Source of the DNA: Octopus vulgaris
Lineage: Eukaryota
Assembly (NCBI GenBank): GCA_951406725.2
Contig: OX597815.1
Coordinates: forward strand, 37,820,001-37,884,000
Length of the DNA stretch: 64,000 nucleotides
Direction: 5' to 3'
Made by a program: the position numbers and the translations under genes. Under the pieces are notes generated by a model, which saw only the letters and a program-made list of their open reading frames with translations, had not been told where the DNA came from and ran no database searches. Positions 1 through 64,000 of this stretch are shown piece by piece. Within the stretch, counting starts at the first letter, position 1. Every line of letters starts with the position of its first letter.

Positions 1-98
1 TATAGTGGCAAGCACTTACCCAAGGCGTCAAGCAGTGGGACTGAACGCGGAACGTTGTGGTTGGGTAGGAAGCTTCTTAGCACACAACCACGCCTGTA
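1..98 (-). mobile_element. 5' head fragment of tRNA-derived SINE, truncated by window edge
   Basis: Reverse complement reads GTACAGGCGTGGTTGTGTGCTAAGAAGCTT...GTTCAGTCCCACTGC...TTGGGTAAGTGCTT, homologous to the SINE head at 25573. Confidence 0.7.
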
Positions 99-244
99 CT
101 TTATTTATAGAGTTACAATATTGTCAATTGTATAATGTGGGGACAATTTGCACAAATTTCAAGCGAGTAGGAGATATATATATATATACCAAATAGGATG
201 TAGAGCACTCATTCTCACTGACCGATACAATCTTGTATACATAA

Positions 245-342
245 ATATACATACATACATACATACATACATACATACATACATACATACATACATACAT
301 ACATTCATATATACACATACATACATACGTACATACATACAT
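245..342. repeat. (TACA)n microsatellite
   Basis: Direct reading. Confidence 0.95.
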
Positions 343-820
343 ATAGCTTATTGATTAGAGACAAGTATTCTTTGTATAGAATACAGTTCGTAGTGCTCAA
401 GAGATTTAAACTTGAGCAGGTAGAGGAGTAAATGCAAGGATAAGCGAGTTAGGCAAGTCGATACACAAAAAATATTAAATACATTTAATACAAAATATGT
501 ACGTATGTTTACATATAAAAAGGTCCGACTTATACAGAATAGAAATGATATTAAAGGGGTTGAATAAGTGTTTTACGAATCCAGTAGCTGTTTCTGGGGG
601 CTTGATGGTCCAAAATAATTTTATAATTTTAAGTGTTGACAGAACGGATTTTAAAGGTTCCATCTTTAAACTCCATTCTATCAACACCTCAAATGTAAAA
701 TTTTTCTCGAAAGACGGAGATGATGGAATCAATTTACAAATATCATTTTGGACCACTGAGTCCCCCCAAAAAGGGCTTTTTCTCTTATAATCTTTACCTC
801 TCATTAGATCATATTACCTA

Positions 821-1310
821 CCGTAAATCCTTGAGTATAATCCGCATTTCTTCCCAAACATTTAAAGGTCAAAATCCCTAGTGCGTACTATATACGAGGT
901 TAAAATAAAAATTATTTTCTAAGCAATGTCCGGGTCTCTATTTGCTGTACGGCAATGTTTATTCAGACGCATTTTGTGATTTCGGGTGCGAAAACACCTT
1001 AAGCTAAGCCTGAAAGCAATGAAGTCATAAAAGAATCATCCATAACTTGCAGTAAGCAACATTTATTAAACGTTATTACTGTTATTACTGATATTTCTTT
1101 ATTTTTTGCAAACAAAATGCACAAAAAAGCTACACGTTCGCATTATGTTATATATACAATAATAATAAAGGACGGTACCGTATACATTTTTACAAACCAA
1201 GGACCTCCTCGACTCAAGTAGAGAACGGGTGCGTGTTGTACACAAGGTTTATGCTTTTCATATGTACAACCCCCTATACTTAAGGGCGGACTATACTCTA
1301 GAATTTACGG
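821..1310. mobile_element. MITE / non-autonomous Tc1-mariner superfamily element (pogo/Tc2-like ends)
   Basis: TA|CCGTAAATCCTTGAGTATAATCCGC ... GCGGACTATACTCTAGAATTTACGG|TA: imperfect TIRs with TA target duplication and no coding capacity. Confidence 0.8.
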
Positions 1311-3585
1311 TATTTTCCGTACACTCATTCCTTGTCTTCCCTCTTACTTTCCATGTGCATGTCTTTAAACTGTATAAGCCCTCTTATCAGTTGTTATGCT
1401 CATCTTCTTTTGTCCCACTTTACTTAATTCACCTGAATTAACCCTCATCTGTCTCTCCTTTCAGCTGACTTGGTCCTTGCTTTTATCAGGCTTTCACTGC
1501 ACCTACACTATAACCTGTAAGTTCAATCGCTCTCCCCGACATGCTTCAGTATTCCCCCCAAATTGCTTACACTTGCGTTTTGCCCGTTCTTTCCGTACAA
1601 TTCCTTCTACATTGTAATCCGTCACCTCTTCTATTTCATATTTTTTCTATGGTCGTAGTTTTAACTCTCAATTTTTTCTCTCCTAATAACGATATCTCTT
1701 TGCAGTATATGTTTCTACACAAATTTACATCAATGTCTACAAATGACAAATCACATCAGTGGATATGTCTACGAATGACAAATACATAAATAACAGTGGA
1801 TAATAATAAAGTGGAAACACATGGTAAAAGATTTGAGGTTTCAGCACCTAGTGTGAATAAAATGTACTATATGTCGGGTGGGGGCAGGGTGCCGAAGAGT
1901 TCTTGGGTTTAAGGGCGTTGCGAAATTCTTGGTTGGAGACCCAACCTTCCGAGTAGGGCTTAGACAAACTGAAGGACCGATACTTGATTTGTTCATTATT
2001 TTATTGATTCCGAAGTGATAAAGCGCAAAGTGAACTTGGCTGGGATTCGTAGTCTGAGACTAAAGAGGCGTAAAAAAATGCTGCTAAGCATTTCGTTGGA
2101 CGAGCTGAATACGTGCTGAAGATGTGCACCGCTTAATAATACACACATAAGTATGCGTGCGCGCGCGCACGCACCCCCCCCCCACACACACACACACGGC
2201 ACTTGCTCGCGAGTGCGTGTGTGCTCGCGCGCAGGTTTATGTGTATTGGAAATCTTATACAGAATTAATCTTCTTCCGATCATGTTTACAAATACAATTA
2301 GCGAATATTCTATTTTGTATGTTGATGGCTTCTTACAATCAAGATAACATGAACAAACTCGCACAAATACGTACACACGACACACACACATATTGTCTCT
2401 CTCACACACACACTCTCTCTTTCCTTCTCTCTCCTTCTCTCTCTCTCACACACACACTCTCTCTTTCCTTCTCTCTCCTTCTCTCTCTCTCCCTCTTTCT
2501 CTTTCTCACACACATGTAAATTTAACTAGCACGTACACATTTACTTTAAGATTTAATAATGCTTACATTAGCTGAGTATCACATATAACATTTGGTTATT
2601 CCGTTTTAATTCACATATATTTATATGATTTCAAACCATCTGTTCTTATTGTTTCTTATCAATACAAACACTACCACCGCCACGGATACAACAAAAACAC
2701 TAATAACGGCAACACTAATATCCATACACAATATAAATTTGCTATCGCAGAGTAGAGCATTAACCTGAGTTCTATTGTTATTTTCTCTCGAGAACAATTT
2801 CATTTGATTTGACTGTAAGGTTTAATATTTAACTTTCACTAACATCTTACGTATTCAGCAATAACGAACTTTCTCCGGCAGAATGTTTCGCAAATGACTC
2901 GAGCCAGAAAGCATTTTATCTGTATAGATGGAACTATATTATGTATGTAGGAGTCATTAACCGATATAATCAATTGAACCGACTCTAACATATTACTGAT
3001 ATTATTCCATCAAGTTGAAAAGCCGGTCTAAATCAGATGTGGTTGTACTCGGAATATAACGATATCAAACTAACTTTGAGTAGCACAACTTTTCTGCTTT
3101 CACGACTATCTCTGCTATCTTATAATACATCGTCACTACGAGACAGAGATGACTTTAGCAGAATATGACATGTATTAAATGCTTGTGTCATAGTAAGAAA
3201 TCACTTAGACTCAGACAAATAACAGATAATATAACTGAAAATGCATTGTTATAATCTATTACAGTAATATGTGTTGCTATACTAGGAATGTCAGATATTT
3301 TTATGATACATCGTATCCGTATATAAAAAGATGGGGATTGTTGTTTACTATAAACAAAATGCCATATGGTAATTTATTAGCTTCTTTTACGTTGTGAGTT
3401 CAGGAAGTTTAAAGGGAAAATTGTGAACGCTCGTATTAACAACAACCTGATTTAAAAAGCTTATGGTCTTGTACGCATAGATATGAAGTAGTTGATGCTG
3501 TAACAGTAAAGGAAGATGTAGGTACACGACGAGCTTACAGCATATCTTGAGGAATACACACGCTGTCACTAAGTTGTGAAACTAA

Positions 3586-3980
3586 TCTTTATATATAAAA
3601 GTGAAGTTGTGTGTCTGTCTCCTACGATTTAGATTCCTAACTACTCCCACATTTTGCGGTGCCGTGTAACCAAAAGCGGATATCTTATAGTCGTGATGCA
3701 TATCGAGCCCTTCTGGGTATTAGCGCGCGTCTGCGATGAGTCTACGATTTAAAAAAAAAATTACCATCATGTTTTCCCATTTTTAATGCATTTTTTCGCT
3801 ATTATATAAGGGAAGTAACTCTCTAAAAATGTATTATTAAATCCCAGAACGTCAAAAGCTACAGTAACACCCCCCTTTGTGGTTAGCCATATTGAGATTA
3901 CTATTATACTTTACATCTCTAAAAATGCTTATATAGTTATTTCCCTTACAAACCCGAGCAACGCCGGGCGATACTGCTAG
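3586..3980 (+). mobile_element. Non-autonomous Helitron
   Basis: A|TCTTTATATATAAAA 5' end, subterminal GC hairpin CCCGAGCAACGCCGGG, 3' CTAG|T; inserted between A and T with no TSD; same 3' end seen at 55385. Confidence 0.85.
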
Positions 3981-5559
3981 TCACATATGAAATTTTGAAC
4001 TTGTGCTTTGAGGAGAATATAGTAAATACCTCGGTGGAAGTAAGGGTTAAGGGTGTACGTTTAAATCTCAGGGGTGCGATTTCTCATTGAAACGAAGCAT
4101 ACACTTTATTCCACTAAGGCTGTTTTTCGCGTAATTCCATTCCCTATAATAAAATTTATGCGCAGACAAAATCGCGTTGAATGCTGAAGGTTGAAAGTAA
4201 GTCTTGTACTATGGTCGATCCATACACGCTTTTCAATAGTTGTTTTCCTCGAAAGCCTTCAAATCACGATTCGTGTACACTGTAACTTCTTTCAATTATG
4301 TATAAAGAATAAAACCATATGTGTGTGTGGATGTGCGTGTTCTTTCTGTTGTTTCAGCCTTTGGGCCAAACCGTGCAGGACCAAACCCCGAAACGGTTTC
4401 AATCGACCAAGTCGATATCAGTAATTTTTGTTCATCTCTCATAAGGATACTATCAGTTTATAGATTGCCAAAGCACTAATTCACGATGATGTAAGCAAGC
4501 CAACACACACACACACATAAACACACACACGCACACGCACGCATGCACACACACACATACACACACATGAACACACACACACATATGCTTATATATACAT
4601 ATATGCATATATGTGTACAGGACGTGGGCTTCCTTGTATGTCTCCACTGCCCTGTTTTTGTTCCCAACTTTGACCCTCCATAAATCCTAAATTTTATTTT
4701 AGTATTTATCGGAGCAAATGTCTTTGAAGACTCATATTGTCGTTGAATGCTCGAAATGGGGAGTAGATAGACAGCCGACAACTGATGAAGGGTCCTTCCT
4801 CTGTGTTTACTTGTCCTATGTATTTCATGTTGTTTGCGCAGTTGGTGACATCCTGTACCCATATATGATTCCTTATTGAAGTGAGCGCACTAAATATGTA
4901 GCGTCAAACAAGAAATTCTTGCCACAGAGAGGACAATCCGCTGAAATGTAACGAAGATACCAGATAGAACTATTAAAACCCGGTGATTGACCAAACTTTA
5001 TCAACTAGGTACGGGGTACGGTGCGGTGAGATTTGAGCGCAGAAGGCAGAGAGCCAGTACGAATACAGCAAGGCGTACAGTCTGATATTTTGAGAACCAT
5101 CTTCGACTGAATGCATTTTGCATCATAGTCAACACCGAAGCAAAATAGATAATTTGATCATGGTGAGCACGGAATTCTATCCAACGTTCTATCGACTATC
5201 CTACTCCATTGCATTACTCCATGCCTGCATGTCTATGTTCGTGCGAATATGCGCGCGTACGCGTTTGTTGTTGTGTGTGTGTATGTGTGTGTCTGTGTGT
5301 TTGTGTTTGAAAATCCACATCTGCACAAGCACAGTAAGGCTATTAGAAAGGTAGAGAGTCTCATTTGTGCGCTTACACACAGTGATCAGTATCCCCAGTC
5401 CTCAAACCTACGTATTGATTTTCCTTCTCTTTTATAGAAATATATTTTTTCTTGATCAACTTGATCACTGTCGAGTACTCTCTCTCTTTCTCTTTCTCTT
5501 TCTCTCTCTCTCTTTCTCACACACACACATAAACGTGTACAATACTGATTCAGATAGAA

Positions 5560-5900
5560 TCGGGTGCTTGAAAAGACATGCACCAGGAAGGACTTATATT
5601 GGTTGCTCTATAAATCTGAAGCATCGCTTACGCAACGACTATTTATCCTTTAAATCAAGACATAGGATAGGCAGGACTTCTCTAGCCACGAAGATTTGGG
5701 AACTTAAGGATAACAATCTTAAATTCGATTTGAAATGGGACAACTTTATGGTCGCTAAACCGTATTCAAACACCAGATATAGGGTCAGACGTTGCTGCAT
5801 GGAGCTGTTTGAAATTTTAAAGAGATGAAATAGGGAAAATCTAATTAATAACAAACTAGACCTTCGTCTTTCTTGTATACATAAGGCTACCTTTAAGTAT
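5560..5900 (+). mobile_element. Penelope-like element GIY-YIG endonuclease remnant
   Basis: Translation TYIGCSINLKHRL...SFK...TSLATKIWELKDNNLKFDLKW...AKPY...CCMELFEI, then NLINNKLDLRLSCIH after a stop; resembles a PLE GIY-YIG C-terminus. Confidence 0.7.
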
Positions 5901-6589
5901 TTTAAGGCTACTTTAAAATATTTTAAGAACATTAAACATTCTCCATAATAACTCCTAAGCTAGGGCCAATCAAATTTACTCCCTCTTATGATGACCCAAA
6001 AGTCGATTGATCTACTTAATCGTCTGAGTCCTATTCTCACTCTTCTCTACCATTACTTCCTAAACACTCTTAATATATAACCCCAATAACATTACTTGCA
6101 TAGTATGCGATATTGAAGGAACTAGTCATTCCATCTGTAGTTTACCCATTATTATGTATAAGCGATCGCGATACTTCCAATTTCTCAATGTAAGTAATCC
6201 TTATACCTAAATACATTTACCCGTGCTGCGCAAGTTCAATAATAGAAGGATCACACAATCTGAACCTCTTACCCGTAACTATTGGTCAGATTTGCAATAC
6301 CTGATTCACACAATGGTGATTATGTTATCTAATTAAATATGAACACCACCTAAATAATATTCCAAATTGCTAATCAATAGACTACTTCTAATTGCTGGCT
6401 TATTTTAATAACCGATGCTCTAACTCGGTACTGGCTGTAATTTATTATATAACCCCCTCATTCATTGGACTTCTTCATGACAAGTAGTACGCTACTATTA
6501 CTATCAGGTATTTCCCGACGCTTTATTTGTTAAGGTAATAATTTCTTTCCAGGCACACATGTACTCTTATTTTAACTGGCCTTCACTAT

Positions 6590-6997
6590 CCCATATAACA
6601 TGGCTCAGAAACCTGAACGTTATCAAAGAAGCTTCAGATGCGGTTGGATGGAACTTACACTCGCCTCCTTATGAGAGCTCAAAATCTCTCGTTGAAGCGT
6701 CATCCAACCAAAGTACAAATACATGGGAAACTGCCACCTGTATCATCTCTTGTGAAAGGTAGAAGAGTCCAGTTTGCTGGACATTGTTGCAGAGCTGAAA
6801 ACGAGGTAATTTCTACTCTTCTCCTCTGGAAGCCATCTCCTCGCGATACCAGAGGGCGCACACTCTCCTATCCTGATGTAATCTCCAGGGATACTGTAAT
6901 CCACCAACAGAACCTCCGTAATGCTATGATGGACCGCGAAGTCTGGCGTAACATAGTAAGTTCCATTGTCTCGACCACGGTCGAACAATGATGATGA
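6590..6997 (+). mobile_element. 3' end of RTE-type LINE (5'-truncated)
   Basis: ORF RLDGTYTRLLMRAQNLS...RRVQFAGHCCRAENEVISTLLLWKP...AMMDREVWR, followed by a (TGA)n tail. Confidence 0.75.
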
Positions 6998-7319
6998 TTC
7001 GTATCTATAACAACATCCTACATCTTTCTCCTTTACGAGATAAATCAATAGCACAAAACTTTACAACTTCACAATAGTTAGAACTAATCATTCGATTTTC
7101 TTCGTACACTTCTCCAACATTCAAGCTATATCTACAAAATACATCTAAAATCTGTGGCATCTACGCCCTCCTCTCTTTGATCTTTAGTGAACCCTAAGCC
7201 CTGACCCTAAACATTACTGGCTTTATTTATGCACCTATATATTTCTCCACTTTCCACTTTCTTTTACTTTTCTTTATCTTTACTTTATCTGAAATTGCCC
7301 AAACACTGTCTCAAGAATT

Positions 7320-7371
7320 CCTTAGACTAAATATCTACTTTCGGCTATATCCATATCCTTCATCAGTGAGG
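7320..7371 (-). ncRNA. Degenerate type I hammerhead ribozyme motif
   Basis: Minus strand CCTCA CTGATGA AGGATATGGATATAGCC GAAA GTAGATATTTAG TC TAAGG: core boxes intact, stems imperfect. Confidence 0.45.
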
Positions 7372-7506
7372 ACCGCACATATGTGAGCATATATGTATAC
7401 ATTTATATGATTTTCTTACAGCATTAGAGGATTTTAGCTCTTATTTCCGGCAATTTAGGTGTTTTGACACCTTTAGTTACGTTCCATTATGGTATCACAT
7501 TGCACA

Positions 7507-7597
<91 letters not shown>

Positions 7598-7598
7598 A

Positions 7599-7669
<71 letters not shown>

Positions 7670-7676
7670 ATGTGTG

Positions 7677-7741
<65 letters not shown>
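7507..7741. repeat. (TATC)n plus (TA)n compound microsatellite
   Basis: Direct reading. Confidence 0.95.
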
Positions 7742-7744
<3 letters not shown>

Positions 7745-7763
7745 TATACATATACGCAGTATA

Positions 7764-8296
7764 TAAAAGGGGTTGGCCAAAATAACGGAAACACCTAACG
7801 TCATGGCATCATAATTTTGAAACAGCTATAAAAACCGTCAAAAGCTTGTCTATTATTAGTGTTACTTAATATGTTTTGGAAATCTGCCGGCCCAATGGTT
7901 TTCTTTCATGGCATAATTAATAGTCAAAGCTATCTAAGCATTTTACCTGATCAAATTCATTCAATGCTTGCGGAACTTTCCCGGAGGGAAACACAATCTT
8001 TCAGGATGATAATGCACCAATTCACACTGCTAAAGTTGTTACTTAATGGCACAAGGAACATTCTAGTGAAGTTGATCCACAGATCTCGATATTACTGAAC
8101 ATTTATGGTGCATTTTAGAAAAACAAGTAAGTAGTCGATATCCTCCACCATAATCACTACAAGAACTGGAGACTGTTTTAGCTGAAGAATGGACGTAAAT
8201 TCCTTTGGAAACAATTCAAACTTTGTACGAGTCCATACATCGTTGAATTCAAGCTGTAATTACTGCCAAAGATGGTTCTACTCCATATTGAAATAA
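7764..8296 (+). mobile_element. Internally deleted Tc1-like element, same family as 24386-25483
   Basis: Left end GGGGTTGGCCAAAATAACGGAAACACC; body shares TTAATAGTCAA...TGATCAAATTCAT and CTTTGTACGAGTCCATAC...GAATTCAAGCTGTAATTACT with the longer copy. Confidence 0.8.
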
Positions 8297-8298
8297 AG

Positions 8299-8369
<71 letters not shown>

Positions 8370-8382
8370 TACATATATACAT

Positions 8383-8680
8383 ACATTAAGAAAATAAGAC
8401 AAGGTAGAAAATGCTACCGAGTCTTCAAAAAAGGGAAGGAGAAAGAGAGAGAGAGAGAGAAACAGAGACAGACAGACAGGAAAAAGGAAAATGCCCTACA
8501 TATTTGAAGACTATGAAAATATTTTGAAAAACATTTCATTTCATTTTTCTTCAATTTTATTGTTTTCTTGCTTTACCCTAAGTTGAAAATGTCGAAAAAA
8601 CTGAAACCAGTACTAAAATGTTTTCCAAGATCAAATTATTTTTAGCATTTTCTACCTCGTCTTATTTTTCTTACACATGT
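8383..8680 (+). mobile_element. Solo Penelope pseudo-LTR fragment with short inverted end, inserted in (TA)n
   Basis: AAGAAAATAAGACAAGGTAGAAAATGCTA (~8388) is the inverted copy of TAGCATTTTCTACCTCGTCTTATTTTTCTT (~8643); 8480-8670 is homologous to pLTR 63090-63290. Confidence 0.65.
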
Positions 8681-9134
8681 CAACTTGCGTGTTACTTTTC
8701 AACCTTCTACATATACATATACATATATATATATAAAACTGTGCGTGTAGTGGTACTGTAGTCAAATCAAATCATAGTTCGCTTCGAAACCAGAGTGTTC
8801 CGGGTTTGATATAGTCGCTTGAAACATTCACACATGTATTTTTGTTCTATATTTTCGCGTTGATGCATTCCTTGTGCGTGAAATCATTTAAACGGAAATC
8901 TTACCTAAGGACGCTGAATAGATTGTACCCATAATTCTATGGCAACACCTTGTCACACTACTTCTCACTGAATCTGGCCGAAAACTGAGTGGGCACGTCT
9001 CTGTGAGCTTCATTCATTGAATAGTTAATTTGATGAATAGAAGAATTGTATTCTTATGTTAGGAATCGACGGTGTTCCATTCTCTTTTACACACATACAC
9101 ACTCACACGTATATGGTCATGTGTTGAATGCGTG

Positions 9135-9186
<52 letters not shown>

Positions 9187-10439
9187 CGTATATCTATTTA
9201 TGTGCGTATTTGTATGTATGTACATCTATGTATGTGGCAATTAGTATGTATGTATATATATATATGTATGTAAGTATTTGTATGTATATATATATTTGTG
9301 TCTATGTGTGAGCGCGCGTATGTGCATGTGTGTGCGCGCACGTGTGGGTTTTGCATAGAAGTCGCTTTGAGGCCAAGCGATTTTTATCTATAGTTTTCTT
9401 TGTAACGTAGAGAAATTGCATAAATTCGGTAACAGAAATAGATACTTATATGGACATGGGATGTTATATTTAAACGAACATAAAAAAATTGAACCACATA
9501 AATTCGAATTTTAAACGGATACTGAATTTATTGAAAAGACGAAGAAATACAATTTTACAGAATTGTCACATCTCAATAATATATATATTTATTTACAGAC
9601 ACATCTTTTGAGATCTCATATGAAAACAAGTTAACATGAATATATAGACGTTTCATGGAAATTTCTCAAGAATATTTGAAGATTTTCGATATACAAAAAA
9701 AGAAATGGCTTTTCAAGACAGATTGAACTGTTTGGACAAAATCTCTTCTCTTATTACTTTGATAAAAGCTATAGAGAATTTTAATGTCATCCCCTAGAAT
9801 ATTCTGTGATATAATATATACACATTTAGCTGCAGAAGCATTGATATTACGACTTAGACTTATTTTGTTTGATATTTATTTGTGCTATATTTAATAAGTC
9901 AATTTAATTAAGTCATAACTCATAATTTGCTTCATACGTATTACATTCATAGCATATTAATGAACGGATATTAATTAAATTTGATTTATAAAAAGAAATA
10001 AAACATAAAACCTTAATTGATGTTTCCTCAGCGAATTTGAATTGCTATACTTAGAGATGTAAACATTTCTTATAAAATATCAGGTGCAGCGAAAATATCG
10101 AGGACTTTAGATTGTGGAAGTTCAGGTTTAAACCCTGTCTTGTTTATCTAAAATATAATTTTTTATTGAAAATTAAATTAAATTAAAATAGGTGAATATG
10201 AAAAAAGCCAATAATATAGCACTAATTTTCATGAAAAGAAAACCTCATGTTATTTTTCAGAATAAACATACAAAATTCGCTTATTTGAATGATTCGAGAA
10301 ACGTAGTTTAAGAATGGATATTATATTTATTATAATTGAAAGCCACATAAAACTTTAAAAAGAGTATCTTTTGCTATGCACTGCCATTTTCAACAAAAGC
10401 CAAATCAATATTACAAATTTATTTCAATTTAGTTGAAAC

Positions 10440-11555
10440 TCAATTTTGTGTGTCATTCGGAATTGTTTGCATTTCATTGTTAGAAATGTTTTGGGCTGGA
10501 ATATCTTGTTCAGTCGTTCGTGGACGACAGAAATCGACAATGATACATTTGCATGTCTTAAGAAGTAATTCACGAAGATGATAACGAAAAGTTGGGGACA
10601 CAATAAAATAAATATAGAAACGACAAGCATAATTTAGATTATTAACAATGCTAAAGTATGAAATAATCTTTGTGAATCGTCGGTTACCAAATGTCATTGC
10701 AACTCTGCTGGCATTATTTAATAAAGTCAGCACTATTGTAGCAAATGTTATAGTTGTTACCATAGTCGTTAAATCAAACCCCATGTCAGTGGGGCAGATC
10801 CTTTCATTTGTTGGATTATTAATCACTGTATTTGGTTTATAATTGGTAACAATCGTGGTTGTGTTGGCATTTTGTCGTAAATTTGGCTGGAGACATCTTA
10901 GAGAGCGACGAGTTTGGCAGTCGTACCACATGTACAAAAGAAGTCGAAATAAAAGAACGACAAAACAAATGGTCGGAAGTAAAACAACAATGATAGTGTC
11001 AATAATATTCAATTTATGATAATAATTCGCGCTACCTGGCCACAAACCACATAGGTTACGTTGTTCATCTACGCCAAATATCCATGCAATGTGCAAATAA
11101 AAGGCAAGTGCTAAAATCGCCAGTCCAATTGAAATCAGGCGTGCACGAAATGTTGTTTTTATTCGCCATTGGGAAGAGGGGTGAACCAAATCAAGATATC
11201 GTTCTATAAGTAAGCAGACTAGATACCATGGCGATAGGAATATACTAACGAAGTTACACAGAATTATTATTTGACACCAGCCATATTTGTTGTATATGTC
11301 GATTCTCTGTCTCGGAAGCCAAGTCATCAATAATATGGTAATGAGGACACCATTATCAACAACTGCTAACGCCATCATAGAATGTGTAGCTGGAATTCGT
11401 TTAATACTAGTGTAATAGAACGTTAAAATTGCCCAAATGTTACCAAATACGCCGAAAGCTATAACTGTCGGCGTGCCATAAAGCTCTAAAGCCTCTCTAA
11501 GTGGATCTCTCTGGTAAATAAATTGCTGATAGTTAGTGTTGTTTGAGTACGCCAT
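10440..11555 (-). CDS. Class A (rhodopsin-like) 7TM GPCR, orphan peptide-receptor-like / putative chemoreceptor, 371 aa from the first ATG
   Basis: Uninterrupted ORF with seven hydrophobic segments; TM1 GN (FGVFGNIW), TM2 LAVVD, Cys at top of TM3 (WCQ) and in ECL2 (NLCG), TM3 IERY..VHP, TM5 Pro, TM7 NYACRFYIY and helix 8 SPTFR; N-terminal sequon NNT; ATG in ACAATGG context. Confidence 0.93.
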   Translation of the reverse strand: MAYSNNTNYQQFIYQRDPLREALELYGTPTVIAFGVFGNIWAILTFYYTSIKRIPATHSMMALAVVDNGVLITILLMTWLPRQRIDIYNKYGWCQIIILCNFVSIFLSPWYLVCLLIERYLDLVHPSSQWRIKTTFRARLISIGLAILALAFYLHIAWIFGVDEQRNLCGLWPGSANYYHKLNIIDTIIVVLLPTICFVVLLFRLLLYMWYDCQTRRSLRCLQPNLRQNANTTTIVTNYKPNTVINNPTNERICPTDMGFDLTTMVTTITFATIVLTLLNNASRVAMTFGNRRFTKIISYFSIVNNLNYACRFYIYFIVSPTFRYHLRELLLKTCKCIIVDFCRPRTTEQDIPAQNISNNEMQTIPNDTQN

Positions 11556-11595
11556 TGTAACACTGCTGTTATTTGATGGGTTCTTCAAGAGGATC

Positions 11596-11616
11596 CTGAA
11601 AAAGAAAAATTAGAAG
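11596..11616 (-). promoter_or_regulatory. 3' splice acceptor of the GPCR coding exon
   Basis: Minus strand TTCTAAT (branch-point-like) TTTTCTTTTT CAG|GATCC; exon starts at 11595, 40 nt before the ATG. Confidence 0.75.
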
Positions 11617-14600
11617 ACAAAATGTAAAATTTCACAATCCGGTTAGTTGATTCATGTTAAATCTCTAATAAATTCCAACAATATAAAATGGGTAGCATTC
11701 TTGAGGTTGATTAAACTTTATGTTGCAATTAATTATAGAAACTGTATATTAAAACTCATTGCATGATATCATGTCTTGGTTAAATTCTGGATAGGTAAAT
11801 AATTTGTGCTATATTAGCAAAGGATATTAGTTAATATAGTGTGCTCAATAGATACGTTATTATAATAAGGAGAATGGCTGCTCAAAGAAAATTTATGATA
11901 CAATTATATAGAAGAACTTTAAAAATGAAGCATACCTATGTCGGAGCAATAATTTCACCAAAATATATTACAGCTTTTCATTTATATTAATCCTGAAAGC
12001 ATCTCATTGCTACACTGGGTTCTACATAAATTTAGAAATTATCGTAAAATTATTCAAGTTATGTGAAACTCATTTATAATTATATTTAAAGAGTATAAAA
12101 CACAGTTATCATAATTTCCAAAGTAAACATTACATTTTGGGGAAATGATTGTAATGAATCTGCTATATGAATACATTAATATTTCGGGATAAGATTTTAG
12201 TAAAGATAGAAAGCATGAGAGATAACTGAGTCAGATAAGAGCTGGAAAGAAAATATGTAAAATAATTAGTTATGTCTCTTCATTTTCGTGCTGAAACTTT
12301 GCAGGTGCGCCGATAATCCTTTTAGAAGGATTTTAAGTGCACAATGGAGAAAATGGAATATTAAAATGTAATATGAAATAAGGTCGACAATTGATTATAA
12401 GCCAACGTGCACAAAGCGATAAATTTTTTATGGGAACAAAATTCTCGAAAGATATAACTTAAACCAGAAATTGTTAAGTTGATGTGAGCATGTTTTATAC
12501 GTAATTATTCTTGGATAAGCAATTTCAACAACTCATTTCCAGTTGCACTTCAAGCTCACACAAATGGAAATAAGGCGTTGAATTTGCCTATTCAAGGCGG
12601 CTAGAAGCGAAACCAAATTCAGCAGGTGTAAATAGATAGAAGTTGGACTTCATAATAAAAAGTACAAATGAAGTATAAACAAAGCATCAAAATAATTATC
12701 TTAGTATATCTATGAGGGATATGTTTAGGAATTGCTTTCCCTATTGTGTATAAATGCTCAGTGTCTAAACGCGTGAGATAGAGGAAATGCAAGGAGTATA
12801 CGCCGATTGACCTATATTAATATTTGTGCACAATAAGGGCTCAGGTAGGTTTACCGCTAAAACTCCGGCTTGAAGTGCAAATGGAAATGAAGTGTTGAAA
12901 TTGCCTATCTAAGCTGGCTAGAAGCGGTACCGGATTCAGCAGGTGTAGACAGATAAAAATTGGAATATATATATACTGTATATATATATATATATAAGTT
13001 GAATTAGAAATTAAAAGGAAGATAGACATTTACTAATTACATCTTTTTGTGCTAAGTCACCAAAATAAAATTGGTTATGATGGTCTTTTCAATCGACTCA
13101 TATTACTGGTTCTTATTTTATTGTTCCTAGGGAACTAGAAAAAAAAAAGAATACAGCAAAAAGACAATAAAAGTAGAAAAATTTCAAGTTGTGTGATCAT
13201 GAATTTTCGATAATTACACATGAAACATTGGGTGATAAAGTTTTACTATAGCTTCTGCATGACCAAACAATTAAAAATAAGGTCTGGTTAACTGAATTCA
13301 CGTGTAAGCGCTTCAGAGAAATCATCCTATTTTCAGAGAATGTACTCCATCTTTCGCTCATTTTAACAGCACTATCACCAACATTTGGTTTTATGCGTCT
13401 GTAATGGATGCCACTCTTTTCCAAGATTGAAACCAGATCTCTTGTCTGAAGACAACTTACTCCTTTGCATTTACCAATTCTGATAGCCCTGAAAAAAGTC
13501 ATGAGTGATTCCTTTCTATTTTCCCTCCTGAAGTGATTACATTCTAAATTTTGCGGTGGGAACAGTTAAGTAGAGCTTTCGCCATTAGTATTTGACTGGT
13601 ACTCACATAGATGCACTTGAACTTAAAGAAAGGAAACGTTGAAACCAGACCATAAGTAGATACTGTTATACAGTTTCTCCATTGCCTTAACGATTCTACC
13701 AACCACCACTGCCCAAGAATTAAAATGTTAGAGTTTATTTAACTAAGAGTTTACTGTTGCTTCTTAGAAAGATAATTGAAATTGTAATTTAACCACACAT
13801 CTATGTTGTTATTGATGACTTCAATTAAAATAACAAACATTACCAATGAAGAAATAATATAGAGACATATATATTAGTTTCGAACATTAATGACATAGTC
13901 TGCATACCTGTAATTAATTAAGTTCAATTAATTCCAATTAATTCTTGAGTTCAATTAATTCCAACTGACTTCTTGGTGATGCTTTATACAAGATAATGCA
14001 CAAGTGCACTAACGAACCAAGTTTAATAATAACTAACTTGAAGTGACGAATTGATTAAAAACTAAAGATTAGCAATTAAGATTAAATAATTCTTTCCGAT
14101 TAAAGAAATGAAGTTGACAAGTTTTGGGGTGAAAATGTCCCGCATTCTTTAAATGTAGCATTTTTTCATTTGGAAGTGTTTTTGTCACCACTTTTCGACG
14201 AAACAACGGGAAGAGACCCTGTAAAGCAAGTCGAAATTACAACACGGAATCAGATGACTAGGTGCTCTTCACCGTTCTGTACTATTTACTGGATTATATG
14301 AGCCGTTGATATGGTTTACATGGCTGATTGATTTCCTATAAACTGTAGTAAAATTCTCGTACAAATAACTCGCTACCACCTTTAATAAACAGGTGACTCA
14401 CTGGATTATATAATTTAAGGCACACTCTAAAAAGACCGAAAGAGTGGATCATGGTTGAAATACCTTTGATTATAGGTGTGCTAGATAAGGTTTCGTCTAT
14501 ACCTAAACAGGAACGAGGATAACTGCTTAAAAGATGATCAGAACAGTTCGGATAAAAGTAGATTAACTTGAATTTGTATTTTGATTGAGTAGAATAGCAG

Positions 14601-15056
14601 TCATTTCTTCGACCTCCTGAATATTTATAGTGCATATTTGAACGATATTAGCTTTAGAAAGAAAATTCCTGACTTGGCTTGATTTGAAATCCCTCTTTCA
14701 ATGGTGAGCCTTGATACTTTATCTTGGTAGCGGTTTCAATAAAAGGCAAAAGGAATATTTTCATGATGTTTTCTATAAAAGATCATATCCACATGATTAG
14801 GTTAAGTGGTGCAATTTTATCGAGTCCGAGAAGATGAACTAGAAAGCTGACATTATTCTAATTCAGAAGATAAAAAATATAAATAAATACTGCAGAGCAT
14901 ATTGTCTGACACTCTAGGTGCTTTACGTCTCCATTACATTGTTTGCGAATATACATTGATGTCCTTTTTACTTTAGTTATTTATTTTTTTGCAAGATATG
15001 TACCAGCAGTGTTTACTGCTAATACATATCTTGAGTTCCTCGTCAATTCTGTGATG

Positions 15057-15114
<58 letters not shown>

Positions 15115-16169
15115 TCACTATTATAACAAGAAATTCTGACACTAAAATATGCGACAAATAATGAGTTCTATATATCATGTCGTGATATCTTCAAAAGCGT
15201 TGGGTTAGCTGTGTTTGACAGTTGCAAATTATTACATTAACGGTGGTGATTTTTTTCAGAAAGAATCAACGTAAAATATATCCTTTCTTTATCCGATATT
15301 GTATAGAGCAAATATTCTCAACTGTGGTCACTGTATAGAAAACTGTTGGTAGAATGTTGTCATTTGAATCTACCAATATATTAGAAGTAGATACTGTCGA
15401 CTAACCGACGTTGAATGCTGCACTACGAGTAAATAACCAAGGCGAACACCATGTTACTGACTTTAAATTTTCGCAAGTTTATTTCAGAACTTATTAACTC
15501 TACAATGAAAACGTGTAGCCTAGTGCGTAGGTAATGACTTTGACTCATAATAATCATGGTTGTACGAAGTTATTCTAATAACCTGAGCAAAGGTTTTCTT
15601 TTTTATATCAACGTTAAGAAGTTTAGGATTATTAAATCGAGAGCGCGCTCTCTAGACGCTTTTATTCTAGACGTAATTACACTGCATGATTTGAAGCAAA
15701 TACCGCGAACCATTAAAATAATTGCTAAACATAGGTATCAAATAATTAGAAGATTGGACTAGAAACACCAATCTTTGACAGGTACTAAGATCTGAATTAT
15801 TAACTCCTTCAAACAGTTCGGTTGTTTACCTGATAATCCAGATTTAAGTCTAGTTGGATGTAACAGTAATAAAACCATTTAAAACCAAAACATTATTATT
15901 ACATATCATAAAAAATAATCATAAATAATAATACTGGCAATAAACGAGTTATTCTAAAATTATCAGTTAGCATTAATTTGATTATAAAGACTCACTTTTA
16001 TGCTTAGGGCTGCCGTTGTTGAAATATTTATTCATATTATAAATGGTTTCTTATCATAATGCATTCAACATCAAGAATTCTATTGATTTCTGAAAATTAT
16101 ATGTATTATTTCTTCAATTAGCAATTTAAGTGGGTAAGGATAATGTTTAATAAAAGATAAATGATTGTG

Positions 16170-16455
16170 GGTGCAGGTATGGCTATGTGGCTCGTAGGCC
16201 ATCTACAATAGCCAGGAGACGACCAATGCTTTGTCAGTGAAAATTAGTAGATGGAAACTGTAGTAGCCTAAGCAAATACACAGCATATATGTAGTTTACG
16301 TTACTGTATCTTAGCACTTCGGCAAAGGTGCCCGGTAGAATAAGTTCCAGACCTTACAAAATTAGCACAAGAGTTAATTTGTTCGATTAAAATATCTCTC
16401 AATGCATAGCTGCATAGCTGCAGTCAAATGATTAAAACAAGTAAACGAGATAAAG
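16170..16455 (+). mobile_element. Diverged tRNA-derived SINE
   Basis: GGTGCAGGTATGGCTATGTGG head and GCAGTCAAATGATTAAAACAAGTAAA tail, as in the 25573 copy. Confidence 0.65.
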
Positions 16456-17284
16456 GAGAAATAGTTAAAATATTTGAATTTCAAGATGAATGGGCTAATA
16501 ATAGAATATCGTGCTAACGATTCTGCTAGCTCGCCTCCTTAATAGTGGAATATTGAATTACTTATGTGTACTTTAGCTCATTTTTTACGAGCAAATATAT
16601 TATTCATGACACATATATCATATTTACTTTTTCTTATAAACATTTTCTTTCATTAGTCCTAAGAATTAAACACTGATAATGGGCAAAGCCACAAATTTTA
16701 TTAAAACAAAAGAATCCGTTAATATGATTTTCATGCTTTTCCAAACTACATTAATGTGTTAAGTGAAGTGAAGAAACCAAAAACTAATAGCAGACTTCAT
16801 ACATATGCTTGGCCTGTGTGGATCTTACTTTTGCTTCATAACGGTCACTACATAAACTCTATATTAGTTATTAATTATTCAGGAGCAAAGTGAGATTTCT
16901 TGTTCTTTTTTTGGGGATTGGGTAGGATTGGTAACATTTCAATTAAATGTCTAATCCGTTCTGGCAATGACTATAATCGCAAACTTCTAATAACAGTGTG
17001 AAAAAGAAAACAAGACCACTATTCTCCAAATTAATAATTCTCGCTGATTTTGATTGAGTATTTAAATAAAGGCAATTTTTGAATTATTGGAGATGTCTCT
17101 TAGTTTTCGTTTGCAATAAATATAAATTCTATAGGATTTTGGCTATGTTTTATGATGTAATCTGAGCACTTCATATTTTATGTGATATTTCAAAAATTTT
17201 AACTCCGTGAGCATTTCAGAACTATACTGCAACATATTGTAAATTGGATACCACTGACCTGGGCTGTCTCTAGCTTGTACTTCA

Positions 17285-17821
17285 AACAAGAAGGCAGGCT
17301 GAAAAATACATAGGCGACTATGAAGGAGCGATGCTAGAGCTGTGAAATCTTGCTTGCATTAATTTCAACGCTTCTTATTAATGAATGTATTGCTTATTTC
17401 CAGGTAAACTGACATGAAATGTAAATAGCAGTGACTTCACTTAGCAATTTACAAAATTTGGCATCGTGTTTTAACCCGCAATGACAAATAGACAATCAAT
17501 TCAGCGCGACTGTGGCTTTGAACTGGTTGGTCACCTCCCTATTGTCTCGATCTGCCCCATCTTTCTATTATCTGCACTCCAACATGAAAAGACATTTGGC
17601 TAGGAACCACTATCGATGTGTTGATGACGTCATATCCGCTGTTGATAACATTTGTGAACAGTAGGGTGAACGCTTTTTCACCAACGGAATCCCAGCTCTG
17701 CAACACCGACAGAATAAGTGAATGGACTTCAACGGGGCAATGCTGAAAAATGTACTTCATATTGCCACATTCCATGAGGATATCTTGGTCAGCATTCCCT
17801 ACTTCTCAACCAACCTTCGTA
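17285..17821 (+). mobile_element. Mariner remnant (transposase C-terminus, deleted)
   Basis: Frameshifted HPPYSPDL-like motif at ~17530 followed by YYLHSNMKRHLA; degenerate terminal inverted sequences ending CAACCAACCTTCGTA. Confidence 0.6.
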
Positions 17822-17857
17822 CTTGGAGGGGTACAACTTTATCACTATTTGTGTAGT

Positions 17858-18245
17858 TAAGGCGGCGAGCCGGCGAAATCGTTATCGCACGAGATAAAAT
17901 GCTTTAGCGGCATTTGTCCATCTTTATTTTCTGATTTCAAATTCCACTGAGGTCGACTTTTCCTTTCCTCCTTTCGGGATCGATGACGTAACATTTGAGC
18001 ATTGGGGTCGATGGAATCGACTAATACTTTGCTGGCTTTGTACTTCAGTTTTAAACCATTTTTATTTGTTTAGTCCAATGTGGCGAAACAGCAAAAACGT
18101 TAGCACGACGGACAAAATACTTAGCGACATTTCGTTTGTCTTTACGTTCTGAATTCAAATCCCGCCGAAGTTGCTGTTACATTTCATTCTTTTAGGTTCG
18201 ATAAAATAAGCCGCAGCGAAGCAGTGGGGTCAATAATTCGACTTA
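17858..18245 (+). mobile_element. Two tandem copies of a second tRNA-derived SINE family
   Basis: AAGGCGGCGAGCCGGCGAAATCGTTATC...TTCAAATTCC...GAGGTCGACTTT..CCTTTCGGGATCGAT, repeated in diverged form at 18078; inverse copy at 35160-35378. Confidence 0.7.
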
Positions 18246-18614
18246 ACCTTATTATAAAATTACTGTCCTTGTTTGTTCGGAAATCTGAAATCATTAATAT
18301 CAGTTTGGTCTGGAGATAAGACCTGCATCCGGTGTCTTTCTGATGTCTACAGAAAAGACATAAGCAGACGGTTGACATTCTGGGAAGATATAAGAGGAAA
18401 GTATGGGTTAATATCAGATCTTGTTGGAAGCAAAATAGCAGAATAGGTCATGAGACGAAAAGAGATGAGTCGTTCGACAGTGCTTGAGTTGTTGTTACGA
18501 GGATTAACTTAATCCGAGAGGTATACTTTATTGGAGGAGCGGAAGGAAATCGGAAAGAAACTTGAGGAGATTCAGTGTAGTACAGAATTTGACAAGGCTG
18601 TCCATTTAATGAAA

Positions 18615-18759
18615 TATTAGGTTGTCCCAAAAGTTCGTAAACACTAGCGAAAATTGAATTTTTACTCGCCAAGTACTAACAAAAGCAACAAAAATTATTC
18701 CTCAAAATAAAGACCATTATTTTCCAAGACTTTCTACGAACTTTTGGGACTACCTTATA
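18615..18759. mobile_element. Mariner-derived MITE (~140 bp)
   Basis: TATTAGGTTGTCCCAAAAGTTCGTA ... TACGAACTTTTGGGACTACCTTATA: TIRs with TA ends, similar to TIRs of the mariner at 42887. Confidence 0.85.
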
Positions 18760-21639
18760 CAAGCACAACTCATTTTTGCTAGCTGACTATAGAAGCATGA
18801 AATAAAGTGTCTTGCTCAAGGAAACGACCCCATCCTCGGGTATTGAACTCACAACCTTGTATGATTGTTGAAAAGTAATATTTAACAGCTATTCGTCAAT
18901 GCCATGTTCTTCAAATTTTTGAAGGGCGAAATATATGGCACGAATATCGGTGAGATATCACTCGTGATTCTGCATAACATCTCGTTTCCTTTATCATTTG
19001 TTATTTGCCGAGAAATGAATAAAAACCTGCACTGAGACGCACAAATTTTAACACGTTAATGTATGTATAGAAAATTTGCAAGATGTTTTAATTCTGGATG
19101 CAACCGTGTGAGGGATACCATTTTATCTGAAACAATGGCTAGCATCTACGAGTATCAAATATTATGTATCAGGCATACACTAAAAGACCCCAGTTTTTTT
19201 TCATTATTCATTCAGTAAATAGGCTAATATATTGCCATCGCACCTTTATTCCTCAACAGGAATTCAGTTCCTGAAACAAGGTCAAATCCATCATAATACA
19301 CTTTATTAAACCATGAATGTCACATACTTCCAAACCCTGTTCCATATGCGAGTTATCTTCCCTTTGCGAAAATATAACATTGATTTACATGGAGGTGAGA
19401 GTTTACAGGTCACACTGTCAGAGTATAAAGCTTGTAATATTGTATATGTGGGGGTGGAGATAAAACTCTTATGCCTTGCTTTGAGACGTGTGCGACGAAA
19501 TGTGTGCTAATTATGTCAATACAAAATATAAAATCACTAAGAAGGTCCTGTCGTATGATTTGAACATACGGTGCTATAAGTAGTTTGGAACGTAAAATAT
19601 TAATGTAAAAGTATCAAAATCAACATATCGTGTCTCTGTCTCCATTTCCTTCAGCCATAAACATTATGAACATTACTCCACTGCTAAAGGCCTAATACCT
19701 AATAGAACAATATATTACATATGTCAAACGAACAAACAAAAGATAAAATGTCGTTCGTGAATTATTAACGGATTTAGTTATATCGAACACTACTTGATAT
19801 CAGCAACAGTATTATTGTTAAATAATATATAAATAACAAGGAACTGGTGACAAACGAATAAATATTTCGATGAATGCAATGGAGTAAATTTGATAAGCTT
19901 TAAAATCATGTGAGTACTTACCATAAATAAGGTAAATACCTTTGCATGAATAAAATGACTTCGAATACGAGATGTTAGGATATGAGAGATAATTTAAACA
20001 AACAAGATAAATTAGTGTGTGAATCTCTTCAAATGATCTCTCAAGTTAAAGTTATTTTAAGTGATTGCAGTTTATCTTCTTACAGCCGTCGTGAAGTATA
20101 TACTGAAATTGGAGAAGTTTTAGAGCTAAAGTGAGAAATCATATGAGACGAAATCAGAAAATGAGAAAGGGAAAGGAACAAAGCAGTAAGAATACAATAA
20201 AGAACATAAAACCTGATCTAATGATATAAAACTGAGAGACTTATCAAAAGACACACACAAAAGAAGATATATAAGAGGCGAAGAAATAAGATATAAATAT
20301 ATATTATTAGAAAGAAAGAGATACATAACACTGTTGAGAAGAACGAATTAATGATGGATTGGCAGTTTGTTAGTAGTGTTTAACCCGATGTTGGCCTTTG
20401 ATTAAGCAGATACATGGTCAAACGTAGTTCTAAACCTGAATATCTACTTTCAAATACTTTTGTAGGATTATCTTTATTTCGAACTATTTCATTCCTTGCA
20501 CATCTGTCAAGCGTGGGCTTGTTTACAATAAATGCAACAGTCAATAATTTAGATTTGAATACATTTAGTCATGCGGTGCTGTGTCAAGTTATAACACCTT
20601 GTGCTACCTAATGTTAACATAACGTAATGTTAAAAGTGGGTATTTTCGAGGATTTGTATTGACCTCAAAGGCCTGAACCACAACATCCAAACCTGTTACC
20701 CTTATTGATCATCGAGGATATTTTGCCTAAACTAGCGGGTTCAACCACACTTTCAAACCTTGACGCTTCAAGTAGGTGGAGTCTGCTCACCAGTGCGAAG
20801 TTATCACTTTCATAACGCTTAGATACCGATATTGCTTCACGCGACGCATGTTAGTAATCTTGAGCGCATCCGAGATCTTTCAGCGTGAAATACCATGTAT
20901 GCTTCAGGGAGTTTGTGGGATGTGCATTCACCAAGATGACCTTGACGTGTATTAATGTAATACAGAAAAACACAACAAACGACTTAGATTATCCATGAAA
21001 AATCTCATTGAAACAGGGTTTAAACTAAATGAGACTAAAATTCTAAGACGAAATTTTAAGTTCTTCGGTCCTCAACTACGAAGGAATATATTTGGCTAAT
21101 ACTACAATCAAAAGCCCACCACAAAATGTATAGCGATTTCACATTATTCAATACCAGGGGCGATTTGTTCCTCATTCGAAAAGCACATGTGGTTTTAAGC
21201 AGCAACAAAGTCATAAATAAATTAATATATTTGTAATCAGTACCCAAGTTCTTGCGTACTTTGACGTATCCAAGGAAACTATCGTGAGTGCAATCGTAGG
21301 TAGCTACGATATTGAAGTTTATATATTCCAAGGTCTTTACCGACTTCCGAAACAAGTATCCTATATTTTGATAAATCTGACAACGGCTGAGAATCATTAC
21401 ATTCAGTTGGGAAAATGAACGTTTAGAGAGTACTCGGTTTTGTGACCACATTGAATATTATTTGAAATGGCTGTGAAAGTTCAAACTATTTATCCATCAT
21501 ACGCCCCCAGTGCTTCTCATCAAGAGAAACCTCTCAAATGCATCAAATCATTGTTGCAATTTCTGAAATTCAGCATTGTAGATGAAACTCTCCTGATAAT
21601 ATAAAGCGTGTAGTGGATGTATTATCGCGGAATTACATC

Positions 21640-22740
21640 GGTAGACTGGATGAAGGTATCGTAGGATTACGTGAACGTGATAATATCATCATGGTCAGCA
21701 ACATCAGCAAAACTTCAACAAATCCACGCGGCTGCTACTAGTGACGCTAACCTTCATCTAACCCTTAATTATATTCTACAGGGATGGCCCAACCAAATCA
21801 GCACTATATCACCATCAGTAAATGCCCCTCATATCTTATGATATGTTTGTTGTACACAAACGGCATAAATATCTACTATAATAAGATCGCTTTCCCAAGA
21901 ATATGAGAAGCGAGATAAAAGAAATACGAAACGACGAACAGTAGCATGACCAATTTTTGAGAGGACAGCACTAAGTAAGAGGTGATCTGGAATGAATGCA
22001 GTGATCATGAACAAAGTTTCTACTTGACCGCACTACGAAACCAATCAAAGCAATTCAAAGTAGGAGACCATCTAGAACGTGACCTGGGCAATGAACAGCC
22101 TTCACTCCCTTTAAAGCTGATATCGAGACTACATTGTACATAAAAGCTTATTTGCGATTCATAGGAATCTTGGTCCAAATAATCACTTTCGCGAAGATCA
22201 ACAGCTCATTAGCATATCTAAAGTAGGCCCAGCAGAGTTCAAGCGCTGAATTATGTCAGTTGTACAGACTCGTGCAAGTTGAAACACACAGTCTAAATTG
22301 TGCTCGTTCCAACGGTACTATGAATATGGCATGAAGATCGAGAAACGAACAGTGCAGTAAGATGACCAGCTAAAAATATGGGTAACATATCACACTAAAA
22401 AAATTGCAGCAACTAGAATTAATTCTGCTGAAGTTATCTACAGCAGATTACTTCAAAAGTTGTCATTGTGTTTACCACAGAGATTTCGAGAGAAACACCA
22501 AGAAAATTTGAGTGCATGTTCACCAGTTAAAAAATAAAAAATAAAAATATTACGATCTCGAGAATAGGGCGAACGGAAAACAACGCTTACAACCAGATAA
22601 AAATGTGCGTACTCGAAACGACGGTGGTAAACCTTTGAACTCGAGGGGCATACTCATTAAACATGTCGCAGTTATCGAAGGAATGCCGAGAACATACAAA
22701 CATACAGACATGGTAATAAACCACGACTCATAGAATCGTG
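21640..22740 (+). mobile_element. Highly decayed Ty3/Gypsy pol remnant
   Basis: Peptide KLQQIHAAATSDANLHLTLNYILQGWP (~21710-21790) resembles the Gypsy RNaseH-integrase linker; remainder has many stops and boundaries are approximate. Confidence 0.45.
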
Positions 22741-22853
22741 ATGTGCTAGCAGCAGATTTATGCTCACACCTCTACATTAGAGGTGTGAGCCTAAATCCTT
22801 ATAATAATAATGTGACCACTTGTAAAATATGTCACAATCTATATCAAACATAA

Positions 22854-22938
<85 letters not shown>

Positions 22939-23099
22939 TTGAAATTTACCGTAGAAACGAAAGACGAAGACAGGTGTACAAACAACAAGCAGGTGTATTA
23001 GTTTGACGCCTGGGAAGGTGAGAAAACAGCCCCAATCGCTGCTATAATCCACAAGGTACTTCTAGGTCACTGCTAAACAACCTACAACTATCCTAACAT

Positions 23100-23360
23100 C
23101 CTGCATTCTCTTATTATTCTTTCTTTTCTACTCTATCTTCTTCTTCTTCTTCTTCTTCTTCTTCTTCTTCTTCTTCTTCTTCTTCTTCTTCTTCTTCTTC
23201 TTCTTCCTTTTCTTCTTCTCTTCCTTTTCTTTCTTCTCTGCCAAGAACTCATAACGACCTCGATGCCACATGAAAGACAGATACCTCGATACCACACGAG
23301 AGACAGACACTGGCAGAAACAAGGAAAATGCACCCTGTATTATCCAAATACAAGGTGCAT
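23100..23360 (+). mobile_element. Penelope pseudo-LTR fragment with (TTC)n
   Basis: (TTC)n followed by CCAAGAACTCATAACGACCTCGATGCCACA...GCAGAAACAAGGAAAATGC, homologous to 63040-63120. Confidence 0.6.
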
Positions 23361-23532
23361 AATACTCATGATATTAAGATTTAAATATGAATAAATACTT
23401 ATTTAAATATGTATTTTCTTAGGAAGAGATTTTTTTGTCCATGTTATGTGTGATGATATTTATGAGGGGAGGTAATCGTTTATCGTTATTATGGGCGAGG
23501 GAGATAACTTTTTAGCTTTCGGTATGGGGGGA

Positions 23533-23648
<116 letters not shown>

Positions 23649-24318
23649 AAACTTCGAAAACCTAGTTTAGAGGGAGGATTTGTGTACAGTGATGTAATCT
23701 TGAATTAAAATATGTAAAGAGATAAGATTGGTTATGCGTGTATATTAAGACGCGGTCTGTATTTTTCGATGAAGAAAGTTTCTTCATCTAAGCGATCTTG
23801 TGGAGAAATTTTATCTTTGCACTGGTAAAAGACTTGTGGTGAAATTGTTTCATTGCACTTGTGGTGAAATTGTATCTTTGCACTGGGAAAGACTGTGAAA
23901 TTTGGTTTGGTGTTACCTTCAGATTTCTCTATATGTTCACTTCGAGGAATTTGCTTGTATTGCGGGAACCGGATTTGCTCTTTATGTAGAATGGTTCTTC
24001 GTCTCAAAGTCATACTGTCTGTCCATATAGTTTTGTCTTACAACCTGAGTATGTTATTACATGAATTAGGTTCTCAGAGGCACAACTGAACCTGGTTTTA
24101 ATTGTGAACCTCTCTCCTTGTTTGAAACGGAAATCCGAGCTTTCAAGTAGGAGCAGGCTTCACAGTTTGGGCGCACACATTTTTTAACCATTGGTTTCGT
24201 CGTTGTTTTGACTGCTATCTCTACCCTTAATTATAATTGCAATATTAATTATTACCTATAAGGTTTTTGAACCCATGTGGCAATATGATCGGTATTTTAA
24301 ATAACGATCTTATCCTCC

Positions 24319-24376
<58 letters not shown>

Positions 24377-24385
24377 CAGTATATA

Positions 24386-25483
24386 CAGGTGTTGGACAAA
24401 ATAATGGAAACACGTAGCATCATAGCATCACAATTTTTTGATATATTATTAGTGTTGCTTAATATGTTTTGCTAAAATTGCTGTTTCTTTTCAGATATCA
24501 TTAGAAAAAGATAATTAAGATTCATTAAAATGACAAATCTGTTGGACTTTCAAAGAGATCAAATTGTTGGTACTCGGAAAGCAAGCGCTAGCGTAACGAA
24601 AAGAGCCGAAATGTTTGGTGTACCGACCAATACTGCCTTGCCGAAACAAAACTCGGGAAGAAAACCAAAACTTGCAGATAGAGAGCGTCGGATTCTTACG
24701 CGAATTGTTAGAAAGGAAAACAAAAGTACAGCTCTCACAATTATTGCAGAGCTTAATGACCACATCGACAACCCTGTTTTCACAAAACCTGTTCGCCGGA
24801 AGCTGCACAAAGTCAGATTTCATGGAAGGGTTGCAATCAGAAAGCCACTACTTTCAAAAACAAACGTTGCAAAGCGTTTAGAGTGGAGTAAAAACCTACA
24901 CAATGGGTCTCTAGAGCAGTGGAAGAATGTTATTTTCTCGGACGAATTAATCCTTTACTTTATTTCTGACAACTGGCCGGGTATGCTAGTGGAGACAGCC
25001 AAAAGAAGCATTTGATCCAGACTGCATTCTTCCAACTCTTAAACATGGATAAGGATCCGTAATGATCTGGTGGAGTTATATCTTGGAAATACTCCGACCC
25101 AATGATTTCACTTCATGGCAGAATTAATAGTCAAGACTATATAAGCATTTTATCTGATCAAATTCATGCTATGCTTGCGGAACTGTTTCCATAGGTAATG
25201 TTCTCGTGAAGTTGAACATATAATCTGGTCACCACAATCCACATATAGTGCAATTTAAAATAACAAGTAAGGAGTCGATATCCTCGACCATGATTACTAC
25301 AAGATTCGGAGACCGCTTTAGCTGAAAAATGAGCAAAAATTCCCTTGGAAACAACGAAAACTTTGTACGAGTCCATACCTCGTAGAATTCAAGCTGTAAT
25401 TACTACCAAAGGCAGCCCTATCGCATTTTAAAATAAATTCGTTTGAAATTTTAAGGCCTTTCCCTTATTTTGTCCAACCCCTC
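24386..25483 (+). mobile_element. Tc1-like DNA transposon with disrupted transposase
   Basis: TA|CAGGTGTTGGACAAAATAATGGAAA ... TTTCCCTTATTTTGTCCAACCCCTC|TA; ORF 24530-25015 has HTH start, SGRKPKL, RKPLLS and WKNVIFSDE, then frameshifts and stops. Confidence 0.92.
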
Positions 25484-25571
25484 TAGTTATGAGCTACTAA
25501 TGCTTTCATGAATTGAAGATATAGTATTCAAAACAGGCCTAACGCCTCCGAGTATCATTAATTTAACATAT

Positions 25572-25980
25572 ACAGAAGTGGCTGTGTGGTAAGTAGCTTG
25601 CTAACCAACCACATGGTTCCAGGTTCAGTCCCACTGCGTGGCATCTTGGGCAAGTGTCTTCTACTATAGCCCCGGGCCGACCAATACCTTGTGAGTGGAT
25701 TTGGTAGACGGAAACTGAAAGAAGCCTGTCGTATATATGTATATATATAGATATGTATGTGTGTGTGTGTTTGTGTATCTGTGTTTGTCCCCCTAGCATT
25801 GCTTGACAACCGATGCTGGTGTGTTTACGTCCCCGTCACTTAGCGGTTCGGCAAAAGAGACCGATAGAATAAGTACTGGGCTTACAATGAATAAGACTCG
25901 GGGTCGAGTTGCTCAATTAAAGGCGGTGCTCTAGCATGGCCGCAGTCAAATGACTGAAACAAGTAAAAGAGAGAAAGAGA
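25572..25980 (+). mobile_element. Full-length tRNA-derived SINE (octopus-type)
   Basis: A-box-like TGGCTGTGTGG and B-box-like GGTTCAGTCCC, central (TA)/(TG) tract, conserved tail GCATGGCCGCAGTCAAATGACTGAAACAAGTAAAAGA; multiple copies in window. Confidence 0.88.
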
Positions 25981-26486
25981 ATACTCGACTATGTACTATA
26001 TATATGTATATAGTTATATATATGCATGCCTGATCCTTCTACCTATATACGCATATAGAAACAAACATACGTACATGCATACATCCATACATGTATACAT
26101 ACATACGCACATACATACATACATACGTACATACATACATACATACACACACACATATATATATATATATGTGAACAACTACTGAACAACTACTTCCTGT
26201 TTTGACAGACAGGACCTGAACAACTACTTCCTGTCTTGACATTCACTTAACAGACATCCTTAATTAAATTAAACAGCACATGGATTTAATCACATGGATC
26301 TCAATCCTCCAAGGTAATTTTTTCAAGAACTATCATTAAACTCGAGATACACAAAGACTTTACAATGTATCGGTGGACCTATTTTTTAATTTTTGTATAT
26401 GTTTATTATTATTTTTTTGCAAAAAACAATGTAATTTTCTTTTTTCCACATCCTCAAACATAAACATTTTTTTCTTTTCACCATAC

Positions 26487-26528
26487 AATTCTTGAAAAGT
26501 CACATTGTGACGAAAACCGGTTTGAGTT
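26487..26528 (+). ncRNA. Minimal hammerhead-like motif, U3-A8 core variant
   Basis: AATTC TTGAAAA GTCAC ATT GTGAC GAAA ACCGGT TT GAGTT: perfect 5-bp stem II and palindromic stem III. Confidence 0.55.
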
Positions 26529-26672
26529 AATATATATATATTTTATTAATTTTTCAAAATTTTCCATACACCCATTTTCATTAAAATTTTCCTTAAATTT
26601 AGCATTCTGCCTTTTTATAATTTTTCTTGCCTATCATTTCTCCACTTGCGGTCAACATATGTATATATATAT

Positions 26673-26757
<85 letters not shown>

Positions 26758-27165
26758 TATATACATATATATATATATATTTATATGTATATATATATAT
26801 ATATATAATATTTGTCTTCAGCTCACTTAAACTTTGTACATATATATTATAGATATGTACTATATAAAGACAAACGTACATACATTCATGCATATACTTA
26901 TATATATATGTATATATATAATTAAGATAAATAACCTGTATTACGTAGTTCAATAGAGAAAGACATTATGTACACCATATAGAAAAAAAAATATACTATA
27001 ATAAATATTATTCAAAAAATCACTTAATGAAATAAATGTTTATTGAATTTCACTATTGAATTATTTAATATACGTTATTTCTCTTAATTATATACATATA
27101 CTATTTATATGATTTAGAATTGCTAAATTGAATTTTTCCTGTAAATTTGGAACTATATTCCCTAG

Positions 27166-27210
<45 letters not shown>

Positions 27211-27481
27211 TGTATGTATGTATGTATATAATCTTCCTTGTCTTCAGCTCACTTAAACTCTGTACGTATGTATTATAGGTACATATATAAATGATATTTA
27301 CACAAACCCGTCAATGCATACATACCTACATATATTGATACAAACTTGTATGCATACTTACATTTATAGCTGCATGTATCTATTTGCATATATATGTTTT
27401 TATGTATATGTGTTCTTGTGTGTGTGTAAATGAAACGAGTCCCCCTTTCTCAGGCTCACTCTCTCTATCCCTCTCCCTCTC

Positions 27482-27517
<36 letters not shown>

Positions 27518-28481
27518 CTGAGTAGATATATACACACATAGGAATTATATTTATATCTATACATACATATTTATATACATATGTGTATATATATATATAT
27601 ATATATATGAGTGTGAGTGTGTATATATAGGCGCCTGTAAACGCATGTATATAGTTTATATATGCATGTATAATATAGCACAAATTGGAATAGAGATGGA
27701 GACAAGAGAAATTGTAACTTCCTCTTGTAAGGAATTGAGGTTAACGAAGACAATTTCCATTATCTATGTTTTAAATAATAAAACGTTGGCGTGGGTGGGT
27801 CTTCCCTAAGGAAAACTCTTAAACAATATTGTTTTGATTGTGTTGAATATCATAAGTGTTCTCTTTAAATGCTATTATATTTGAACTTTCATGATCATGT
27901 TCTTGACTGGCTTCTATGTTATACTGATGCACTTTTTGAAATAACATTTTTATAACCCTCGGCATTACTTTTGGTTAATGTCACATAAAATTTGTATTCG
28001 CTTGTTAAATATCATATTTGATCACAGCTGTATAAAATATTTGATAGTGTAATGAAGTTGAGCGTTATTTAGTTCATTAGACGATGCTTTCTCGATTGGC
28101 GTTTAGGTCTTTCTACGCTTACCACTAGGGTTAATCGTTTCTGAAAATAATCGGTTTGTGTTTCCCAATTTTCCTTTCTTACACGTGAATCATTTCTTAG
28201 TCATTTAATTGTATATTCATCTAGCTATATATTATACCAGCAGACATACCCGGCGTTGCTCGGAATTAAAATGGTATAGTTTTTTTATTGTTTTATTTGT
28301 TTCAGACATGTTACTGCAGTCATGTTGGAGCACCGCAGTTGGTCGGACAAATCGATTACAGGATTTATTCTTTGAAAGTCTAGTACTTCTTCTAGCAGAA
28401 TCTTTTGACGAATCGCTAATTCATGAGAACGTAAACAGAGCAACATCGGTTGTCAAACAATGGTGGGGTTTCAAACGCACA

Positions 28482-28522
<41 letters not shown>

Positions 28523-28718
28523 ACATACACAAACACACAGACAAATATACACTTATATAAGTATATAGACTTATATATGTATATATACATATGTATACGC
28601 ACACACACACTCACACACAGTTGAAAGTTACATGAAAACAAAAGACGAAGACAGGTGTATAAACAACAAGCATGTATATATATATATATATATGCATGTA
28701 TGTATGTATGTATAAGTG

Positions 28719-28766
<48 letters not shown>

Positions 28767-28927
28767 TCAAATTACGATGAACGTAAACAAACAAACGAAG
28801 CTTGCTTTGGAAGCGTTGACATGTCTTAGAAAGTTAAAGAAGTGATTTAAAATTCTCAAACATAGGATAGCATTATCCAGCGTTTGAGAATTTAAAATCA
28901 CTTCTTTAACCATGATATATATATATA

Positions 28928-29000
<73 letters not shown>

Positions 29001-29037
29001 TATATACATACATATATGTATATACTTACAACTATTC

Positions 29038-29142
<105 letters not shown>

Positions 29143-29159
29143 TATGTGGGCATAGGACG

Positions 29160-30385
29160 TCATGTAATGTGTGCAGGAAAAAAGTACGAATAACGAGTAC
29201 ATGGAACACGAAGTATTCTTTTGAACAGCGAAAAACACAAATAGAAAACAAAACAAAACAACATAAAGAACGACACTTCATCAGTTGTTGGCTGTTTTTC
29301 TAGTCTCGCATTTCGAGCATTTAACAACAATAAACGTCTACTGGGGCAGAAACTTCTAAGGTCTTGTTTGTCTAGATATTCATTGTCATATGTCAGTCTA
29401 AGTAGGAGGCCCAGTTCCTTTGTGTTGACATTGCGGACCTCCACTTCGCTCTCGCTAATCATCCCCACACACTTCTCCACTGCAAAATCCTCGTCGATAG
29501 ATGGGTATAGGAATACAGCATCCATGCCACCCGCTACCACCAGAATTCAAAACGAACGACGAAACGAACATCTATGGGAGAATAGTAACTGGCCCAGATG
29601 AAAAGTTGGTATTTAAACATGTACAACAACAACAACAACAACAGGAGCGACAGCAATATTACGAACAGCAATAACCGCAGCAACAAGAACAACAACTACA
29701 CGAACGACAACAACAACCGTAACAACAAGAACAACATGAACGACAACAACAACACGAACAACTACAACCGCACCAACAGCAACAACAACAGCAGCAACAA
29801 CGGCAAAAACGAACACACGAACACACGAACACAAGCAACAGATACAAATACAAAAACAAAAACAGAGAAAAAGTCGAATACAACAACAACAACAACAACG
29901 GTAATAGGGGGAACGGGCACACAGACACACACAGATGGCATTAGGTACAAGGACACGAATAAAAGTAAGGTCATGGTTATCGTGGGGGAGAGTAAAGTTG
30001 AATGCAACACAATTCTTGGACAGTGAGTCAGCAGACTAGAAACAGAAAACACTGCTGCTAGGAACAGAAACAACAACCACAACCGGTTGCGGTGGAGAAG
30101 TGCTTAGAGATGATCAGCGAGAGCGAAGTGGAGTTCCGCAATGTCAACACAGAGGAACTGGTCCTCCTACTTAGACTGACATATGATAATGAATATCGAA
30201 ACAAGCATGACCTTAGAAGTTTCTTCCCCAGTAGACGTTTAAAAGGTAGACCAACCACAATTACGTCTATGGCTAGGAATACCCCTATAGAGAGATGGAG
30301 CGGATGGATCAGAGCCATGCGGACCCCACGCCGTAAACGAATATCAAGTAAAGAAAACAATCGCACATGCACTAGGAGCTAGTAT
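29160..30385. mobile_element. Penelope-like RT fragments in inverted arrangement around (AAC)n-rich spacer
   Basis: Minus ORF GMDAVFLYPSIDEDFAVEKCVGMISESEV... (PLE-type DxxxLYPSI motif) and plus ORF VEKCLEMISESEVEFRNVNTEEL.LLLRLTYDNEY are homologous. Confidence 0.65.
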
Positions 30386-30499
30386 AAAAGTTACCTAAAA
30401 GGGACCAGCAGGCAGACATAAGAACCAACACTAATGCCAACAACACATACCTCGACACTCGGTACAAGAACAACGAGAATATCACTAGCGATAATCAGA

Positions 30500-30519
30500 G
30501 ATAGTAATAGTGGTAGTGA

Positions 30520-30591
<72 letters not shown>

Positions 30592-30602
30592 CGATAGTAG
30601 TA

Positions 30603-30645
<43 letters not shown>

Positions 30646-30720
30646 CAGTGGCAGTGGTGGTGGTAGTAGTAGTAGTGGGGTTGATGATGGTAGCAGTAAT
30701 AGTGTTAGTGGTAGTGGTAG
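30500..30720. repeat. (AGT)n microsatellite
   Basis: Direct reading. Confidence 0.95.
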
Positions 30721-32149
30721 TGAGGAAGACAACACTAGAAGGGCCAACAACATGAATACCCACCCTCTTGACACTCAGTTCTTCAACATATGTGACAAAT
30801 CTTACAACACGAGCCATATTTACCCACCAACACTACCCTTTAACAAACGGGTCTGTGAACACATGGAAGCACAATTCACTATACGTCACAAGGGGCCAAA
30901 GGTTTGCCACAGTTGAAGTCAGATTTGACACAGAGGAACGAACAAAGTGTATTCCACAAAATTTTATTTCCGGGTGATAAAAATAGAATTTTAAAATGTC
31001 CCCACTGAGATAGAAGCACGATGGTTGGTGTCAGCCATCTGCTGTAATTACGAAGAGGTAATTAACATCTTAGAAATTGCCCTCCTAGAGAAGCAAAACT
31101 GAGTAGGACACGCATTTGAGCGCTGATCCAAGCGGATCAATAGATGATCGAAAATGACCCAGAACTAATTAAACTGTGGGACGGCAGCTCCTTACATGTG
31201 GCCGATGAAGGCGGAAGATCACTTTGTGGCTGAGAAACCCACCTAAAAACTGACTGACCAACAAAACAGGAGCAACAACAACACAACAAAAACAGCAACA
31301 ACAAGAATAACAACAAAAAGAAAACACTACCGGCAAACCAGCGCTGAGGAAACAGCTACACGAACAGATGAAACAGCTTCACAAAACAACCAACCAGCCC
31401 AACCAATCAACACAACCTACATCAGAAGTAACACCATCACCACCATGAACAACCACTGCTACAGAAGTACCAAACTCTGAAAAGAGGGAAAAAGACTAAC
31501 CCCACGTCCCCAACAACCCGTGCATCACACCCCAACAGCCACCAACCGACTCCAACAACAGCAATTACATCAACATTAACACACTCACAAATCGACCCCA
31601 ATACCTTACCCTCCCATTTTCTGATTTCTCCGACATATCGTCTGATGATGTCAACACGGTCGAATGGCAAATGGCCATAGGGGGAAGAAGGAAAAGGGGG
31701 GTAAGAACAACCACTCAAGCACACAATGCAGAGAGATACACCACTCCCAACAACAAAACTCCCACACATAACAACAACACCAGCATCTACACTACAAACA
31801 TACATACACCAACAATGCTAACCGCGATCAACAGAATCAATGTGTACCTAATGCAATACTGACACGTCCGCACACTGACATGGCAGAAAACAGCTTCAAA
31901 ATAAACAACCACCTATACACAACACCACTACAACACATAAAAATAGTACACACCAGGCAAAACACACACAAATGAATAAAACCTCTCTACCCTAAAGCAG
32001 TAGGGAGATTTCAAAAACCTTTGTCTAAGAAAAACTATACAAAAATCTCCTTACAGAAACTGAGGACGAAAATCCCCAACTTTCGAACAGTGACTCTCCC
32101 CCATTTTCTGTTTTCTTTTTGTGTCTGAAACACAACTTTCGTCAGGTCC

Positions 32150-34945
32150 ATGCTCAGGATAGGTAGTATAAATGTGAGTGGCTTGGGATCGACTTGGAAA
32201 CAAGGTTGCCTGCTAAACGACATCACGTCACAAAATGTAGATATCATAGCCATCAGCGAAACCAAACTCTCCAACTCGCTGACCCTCCTGAACATGTTCG
32301 GCAGACATTTCGATATTTATGTTTCCCCGTGTCTGCCGAGAATGAGCGGTGGAGGTACTGCGGTGCTCTTTCGAAAGACTCTGGATCAGAAAGTAAAGGC
32401 AATATTCCTAGACCAGGAGAGAAGGATTGTCGTCTTGGATGTCGATAACAGTAACGAGTGTGCTTTCCGACTAATAACAGTTCCCTGGGAACGTCCCGAC
32501 CTTTACTTTAGTGAGGGGTTGGAATGCTACATTGGACAAACATTTAGACTATGTAGGTAGAGATACGAAGAGAAGGGGTTGCAAATGCCTCATAGTGCTG
32601 CTCAGACGTTTCCAAATGTCTGACAGCTACCGACTGGACTACCCGTATGTGCCAATGTGGACATGGACTAACCGCATCGCGTCGTCCAAATAGTTTTTAG
32701 ATAGAGTATTCTGTAGGACAGTGGATAGGGATAGTGTAGGTTGTCCACAGTTTCACATAGTCAGCTACACCGATCACAAATTCGCTTTGTTATCGCTTCA
32801 TATTCTTTTAGTGCCTTGCCGACCGGGTAAATATGTCTGAGGGTTCCATTTACTTGAAGCTGAACGCGTCGTTCCCGGAGCGACAGGCTTACAGAGACCG
32901 GGAATAGCACATTAGTTAAGAGGGCAGTAACGGGCGCTATTGTCAGTTATAAATGGTGGTTTGCCCTAAAGAGGGCAATCAAAGCAGAATCGGTTATGTA
33001 TAGCAAGGTTTTAGCGATAGATCGAAATAGAATAGAGGGAGACCTAGTGAAGAAATTATAAGAGGCACTTAGATGTGGTATCGCGTCCAACGTGCTGGAG
33101 GCGAGGTTGGCCCTTGACCAACACTTCAACGCCAAGCACGAAAGTTGCGTTGTCAGAGCTAAGATGCGTGCACTGAGAAACGAATGAATTGCACCCCCCT
33201 CCCCGAGAGGCCCAGGTGGCGAAGGCACAACAAGGCAACAAAGTCACCATTCGATCTTTTATGAATGAACAGGGGCGGGAATTGCTCGAGCCCGAAAGAA
33301 TGTGTGAGGTCTTACAGCAAGACATTGCTCGACTGTTCGGGACAACTGGTGGGTCAAAACACAGGGTAATGCCTATCTGCATGGCCTACCATGACTCTCG
33401 GCAAGAGAGGCAGAGTGTTGTGAAAGTTCCATTACGGCCGCTGATGTACGGAATGCGATCGTAGGCTGCGCGAGAGACAAGTCACTGGGCTTGAATGGTC
33501 TGTCCTATGAACTTTTATTGTCATATGTAAGACTTGTTTCGAGATGTCTTGGCAGCAGTCTATTGCAACTGGCAGCAAACCGGGGGTATCCCTAGTTTTG
33601 TGAGTCGAGGTGCGGTGACACTGCAAAAGAAAGATTCAAAGAAGTGGAACGTTATAGATAATTTCCAGCCCACCACTCTGCTCAACGCAGATTTGAAAAT
33701 TTTGGCCAAGGTGCTAGCCGAGAGGTTGGCGCTTGTCATTGAAAAACTGGTCGACAAGGCGGAAACATGCACCGTGCCGGGAAATATATCCATGACAACC
33801 TCCATCTCATGTCCTACATCATAGACAGGGTAGTTAAGGAACCTGGCATGGGTGGGATGCTGATCAAAAGCTGGATCAATTTGGATTAATCAAAAGGCTG
33901 GTTTCGAGCCAGTCTTCCGTGGTTGGATCGCTGCTTTATACAGCATCACTCCGTCGGTAGTTCGCGTAAATGGTCATCTATATAGACCATTTAACATCAC
34001 GCGTTCTGTCCGTCAAGGATGCCTCCTTTCGTCATGTTTTGACTCTATTGACTGCATGCATTGACTCTAGAGCCACTACTGCAGGAGCTGGCGACGCTGA
34101 GGGCCATCCTGCGAGAACTGGGATGCGAGAGAAGCGTGTCTGCATACGCAGACGATGCCACCATCACAGTGTCGATCCACAGACATATTTACCCGGTTGG
34201 CAAGACACGAAAAGAATACGAAGCGATAACAAAGCGAAAATTAACCCGGAAAAGGTAGTGGTGTTGCGACTCGGTACCTGGAGAAGCAAGCCCACGCAGT
34301 CCAACAGCGTCTCCATCGTGAAACTTTGGACCGACTGACCGGTTGAATTGCTGAATGTCTCGTTTGGTCCAGATCTCCAAATGAAGAAGAACTGGGACGA
34401 AATAACGAGTAGGGTGGCCACTCTCACCCAGCAACTGACCGAGATAAAGCTATCTCTAAAAGGTCGGAAGTGGTGGTATTGCGTACATCGCATCCATCAT
34501 TAACTACCATCAGGCCGTCATGCCTCGTCCTGACCCTGCATTCACGAAACTGAAACGCATATTCTTCCGCTTTTTGTGGGAGGGAGGCGTTCCGATGGTC
34601 AAGTGATCTATTTGCTGCTGCAAACAACCGCTAAATGGAGGACACGGTATACCGTAGTTGATGATGCGCAGACATGCACTGATACAGCGTCCTCTCCAGC
34701 GTTTCATGGATCAAGCAGAGACCGGGGCTTCGCGAAGGGTACATCGCGTGTCGCCATGTTCTCCAGTAACTCTGCTGTCCGGGATCAAACTTGTGCGTTC
34801 AATTCCACGAAGGCGTTCCATAGAGGATTAGTGGAGGGGTGGTGTGACGACGTTCTTGGGGAGACTCAAGGCGTCGACGAGGAGTACTTAACCCGCCTCT
34901 TCAGGACTACTTTTGGGCCAGGACCTATGGATAATTTGCACTGAA
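32150..34945 (+). mobile_element. L1/Tx1-like LINE ORF2 pseudogene (AP endonuclease plus RT)
   Basis: SINVSGL, DIIAISET and GGGTAVLF (APE); NFQPTTLLNADLKILAK, SVRQGC and SAYADD (RT); many frameshifts and stops. Confidence 0.9.
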
Positions 34946-35159
34946 GCATTGCCCCCTCGACCCCTTTTGATCGTTTTTGAAAAGAAAAATTCTGCATTGT
35001 ATTGTCCCCTCTGTGTTCGGACGATCGGGGACCACCCACCCTCCCATGCATGCATGCATGTGTCGATTTGTTGCTCTATTTACTTATCTGTATGTCCAGC
35101 TAAATTTTTATTTGTTTCCATGTTTCTGTGATTGGTTTATTGATCTATTTATGTATATA

Positions 35160-35378
35160 TCCTTTTCTACTCTAGGCACAAACCCCGAGATTTTTGGGGA
35201 GGTGGTGGGTAATCAAGTAGATCGACCCCAGTACGCAACTGGTATTTAATTTATCGACTCCGAAAGGATGAAAGGCAAAGTCGATATCGGCGGAATTTGA
35301 ACTCACAACATAAAGTTAGACGAAATACCGCTAAGAATTTCGCTCGGCGTGCTAACATTTCTGCCAGCTCGCCGCCTT
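35160..35378 (-). mobile_element. tRNA-derived SINE (family of 17858)
   Basis: Reverse complement begins AAGGCGGCGAGCTGGCAGAAATGTTAGCACGCCG...GAGTTCAAATTCCGCCG. Confidence 0.8.
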
Positions 35379-36915
35379 CGTTTGTGTATATATCGATGCA
35401 TTTATATACCAACTTAACGGAAACTAAATTACGAAAGTTTATAGCAAAGAAACCAGCGAAAGGAATTCAGTTACTTACATAAGAAACCGCAAAATTTTTA
35501 TTGAGTAATGTCATAAGAATATTGTGAAAGAAGTGTAATTCAATAAAATATGAACTACTCCTATGTATGTAGCAATAAATAAAATAGAAGCAATACGTAT
35601 ATCTAAGGCACATCCTATAGTTATGATAAATCGATAAACTGTTGCAAACAATTTCCCAACGATATCGCAAATTCTCAAATTAGGAATAACTTTTCCAGCA
35701 TGCGAGGAATGTACCAATTTATTAAAACTTCTGAATCTATATATTTTATCATATGATTTTAAGGTATTATTCAAATTGCATTACCATGCCAAGAATCACA
35801 ATGACTGATATAGGAGGCCGGTGAGAAAAGGTAAAAAAATTGGTGGCTAGTAATCTTTTTCATTGATACATTTGTACTCAATAAAAAAATAAAATTTACG
35901 AGTAAAGTTTAACTGCAAGTATGAATCAAATGGTAGGAAAATTTCACTGCATGAAGAATTTGAAAATTTCACTGCATGAAGAATCTGAAACACTGTCAAA
36001 TTGATATATATTAGATTATTTTTCTATTTTGTTTAGCTTCAGTAGTTACGGTGAATTTGATTCAACTAAAAGCATGTGGGGAAGTAGCAAACAAGTAAAC
36101 CTGAGAAGTGATATTAAGTGCTTGGAGTTATATACGAGATGAATAGCAGAATGAATAAATAAACGAATGAATACATTTCTAAGATATAGGTATGTTGTTT
36201 TGTTAAAAGTGCAAATATGTTATAGTTGTTTTCTATTATCTCATTTTATGCAAGCATTCATATATTCTGAGAGATATTGATTAATGCTTGGATCTGCCCA
36301 AAATAATCCTCAGTTGTACTCGCTCTTTTCTTCTAAAAAATAGCAAAATTATCAAAGTTAAATGTTATCGCCTAGTAGACAGTCAGGCCATCTTACAGGA
36401 CAGGCATATTTTTTATGACTGGTTTATAGATGGAAGCTAACTACGACGACATTTTACCTCAGGCTTCCCTAGAGATAGTTAGAGGAAAACAAAGACGAAA
36501 TCATAAATCATGAGTTATGCTTAAACTGGAATCCTTGTCCAAATGCTCGCAACAAAGTGGAATTTGTTAAAGGTACCAAAGAACCACTGAGCAGCTCTAG
36601 TATAAACGGGCTACGATTTCGGTCTACTAATCAAAAAGAAATACAATTCATTCAATGCCTTCCAGGCAAATTATATTTAATTCAATGCTATCATAAATTG
36701 AGGTATAAGTATGGTAAAAGCACTTTCCCAATGTGCTACACATTAACATGCACACAAAATTATGCGATGGATTGCAATCGAGCTTTTTAACCTACGCTTG
36801 CCTCAAAAAGCCCTTTGGTAATTGTTGCACGACTAGTTGCAAGATCATCATATCCAACCAATAATAAATAACGCGTTGTCATGTGGTCGCTGCGTAGCAA
36901 CTATTATAAAATACA

Positions 36916-36991
<76 letters not shown>

Positions 36992-37056
36992 TAGATATAT
37001 ATAGATATATATATATATATAAATATATATATATACACATATATAGATATATGTAC

Positions 37057-37127
<71 letters not shown>

Positions 37128-39319
37128 TAGCTAGATAGCTAGATAGATAGATACATAGACAGGCAGACAGATAGATAGACAGATAGATGGATGACATCCG
37201 TGATATTCAATTCATATCTACATATTAATGCAAGGAATATTAGAGAAACAATACCATCAAAACATGTGGCAAGTGCAAACATAACCGATCTCCAGTTGTA
37301 AGGAAAATTTTCTAATAGAAGTGTGCAGCATCCACTGCCATATTGTGAAGAAATACGCAAGAAAAACCCTGTTTAGCATATAAGATGGAAATATATTAGT
37401 TTCACAGTGTTCTATCTTAGGATAGAAATATATTAGTTTTCTGATATCAACAGGTAATATATGAATGGAGAAATACGTGATAGGAGATAAACCTAGATTT
37501 GACAGGTATTCAAGTACTGTATCTATGACTTTGGAAGAGTACGGGATAAATAGGCTCACACTGTATGTATATAGAAATCGTAGGAAATAATATAATGAAA
37601 GACAGAATTGAGCACTACAATAAATACTTCAAATGTTTAGATATTTTACTCGATCCTAAAGTAACTGGACGGAATATTCATAATGGAAACTTATTGGAGA
37701 TGAAATTATTGCAATTTAGGAGAGGTCATTTACATTAAGATGGCAAGATGAATAACCCTTCAATATACGCGTATGGAAATTCTTTCTTTCCCCTAAAGAC
37801 AAACTTGAAGTTTCCAGACATTTTCAAATCAATAAAAGTTGCAGGAAAAAGTATAAATAATTTCAAATATTCTTCATTTAATAATAGAAAGCTAAATAAA
37901 TTTAACAGACAAATTATTGTCATCAAATTTCATGCGGAGAACATTAAAAGTCTAATTGAAAGTAATTATGCTGTGCGGAAAAGACAATATTAATAAATCG
38001 CTAAAAGTATTTTAATTATATCGGCAAATATGGAAGACATTACGGGACATGCATTGGTCAATTTTAGACCACTCTATTTGTCAACAGAGTATCACTAAGT
38101 AGATGAAATTTTTTTACACAAGCATCTATGAGAATAGCATATTTTTGAGAATAAATTACTGAGAGAAAGTATTCAGGTTGAAGAATCGGTGTTATCATAT
38201 GCAAGCAAGTGTCTTAAGTAGTTAGAGTGTTGGCCTCACAATCGTACGGTTGTAGTTTCGATTGTTGGCCAGAGTGATGTGTCGTACCTTTTGAAAAAAA
38301 GCACTGAATTTCATATTTCGCTAGCTTACTCAACTGAAAATGTTTGAAATCATTTGTTTGTGCTGTTCTCTATTTCTTTAGCTGATGCATCCTTCATATA
38401 TTGCTGTGACGAGGATGAAACAGCCGAGAGGCTATTTAGGGAAAGCGTTGTACATGCTACGAGGTCATAATCGTTAGACGATGATGTCTCAGGTAAGAAC
38501 GAATGCAATGAGATTTAAACGAGTAAATTATTTTAATGATTGCGTCAACTAAAGGAGTAAAAATTCCAGTAAAGTTTGCTACTCGAAATAATAATGATAC
38601 ATAATACTATAAACGTGAAACTTTGAAACCCAGCATATTTCAGAGGTTAAATTAGTGGGTTATCATGGCCACTACCCATGTATGAAAGAGTAATAAAGTT
38701 AGTTATTACAGTGAGCTTTAAAATACTAATTGAAACTTATCATGAGCTGAAGAAATTACCATTTTACTTAATGATTAAAATTATTTTAATTATTAAACAA
38801 GTACAAATTTACACCTTTGTTAGCGAAATTCTTAAAATAATGTAAGTTGTAAATAAATATTTTATTTCGTCTCACCACAGTTGTTTTAAAGTTATGGCAT
38901 TAAACATAACAATATTGACTTTACTATTTCTTTATGCTGATGGTATTCCTTATAATGTCTCTCAGTAAGATATTTATTTTCTGTATATAATTTAGATTAA
39001 ACAAAATATGTGAAATTATCACCAACACTTTTATTAGTTTATGTATTGTTTCGTTCTATATACTTTATTCTGTTATGAATTTGTAAATATATGCTCTTAC
39101 ATCCATTTATCTATTGTCATCACTTTGCTCAAATTGACTAACAAAAAGAGTCTTATACATCTTCCAATAACAATAGGCGTCGTTAGGGTCTCATGACTGC
39201 TTCACCAATAAGCGCTGCCACCATTGAGCACACATATTTTTTTCCGTATATGTTAAATTCTGAGTAATGTACTTAGATACATAGATACATTCACAAAAAC
39301 ACATATATTCATAATTATT

Positions 39320-39518
39320 GTTTGCAAAATTTGGTTGAAAGTCAGCAATATCGGGGGAGGGTGTAAGTCCATCGCATAGACCTCAGTGCTGAAGTGTTAT
39401 TTATTTTATCGACTCCGAAAAATGAATGGTAACGTTTTTATTTCATAACGCAAAGAACGACTAAATGCATCTAATTATTGTGTTCGGTGTGCTAATGATT
39501 CGACTAACTCACCGCCTT
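39320..39518 (-). mobile_element. Diverged SINE (family of 17858)
   Basis: TTTATCGACTCCGAAA...GTGCTAATGATTC...CTCACCGCCTT matches the 35160 copy. Confidence 0.6.
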
Positions 39519-39542
39519 CTATATGTTTATAATTATTAAATA

Positions 39543-40113
39543 CTAGTTTAAAAACCGCACTCCGTGCGAACGTCTGAGCTGTCTCCTGCCGAAGGTTAAT
39601 TGGGCCGCCGGCTGAAAATTAATAGAGCTAAATAGCATGACTATGATACGTCTATAATGACCATATACTCCGGTGGTGTTTGATTAGAGGTTAAGATGAC
39701 AGGGTAAAGTGAAAGGTTAAGATGAGAGGTTAAGATGAGAATTAATTTTGTAATACAATCATGCAGTCCTAAGTTGAATTCCAACTATTGGCCAATTTGT
39801 CCCAAAGTTCTTATCGCGATGTAAATTTAACGAAGGAAGTGTCATTTATTTCCCTCTTGATCTCTGTCGTCATTTGACAAATACCAACCAAGATGGCGTG
39901 GGTCAGCAAAAGTTTACCTTCTAAAAACAGCAGCCCAAATGCTTTTAAATCATATCTCAATGCTGGATGTTCAAGAAACAAATGAAGGATATATTCTCAA
40001 ACGTGGGACCATCCTGATTCCAAAAGCGTATAATATGTCTACTTAGAGAAAATGCAGCCTGAGATACAGAGGTTTCAGACGGAAAAGCAGAATTTTGATG
40101 TTATTATTATAGA
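39543..40113 (-). mobile_element. Probable non-autonomous Helitron
   Basis: A|CTAG with adjacent hairpin CGCACTCCGTGCG at left; TATTATTATAGA|T (5' TC end on minus strand) at right. Confidence 0.6.
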
Positions 40114-40580
40114 TATACAAAGTTGACAACCGTACCTTTCACCTTCTACTTATTTCAGTCATTAAACCTCAGCCATGTTAGAGCACCGCCTTCAAGAATC
40201 GACCAAAGTTCTGATTTTCTTAGAGCCTGGTGCTTATTCTGTCAGTCTCTTTTGATGTACCTGCCGAGATATAGAAAATAATTTATGAATGAATATTGTA
40301 TTTTCATCGCCGCATGTTTCTACTTTTTAAGCTCATGGCATCAAACATAATAACTCTCATTTGACTATCTACATTTATGTAAATAACGGGCATAATAATT
40401 TGCCTTAGAAATTTATTCTCTAATTATAATTTACATTCAAATACGATAAAGTTTTATTTATTTTATTTATTTTTCTCCTTTTTGTTTATAGGCATACTAA
40501 TTTAAATCGGGAAAAGCGCACACACTATTATCGTTCACTTTTTCAAAATATACGTATATTGTTCAAATTCATGTATGTAT

Positions 40581-40634
<54 letters not shown>

Positions 40635-40793
40635 AAACTAGGAAAAAACACCTTTTATCAATTCAAAATGAACAATTAAATTGTACCATCTAGAAAATTA
40701 TATATAATAGAAATATTAAAAATAAATAACAATAATATACCACTGATTAAGTAAATTGCAAAATTATGATAAAAACGTATATATTTGGTAAAA

Positions 40794-40829
<36 letters not shown>

Positions 40830-41462
40830 TGTATGTATGTATGTATGTATGTATGTATATGTATATCTCCACGTTCTTAACTTATTTTCTTTCACTGAAA
40901 AACAAGAAGTTCTTCTTTTTGATACTATTGTTATTTTTTCGTCTCTCCGTGTTTTTTCCGATGCGTCGAGATAACTCCCCTTCCTGTCAAGCGTTAAACT
41001 GTACGTGTTTATTAATTTCGTAAGATATATGGTGTCAAAGTATTTCCAAACCCACAGGCTGCAACTAATAAAAGAATATATACACATTGTCAATTTATCA
41101 AGTTTAACCTCAGGTGAAATTTTTACCACTGCATAATATATGTCCATATTCGTTAAACTCTCGTGACGCATAACAGATGCACGCACACACATTCCAAATT
41201 CTAAATCATATTACAAGCAGTCACCGATATCCATATTTACGAATGTCAGAAAGGGTGGAATGGATTGAATCACTTGGATAACCTCATATATAATGCACCA
41301 ATGCCAGTGCTTGGCCAAGTGAGAGATATCTTTTCGAGGTTAATCTGACACGTGTGTTACAACATCTGTGCAAAATCGCTGAGGAAATGTGTATAGATTC
41401 AGCTTGTGATTACCCTACATATGATGAAAGACAATAAAACTTGCAATAAAGATAAATATACA

Positions 41463-41529
<67 letters not shown>

Positions 41530-41746
41530 ATACATACACTCACACACACATACACACAGACACACAGACACACACATATATATATTTGTGTGTCTTTGTG
41601 CATGTGTGAGTGTGTGTTTGTGTGTTTAATTGGTCAAGATTCAAGAGTTTCAAACTGCTTCAATATTTGGAAATCTGCATCTATCTATCTACATACATAC
41701 ACAAATATATGCACACACACATATAGACGCACATTATATATATATA

Positions 41747-42412
41747 CTAGCATTATGACCCGTCTTTGCCGGGTCAAAGTGCTAGTGCATGTATATATGT
41801 GTATATATATGTGTACATATTACATGTACATATATATATATATACATCTACACATAAAATACAAAATACAAAGTTATATCTTGATATCGCTAGTGATAAC
41901 AATACTGAAAATATATAACAGACTGGAATTGTAGGACTATTCCATTTCTGCACGCTAATTTTATTTTTAATTTATTCCCATTTGTATGAAACCACTTATT
42001 CAAGTTCAAATCCTTGATGCAATTTTATACCAATTGCTATTTTTACTTTTGTTATGTTACGATTATATTATACTTTAGTTTGATTTTAATTATTACTTAC
42101 TACATATAATTCAATTGTTATTATTATTTTTATTGTTAACGTGAAAGTATCCGACATAAAATAGAGAAATATTTTTGTTTCACTTTTAACACGTAATACT
42201 AAAATAGTGGAGAAGATACGATATTGCTGTGGGCTCGCACTAGGCAAGAAATTGAACATTTTTTTGACCATGAAACTACATGGACCCTAAGTAAGGCATG
42301 TGTAAAATTTGAATGTAATTGGTTGTGTAGTTCTCAAGTTTTAAGGAAACACACAGACAGACAGACAGACAGACAGACACACACACACACATTCTCAGTT
42401 TTATATATAGAG
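41747..42412 (-). mobile_element. Probable non-autonomous Helitron
   Basis: A|CTAGCATTATGACCCG..CGGGTCA hairpin at left; (GACA)n then TTTTATATATAGAGA at right. Confidence 0.65.
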
Positions 42413-42886
42413 AGATATGCATATACGCACACACATACATACACACAAACACACACACACACATACACACACATATATTACTAGCCAGTACCCGGAAAAT
42501 TAGTAAGACTTAGAAATGTCCTAAAACTGTTCTCGAAAATTTGTACTTTGAACGTAAGATGAGATTGTTTTCCAAAACGTGGATAGTGATCCAGTGCTTA
42601 TTACACTGCTATTGCTAAGCACCTAAATATTACTTGTAAAATTTCGTAGTTTAATTTAATTTTTTTTATGTAAATTTAACTTTGTAAATGACTGAAACTT
42701 ACTTGAAAGTAAATAGATTGCAGTCCGGAGGAAACAAATCCTTTCAGAAACACCCAAACATCGTTAACTTCATTTAATCCGAACTTTGTGTGTTTCTGAA
42801 TGACTTTCTTGCTTTTTCCATGTTTGATTAGTCTTATTTACGGAAATAACTGACTGAATCATAAAACAAAGGATTAAGTCAATGTA

Positions 42887-43444
42887 TTGCGTTGTCTGCA
42901 AAGTTCGTGCCGATTCTTACAGGAAATAAAAAGGTCAATAAATATTTGACATTAAATTTTTTATAAACCAAATATGAACCATTGTTTTGCACAATGCGCC
43001 TCCTTTAACTTGAAAATACCCTCTTCCCAGAATTGAGGTGGATTCATGGCAAAGAATTCATCAAGGTATCTTTTTATGTCATTCAAGCAATTAAAATTTT
43101 TACCATTAAGTTTATTCTGCAAAGACCTGAATAAGTGGAAATCCAAAGGAGCAATATTTGGTGAATATGGAGAATGGGGTAACACATCCCAGTCGAGCTG
43201 CAGCAATTTTTGTTTGGTTCCCAAAGCATCAAGTGCCGAAAATGAACTTTCTTATCTTCCATTTAAAGGGGTTACAAAATTAACACAGTTTATAGGAACA
43301 TAAACCTTCTTCTACGTAAGGATAGCTTAAACTGTGCTCTAAATGAAGGTGTAGTCAAATCCTATTTTATGGACTCAAACATGTTCTAAAATATGTCGAA
43401 ATGTAAGCTACTATAAATCGGAACGAACTTTCTGGACAACCCAA
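42887..43444 (-). mobile_element. Internally deleted mariner element
   Basis: TIRs TA|TTGCGTTGTCTGCAAAGTTCGT and ACGAACTTTCTGGACAACCCAA|TA; peptide LDWDVLPHSPYSPNIAPLDFHLFRSLQN (YSPDL-type motif). Confidence 0.9.
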
Positions 43445-44227
43445 TAAAAACAATTGTATTTTATTTGAACCTATTACTGAACATGTCCTGCAAGCACTTT
43501 GATTATAAAAATAATTTGGGAAGTGCTCAAATGCAGTGGTTCTCAGAATAAAGGAATTGTAATATATGTGGCAGTAAAGAAATGATCTGATTTGCAATTG
43601 ACTCCTTCATCTTATATCATATTAGACATCTATTCTTCATAGTCACTGCAAATCTAGGTACATAAGATTTAACGGGTCCTCGAACACTTAAATCCCCTTC
43701 TTAATCTGGCGATTTTCCAAGCAAATCTAAGATGTAGTTCAGTGGCATTCGTTGATTGACTTGCTGAAACTTACCTGCTTTAGAAATTGAATTTGCTATT
43801 ATATTAGAAATGTACGTCTATGGGTACGAATGAAATTTTGGATATAATTGCAGCTTCATCCTCGCACGCAGAGAAATTAATATCCTTGGTAACGTGTTGC
43901 ATAAACTTTTTAACTATTTGGCTCGGGCTAATTAAAAATTGTGATGGACCTGAATTATTCAGCAGCATTATTTTTAAACTGAAATCAGTGAGGTGCTAAA
44001 GATCCAATAAACATTAACATTCAGAAGAATTTGCAACAGCTGCTATTCGCTGCTGTAATTACCTGCAATGGCTGCTAGCTGATAGTGTAGACACAAACAT
44101 TCTTTGCCGTACGTCGTTAACTTTATTTATGATGCTGTAGTTTTAGAAAGAGCTCCGATATTAATTCCACTGTTGTCTTAACCTCTTCGCTAACGGGGGC
44201 AAAGTTCACATCACCGTTACTGCCAGA

Positions 44228-44355
44228 AGAAAATCTACTCTATCTAATAATTCATTGGCAAAAATCTACTCTAAGAATTTATTGGCAAAAATCAACTCTA
44301 TCTAAGAATTTATTGGCAAAAATCTACTCTATCTACGAGTTTATTGGCAAAAATG
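44228..44355. repeat. Minisatellite, about 4 copies of a 26-30 bp unit
   Basis: AAAATCTACTCTATCTAAGAATTTATTGGCA repeated with variation. Confidence 0.85.
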
Positions 44356-46398
44356 GCTTGGCTGCTGATATGTTTACAGACGATTTGGAGATTTAAGGAT
44401 TGGCCAAAAGTAATTAAGTTTCAAAAGAAGTATGGTCTTCGCTGGATTTTATTCTTTTTAGAATCACTGAAGAGCTTGACACGTCACTTTCCAGTACAAC
44501 TGCTGCTCTCCTCGTCAGAAATCTATTACTATGCAAACTCTGCGATTTTCTCTAGGGAATACATAATCCTCTTGGTTACTGTTGACAATTATTCTCAGAC
44601 ATTCGTTTTCCATTTCTTATGATTTCCGAAATGTTAGCAATGCTGCACCAGATGCGCCACATGTGCTCAAATAAAAAGGGTTTGAAAGCAAAATGAGTCG
44701 TGTCTGCAAAATGTGAAGAAAGTTATATAATCTCTGCCTTTGTAGTGAGGGATTTTGACAAGCTGTAAACTGAGAGTGTTTACCTTAAACACCGAAGAAG
44801 CAAATTCTAGTTTTATATTACCGAACCCTATTATAAATAGCAAAATAGACTGTCCTTTATTCTACGGTGAGTATGGATTCAGTGTCATAGACATATATAT
44901 TTCAAGTTGTCATCAGTATATGATGTTACTTTCTTTTACATGGTAATTGACTTCTAAGAAGTTAGATTGTGAGAAGCCCTATGCTTGCTGTTCTTGACTA
45001 TTCATATCCTTGAGCTGTATAAATTATATCTATGCTAGAATATATCTGTTGACTTTAATTCTTGAAACCTTTGGAGAGGTCATGATTCTTGGGCCGAAAC
45101 TGAAGTGTATTGGATGGTTCACGAATCATAAAAGAACTTTCAAATGCAGATTCTGGCAATGTTACATTTTCGTGTAATGTAAATCTAAATAATCTCTCTC
45201 TAGAGTTGGTACAAAAATTTCTATTGACTATTCAAAGGTCGTGAGGTGAATCTGAACCTCTTTCTTTATAGAGAAGCCATAGAAGGAAACATTCATGTTA
45301 ACTGTATGTGGAGTATACTGACTTTCGATGGCCTTGACAAAACTTATGGTAAATTGACCATAAGTACCTTTGTTTCTTCATTTCCGTTGGTTGTTTATAT
45401 ATATTTACATGACAGGAAAAGGCTGTAAAAGTTATGATCCTTGAACTTTGAAGTTGCCGAGTAGCAATTGCTTGCATAAAATAAATCCGTTGACCATTTC
45501 CGAATAAGCAGTAAGTTGTTAAATGCCAATGTCTTTTCATGAAGGGAGACATTAAAAGACACCAAGAAATCTCATTGCTATTGATTTATCGTGCTTGCTG
45601 GAATTAGCTAACTTCAAAACAGCTGATTTCCTTCTTTAGAGAGAACATTTCAGTTTCAGATCCGTTAACGACATTTTTAGATACATTTAGTGATCTTTAG
45701 TGAATAACACAATGCAAAATGGAAGTGTACATTAAATGATATGGACAGAAGTGGGCAGCATAGAACTATCAATATTTTGTTATTTTTATGCTACCTAACC
45801 GAATTTTGGAAGCCTCTATATTCTGCCTTCGATGTAGAGTGAATTGTGATTAATATCACTATAGGAACCTGAACCATCACGATTCTAACAATGTTGAATT
45901 GCACGTTCGCACTTCGAGGATCTGAGAGCTCTGAAGATATTATGGAATCACTTTGCTTGGCGGTAATCAAATTAGTTAATCAGTAAGTTGTTCAAGTATT
46001 AATCTCACAGTTCCGTGGCATGCTTTGGTAATAAATATACGATTTATAGCAAATTATAACATCAAAGTTTACAATTGGTTGGCAACAACATTTACATTTG
46101 TATACGCAAAATACGTCTCGCACAAATTAAAGTCGGTTGATACGACATACATAACCGATTAATTGAAAGTAAGTTCACATTAGCTAAGTCTGTTTTCGAA
46201 ATAATTACTTTGCTGCACACACATACATTAAAGAGGGAGAGTGATGCAGATAAACACAATTAAGCTTGATATACATTAATATACATATATGAGCATGGTT
46301 ATATATAGAGAGATATATATAAATACAAATAGCTACATATTTATATATACAGACAAGTAAATTTATATTAATACGGAATATAACACATACATACACAA

Positions 46399-46430
<32 letters not shown>

Positions 46431-46440
46431 ACAAAACATA

Positions 46441-47072
46441 CTAGTGGGATCGTGAAAATTCCGCAGAACGAAAAATATTAAGAGAAAGATTTAAAAAAGA
46501 AAGGTTGATTTGCATATTTTGATATTATTTTTCTAAGTATCACACTCCCAGTCAAAATAATATATTACATTTTTAAAATTTCCCTCTACATTTCTCTATT
46601 TTTCTCTACCTCTTCAAGAAACATTTTAACCATGTAATTCCCGTCTTCAGTTCTCTCCTTCTCTTCACCTCCCACTTCCACTAACTCTCTCTCTCTCTAT
46701 CTCTTTCTTAATGTAACTGCCTCCTCACCACCAGAACATTAGCCTCTGCTAAATATTGTATCCTAAACATATCTCTTTCTCTTTCTCTTTCTCTCCCCAC
46801 CTTACAGCACGTTGTTAACAGTTCTCTGTCCCTCTTTTCTCTCACTGTCTTTTTAACTCGATCTTCGGCTCTGCCTTCAACTACCCACGTGACGCATTTG
46901 GCTTTATTATACCGCTTTCTCTATTTCATTTAATTTTTCTCTACTTACACTACTCCCCTCCCCATCTCTCTCTCTCTCTCACACTTTTACTCCACTTCTC
47001 ACTCACTTCATCTCCATCTCTCTAACTAATTGAAGTATAAAGAGCGAATGATTGAGCAGATTATTATATAGA
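46441..47072 (-). mobile_element. Possible non-autonomous Helitron
   Basis: A|CTAG left end and GATTATTATATAGA right end; hairpin weak. Confidence 0.4.
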
Positions 47073-47807
47073 GTAGCTGGCCCCGGTGCCGTCAAAAATA
47101 ATGGCTAATTGTATTTTTATATAGAAAGGGTACAAAAAGGTGAAAAACAAAACAAACAGTGCTTCACCTCTGTGTAACTATGTGTGCGTGTGTGTGTGTA
47201 TGTGTGCGTGCACGCGCGTGCGCATGTGCATATGTATACATTTATGTGTATAAGAAGCACAGTCTGTAGCGGACGCGGTTTTCTATATTTTATCACAGCC
47301 CGCTTCCTTCCATTTTAAGTGTGTGAATGTGCGTGTGTCTGTGATTCTATTTTTTATGTATCTTTCTAAATAAACATACACACATATCCACTCACTCAAA
47401 TACATAAATAAATTTTACACACACACACACACATGCACACACACAATCATTCACTTCCCTAGCCTTTACATGCACACACATATACTCACACAGAACTCTA
47501 ACAAGTTCTGTTAGATTTTTGTTTCACCGTTGAATTTTCACCTCCCCATTTCCATCTGTGGATCACCCCTTCCTTTCTCATTCTTAGGATATGAAGAAGA
47601 AATACACGAGAGTATTATTATAGAAGATTATTATTGTAGAAGATACACGACGCACTCATTACTACTTCCTCTCTGTCATTGCTATTCCTTTCTATTACTT
47701 CCTCTCCCTTCTCCGTGATTTTGGACAAATATATATATACACAAATACATAAAAAAACATTACGCTCATTATCGTATTCGATGTATGTATGCGTATATAT
47801 GTGTGTG

Positions 47808-47884
<77 letters not shown>

Positions 47885-48090
47885 GAAAAATACAAACTGG
47901 GACAAGAACGTAAAACATTTAGAAGATGATATATATATTTATAATTGAGATTCAACTGAATTAGGTACTTAAGTTGAAGCACCAATTTGTTGTATTGATT
48001 GCATTGTTCAATTAAAGGGAGCCATTTGAAACCGCCGTTGTGCAGGACTACTTGCTTGATATCCTGTTGTTTATTGATTATATATGTATA

Positions 48091-48143
<53 letters not shown>

Positions 48144-48327
48144 ATATAATATGTGACAATTATTCGGTAGCCATGATAAAACTCCGAGTTTCAGATGTCG
48201 GGGCAGAAACTTGGGATTTTATCATAGCTACCGAATAATTGTCACATATTATATTTACAGATAATTTCCTCTATTTATCTATATTATCGAGGTATCTTTC
48301 ATTCGTTTGTTGTCTTGTCATTTCTAT

Positions 48328-48365
<38 letters not shown>

Positions 48366-49214
48366 TTTTATCCACTAATTCTGACTTAAAATTAAGTACT
48401 GGCATGTTTTATGATTACTGAGTAAACGTGTAGAAGATTCTTCTTGTGTACTCATTCTCTCCCGTGAGATTTCGAATATAGGATATACATACTAAACATT
48501 CATATATATTCTATGAGTATAGAAAGGTAGAAAGAGAGAGAAAGAGAGAGAGAGAGAGAGACAGACAGACATACAGAGAGACAAGGAAACAAAACGAGAG
48601 AGAGAGAGAGAGCTAGAGAATTAGAGAGAGGGATGGTAATGGGGAAAGAGAGTAAGTTAAAAAGAGTCGTGAAAGAGAAAAAAAGAACATTCTCATGTAA
48701 TAATATTTAAGTAGGTACATGAATTATTCCAAGTGTAGAAATCAACACAGCTTTTATCATATCCAACCTTTGCTTCAAAACAAATTGACAAAAATTGCTT
48801 CCAGTATTCAGAAATTATGCTTATAAATGATGTGGCATATTTTCAAAGTGGAATGGATCTGCTTCAATGTTCATAATGTTAACCTTCCTTCCAGGCAATA
48901 TCATCTCTAATTTTCTGTACTCTGTATTAATTCATGCTTCAACATTGTTAATAAAGTATTCGAAACCAATTACCGTAAAACTGTGTTATGTTTTCATCAG
49001 GTTTCAAAAATTCTTTATATGCAGTTTCTTCATTACTCAAAAATATTGCAACGATTGTTTTCATTCTTACCCTAATAGTATTCTTAAGTTCATTACTTCA
49101 TTAACGGATCAGTCTCGCGTTAATTTCTATAGTAGCTGTACCAAAAAAATTCCCTGAGGTAATTTCATCTGTCTATGGTATCTATATTTGAAAGTCGTTG
49201 AAGGAGTTCTTTTA

Positions 49215-49480
49215 TTCTTTTATTCTTTTACTTGTTTCTCTCATTTGACAGCGGCCATCCTGGAGCACCGCATTAACCGCCTTTTTAGTCGAAGAGATCG
49301 ATCTCAGGACTTATTTTTTGTAAGCCTGGTACCTATTCCATCGGTCTGTTCTGCTGAACCTTTAAGTTAAGCAGACATAAACACAGACACAAAGGTTCTT
49401 TTTCTATAGCCTTGGGCTGACGAAATCTTTGTGATTGGACTTGATAGACAGATACTGAAAGTAGCCCGTCGTTTATATAT
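49215..49480 (-). mobile_element. Diverged SINE (family of 25572)
   Basis: TTTTACTTGTTTC..TCATTTGACAGCGGCCATCCTGGAGCACCGC tail on minus strand. Confidence 0.7.
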
Positions 49481-51889
49481 ATATAATAACTGTATATAAT
49501 GTATTTCATAATGATATTTATTCTCCGATTTGAAGCGATGATTTTTAAATATAAACAAATGGCCGAAAAATGATGAGCTAACCTCAGGCTGAATCAAACT
49601 CACAAATCGACGCTTCCATGGCTCCTTGCGAATCTGATTGGCCAAAGGATCACCCATCAGTTTCAGTCAAATTTAGTTAATATATACTTAAACACTCTTG
49701 ATACTATGTGAATATATATTTCCATCTATTTCCGTCTAAATGCACGCACACACGCACACATATATCTATATGTGCGCCCGGTGCGCACAACCCTTCGGAT
49801 TCCACAGTGCTTGATCTATGCGTACTATGACTGAACCTGGAACCATGTGGTTGGGAACAGCTGCAATATTGAAAACCTACCTCAAATTTCATTCACATTC
49901 CGTGCTGTTAAAATGAGCTACGCTAATACAATTGATTCTATTCAGTCGACTAAAATTGCAAACATTCGCCTTGAGCCTATGTCGAAAAGTGAGTATTTTC
50001 CAGATCAATAATGATATATAATATCTGCTAATCAATTTCTCTTCTATTTAACTAAAGAAGATGCTAGAAAATTTAATTAAATTTTCTCAGAAAAGGTGGG
50101 TACGCATTTGTTCCCCTCTGCACCATGCTCGTAAAATATATCAAATATTTCACATCGTAAATCAACAGTCAATTTTATCACAGCCAACATATTTTGAATA
50201 TCTGTTTCTTTCATTTTTTTTCTAATAGCGAAATATGAAAAGCTTTTATAAAAAAATGAAACTTAATTGTAAACAAGCAGCTGAAAACACGTACTGTAGT
50301 AGCTACAAGAGGAATATAAATCAAAACATATAGCAACGAATTCGATGTGACAACAGATTTATTGGAAATCTTTTTCTACTGAGCATAAACAAACAATTAA
50401 TTTTCTGTAATAATAAGGAATTTGTGAAAGTATCTGAGAAATATTTTAACAAATGAAACAAACGACATTATTACAAGTAATCATTTCACTAAAATGAAGA
50501 ATTTCAATCATCAGCACGAAAAATAAAGCGTATCAGTGAATAGCTTGAAGATATTTTGAATAATTAGGCAATTATTTTCTGATTAAATATATTAATGACA
50601 TGCCTTTGGCTACGCAAATACAATTCTAGTTACCTTAATTACTGCGATAAAAGGTATCACTTAAAATAATTTCGATTATACCCAAACGAATCATTTCTTT
50701 CACATCCTACATATAAAGAAATACACAGACATACACACACATGCACAGACATGCACACACAGGCACACACAAACACACACATATATATGTGTGTGTACAT
50801 ACATACATGTCTTCAGTAAAACTGCTATGCGTATGTTATACTTGAAATTTTATTGTTAATGGATAGTTGAATGTCTCTCATCAGTATAAGATTTTCTTTC
50901 AATGTATAATAAATCTGTTAATTGTGACATAACCTAATTTAACCACTTGGTGACTATAATTCCTCAACAAATATCAATGGAAGTGTCCGCAATAATTCAC
51001 CAAATCCGATCTTTGCGTCAAAATTCCAAAAGCCTGTGTCAGGAGGTTATACTTCTCAGGAAAAGAAAGTTGACATCTTTCGGAATCTTTAATATAGAGG
51101 GATGGATGTCGGCTCTTTAATAATCGTTTTCTTATAACCATTCATATTACTATCGTTTGAAGTTCAGATATATTTGTAGAGTTAGAAAATAAGTTGCTTT
51201 TCTGAATTCCCGACAAATATATATATCGTACATTCAGTAATCTCTACATAACTTTTAATTCCCTGCCTATGTCACGTGGTAGATTAACTCAATAGGCTAA
51301 TTCTTTAGAAAGACACGACACAAACCGCTAATAGGGGAAATATTAGGGGCATACTTCTGCGTGTTTGTAGCTGATTTTTTTTTTGTTTACTCTGTCACTA
51401 GAAGCAGCAATTGTGTACAACTTAAGGTTTAGAAACAGACGTTTACATCATAAAGAGGCCTGTACAATATTGTATTTTGTTTCCTATATTTAGCTTTATG
51501 ATTGTTAGTGTAATATATTCGCTTTAAAGCTAGTCCCTTTACATGCATCATTATATTAACGAGTAGCAGGATTAAATGATATATCGTTATTGGATAAAGT
51601 TGATATGTCTTTGCCAAAATTGTTAACTACGTATATTTTATCATTGCTGATGGGAGTTTGTAATTAATATCAATATACTATAATTTCCCTTCGTTTACCG
51701 TAAGTGAACAATTAAACCGTCCATACAGTAAGATTCATGTTGATGAACACCTTTGTAACAGTATTCATATGTAACTATACATATTTCACAAAGGAAGTAA
51801 TCCATTATCGCGATAGAGAGCGAACTTGGCCGAATAGAAACATTTCAGCAATAAGACCAAGATGTAATATCATATCAATCGAAATTTTT

Positions 51890-52064
51890 CATCATTTATA
51901 TTATTTACATTCAACGGATATTTTTCCTCATCTTGTTTGCTTTTAACACAATGTTTCGGCTGATATACCCTCCAGCCTTTTTCAGGTGTCTTAGAGAAAT
52001 TTCGAACCTGGGTTCTCATTCCTAAGGTATTTTTTCAATGTTATTGTTGTTGTTGTTGTTGTTG

Positions 52065-52135
<71 letters not shown>

Positions 52136-53066
52136 ATTATTATTATTATTATTATATTCGTGATACCTTTATACGCTGGCCCTACCAAGAAGATGCCCAA
52201 GTGCTATTAGATCATGTCAACTCAATAAAGCCATCCATACATTTCAAAATGGAAAAGGAAAAAGACAATCAGCTGGCATTCCTGGACGTATTAATAACAT
52301 GCACCAAGTATGGATTGAAGACATCCGTATACGGCAAACCGTCCTTTACTGGACGATACCTCAACTTCAATTCCCACCATGCATACAGTCTAAAGAGAGG
52401 GATTACTCAGTGCCTAAAACATCGTGCAAAAATATAGGTAGCGATCGTGATACACACCACGAAGAAATGATGAAGCTCAACGATTTGTTAAGCACCAACT
52501 ACACCAAAAGTGTACTATCCTCTCTGATTGTGAAGAAGAGAGAGGCTGAGACCATTAAACTGTCCACAGTCTGTCTACTCTATGTGAAAGGCCTCTCCGA
52601 AAAGATACAAAGATATGCGGCCTATATGACATCAGGACAGTATTCAAGAGTAATACAACACTTCGGAAATATCTCCTTCAGGTAAAACAACTGATAGAAG
52701 AGAATATGACCAAAGACTGCGAGCACTCCATCCCAAGCAGCTGAGGTAGGTTATACAAAGGCGAAACATTCCGCCCCCTCAAAATAAGGATAGACGAACA
52801 TAGCAAAGCTGTGACACGAGGAGATATTGATCAAACGGGTATAGCTGATCATGTGTGGAAAAATGGAGACCACCTCCACGTGTGGGATGAAGTTAAAATA
52901 ATAGACAAAGAACACAAGTGGAAAATACGAAAACTAAAAGAAGCAGCTCATATGCTAGGACACAGCTGCCTCCTAATCAGACCGAGTGCAGATATGAGCA
53001 GCATATGGGAACCGGTATTAAGGAAGGATAGGAAAATATTAGATTTATAAGCCTTAAAATTCACTC

Positions 53067-53140
<74 letters not shown>

Positions 53141-53300
53141 CAACAACAACATCAAAAAATACCTTATGAATGAGAACCCAGGTTCGAAGTTTCTCCACGA
53201 CACCTGAAACAGGCTGGAGGGTATATCAACAGAAACATGTGTTAAAAACAAACAAGATGAAGAAAAATATCCGTTGAATGTAAATAATATGAATAATGTA
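51890..53300 (+). mobile_element. 5'-truncated Penelope-like retroelement with inverted pseudo-LTRs
   Basis: RT C-terminus (FKMEKEKDNQLAFLDVLI...GRYLNFNSHH) and GIY-YIG remnant (LYKGET...GIADHVW...RKLKEA); 51890-52150 is the inverted copy of 53065-53300 including (ATT)n. Confidence 0.9.
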
Positions 53301-54299
53301 AATAAGGCACATGATTCCTCATCTCTTGAATATAAAACTGCATTATCTAACATTTTCAGTTTTATCGAACGATTTCCATAGCTAATTTAAAGAACTTAAC
53401 TCTATAAAAATATTTGCAAATTAATAAACATTTCCTAGCGTCTATAGTAATACACATAACAGAATCCCTCATTGGAATAAAACTTACCGATTTCTAAAGC
53501 TTTTTCATGCGATACTTAGTTATAAATTAATAACACTCTATTATTTCAAACTATAAATTTAGAAATAAATGTGGTTATTATCCATGTTTCTGAACGATTT
53601 GATAATTAATAAAAAATTATTTTTCTACGCAGATAAGTGAATTGTCTAACGTTAAAAATGAAGCAATCTAAAATAATTTAATGGTCTCATTACTTCCAAT
53701 TTTGCTTGGATATCATTTATTTACATTACATTTAGCGTTGGCAAGAAAATGATTTAAATAGTCATTAGAAGATAATTATGGTTCATTTAACAGCAAAGTA
53801 TCTACAGTATTGTCTATTTTCAGATTACTATATGTTTTGCATTGAAATTAGTAACATAATAAGAGCCAGAGTTGTTTTTCTTGTAGGCATTGTTGGTATC
53901 GATGGGCAGTTGCCTTTGATAAGTGTAAATACCAGTTTCGTACTTATTTTGGTACATATCTGTCAAACGAGATTTTGTTAACTTTGCGTAAAATGACTTG
54001 ACAATTGTTGGAGTGCAATCAATATCAAATACTCTTCCTCAATATTGTACGCATAAAAATAGACACAAACTTCAAAACTTACACTCTCGAGAATCTGTCA
54101 ATTCTTACTATTTACGTTTAACCTATTTACAAAAAATAGAATCAGACATTTCGATTTTTGATACTTGAAATAAAAGACTTCAAAAATCAAGAGTTCTGCT
54201 TTTCTAAAGTATCCAACAATAGTTTTTTTTATAACGGAATAGAAAATGCTAAAGCAACAGACATTCAACAAATTCAAATACATCAAAAACTTAGCCTTA

Positions 54300-54800
54300 T
54301 ATCACACTACACAACTTAAAAATTATAGAAACATACATTATTCCGCATAATATTTTATTGAAGCAAGTTCCAAGAAACATTTTCGTCCCCACAAAAAAAA
54401 AAAAAAAAAAAAGAATGAACTACACAAAATTCTCAAAAGTAATAGACATTAAAATGTCACTATAAACAACACCAGATGTAAAAACAGTTTTCATCCACAC
54501 TGCAGAACCGGCATCAACATTATAGAAGGCATATCTTATAAATTTGAATCAGAACATTTACCATAAAATAAAGCACTGCGCCTGTTCCTGAAGAATATCA
54601 GTTATGCTATTAAATGTAACGATTGTAACATAAGACATGCGAATATTTTCCTATCTATTGACAAGAAATATCAAATCCTAATACCAGGTAGATTCCACTA
54701 ATTGAAGAGTTCAAACGCCGGCATATAAACGTATACAAACCACTCTTTTGACCTCATATCAAAACACAGATATTTTCTCTACTGTAGTTTACATTCTCTA
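54300..54800 (+). mobile_element. Decayed Penelope-like GIY-YIG remnant
   Basis: KNISYAIKCNDCN (~54590) resembles ENLIYTLTCSGCQ of the element at 62200; boundaries uncertain. Confidence 0.35.
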
Positions 54801-55345
54801 TATACCAATAAATAGATCACATTATGGACAAATATTGTAAGCTATTTCTGTATATTTGCTATTCTGACGAATTATTGTCTATGCTATTGCATAGGAAACT
54901 CATTGGATTACCACAGCCATGACATTGATACAGTTAACGTCCACGCATTCATTGATCAAATACGCACACATAACGCACAATCGTTACCTTGTTGTCATTT
55001 GATACATTCACCTCTCTAATACAACTTTAACTTTCGGTACATATATCACACAAAGAGTCATATGAACCTCTAGTTTTAGAGTCCACTTCAATTTAATCAA
55101 AATGTACTTCAACTGATGGCACATTTGAGATAGAATCTCTCCACAGAACGGTTTAAATTTCAGAACTTCAATCTTAGTCGAGACTATTACGGCATAGCTC
55201 CCGCTTATTCCAACTCACAGTAGTTTTGATAATTACAAAATTGTGACTACGATTATGACAATGTAAATTACCTTCTTAATAGTCTCCAAGTTAATTTTCA
55301 AACTCTCTTTTTATGATACTTCGACTCGTGTGGCAAATGCTATTT

Positions 55346-55384
<39 letters not shown>

Positions 55385-55385
<1 letters not shown>

Positions 55386-55751
55386 TAGCAGTATCGCCCG
55401 GCGTTGCTCAGGTTTGTAAGGGAAATAACTATAAAGCATTTTTAGAGAGTTATAGCCAAAAAATAGCAAAAAAATGGAAAAAAATGATGGTAAATTTTTT
55501 TTGAGATTTAAAAAAGGTGGAGTTGCGTCCCCTAGACAGTTTTTGGTTTGTGTTTCTGATTCTCGACCCCATGTCGAATTTATCGATTTTTTTCAGAACT
55601 GGGGGAACTTTTCAAAATTTTCGCTGCGTTAGTTTTGAATTATGACATTGGGCTATGTGTGTGTCAAGTTTCATCAGAATCGGTTGAAAGCCGTGGTCAG
55701 GGTGAGGGTACAAGCAAACAGACACACAGAAACACGCACAGACAAACTGCC

Positions 55752-55765
<14 letters not shown>
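55385..55765 (-). mobile_element. Non-autonomous Helitron
   Basis: A|CTAGCAGTATCGCCCGGCGTTGCTCAGGTTTGTAAGGGAAATAACTATA is the near-exact reverse complement of the 3586-3980 3' end; 5' part differs. Confidence 0.85.
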
Positions 55766-55791
<26 letters not shown>

Positions 55792-56492
55792 GTACATGCA
55801 TATTCAGCATATTCAGATTATAATAGAAGATAACATACATAGATAATATGACTGATATGCCCTAAATTCCCAGTTTGCAAAATGCGTGAATATATCATAT
55901 ATCTCAATATCTAAGAAATTGCATAATATATTACGTTGATCTCTTAAATGTTCATTAGTTCATTGTTTTACGAATATTTTGTTTTCGATAAATTAAATTT
56001 GTCTTTACCTTACTGAATATGACCGTCATGTATTAAGCCTGTGTCTCTATTCAATGACAATTACCATGTACAAAAAGCAGTTAGTGAATGTTGTTCTCTT
56101 GTTATGGTTTAGTTCGTTTAAAAAATCTAGTTATGCTGTTCAATGTCGATTTTTAAAAGATGCTGATGTATATATATATATATATATATATATGTATGAA
56201 TATATATATATATATATAATTAATTAATAAGGGTGAGAGAATTAGATACTAATTTAATAGTATATCTATTCAACACCAAGTGGCCTAGTGCTACGAGAAA
56301 CCTGGATTATTATAATATTTTATAACATATTATAATATTTTTACAAAATAAATATAAGAGAGTGGTCACTATATGGCTCACTCTAGCACCAGTTAATCCA
56401 AAAGGTTTCAACCACGAAAATACATGTTTCCCATGAAAGTCAGTACGATTGTTAGTTCACACGGACAGGGCAAATAAAAAATAACAAAAATA

Positions 56493-56588
56493 CAGATTAT
56501 TTTGGGACAATTGTTTCGCTATTAATGAATTAAATGTAATTTTACTTACAAAAAAATCCATTTGTAGCTCGTCAGCCAAAACTATCTG
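56493..56588 (-). ncRNA. Type I hammerhead ribozyme (inverted copy 1)
   Basis: Reverse complement of the motif at 57272. Confidence 0.88.
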
Positions 56589-57027
56589 GATGAAATCCAC
56601 TCAATCACACGCCAGATTTTACCATAACGATAAATACGCATGTGGTTCAATTGATTACATCCGACGTTATAATTCAAATGCCCCAACTAACAGCGCGCCA
56701 AACTTTCACGGAAAACAAATACAGCATTTAGAAATAAATGCAGCATAATTATAATTAATTAATAAGGGTGAGAGAATTAGATACTAATTTAATAGTATAT
56801 CTATTCAACACCAAGTGGCCTAGTGCTACGAGAAACCTGGATTATTATAATATTTTATAACATATTATAATATTTTTACAAAATAAATATAAGAGAGTGG
56901 TCACTATATGGCTCACTCTAGCACCAGTTAATCCAAAAGGTTTCAACCACGAAAATACATGTTTCCCATGAAAGTCAGTACGATTGTTAGTTCACACGGA
57001 CAGGGCAAATAAAAAATAACAAAAATA

Positions 57028-57124
57028 CAGATTATTTTGGGACAATTGTTTCGCTATTAATGAATTAAATGTAATTTTACTTACAAAAAAAATCCATTTG
57101 TAGCTCGTCAGCCAAAACTATCTG
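57028..57124 (-). ncRNA. Type I hammerhead ribozyme (inverted copy 2)
   Basis: Reverse complement of the motif at 57272. Confidence 0.88.
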
Positions 57125-57271
57125 GATGTCCCAAAATAATCTGTATTTTTGTGAAAGTTTGGCGCGCTGTTAGTTGGGGCATTTGAATTATAACGTCGGA
57201 TGTAATCAATTGAACCACATGCGTATTTATCGTTATGGTAAAATCTGGCGTGTGATTGAGTGGATTTCATC

Positions 57272-57367
57272 CAGATAGTTTTGGCTGACGAGCTACAAAT
57301 GGATTTTTTTGTAAGTAAAATTACATTTAATTCATTAATAGCGAAACAATTGTCCCAAAATAATCTG
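57272..57367 (+). ncRNA. Type I hammerhead ribozyme, predicted cleavage after C57354
   Basis: CAGATAGTTTTGG [CTGACGA] GCTA...TAGC [GAAA] CAATTG [TC] CCAAAATAATCTG: stem I TTTTGG/CCAAAA extended by CAGAT/ATCTG, stem II GCTA/TAGC, palindromic stem III ACAATTGT, GUC triplet. Confidence 0.9.
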
Positions 57368-57806
57368 TATTTTTGTTATTTTTTATTTGCCCTGTCCGTG
57401 TGAACTAACAATCGTACTGACTTTCATGGGAAACATGTATTTTCGTGGTTGAAACCTTTTGGATTAACTGGTGCTAGAGTGAGCCATATAGTGACCACTC
57501 TCTTATATTTATTTTGTAAAAATATTATAATATGTTATAAAATATTATAATAATCCAGGTTTCTCGTAGCACTAGGCCACTTGGTGTTGAATAGATATAC
57601 TATTAAATTAGTATCTAATTCTCTCACCCTTATTAATTAATTATAATTATGCTGCATTTATTTCTAAATGCTGTATTTGTTTTCCGTGAAAGTTTGGCGC
57701 GCTGTTAGTTGGGGCATTTGAATTATAACGTCGGATGTAATCAATTGAACCACATGCGTATTTATCGTTATGGTAAAATCTGGCGTGTGATTGAGTGGAT
57801 TTCATC

Positions 57807-57903
57807 CAGATAGTTTTGGCTGACGAGCTACAAATGGATTTTTTTTGTAAGTAAAATTACATTTAATTCATTAATAGCGAAACAATTGTCCCAAAATAAT
57901 CTG
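57807..57903 (+). ncRNA. Type I hammerhead ribozyme, cleavage after 57890
   Basis: Same motif as 57272. Confidence 0.9.
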
Positions 57904-58342
57904 TATTTTTGTTATTTTTTATTTGCCCTGTCCGTGTGAACTAACAATCGTACTGACTTTCATGGGAAACATGTATTTTCGTGGTTGAAACCTTTTGGAT
58001 TAACTGGTGCTAGAGTGAGCCATATAGTGACCACTCTCTTATATTTATTTTGTAAAAATATTATAATATGTTATAAAATATTATAATAATCCAGGTTTCT
58101 CGTAGCACTAGGCCACTTGGTGTTGAATAGATATACTATTAAATTAGTATCTAATTCTCTCACCCTTATTAATTAATTATAATTATGCTGCATTTATTTC
58201 TAAATGCTGTATTTGTTTTCCGTGAAAGTTTGGCGCGCTGTTAGTTGGGGCATTTGAATTATAACGTCGGATGTAATCAATTGAACCACATGCGTATTTA
58301 TCGTTATGGTAAAATCTGGCGTGTGATTGAGTGGATTTCATC

Positions 58343-58439
58343 CAGATAGTTTTGGCTGACGAGCTACAAATGGATTTTTTTTGTAAGTAAAATTACATTT
58401 AATTCATTAATAGCGAAACAATTGTCCCAAAATAATCTG
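58343..58439 (+). ncRNA. Type I hammerhead ribozyme, cleavage after 58426
   Basis: Same motif as 57272. Confidence 0.9.
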
Positions 58440-58878
58440 TATTTTTGTTATTTTTTATTTGCCCTGTCCGTGTGAACTAACAATCGTACTGACTTTCATG
58501 GGAAACATGTATTTTCGTGGTTGAAACCTTTTGGATTAACTGGTGCTAGAGTGAGCCATATAGTGACCACTCTCTTATATTTATTTTGTAAAAATATTAT
58601 AATATGTTATAAAATATTATAATAATCCAGGTTTCTCGTAGCACTAGGCCACTTGGTGTTGAATAGATATACTATTAAATTAGTATCTAATTCTCTCACC
58701 CTTATTAATTAATTATAATTATGCTGCATTTATTTCTAAATGCTGTATTTGTTTTCCGTGAAAGTTTGGCGCGCTGTTAGTTGGGGCATTTGAATTATAA
58801 CGTCGGATGTAATCAATTGAACCACATGCGTATTTATCGTTATGGTAAAATCTGGCGTGTGATTGAGTGGATTTCATC

Positions 58879-58975
58879 CAGATAGTTTTGGCTGACGAGC
58901 TACAAATGGATTTTTTTTGTAAGTAAAATTACATTTAATTCATTAATAGCGAAACAATTGTCCCAAAATAATCTG
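58879..58975 (+). ncRNA. Type I hammerhead ribozyme, cleavage after 58962
   Basis: Same motif as 57272. Confidence 0.9.
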
Positions 58976-59414
58976 TATTTTTGTTATTTTTTATTTGCCC
59001 TGTCCGTGTGAACTAACAATCGTACTGACTTTCATGGGAAACATGTATTTTCGTGGTTGAAACCTTTTGGATTAACTGGTGCTAGAGTGAGCCATATAGT
59101 GACCACTCTCTTATATTTATTTTGTAAAAATATTATAATATGTTATAAAATATTATAATAATCCAGGTTTCTCGTAGCACTAGGCCACTTGGTGTTGAAT
59201 AGATATACTATTAAATTAGTATCTAATTCTCTCACCCTTATTAATTAATTATAATTATGCTGCATTTATTTCTAAATGCTGTATTTGTTTTCCGTGAAAG
59301 TTTGGCGCGCTGTTAGTTGGGGCATTTGAATTATAACGTCGGATGTAATCAATTGAACCACATGCGTATTTATCGTTATGGTAAAATCTGGCGTGTGATT
59401 GAGTGGATTTCATC

Positions 59415-59510
59415 CAGATAGTTTTGGCTGACGAGCTACAAATGGATTTTTTTGTAAGTAAAATTACATTTAATTCATTAATAGCGAAACAATTGTCCCA
59501 AAATAATCTG
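59415..59510 (+). ncRNA. Type I hammerhead ribozyme, cleavage after 59497
   Basis: Same motif as 57272. Confidence 0.9.
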
Positions 59511-59949
59511 TATTTTTGTTATTTTTTATTTGCCCTGTCCGTGTGAACTAACAATCGTACTGACTTTCATGGGAAACATGTATTTTCGTGGTTGAAACCT
59601 TTTGGATTAACTGGTGCTAGAGTGAGCCATATAGTGACCACTCTCTTATATTTATTTTGTAAAAATATTATAATATGTTATAAAATATTATAATAATCCA
59701 GGTTTCTCGTAGCACTAGGCCACTTGGTGTTGAATAGATATACTATTAAATTAGTATCTAATTCTCTCACCCTTATTAATTAATTATAATTATGCTGCAT
59801 TTATTTCTAAATGCTGTATTTGTTTTCCGTGAAAGTTTGGCGCGCTGTTAGTTGGGGCATTTGAATTATAACGTCGGATGTAATCAATTGAACCACATGC
59901 GTATTTATCGTTATGGTAAAATCTGGCGTGTGATTGAGTGGATTTCATC

Positions 59950-60046
59950 CAGATAGTTTTGGCTGACGAGCTACAAATGGATTTTTTTTGTAAGTAAAAT
60001 TACATTTAATTCATTAATAGCGAAACAATTGTCCCAAAATAATCTG
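59950..60046 (+). ncRNA. Type I hammerhead ribozyme, cleavage after 60033
   Basis: Same motif as 57272. Confidence 0.9.
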
Positions 60047-60485
60047 TATTTTTGTTATTTTTTATTTGCCCTGTCCGTGTGAACTAACAATCGTACTGAC
60101 TTTCATGGGAAACATGTATTTTCGTGGTTGAAACCTTTTGGATTAACTGGTGCTAGAGTGAGCCATATAGTGACCACTCTCTTATATTTATTTTGTAAAA
60201 ATATTATAATATGTTATAAAATATTATAATAATCCAGGTTTCTCGTAGCACTAGGCCACTTGGTGTTGAATAGATATACTATTAAATTAGTATCTAATTC
60301 TCTCACCCTTATTAATTAATTATAATTATGCTGCATTTATTTCTAAATGCTGTATTTGTTTTCCGTGAAAGTTTGGCGCGCTGTTAGTTGGGGCATTTGA
60401 ATTATAACGTCGGATGTAATCAATTGAACCACATGCGTATTTATCGTTATGGTAAAATCTGGCGTGTGATTGAGTGGATTTCATC

Positions 60486-60582
60486 CAGATAGTTTTGGCT
60501 GACGAGCTACAAATGGATTTTTTTTGTAAGTAAAATTACATTTAATTCATTAATAGCGAAACAATTGTCCCAAAATAATCTG
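60486..60582 (+). ncRNA. Type I hammerhead ribozyme, cleavage after 60569
   Basis: Same motif as 57272. Confidence 0.9.
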
Positions 60583-60725
60583 TATTTTTGTTATTTTTTA
60601 TTTGCCCTGTCCGTGTGAACTAACAATCGTACTGACTTTCATGGGAAACATGTATTTTCGTGGTTGAAACCTTTTGGATTAACTGGTGCTAGAGTGAGCC
60701 ATATAGTGACCACTCTCTTATATTT

Positions 60726-60773
<48 letters not shown>

Positions 60774-60864
60774 GTACGCACGTATGTGCGGACATGCGTG
60801 TGTATGTGTTTGTGTGTATGCTGTGCATATGTGCTTGCATTTATGAATATATACAACATATATA

Positions 60865-61291
60865 TTCTTTATTCTTTTATTCTTTTACTTGTTTCAGTCA
60901 TTTGACTGCGGCCATGCTAGAGCACCACCTTTTAGTCGAGCAAATCGACCCCATGACTTATTCTTTGTAAGCCTAGTACTTATTCTATCGGTCTTTTGGT
61001 GAACCACTAAGATACGTGGACGTAAACACACCAGCATCGGTTGTCAAGCGATGTTGGGGGGACAGACACAGACACACAAATATATACACACACATACATA
61101 TATATATATATATACATATATATGACGGGGTTTTTTCAGTTTCCGTCTACCAAACCAAATCCACTCACAAGAATTTGGTCCGCCCGAATCTATATCAGAA
61201 GACACCTGCCGAAGGTGCCACGCAGTGTGATTGAACTCGGAACTATGTGGTTGGTAAGCAAGCTACTTACCACGCAGACACTACTGCGCCT
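60865..61291 (-). mobile_element. Full-length tRNA-derived SINE (family of 25572)
   Basis: Colinear reverse complement of 25572-25980 with (AATAAAAG)n tail. Confidence 0.88.
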
Positions 61292-61488
61292 ATTAACAGT
61301 AATATATCATAATAATAATACATACAGTTCGATTTAAAGCAAGTGTTGAGTGAAGAATGATGAGCTAACCCAGGCCAAAACGAACCCTCATATATATTAT
61401 ATAGTTATTATTGTACTAAGAGACGTCCATATTCACTTTGTCTCAGTAAAGGTTTGTTTACAAATATTATATTTAGTATATATATATG

Positions 61489-61565
<77 letters not shown>

Positions 61566-61651
61566 AAGGATGAAAAGTAACACACGAGTTGATATATGTG
61601 AAAAAACAAGTCAAGATAGAAAATGCTAAAATAATTTTATAAAGAATATTT

Positions 61652-61688
61652 CAGTACCGGTTTCAGTCATTTGAGACGTTTTCAACTG
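61652..61688 (-). ncRNA. Minimal hammerhead-like motif in pLTR (U3-A8 variant)
   Basis: Minus strand CAG TTGAAAA CGTC TCAAAT GACT GAA ACCGGT A CTG. Confidence 0.55.
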
Positions 61689-62672
61689 TAACGATTAAAT
61701 AATTAAATTTAGAAAAATTAAAAGAAAAGTTTTTTTAAAAGAATATTTGTATAATGTTCAAATATAAGTGGCATTTTCCTTGTTTCTGCCTTTCTCTGTC
61801 TCTCTTTGTTTACACTTGTGGGTTCGAGGTCCTTGTGAATTCTTGGTAGGGAAGAAGAAGAAGGATGAAGAGAAGGCGGGGAGGCTTCATCGTTGAGAGG
61901 GTTTCCTCTCAACAATGAAGCCTTCGACATCATCCTCCAAAACATACCTCTGCTAAAGAAAGACTACAGAATGAACATAATCCTCCAAACATACACGATC
62001 ATAAAAAGCAAGAGACAGCCTAAATCTATGAAAAGTCTCCTAACACAAGCCCGAATTCGCTCATCAACACAGAAGCCGAGAGTAAAAGAATGTGGAAGAC
62101 CCAACTGCAGGATATGCGATTATCTAATTGAGGGATCAGAGTTCTCTTTCAAACAGGGACAACGGTTCACAGTGAAAAGCAACTTCACATGTGCTTCGGA
62201 GAACCTGATATACACACTAACCTGCTCTGGGTGTCAAGAGCAATACATAGACCAAACAAAAAATAGTTTGCGTAAAAGAATGGCCCTGCACAGATCCCAG
62301 ATAAAAATTCCCCAAAACAGAAAAAATAGCATTCAGCCAACACATAGATATTTGCGCCAACAACAAAACACCAAGCTTCGGGATTTTCCCCCTCTACCAA
62401 TTCAGGGACGATTCAACCTCGAGCCAACGAATAAGTAAAGAAACACTCTTTATTACAAAATACAGGCCCCTTCTGAACGGGTCTACGACAAACGATATAT
62501 CCACCTCGGTTTTAGAGTAACACAAATACACACGCAAATATTACATTCCTAAGAATCCATTAAAAATCAGCCCCAATCACAGCTATAACCCATAACGTGC
62601 CAACTTTAAGTCATACAACGCCACACTACTTCCACGCATTCATATTCTCCCTTCTCTTTCTTCTTCTTCTTC

Positions 62673-62747
<75 letters not shown>

Positions 62748-63201
62748 TTCTTCTTCTTCTTCTTCCACTTCTTCCTCTTCTCCCCTTTCTACTTCCTAGC
62801 TTTATCACTAATGCTTTTTAGTATAACACCTACGCAAATTCTATAAACAAACCTTTCAATAGAAATATTCTCATGAATTGAACAGCAACTGCTAGCCGCC
62901 ACTGACCAATCAAAATACGACAATCAAGGCACTTCCAAATTTCCTCCCCCTTCTCCTCATCCTTCTTCTTCTTCTTCTTCTTCTTCTTCTTCTTCTTCTT
63001 CTTCTTCTTCTTCTTCTTCTTCTTCTTCTTCTTCTTCTTCCCTACCAAGAATTCACAAGGACCTCGAACCCACAAGTGTAAACAAGAGAGACAGAGAAAA
63101 GCAGAAACAAAGAAAATGCCACTTATATTTGAACATTATACAAATATTCTTTTAAAAAAACTTTTCTTTTAATTTTTCTAAATTTAATTATTTAATCTTT
63201 A

Positions 63202-63238
63202 CAGTTGAAAAGGTCTCAAATGATTGAAACCGGTACTG
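63202..63238 (+). ncRNA. Minimal hammerhead-like motif in pLTR (U3-A8 variant)
   Basis: CAG TTGAAAA GGTC TCAAAT GATT GAA ACCGGT A CTG. Confidence 0.55.
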
Positions 63239-63288
63239 AAATGTTCTTTATAAAATTATTTTACCATTTTCTATCTTGACTTGTTTTT

Positions 63289-63337
<49 letters not shown>

Positions 63338-63344
63338 TACTCTT

Positions 63345-63560
63345 TGCATTTCTTTTACAACTTCCAGTCATTGTATTGCAGCCATGCTGGAGCACCAGAT
63401 TGAAGGGTTTGGTCGAACAAACCGATCCCATTAATGGCTTTATAAAAGGCTTGGGACTAATTTTCTTCGTAACATCTGTCAAACTGCTAAGTTTACTGGT
63501 CCTAAAGTAACCTACAGCAGTTGCCACGCAGTGCGTGAGGTACTCAAATACAAACACAAA
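63345..63560 (-). mobile_element. 3' part of SINE (family of 25572)
   Basis: CAGTCATTGTATTGCAGCCATGCTGGAGCACC tail on minus strand. Confidence 0.6.
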
Positions 63561-64000
63561 GGTACACACGCACACACACGCGCGCGCGCGCATACATACA
63601 TACGGAATAAGTATTTGAAATCCGGATACCTTGTGAGCTAGGTGAGAAATTCACAAGAAAAATACTTGTTTCAACGTGAAAACTAAGAAAAGAATTATGA
63701 CAAAGAAAATTGATAATAATAATGATATTCGAAACTAATCTCTTTTGGGTGACGTTATTTATGGTGAGGTTTAGTAATCTAGCTTTGGCAGAGAAATGTC
63801 GGTCGACGAATATAAGTTTGCAAATTTATACCAAGCTTACATACAAAGGAATGGAAGTACTAGAAATAATGTGAAATAATTTTTTTTACTAGGAATCGTA
63901 AGCGGTTATCGAATAAAACAAAACTCGAGTGTATGATTTAGATGATCTCGAAAATATATTTGCATTGGGTGTAGAATAATAAATAGGAGATTAAACTTTG

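Follow-up and report, generated by a model that had tools for sequence, protein, structure and literature searches.

A hammerhead-bearing, non-coding unit of 536 nt has jumped hundreds of times in the octopus genome, as judged from the sequences analysed here, and its hammerheads are real. The reading that we favour, to which we give a probability of roughly two in three, is that the unit is a non-LTR retrozyme, a young non-autonomous retroelement that would depend in trans on a GIY-YIG Penelope-like element (PLE) for its movement, and that its arrays arose during insertion itself, by rolling reverse transcription of what was probably a circle. Mobilisation of the hammerhead element by a PLE is almost certain, the writing of arrays at insertion from a continuous template is very likely, and a circle is the probable form of that template.

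Structure of the window locus

The element was found in a stretch of 64,000 nucleotides of Octopus vulgaris DNA (hereafter the window), where an earlier note had described a tandem array at 56215..60726. An Octopus host is also indicated by a GPCR of the window that falls in one cluster with an O. bimaculoides protein at 90% identity. Tandem units with hammerheads are indeed present there, with the period of 535-536 nt that had been given, but they do not form a plain array: the locus is a head-to-head pair in which a minus arm (914 nt, two hammerheads) and a plus arm (3,575 nt, seven hammerheads) are joined by a 22-nt filler, the whole being inserted within (TA)n (Table 1). The flanking (TA)n described on both sides was found again at 56169-56218 and 60726-60770, and the copies are nearly identical as had been stated, since the six full plus units differ by a single T in a T-run. 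Likewise, no ORF is present, the longest stop-free frame of the tandem unit being 48 aa on the plus strand and 69 aa on the minus strand.

The count of nine ribozyme cores (CTGACGA...GAAA-CAATTG-TC) was correct and the seven cut positions predicted on the plus strand matched exactly; however, the other two cores lie on the minus strand, in the inverted arm, so the nine ribozymes are never on a single transcript. The 130-nt tail is present only at the 56215..56344 end of the locus. Direct terminal repeats flanking an internal region, as in LTR architecture, were looked for and none were found. The G+C content of the 536-nt monomer is 170/536. TRF, which is limited to periods of up to 500, made no call on the window array.

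Table 1. Features of the octopus insertion in window coordinates; position 1 of the unit is the first base after the cleavage site.
Feature	Position	Strand
(TA)n target microsatellite, left flank	56169..56214	
Inverted arm of 914 nt between unit position 449 and fixed end A (291), with one full unit	56215..57128	-
'Tail', 130 nt between end B (~161) and end A (291); contains TCACCCTTAT	56215..56344	-
Type I hammerhead, minus arm, predicted cut at 56506	56500..56581	-
Type I hammerhead, minus arm, predicted cut at 57041	57035..57117	-
22-nt filler where the arms invert, a copy of the region around unit positions 1-21 (template switch)	57129..57150	+
Plus arm of 3,575 nt between unit position 332 and fixed end B (156), with six full units	57151..60725	+
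Type I hammerhead 1, predicted cut after 57354	57279..57360	+
Hammerhead 2, predicted cut after 57890	57814..57896	+
Hammerhead 3, predicted cut after 58426	58350..58432	+
Hammerhead 4, predicted cut after 58962	58886..58968	+
Hammerhead 5, predicted cut after 59497	59422..59503	+
Hammerhead 6, predicted cut after 60033	59957..60039	+
Hammerhead 7, predicted cut after 60569	60493..60575	+
536-nt reference monomer (32% GC) between successive cuts; predicted circular RNA	57891..58426	+
(TA)n target microsatellite, right flank	60726..60770	

Conservation of the hammerhead ribozyme

A type I hammerhead was recognised in all nine units of the window, and its core was intact in 215 of 222 copies from 56 young loci. 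In hammerhead 1, stem I consists of UUUUGG/CCAAAA extended by CAGAU/AUCUG, and stem II is long; the earlier statement that all three stems can be closed holds with the reservation that stem III is only 2 bp long, with a palindromic AAUU as its loop. Of the stem cells in 45 sequences, 97.5% pair, and six stem I pairs were altered on both sides. Moreover, subfamilies that are about 70-75% identical have kept both the core and stem I. The pattern CTGANGA-N30-80-GAAACAATTGTC produced 2,461 matches in the genome, a count that takes in a few other families, compared to 15 for the reversed control, and none in the metagenomic and viral contigs searched.

The ribozyme region folded with a z of -5.0, and the unit folded as a circle gave z values, from 25 shuffles, of -7.7 for the sense strand and -5.6 for the antisense strand; as both strands of the circle fold, folding alone says little on the strand. 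The search with hammerhead models that had been advised gave nothing, as Rfam returned 0 matches at the gathering score in the window, and the 31 matches obtained at E<=10 between 56000 and 62500 included no hammerhead family; the Rfam models are probably defeated by the long stem II.

Dispersal and age of the family

A search with the monomer across the genome revealed that the family is dispersed. A total of 834 exact junctions between end A and (TA)n were counted, with 0 in the control, and the window locus is one of at least 834 young insertions. Scoring of the best 39 of 984 candidate loci yielded 237 matches; since these 39 loci were chosen as the best matches to the full unit, they are biased to long, young copies. 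An older subfamily is 74% identical to the young one, a third is represented by one locus only (L109/L138), and the non-coding unit is common to all three related subfamilies examined. Being dispersed and non-coding, with one type I hammerhead per unit and compensatory changes in stem I, the element fits the retrozyme reading proposed from the window.

The 44 fixed variants comprise 12 A>G, 8 G>A and 7 T>C changes, which are unpolarised and too few for a claim of RNA editing. None of the 23 runs listed for the unit is on record as RNA. Four runs were analysed as contigs, with an RNA status that is a guess; in X13, one contig of 565 nt comprises about one unit plus a k-mer overlap, which fits a circle and a homogeneous tandem equally well and is therefore given no weight here.

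Two fixed ends, one of each per classified inverted insertion

The insertions have two kinds of outer end, each at a fixed position of the unit, with 130 nt between them. When 73 arms were scored strictly, 31 ended at 287-291 (end A) and 33 at 156-161 (end B). Inverted pairs accounted for 38 of 58 young insertions, and all 36 of these that could be classified at both ends combined one A with one B, an outcome with a probability of 0.5^36 if the ends were independent. Inverted copies of the older subfamily, whose tail is about 100 nt, comprised 12 AB, one doubtful AA and four unclassed cases. In 18 loci picked by end A alone, BLAST detected an opposite B arm in 10 and a second A in none.

Every A or B end displayed runs into a TA or AT-rich repeat. 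Target duplications are mostly unreadable within (TA)n, and an automatic search flagged short duplications in 6 of 56 loci; apparently real short direct duplications were observed at L036, L045, L049 and L052. Head-to-head junctions show mostly an overlap of 0-6 nt or a short filler, and template switches were seen in the window filler and at L037, L045 and L061. As a control we analyzed an active Neptune-type PLE of the same genome, with a 784-aa RT and GIY-YIG ORF, whose two ends (19 short and 14 long) are separated by 34 nt and occur one of each kind in the three loci showing both.

Haplotypes, array lengths and the nature of the template

At 17 polymorphic sites, A and B arms showed 0 of 392 differences within 31 loci, compared to 3,445 of 11,860 (29%) between loci; in L037, one unit of a different haplotype was outvoted in the arm-majority test. 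The cut site was crossed about 242 times; of 102 arms, a single one stops 10 nt or less from it, compared to 4.0 expected, and the junctions were unscarred at the scissile bond in 240 of 240 cases. Inner ends of young arms are uniform round the unit (KS p=0.90), whereas those of the older subfamily are not (p=0.026), with 6 of 50 near the cut where 3.1 were expected. Lengths of 27 consecutive A arms (range 35 to 2,349 nt) fit an exponential with a mean of 640 nt and a CV of 1.02 (p=0.73). The suggestion that the array arose by rolling reverse transcription is supported by the inversion, the two fixed ends and the single haplotype per locus.

The best surviving alternative retains the same element and the same two-site priming by a PLE, but takes an uncut linear multimer as the template, with the ribozyme being slow or acting at another step. 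We consider it rather unlikely, despite the fact that scarless junctions, randomly truncated arms and haplotype sharing would be expected from a homogeneous source array as well, and that two RNAs of one source locus could also yield arms of the same haplotype. Copying of a linear multimer would only let arrays shrink at each generation, yet the longest young arm reaches 6,810 nt (about 13 units). Changes specific to a source unit should also recur in both daughter arms, but 78 of 85 within-locus variants were singletons, and among the seven found in several units only one, at site 341 of L054, spans both arms. L054 itself speaks for a multi-unit template: one of its arms mixes intact cores with five consensus-breaking cores (CTGAAAA), a mixture not obtainable from a monomer circle. 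In addition, an anole PLE mainly used uncleaved RNA in vitro (PMC11167929), and among nine Xenopus retrozyme dimers one was cleaved and eight were not (10.64898/2026.07.22.740005); the conservation of the core and stem I across the diverged subfamilies points the other way.

Much less probable is growth of the array after insertion, with a PLE first integrating a monomer or dimer and unequal crossover or slippage adding units later, as proposed in print for unequal crossover (10.64898/2026.07.22.740005). The mosaic of two to three haplotypes in L054 could come from recombination, and one variant of L040 is common to adjacent units; nevertheless, multi-unit variants are rare (7/85) and six of the seven are not adjacent blocks, and later growth would need to be immediate in the window, whose arms show no substitution among 11 passes. 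It is also at odds with arm lengths that form a single exponential and with an older subfamily that is shorter than the young one (longest arm of 1,425 nt, from loci taken with just 1.5-kb flanks). Building of the array without a circle, by repeated template jumps on linear, ribozyme-cut monomers, is largely refuted already and very improbable, because the stops expected at the cut are nearly absent, scars are missing and the haplotype mixing expected from intermolecular jumps is rare, even though template switches do occur.

Search for a coding partner

The earlier note had reasoned that a unit always abutting a PLE ORF would be a multimerised pseudo-LTR (pLTR), and no such ORF abuts the unit in any locus examined. 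Stop-free frames of these loci contained no RT and GIY-YIG ORF inside the unit. Matches of tblastn near arrays (L035, L064, L138, L143, L150 and L157) lie outside the fixed ends, with (TA)n or other DNA in between in those that were read, and none of the 18 end-A loci had a match. An ORF-linked unit was not found in the family of the neighbouring PLE, a second Neptune-type copy (L035), in other GAAACAATTGTC families (L134, L135, L139 and L140) or at 13 end-A loci without a listed hammerhead. With a profile of the three subfamilies, nhmmer gave no match at E<=1 in two Neptune-type families and eight other stretches, and the sole likeness to the active Neptune family was TCACCCTTAT near end A (BLAST E 0.79).

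That the unit consists of such pLTRs, namely 5'-truncated copies of an autonomous coding PLE, is scarcely credible: its ends, tail, target and inversion are as in PLEs, and a pLTR origin is plausible given that Xenopus retrozymes are related to pLTRs (10.64898/2026.07.22.740005), but up to 13 units per arm are joined directly to one another, PLE matches stay outside the fixed ends and the three subfamilies share the non-coding unit.

Proposed mechanism and significance

In the rolling-circle reading that we prefer, the array would be transcribed, probably by Pol II, as three T5-8 runs in the sense strand make Pol III unlikely. The hammerheads would release 536-nt monomers to be ligated into circles, as suggested by the conserved structure and by the coral, mussel and axolotl retrozymes. 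The PLE protein would nick both strands of (TA)n, which is the observed target, with a spacing of about 10 nt suggested by the few short duplications. One nick would prime at site A (~291) and the other at site B (~160), giving the observed rule of one end of each kind. The two cDNAs would be copied from one haplotype, and probably from a single molecule, passing the cleavage site repeatedly before stopping at random; this pattern is observed in the arms and suggests a circular template. Finally, the two cDNA ends would be joined head to head, as in the junctions observed.

A more specific version, in which a PLE-type RT dimer works on one ribozyme-made circle from two starts 130 nt apart, one per nick and both rolling, is put forward tentatively and is somewhat more doubtful than not. 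If true, hundreds of genomic copies would record retrozyme arrays as rolling-circle products, and the inverted-repeat-plus-one-tail structure of PLEs would reflect the obligatory use of both starts in each event.

The retrozyme class and its PLE link are already in print; our literature search found no description of the octopus family or its insertion anatomy. In animal retrozymes, both the identity of the helper and the way in which arrays arise are still proposals, the latter being ascribed to multi-unit cDNA from a circle (PMC7761336) or to later unequal crossover (10.64898/2026.07.22.740005). How PLEs acquire inverted copies and a one-sided tail is an unresolved question according to PMC8557442; two starts were revealed by the first in vitro PLE system, where they were not tied to the two nicks (PMC11167929). 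The octopus family combines youth and high copy number with near invariance; its two ends are readily distinguished thanks to the long tail, and it follows a strict rule of one A, one B, one haplotype and no stop at the cut. Its 536-nt unit is a ready substrate for the existing PLE assay, and a compact RNA circle directing multi-copy integration into (TA)n could interest builders of RT-based gene-insertion tools.

Comparison with known systems

Like the octopus unit, the animal non-LTR retrozymes of coral, mussel and axolotl (PMC7229834, PMC7761336; vertebrate survey in 10.64898/2026.07.22.740005) are non-coding tandems of low GC with no LTR and with one type I hammerhead per unit, which has a 2-bp stem III and a tetraloop; their circle, multi-unit cDNA and PLE helper are proposals. 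The octopus monomer of 536 nt compares with 150-450 in those elements; its length had been noted as greater than that of the few-hundred-nt monomers, an overstatement in that it falls within the 51-972 bp of 10.64898/2026.07.22.740005. The octopus retrozyme shows head-to-head inversion and two fixed ends, while its circle and cleavage are predicted here from sequence alone. The word 'inverted' has 0 occurrences in the main text of PMC7229834, and according to PMC7761336 the retrozyme repeats are without a motif pointing to a helper.

GIY-YIG PLEs (Neptune, Naiad and Poseidon; PMC8557442, PMC11167929) share with the octopus element partial tandems, an adjacent inverted 5'-truncated copy, a one-ended tail, an AT-rich or (TA)n target, two internal starts of reverse transcription and a hammerhead near the end. 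In contrast, the octopus unit has no ORF, no detectable homology to the PLEs compared, a tail of 130 nt in the young and about 100 nt in the older subfamily instead of 30-40, and a full hammerhead with a long stem II instead of a minimal one. Non-autonomous Chlamys PLEs such as MRC1 (PMC8557442) are, like the octopus unit, non-coding, multicopy head-to-tail and PLE-made. The Chlamys elements generally resemble their autonomous family at the 3' end, and N-terminal-EN PLEs are without canonical hammerheads according to PMC8557442, whereas the octopus unit has a hammerhead and no parent found among the PLEs compared.

In L1 twin priming, two primers on one RNA give rise to a 5' inversion joined by microhomology, and the second priming site is variable. 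In the octopus element, by contrast, both sites are fixed, the longer arm can arise from either of them, and each arm is multimeric.

Anatomy of the window locus

The locus consists of two arms in inverted orientation, both with the ribozyme sense directed outwards. In the earlier note it was described as a single array of nine hammerheads; seven of these do lie on the plus strand, at exactly the cut sites proposed and with the proposed period of 535-536 nt, but the other two lie on the minus strand. One T is the sole difference among the six full plus units of the array, and both arms are fixed for 50G>A (9/9) and 401C>T (8/8).

Features of the window. Unit positions are numbered from the hammerhead cleavage site; ends A and B are the two fixed outer ends of insertions. 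LINE-like and Tc1-like frames among the mobile-element fragments were judged by eye.
Feature	Position	Strand	Remarks
(TA)n flank	left of 56215 and right of 60725		both sides of locus
Inverted arm	56215-57128	-	outer end at unit position 291 (end A)
Filler, 22 nt	between 56215-57128 and 57151-60725 arms
Plus arm	57151-60725	+	outer end at unit position 156 (end B)
Neptune-type Penelope-like element (PLE) copy	61558-63298		inverted, 5'-truncated, within (TA)n; tailed end left, untailed end right
GIY-YIG fragment of Neptune-type copy	61869-62496
Rhodopsin-family GPCR, intronless, 371 aa	10443-11555	-	clusters with Octopus bimaculoides protein
Mobile-element fragment, PLE-like RT or GIY-YIG	23744-24206	-	tblastn support
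Mobile-element fragment, PLE-like RT or GIY-YIG	51964-53050	+	tblastn support
Other mobile-element fragment	5355-5828	+
Other mobile-element fragment	29160-30382
Other mobile-element fragment	32129-34944
Other mobile-element fragment	24515-25015

The hammerhead motif

By direct reading, the motif in the window reads as a type I hammerhead, with a stem I of UUUUGG/CCAAAA that continues beyond an internal loop into another helix, a core of CUGAcGA and GAAA, a long stem II starting GCUA/UAGC, and a 2-bp stem III closing a palindromic AAUU loop; an Rfam search of the window did not find a hammerhead. When 45 sequences representing three subfamilies were aligned, 97.5% of 990 cells paired as this structure requires, compared with 29-42% for slid controls. 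Six pairs were changed on both sides, every one in stem I, which amounts to a handful of independent events because the sequences are related. In this alignment, selected on the core pattern, the unconstrained core position varied among C, A, G and T and the remaining core was invariant. Four loci of other repeat families elsewhere in the genome (L134, L135, L136 and L139) carry a possible hammerhead ending in GAAACAATTGTC, with a different long stem II.

The family in the genome

A search of the genome (2.8 Gb, 227 contigs) with the unit yielded 984 candidates, 39 of which were scored and contained 237 matches. The hammerhead pattern occurred 2,461 times versus 15 for controls. End A joined exactly to TATA was found 834 times versus 0 for the control. 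Two older subfamilies, at about 74% and 70% identity, yielded 2,307 and 2,441 candidates, respectively. Retrozyme sequence was present in runs under four organism labels. Sequencing run X13, under a third label, has one 565-nt contig over window positions 57173-57737, about one unit plus the k-mer overlap, and two runs from the same study had next to none of the retrozyme's words. A literature search found no paper on an octopus retrozyme, and look-ups by sequence and by place returned nothing; supplements, Repbase or Dfam may already hold the family. The window element is a real, new family within a known class, and its interest lies in what its insertions reveal, not in its identity.

Two-ended inverted insertions

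The window together with 38 fetched loci supplied 73 arms, of which 31 ended at unit positions 287-291 (end A), 33 at 156-161 (end B) and 9 elsewhere. For the young subfamily we classed 58 insertions at 56 loci, taking a broader end-B range of 150-190 since alignments extend into the TA tract. Thirty-six were inverted A+B pairs and 2 were inverted with one end unclassed; the others were single arms (8 A, 9 B and 2 unclassed) apart from 1 three-piece case, and no AA or BB insertion occurred among the 58. The 30 older loci gave 12 AB, 1 AA, 4 unclassed inverted and 13 single, the sole AA case having its second piece, at 81%, about 300 nt away. When 18 loci were picked by end A only, an opposite B arm was present in 10 and a short B stub was seen by eye in 2, 5 were single and 1 ran off the fetched stretch; none showed a second A arm. 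Inversion points mostly had either an overlap of 0-6 nt (28/39) or a short insert. Two-ended inverted retrozyme insertions were not found described in the literature searched.

At unit positions of about 160-185, just beyond end B, the young subfamily has gained a palindromic insert of about 22 nt, which explains most of the growth of the tail (the stretch between ends B and A) from about 100 to 130 nt; both end motifs are unchanged. Locus L052 is a single A arm with a direct duplication exceeding 30 nt at its flanks; 5 nt separate the arm's inner end from the cleavage site.

The template of insertion

Haplotypes were compared at 31 two-arm loci over 17 sites polymorphic across loci, using the arm majority and masking AT-rich and end regions. 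The A and B arms of a locus differed in 0/392 comparisons, and arms of different loci in 3,445/11,860, with 756/930 pairs differing somewhere. Inner ends of young loci were spread uniformly round the unit (p=0.90), and arm lengths at the first 27 end-A junctions on one contig (C1) ranged from 35 to 2,349 nt and fitted an exponential (p=0.73). There were about 242 passes over the cleavage site, and a stop within 10 nt of this site was seen in 1/102 arms. Readable junctions numbered 240: 234 were exact, 5 bore a substitution in stem I and 1 had gained an A in the A-run, with no alteration of the scissile bond. These unscarred passes, together with the shared arm haplotypes and random stops, show that the template ran unbroken over the cut site, nearly always with a single haplotype.

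A circular template, the predicted 536-nt circle, explains both the continuity and the single haplotype, and lets arrays grow back in every generation. Most of the template observations would also be explained by an uncut linear multimer; 10.64898/2026.07.22.740005 and PMC11167929 warn that cleavage of such RNAs can be slow, and two loci speak against a pure monomer circle. In one arm of L054 (G000:C3:179746.9-179753.7 kb) intact (CTGACGA) and broken (CTGAAAA) cores are interleaved, almost alternating, a pattern that a multi-unit template or subsequent recombination would give. L037 contains one foreign unit, differing from the remaining locus at about 10 sites, which is a switch between two RNA haplotypes.

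A private deletion is common to all 13 passes of L054 that cover site 213. Within arrays, 78 variants were singletons and 7 were shared. Repeated substitutions occurred in non-adjacent units at L141 (site 247, 4/13) and L145 (site 361, 2/5), as if the same template base had been misread over repeated passes.

A Neptune-type control and candidate partner

The Neptune-type copy in the window, which has a degenerate minimal hammerhead (core TTGAAAA), belongs to an abundant active family with identical 784-aa frames. These match RT and GIY-YIG, the latter scoring slightly below the Pfam cutoff, and have an upstream Cys motif that PMC8557442 assigns to Neptune and Nematis. The family has two end positions, separated by 34 nt and represented by 19 and 14 ends, with one end of each kind in 3/3 loci showing both, and it supplies an in-genome control for two-ended insertion. 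At L130:418-4046 and L131, a 446-aa frame (no Pfam match) overlaps the following 784-aa RT and GIY-YIG frame. This arrangement recurs in many identical copies and suggests either a two-ORF design or a programmed frameshift.

This family has the same target and architecture as the retrozyme, and both contain the 10-mer TCACCCTTAT, which lies close to end A and is largely kept in 3/3 retrozyme subfamilies; no homology was found beyond TCACCCTTAT, and the family is a candidate partner only. The possibility that the unit always adjoins a PLE ORF was not borne out, as no arm enters one at the loci tested.

Comparison with known systems

The retrozyme reading put forward in the earlier note holds: the octopus element agrees with animal non-LTR retrozymes (PMC7229834, PMC7761336) in the features that can be tested. 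A 2026 preprint (10.64898/2026.07.22.740005), which sampled no molluscs and discusses array growth after insertion, uses Xenopus data on co-occurrence and on homology to pLTRs to argue that retrozymes originate from PLEs. PMC8557442 describes as marks of PLEs a truncated copy lying alongside in inverted orientation, a one-sided tail of 30-40 bp and insertion into (TA)n, and PMC11167929 reports that an anole PLE in vitro nicks both strands and initiates at two internal RNA sites bounding the tail. The marks at the ends and inversions of retrozyme insertions are those that PMC8557442 describes for PLEs; the retrozyme inserts like a PLE, yet is no autonomous PLE.

Follow-up and report, generated by a model that had tools for sequence, protein, structure and literature searches.

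A two-armed insertion of a hammerhead-bearing repeat with fixed, paired outer ends in Octopus vulgaris

Results

Layout of the insertion and its repeat unit

The window analysed here (64,000 nucleotides of Octopus vulgaris, contig OX597815.1, positions 37,820,001 to 37,884,000) contains, flanked on each side by a (TA)n tract, a 4.5-kb insertion built from a 536-nt unit. Positions on the unit are numbered from u1 (57891), the first base 3' of a predicted GUC^ self-cleavage site, with window positions 57891-58426 serving as the 536-nt reference unit. The features needed below are as follows:

56169..56218, no strand: (TA)n target, left side (tandem repeat and sequence)
56215..57128, minus strand: arm B, 914 nt or 1.7 units (exact mapping on the unit)
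57019..57044, minus strand: sequence of arm B closest to the patch that could have templated it (26 bp, a perfect inverted repeat)
57127..57152, plus strand: templated patch of 26 nt, u533-u22 (exact mapping on the unit)
57151..60725, plus strand: arm A, 3,575 nt or 6.7 units (exact mapping)
57807..57903, plus strand: one predicted type I hammerhead copy (motif scan and fold)
60726..60770, no strand: (TA)n target, right side (tandem repeat)
61567..63298, no strand: neighbouring insertion of PLE-1, a coding Penelope-like element (PLE) family, with a two-arm layout in (TA)n

Arm B has its sense 3' end at u291, which proved to be a fixed position in the family (see below), facing the left (TA)n tract, and its 5' end at u449; arm A runs from a 5' end at u332 to a 3' end at u156 (the family site lies at about u161) facing the right tract. 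The units at this locus are identical apart from the length of one T-run, and the unit has an internal 20-nt repeat. We found no open reading frame of at least 150 amino acids within the array which, lacking a frame with reverse transcriptase (RT) and GIY-YIG domains, is non-autonomous and not an autonomous PLE.

Type I hammerhead ribozymes are built from a CUGANGA / GAAA / UH core with stems I, II and III. A motif scan detected seven copies on the plus strand and two on the minus strand of the insertion, with the core present in all nine. The copy at 57807-57903 comprises stem I, a CUGACGA core, a long stem II, GAAA and a 2-bp stem III with an AAUU loop, with the GUC^ cut predicted after 57890; its fold had z=-2.9, and stems I and II are present in the predicted structure. 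In the 25 most frequent out of 242 motif hits, the core was invariant except at N7 (C, A or G), and one locus carried a restoring change in stem I. Judged by its sequence, the predicted ribozyme thus has the core and stems of a type I hammerhead. A search of Rfam returned nothing at the gathering threshold in the window and chance hits only for a single unit, a miss probably caused by the long stem II.

Searching the genome (2.8 Gb in 227 contigs) by exact 31-mer matches, we counted at least 2,679 units of this family dispersed over multiple loci, 77 of which we read in addition to the window. None of the datasets listed as containing the sequence is recorded as RNA. Non-coding tandem repeats with a type I hammerhead motif in each are the features by which non-LTR retrozymes are recognised, and the array of 536-nt units fits their description at the sequence level. 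Specifically, as characterised in the accessible text of PMC7229834 and bioRxiv 10.64898/2026.07.22.740005, metazoan non-LTR retrozymes are likewise AT-rich non-coding tandem units with a type I hammerhead per repeat, dispersed at many loci alongside PLEs, although the reported units (170-400 nt) are shorter than the one described here.

Other features of the window include a single-frame rhodopsin-family GPCR at 10440-11609 on the minus strand (7tm_1, E=8e-10) and a Tc1/Tc3 transposase fragment at 24515-25015 on the plus strand (E=3e-12). A repeat of about 385 nt, with shared terminal sequences, lies at 55378-55765 and also within a retrozyme copy elsewhere (L047:3318-3702, at u283); it has a partial copy at 3916-3988 and is probably a non-autonomous DNA element. 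An older dispersed repeat, SINE-like by eye, occurs at 60865-61286, 25571-25983, 28280-28503 and 49207-49385, the copies being 75-87% alike.

The inner seam of the insertion

The original prediction described a minus-oriented block that ends at 57128, a 26-nt plus-strand patch joined to it through TG, and a jump within the unit through GT. Exact mapping reproduced this layout, including TG (2 nt) common to minus block and patch and GT (2 nt) common to patch and plus block, while the skip within the unit came to 311 nt instead of about 330. The patch had also been said to start at the ribozyme cleavage site, which is not the case. The predicted cut falls between 57130 and 57131, which makes u1 (57131) the first base of any cleaved 3' product. 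The patch, however, opens 2-4 nt further upstream and spans an intact GUC^C: the TC at u535-536 (U16.1-C17, upstream of the scissile bond) belongs to the patch and cannot be supplied by arm B. Because it carries bases from upstream of the cut, the patch was copied from an intact or religated site.

An insertion with 4-6 breakpoints has a 7-10% chance of one of them falling within 4 nt of the cut. The junction is the variable inner seam of a head-to-head insertion, and its position near the predicted cut is likely due to chance. On its own the seam is ordinary, and the family-level signal is not carried there.

A possible route to the patch lies in arm B itself. The last 118 nt of this arm (57011-57128) represent the hammerhead complement; as DNA, they are predicted to fold into a terminal hairpin (-9.7 kcal/mol) whose partner strand holds the perfect patch template at a distance of 82 nt. 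The arm probably snapped back at its end onto the complement of hammerhead stem I, was extended by a copy of 22-26 nt and then annealed to arm A via GT. We propose that such a snap-back would place the patch beside the cut through structure, not cleavage. Snap-back synthesis with subsequent re-annealing is characteristic of polymerase-theta-type repair. An RT jump on intact RNA would yield the same letters, and sequence alone cannot separate the two. Comparable patches, from other unit positions, were found at L034, L041, L061 and L103.

Inner ends across the family relative to the predicted cut

According to the original prediction, an RT reached the 5' end of the self-cleaved linear RNA and switched template twice, which predicts seams at the GUC site; clustering of breakpoints there in other copies was offered as a check. 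The 77 other loci in which we examined this were 38 of 39 scored loci (from 984 candidates; this subset is biased to close, long copies) and 39 taken from the first 100 of the 2,679 exact 31-mer matches in order along contig C1. Arms were mapped by BLAST and near-collinear segments merged; nested or complex loci (L038, L047, L051 and L081) were set aside and stray segments in L071 and L101 dropped, leaving 44 two-arm loci (window included) and 30 one-arm loci, i.e., 73 insertions besides that of the window.

We found no concentration of ends at the cut. Among 121 sense 5' ends outside the window, none lay within 2 nt of it (1.1 expected; 95% upper bound 2.4%), one within 5 nt (2.5 expected) and two within 10 nt (4.7 expected), and the distribution over 12 bins gave a chi-square p=0.38; the sole hint of structure was a group of 17 ends within stem II, between u482 and u511 (scan p=0.046). 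The inner seams are scattered, with 0-6 nt of microhomology or short inserts.

Exact breaks at the cut do occur. A genome-wide probe for sequence starting precisely at u1 had five hits, comprising three true breakpoints (L111, L112 and L113) and two one-base deletions, and a matched control probe at u101 had three hits, all of them true breakpoints, the u1 and u101 23-mers being equally common in the sample (90 and 89). Two further control probes were void, as their 23-mers, with 0 and 8 sample copies, belong to a rare haplotype; the second pattern was also off at position -2. Ends at the cut are hence no more frequent than at an arbitrary site, these being small numbers with which a two-fold excess is still compatible. 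Of the individual loci, L111 has an arm that jumps from u1 to u470 with the ribozyme core deleted, and L113 is a clean 291-nt insertion, u1-u291. Passes through the cut were exact in 255 of 258 cases, with single-base variants in the other three, and therefore give no sign that copying jumped from end to end at a cleaved terminus.

Template switching at a cleaved RNA end would account for a patch that covers u1-22, for the three exact breaks at u1, for another cut-crossing patch at L150 (u522-30) and for several listed contig joints within about 15 nt of the cut. It is contradicted by u535-536 in the patch, by the absence of ends within 2 nt of the cut and by the equal count at the control position. 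We consider this explanation already largely refuted and its remaining probability slight.

Outer ends are fixed and paired

A different picture emerges for the outer (sense 3') ends than for the inner ones. All but two of 118 fall into two classes, nearly always adjoining (TA)n: class A at u145-166, mostly 161, and class B at u276-292, mostly 291. A head-to-head inverted 5'-truncated arm is present in 44 of the 74 analysed loci, and 43 of these 44 pair one A end with one B end, with no A/A or B/B combination (binomial p=1e-13); the remaining locus combines B with u179. The same 43 loci carry the longer 3' end on one side only, giving a tail of 130 nt. One-arm insertions end at either fixed site, and exact joins to (TA)n number at least 816 for B and at least 329 for A genome-wide. 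This changes the status of the minus block in the window, which had been viewed as an inverted 5' segment: it is inverted, but it starts at the fixed u291 and is best described as a primed arm, not as a randomly flipped 5' fragment.

Paired ends bear directly on two alternative explanations. The seam could be an assembly error or a fold-back chimera, given that inverted repeats trouble assemblers and that none of the listed contigs bridges it (contigs from four runs, in which the pieces listed provide no evidence either way). By contrast, 43 loci show this architecture again, with the ends fixed and in the correct pairing, the seam in the window is not a symmetric fold-back (u449/u533/u332), and the 9-nt seam insert of L045 is present in contigs of run X1; an artefact is therefore very improbable. 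Alternatively, a monomer may have been inserted first, with array and inversion arising later at the DNA level through unequal crossover or replication fold-back. Local amplification is the model for retrozyme arrays in the accessible text of bioRxiv 10.64898/2026.07.22.740005, and a few arrays are indeed mosaic. Later rearrangement does not, however, predict the constant position and pairing of the outer ends seen in 43 of 44 loci whatever the array length, nor arms that are often both multimeric and identical (L057, L107 and the window), and we regard it as improbable to almost the same degree.

Arms of one insertion match each other but are not always nested

Arms of the same insertion are almost identical. 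In the 35 loci whose arms share 100 columns or more, we counted 19 differences among 11,819 columns, whereas mean divergences to other loci are 0.7-3.8%. At 10 of the 35, no other sampled locus fits an arm as well as its partner. The long arrays of L057, L107 and the window are homogeneous across both arms.

An alternative is a single priming event in which the cDNA snaps back and copies itself, the second fixed end being created by endonuclease resolution. Both elements of this scheme have been put forward for PLEs, i.e., self-priming for the palindromic junctions of Penelope (PMC3846280, accessible text) and endonuclease resolution for the tail (PMC8557442, likewise). It is also favoured by the seams: 11 of 44 are near-symmetric, lying within 20 nt of the same unit position (3.4 expected; the threshold was chosen post hoc). 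This excess is not explained by independent random stops and suggests fold-back in a share of events, but it could also reflect both RTs stopping together on one RNA. Some near-symmetric seams are impossible as simple fold-backs (L050 and L099), and such seams occur in the coding family PLE-2 too (L095, L154, L160 and L163).

Against single priming, neither arm is contained in the other at 7 of 41 loci (L045, L061 and L074 left out), and two of them, L096 and L104, have arms without any overlap, so that two separate primings are needed, at least at those loci. Moreover, one-arm insertions end at either site, and the start sites determined in vitro coincide with tail ends in the accessible text of PMC11167929. 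As a general explanation we therefore judge single priming with self-copying unlikely.

Mosaic units were observed in the arms of L037 (3903-5297) and L054 (2836-8319), where the first unit differs at 8 sites and variants alternate. They point to copying from two templates in turn, to a multimer of mixed units or to conversion at a later time; a single circle cannot yield such arms.

Coding Penelope-like families in the same genome

The neighbouring PLE-1 insertion at 61567-63298 consists of a minus arm with a tailed end at 61567 and a plus arm with a short end at 63298, the latter arm containing a GIY-YIG remnant at 61869-62438. The original prediction that the retrozyme insertion mirrors its PLE neighbours holds in this respect, as each has one tailed and one short end. 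PLE-1 has many apparently identical 784-aa frames, and full-length copies match RVT_1 (E=3.5e-8) and GIY-YIG (E=3.8e-4, just under the Pfam cut-off), with no match in PDB. Among 32 fetched loci (the window's own copy included), both outer ends could be read in 12, and without exception these combine a short end with one 34 nt longer.

The second family, PLE-2, has 880 exact hits and a 4.9-kb unit (L152:445-5311; L095:104-1458; L153-L170). It encodes an RT-like frame with an Asn-rich stretch, in which RT motifs were recognised by eye; its frames matched no Pfam family. PLE-2 is possibly a member of the Hydra clade. It carries a canonical hammerhead with a stem II similarly long to that of the retrozyme, and its insertions, chosen as minus/plus pairs, combine ends at +41 and +162 after the cut in 20 of 20 cases, a tail of 121 nt, well beyond the 30-40 bp described for EN+ PLEs. 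Three families of this genome accordingly have tails of 34, 121 and 130 nt.

A BLAST comparison of the 536-nt unit with the two families tested, PLE-1 and PLE-2, returned short AT-rich matches only. A 10-nt motif is common to the retrozyme B end (u270-279) and the PLE-1 tail end (L143:4549-4558), which is not significant alone, and four of the six fixed ends seen have a CTTAT-like word, located at the end itself or just ahead of it. A short-stem-II hammerhead relative was considered as a PLE partner and dropped, its one hit being a deleted copy of the same retrozyme family. The case for a driver PLE comes from the footprint, not from homology, and by analogy PLE-2 appears a nearer candidate than PLE-1 on tail length (121 versus 130 nt) and hammerhead shape.

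Further PLE-like remnants were seen in the window at 5355-5828, 51964-52685 and 29150-30330, comprising an endonuclease-like fragment 49% identical to the second PLE-2 frame, an RT C-terminal-like fragment and an inverted RT-like pair around an (AAC)n-rich stretch; a Pfam search of the window's three PLE-like fragments gave no family.

Discussion

A two-armed integration model

Taken together, we think it probable that the junction is the seam of a two-armed hammerhead-repeat (non-LTR retrozyme) insertion with fixed outer ends, and that its proximity to the predicted cut is a matter of chance. The RNA intermediate of the original prediction is retained as likely, as is a PLE enzyme that uses a single RNA as template on either side of a DNA break. 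In such a reaction, a PLE protein with RT and GIY-YIG domains would cut both strands in (TA)n, and both 3' ends of the target would serve as primers on one RNA species, with reverse transcription starting at u161 from one end and at u291 from the other. Each RT would then read repeatedly round a religated circle (or, less likely, an uncut multimer) and stop at an arbitrary point, after which the two cDNA 3' ends would be joined by microhomology-mediated repair. We infer the circle from the seamless identical units, for which an uncut multimer transcribed from a homogeneous array is the alternative.

More tentatively, and with rather less than even confidence, we propose that PLE integration in general is an obligately asymmetric double priming, in which one ribonucleoprotein engages both (TA)n ends at two fixed RNA sites. 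The circular retrozyme RNA would mimic this handle, a head-to-head multimer would be born in one event, the tail would be the distance between the two landing points, and the PLE-2 lineage would be the likely driver.

Relation to known systems

Two target ends that prime on one RNA are familiar from L1, where twin priming produces 5' inversions and the cDNAs are joined by microhomology. In L1, however, priming at the second end occurs at variable positions and the arms are non-overlapping, whereas both retrozyme sites are fixed and the retrozyme arms overlap many times. An L1-like event with u291 as a random internal site had been considered and was dropped once u291 proved fixed.

The closest biochemical parallel is PAc, a Poseidon element from Anolis (PMC11167929). 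In the accessible text of that study, the protein cuts and extends both target strands in vitro at an AT-rich target, with two internal RNA start sites that define the tail; it is predicted to dimerise, and hammerhead cleavage is not needed. The retrozyme shares the two internal starts, both-strand cutting and extension, and the AT-rich target, but here the two sites form an obligate pair across one break. The accessible text does not address inverted structures, and it describes start-site use without a strand difference, which counts against the two-site model. EN+ PLEs, as described in the available portions of PMC8557442 and PMC3846280, share with the retrozyme the head-to-head inverted 5'-truncated copy, the one-sided tail, the (TA)n bias and the 5' junction microhomology. 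The retrozyme differs in having no open reading frame and a tail of 130 nt as against 30-40 bp, and in that both its arms may run several rounds over the unit.

The element is thus a retrozyme and its footprint a PLE footprint, both of known kinds. For retrozymes, the accessible text of PMC7229834 and bioRxiv 10.64898/2026.07.22.740005 proposes circRNA copied into tandem cDNA as the template and contains no description that we found of two fixed termini, of arms placed head to head or of insertion ends in general; the preprint bases its argument for the PLE link on co-occurrence and pLTR phylogeny. In the literature as accessible, we did not find paired fixed termini, head-to-head retrozyme arms or tails of 120-130 nt, which supplements (Fig. 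S2 of PMC11167929, Fig. S9 of PMC7229834) or subscription papers may anticipate. How PLEs make inverted one-tailed insertions and how retrozymes move are called open questions in the same portions of PMC8557442, PMC7229834 and bioRxiv 10.64898/2026.07.22.740005.

From this young family, with its hundreds of exact termini, come two start sites defined to the base and a rule for their pairing, and the same genome has candidate enzymes that appear intact. Double-primed rolling-circle reverse transcription thereby becomes testable in the existing in vitro PLE assay, and the termini and their pairing argue that these satellite-like arrays are born multimeric.
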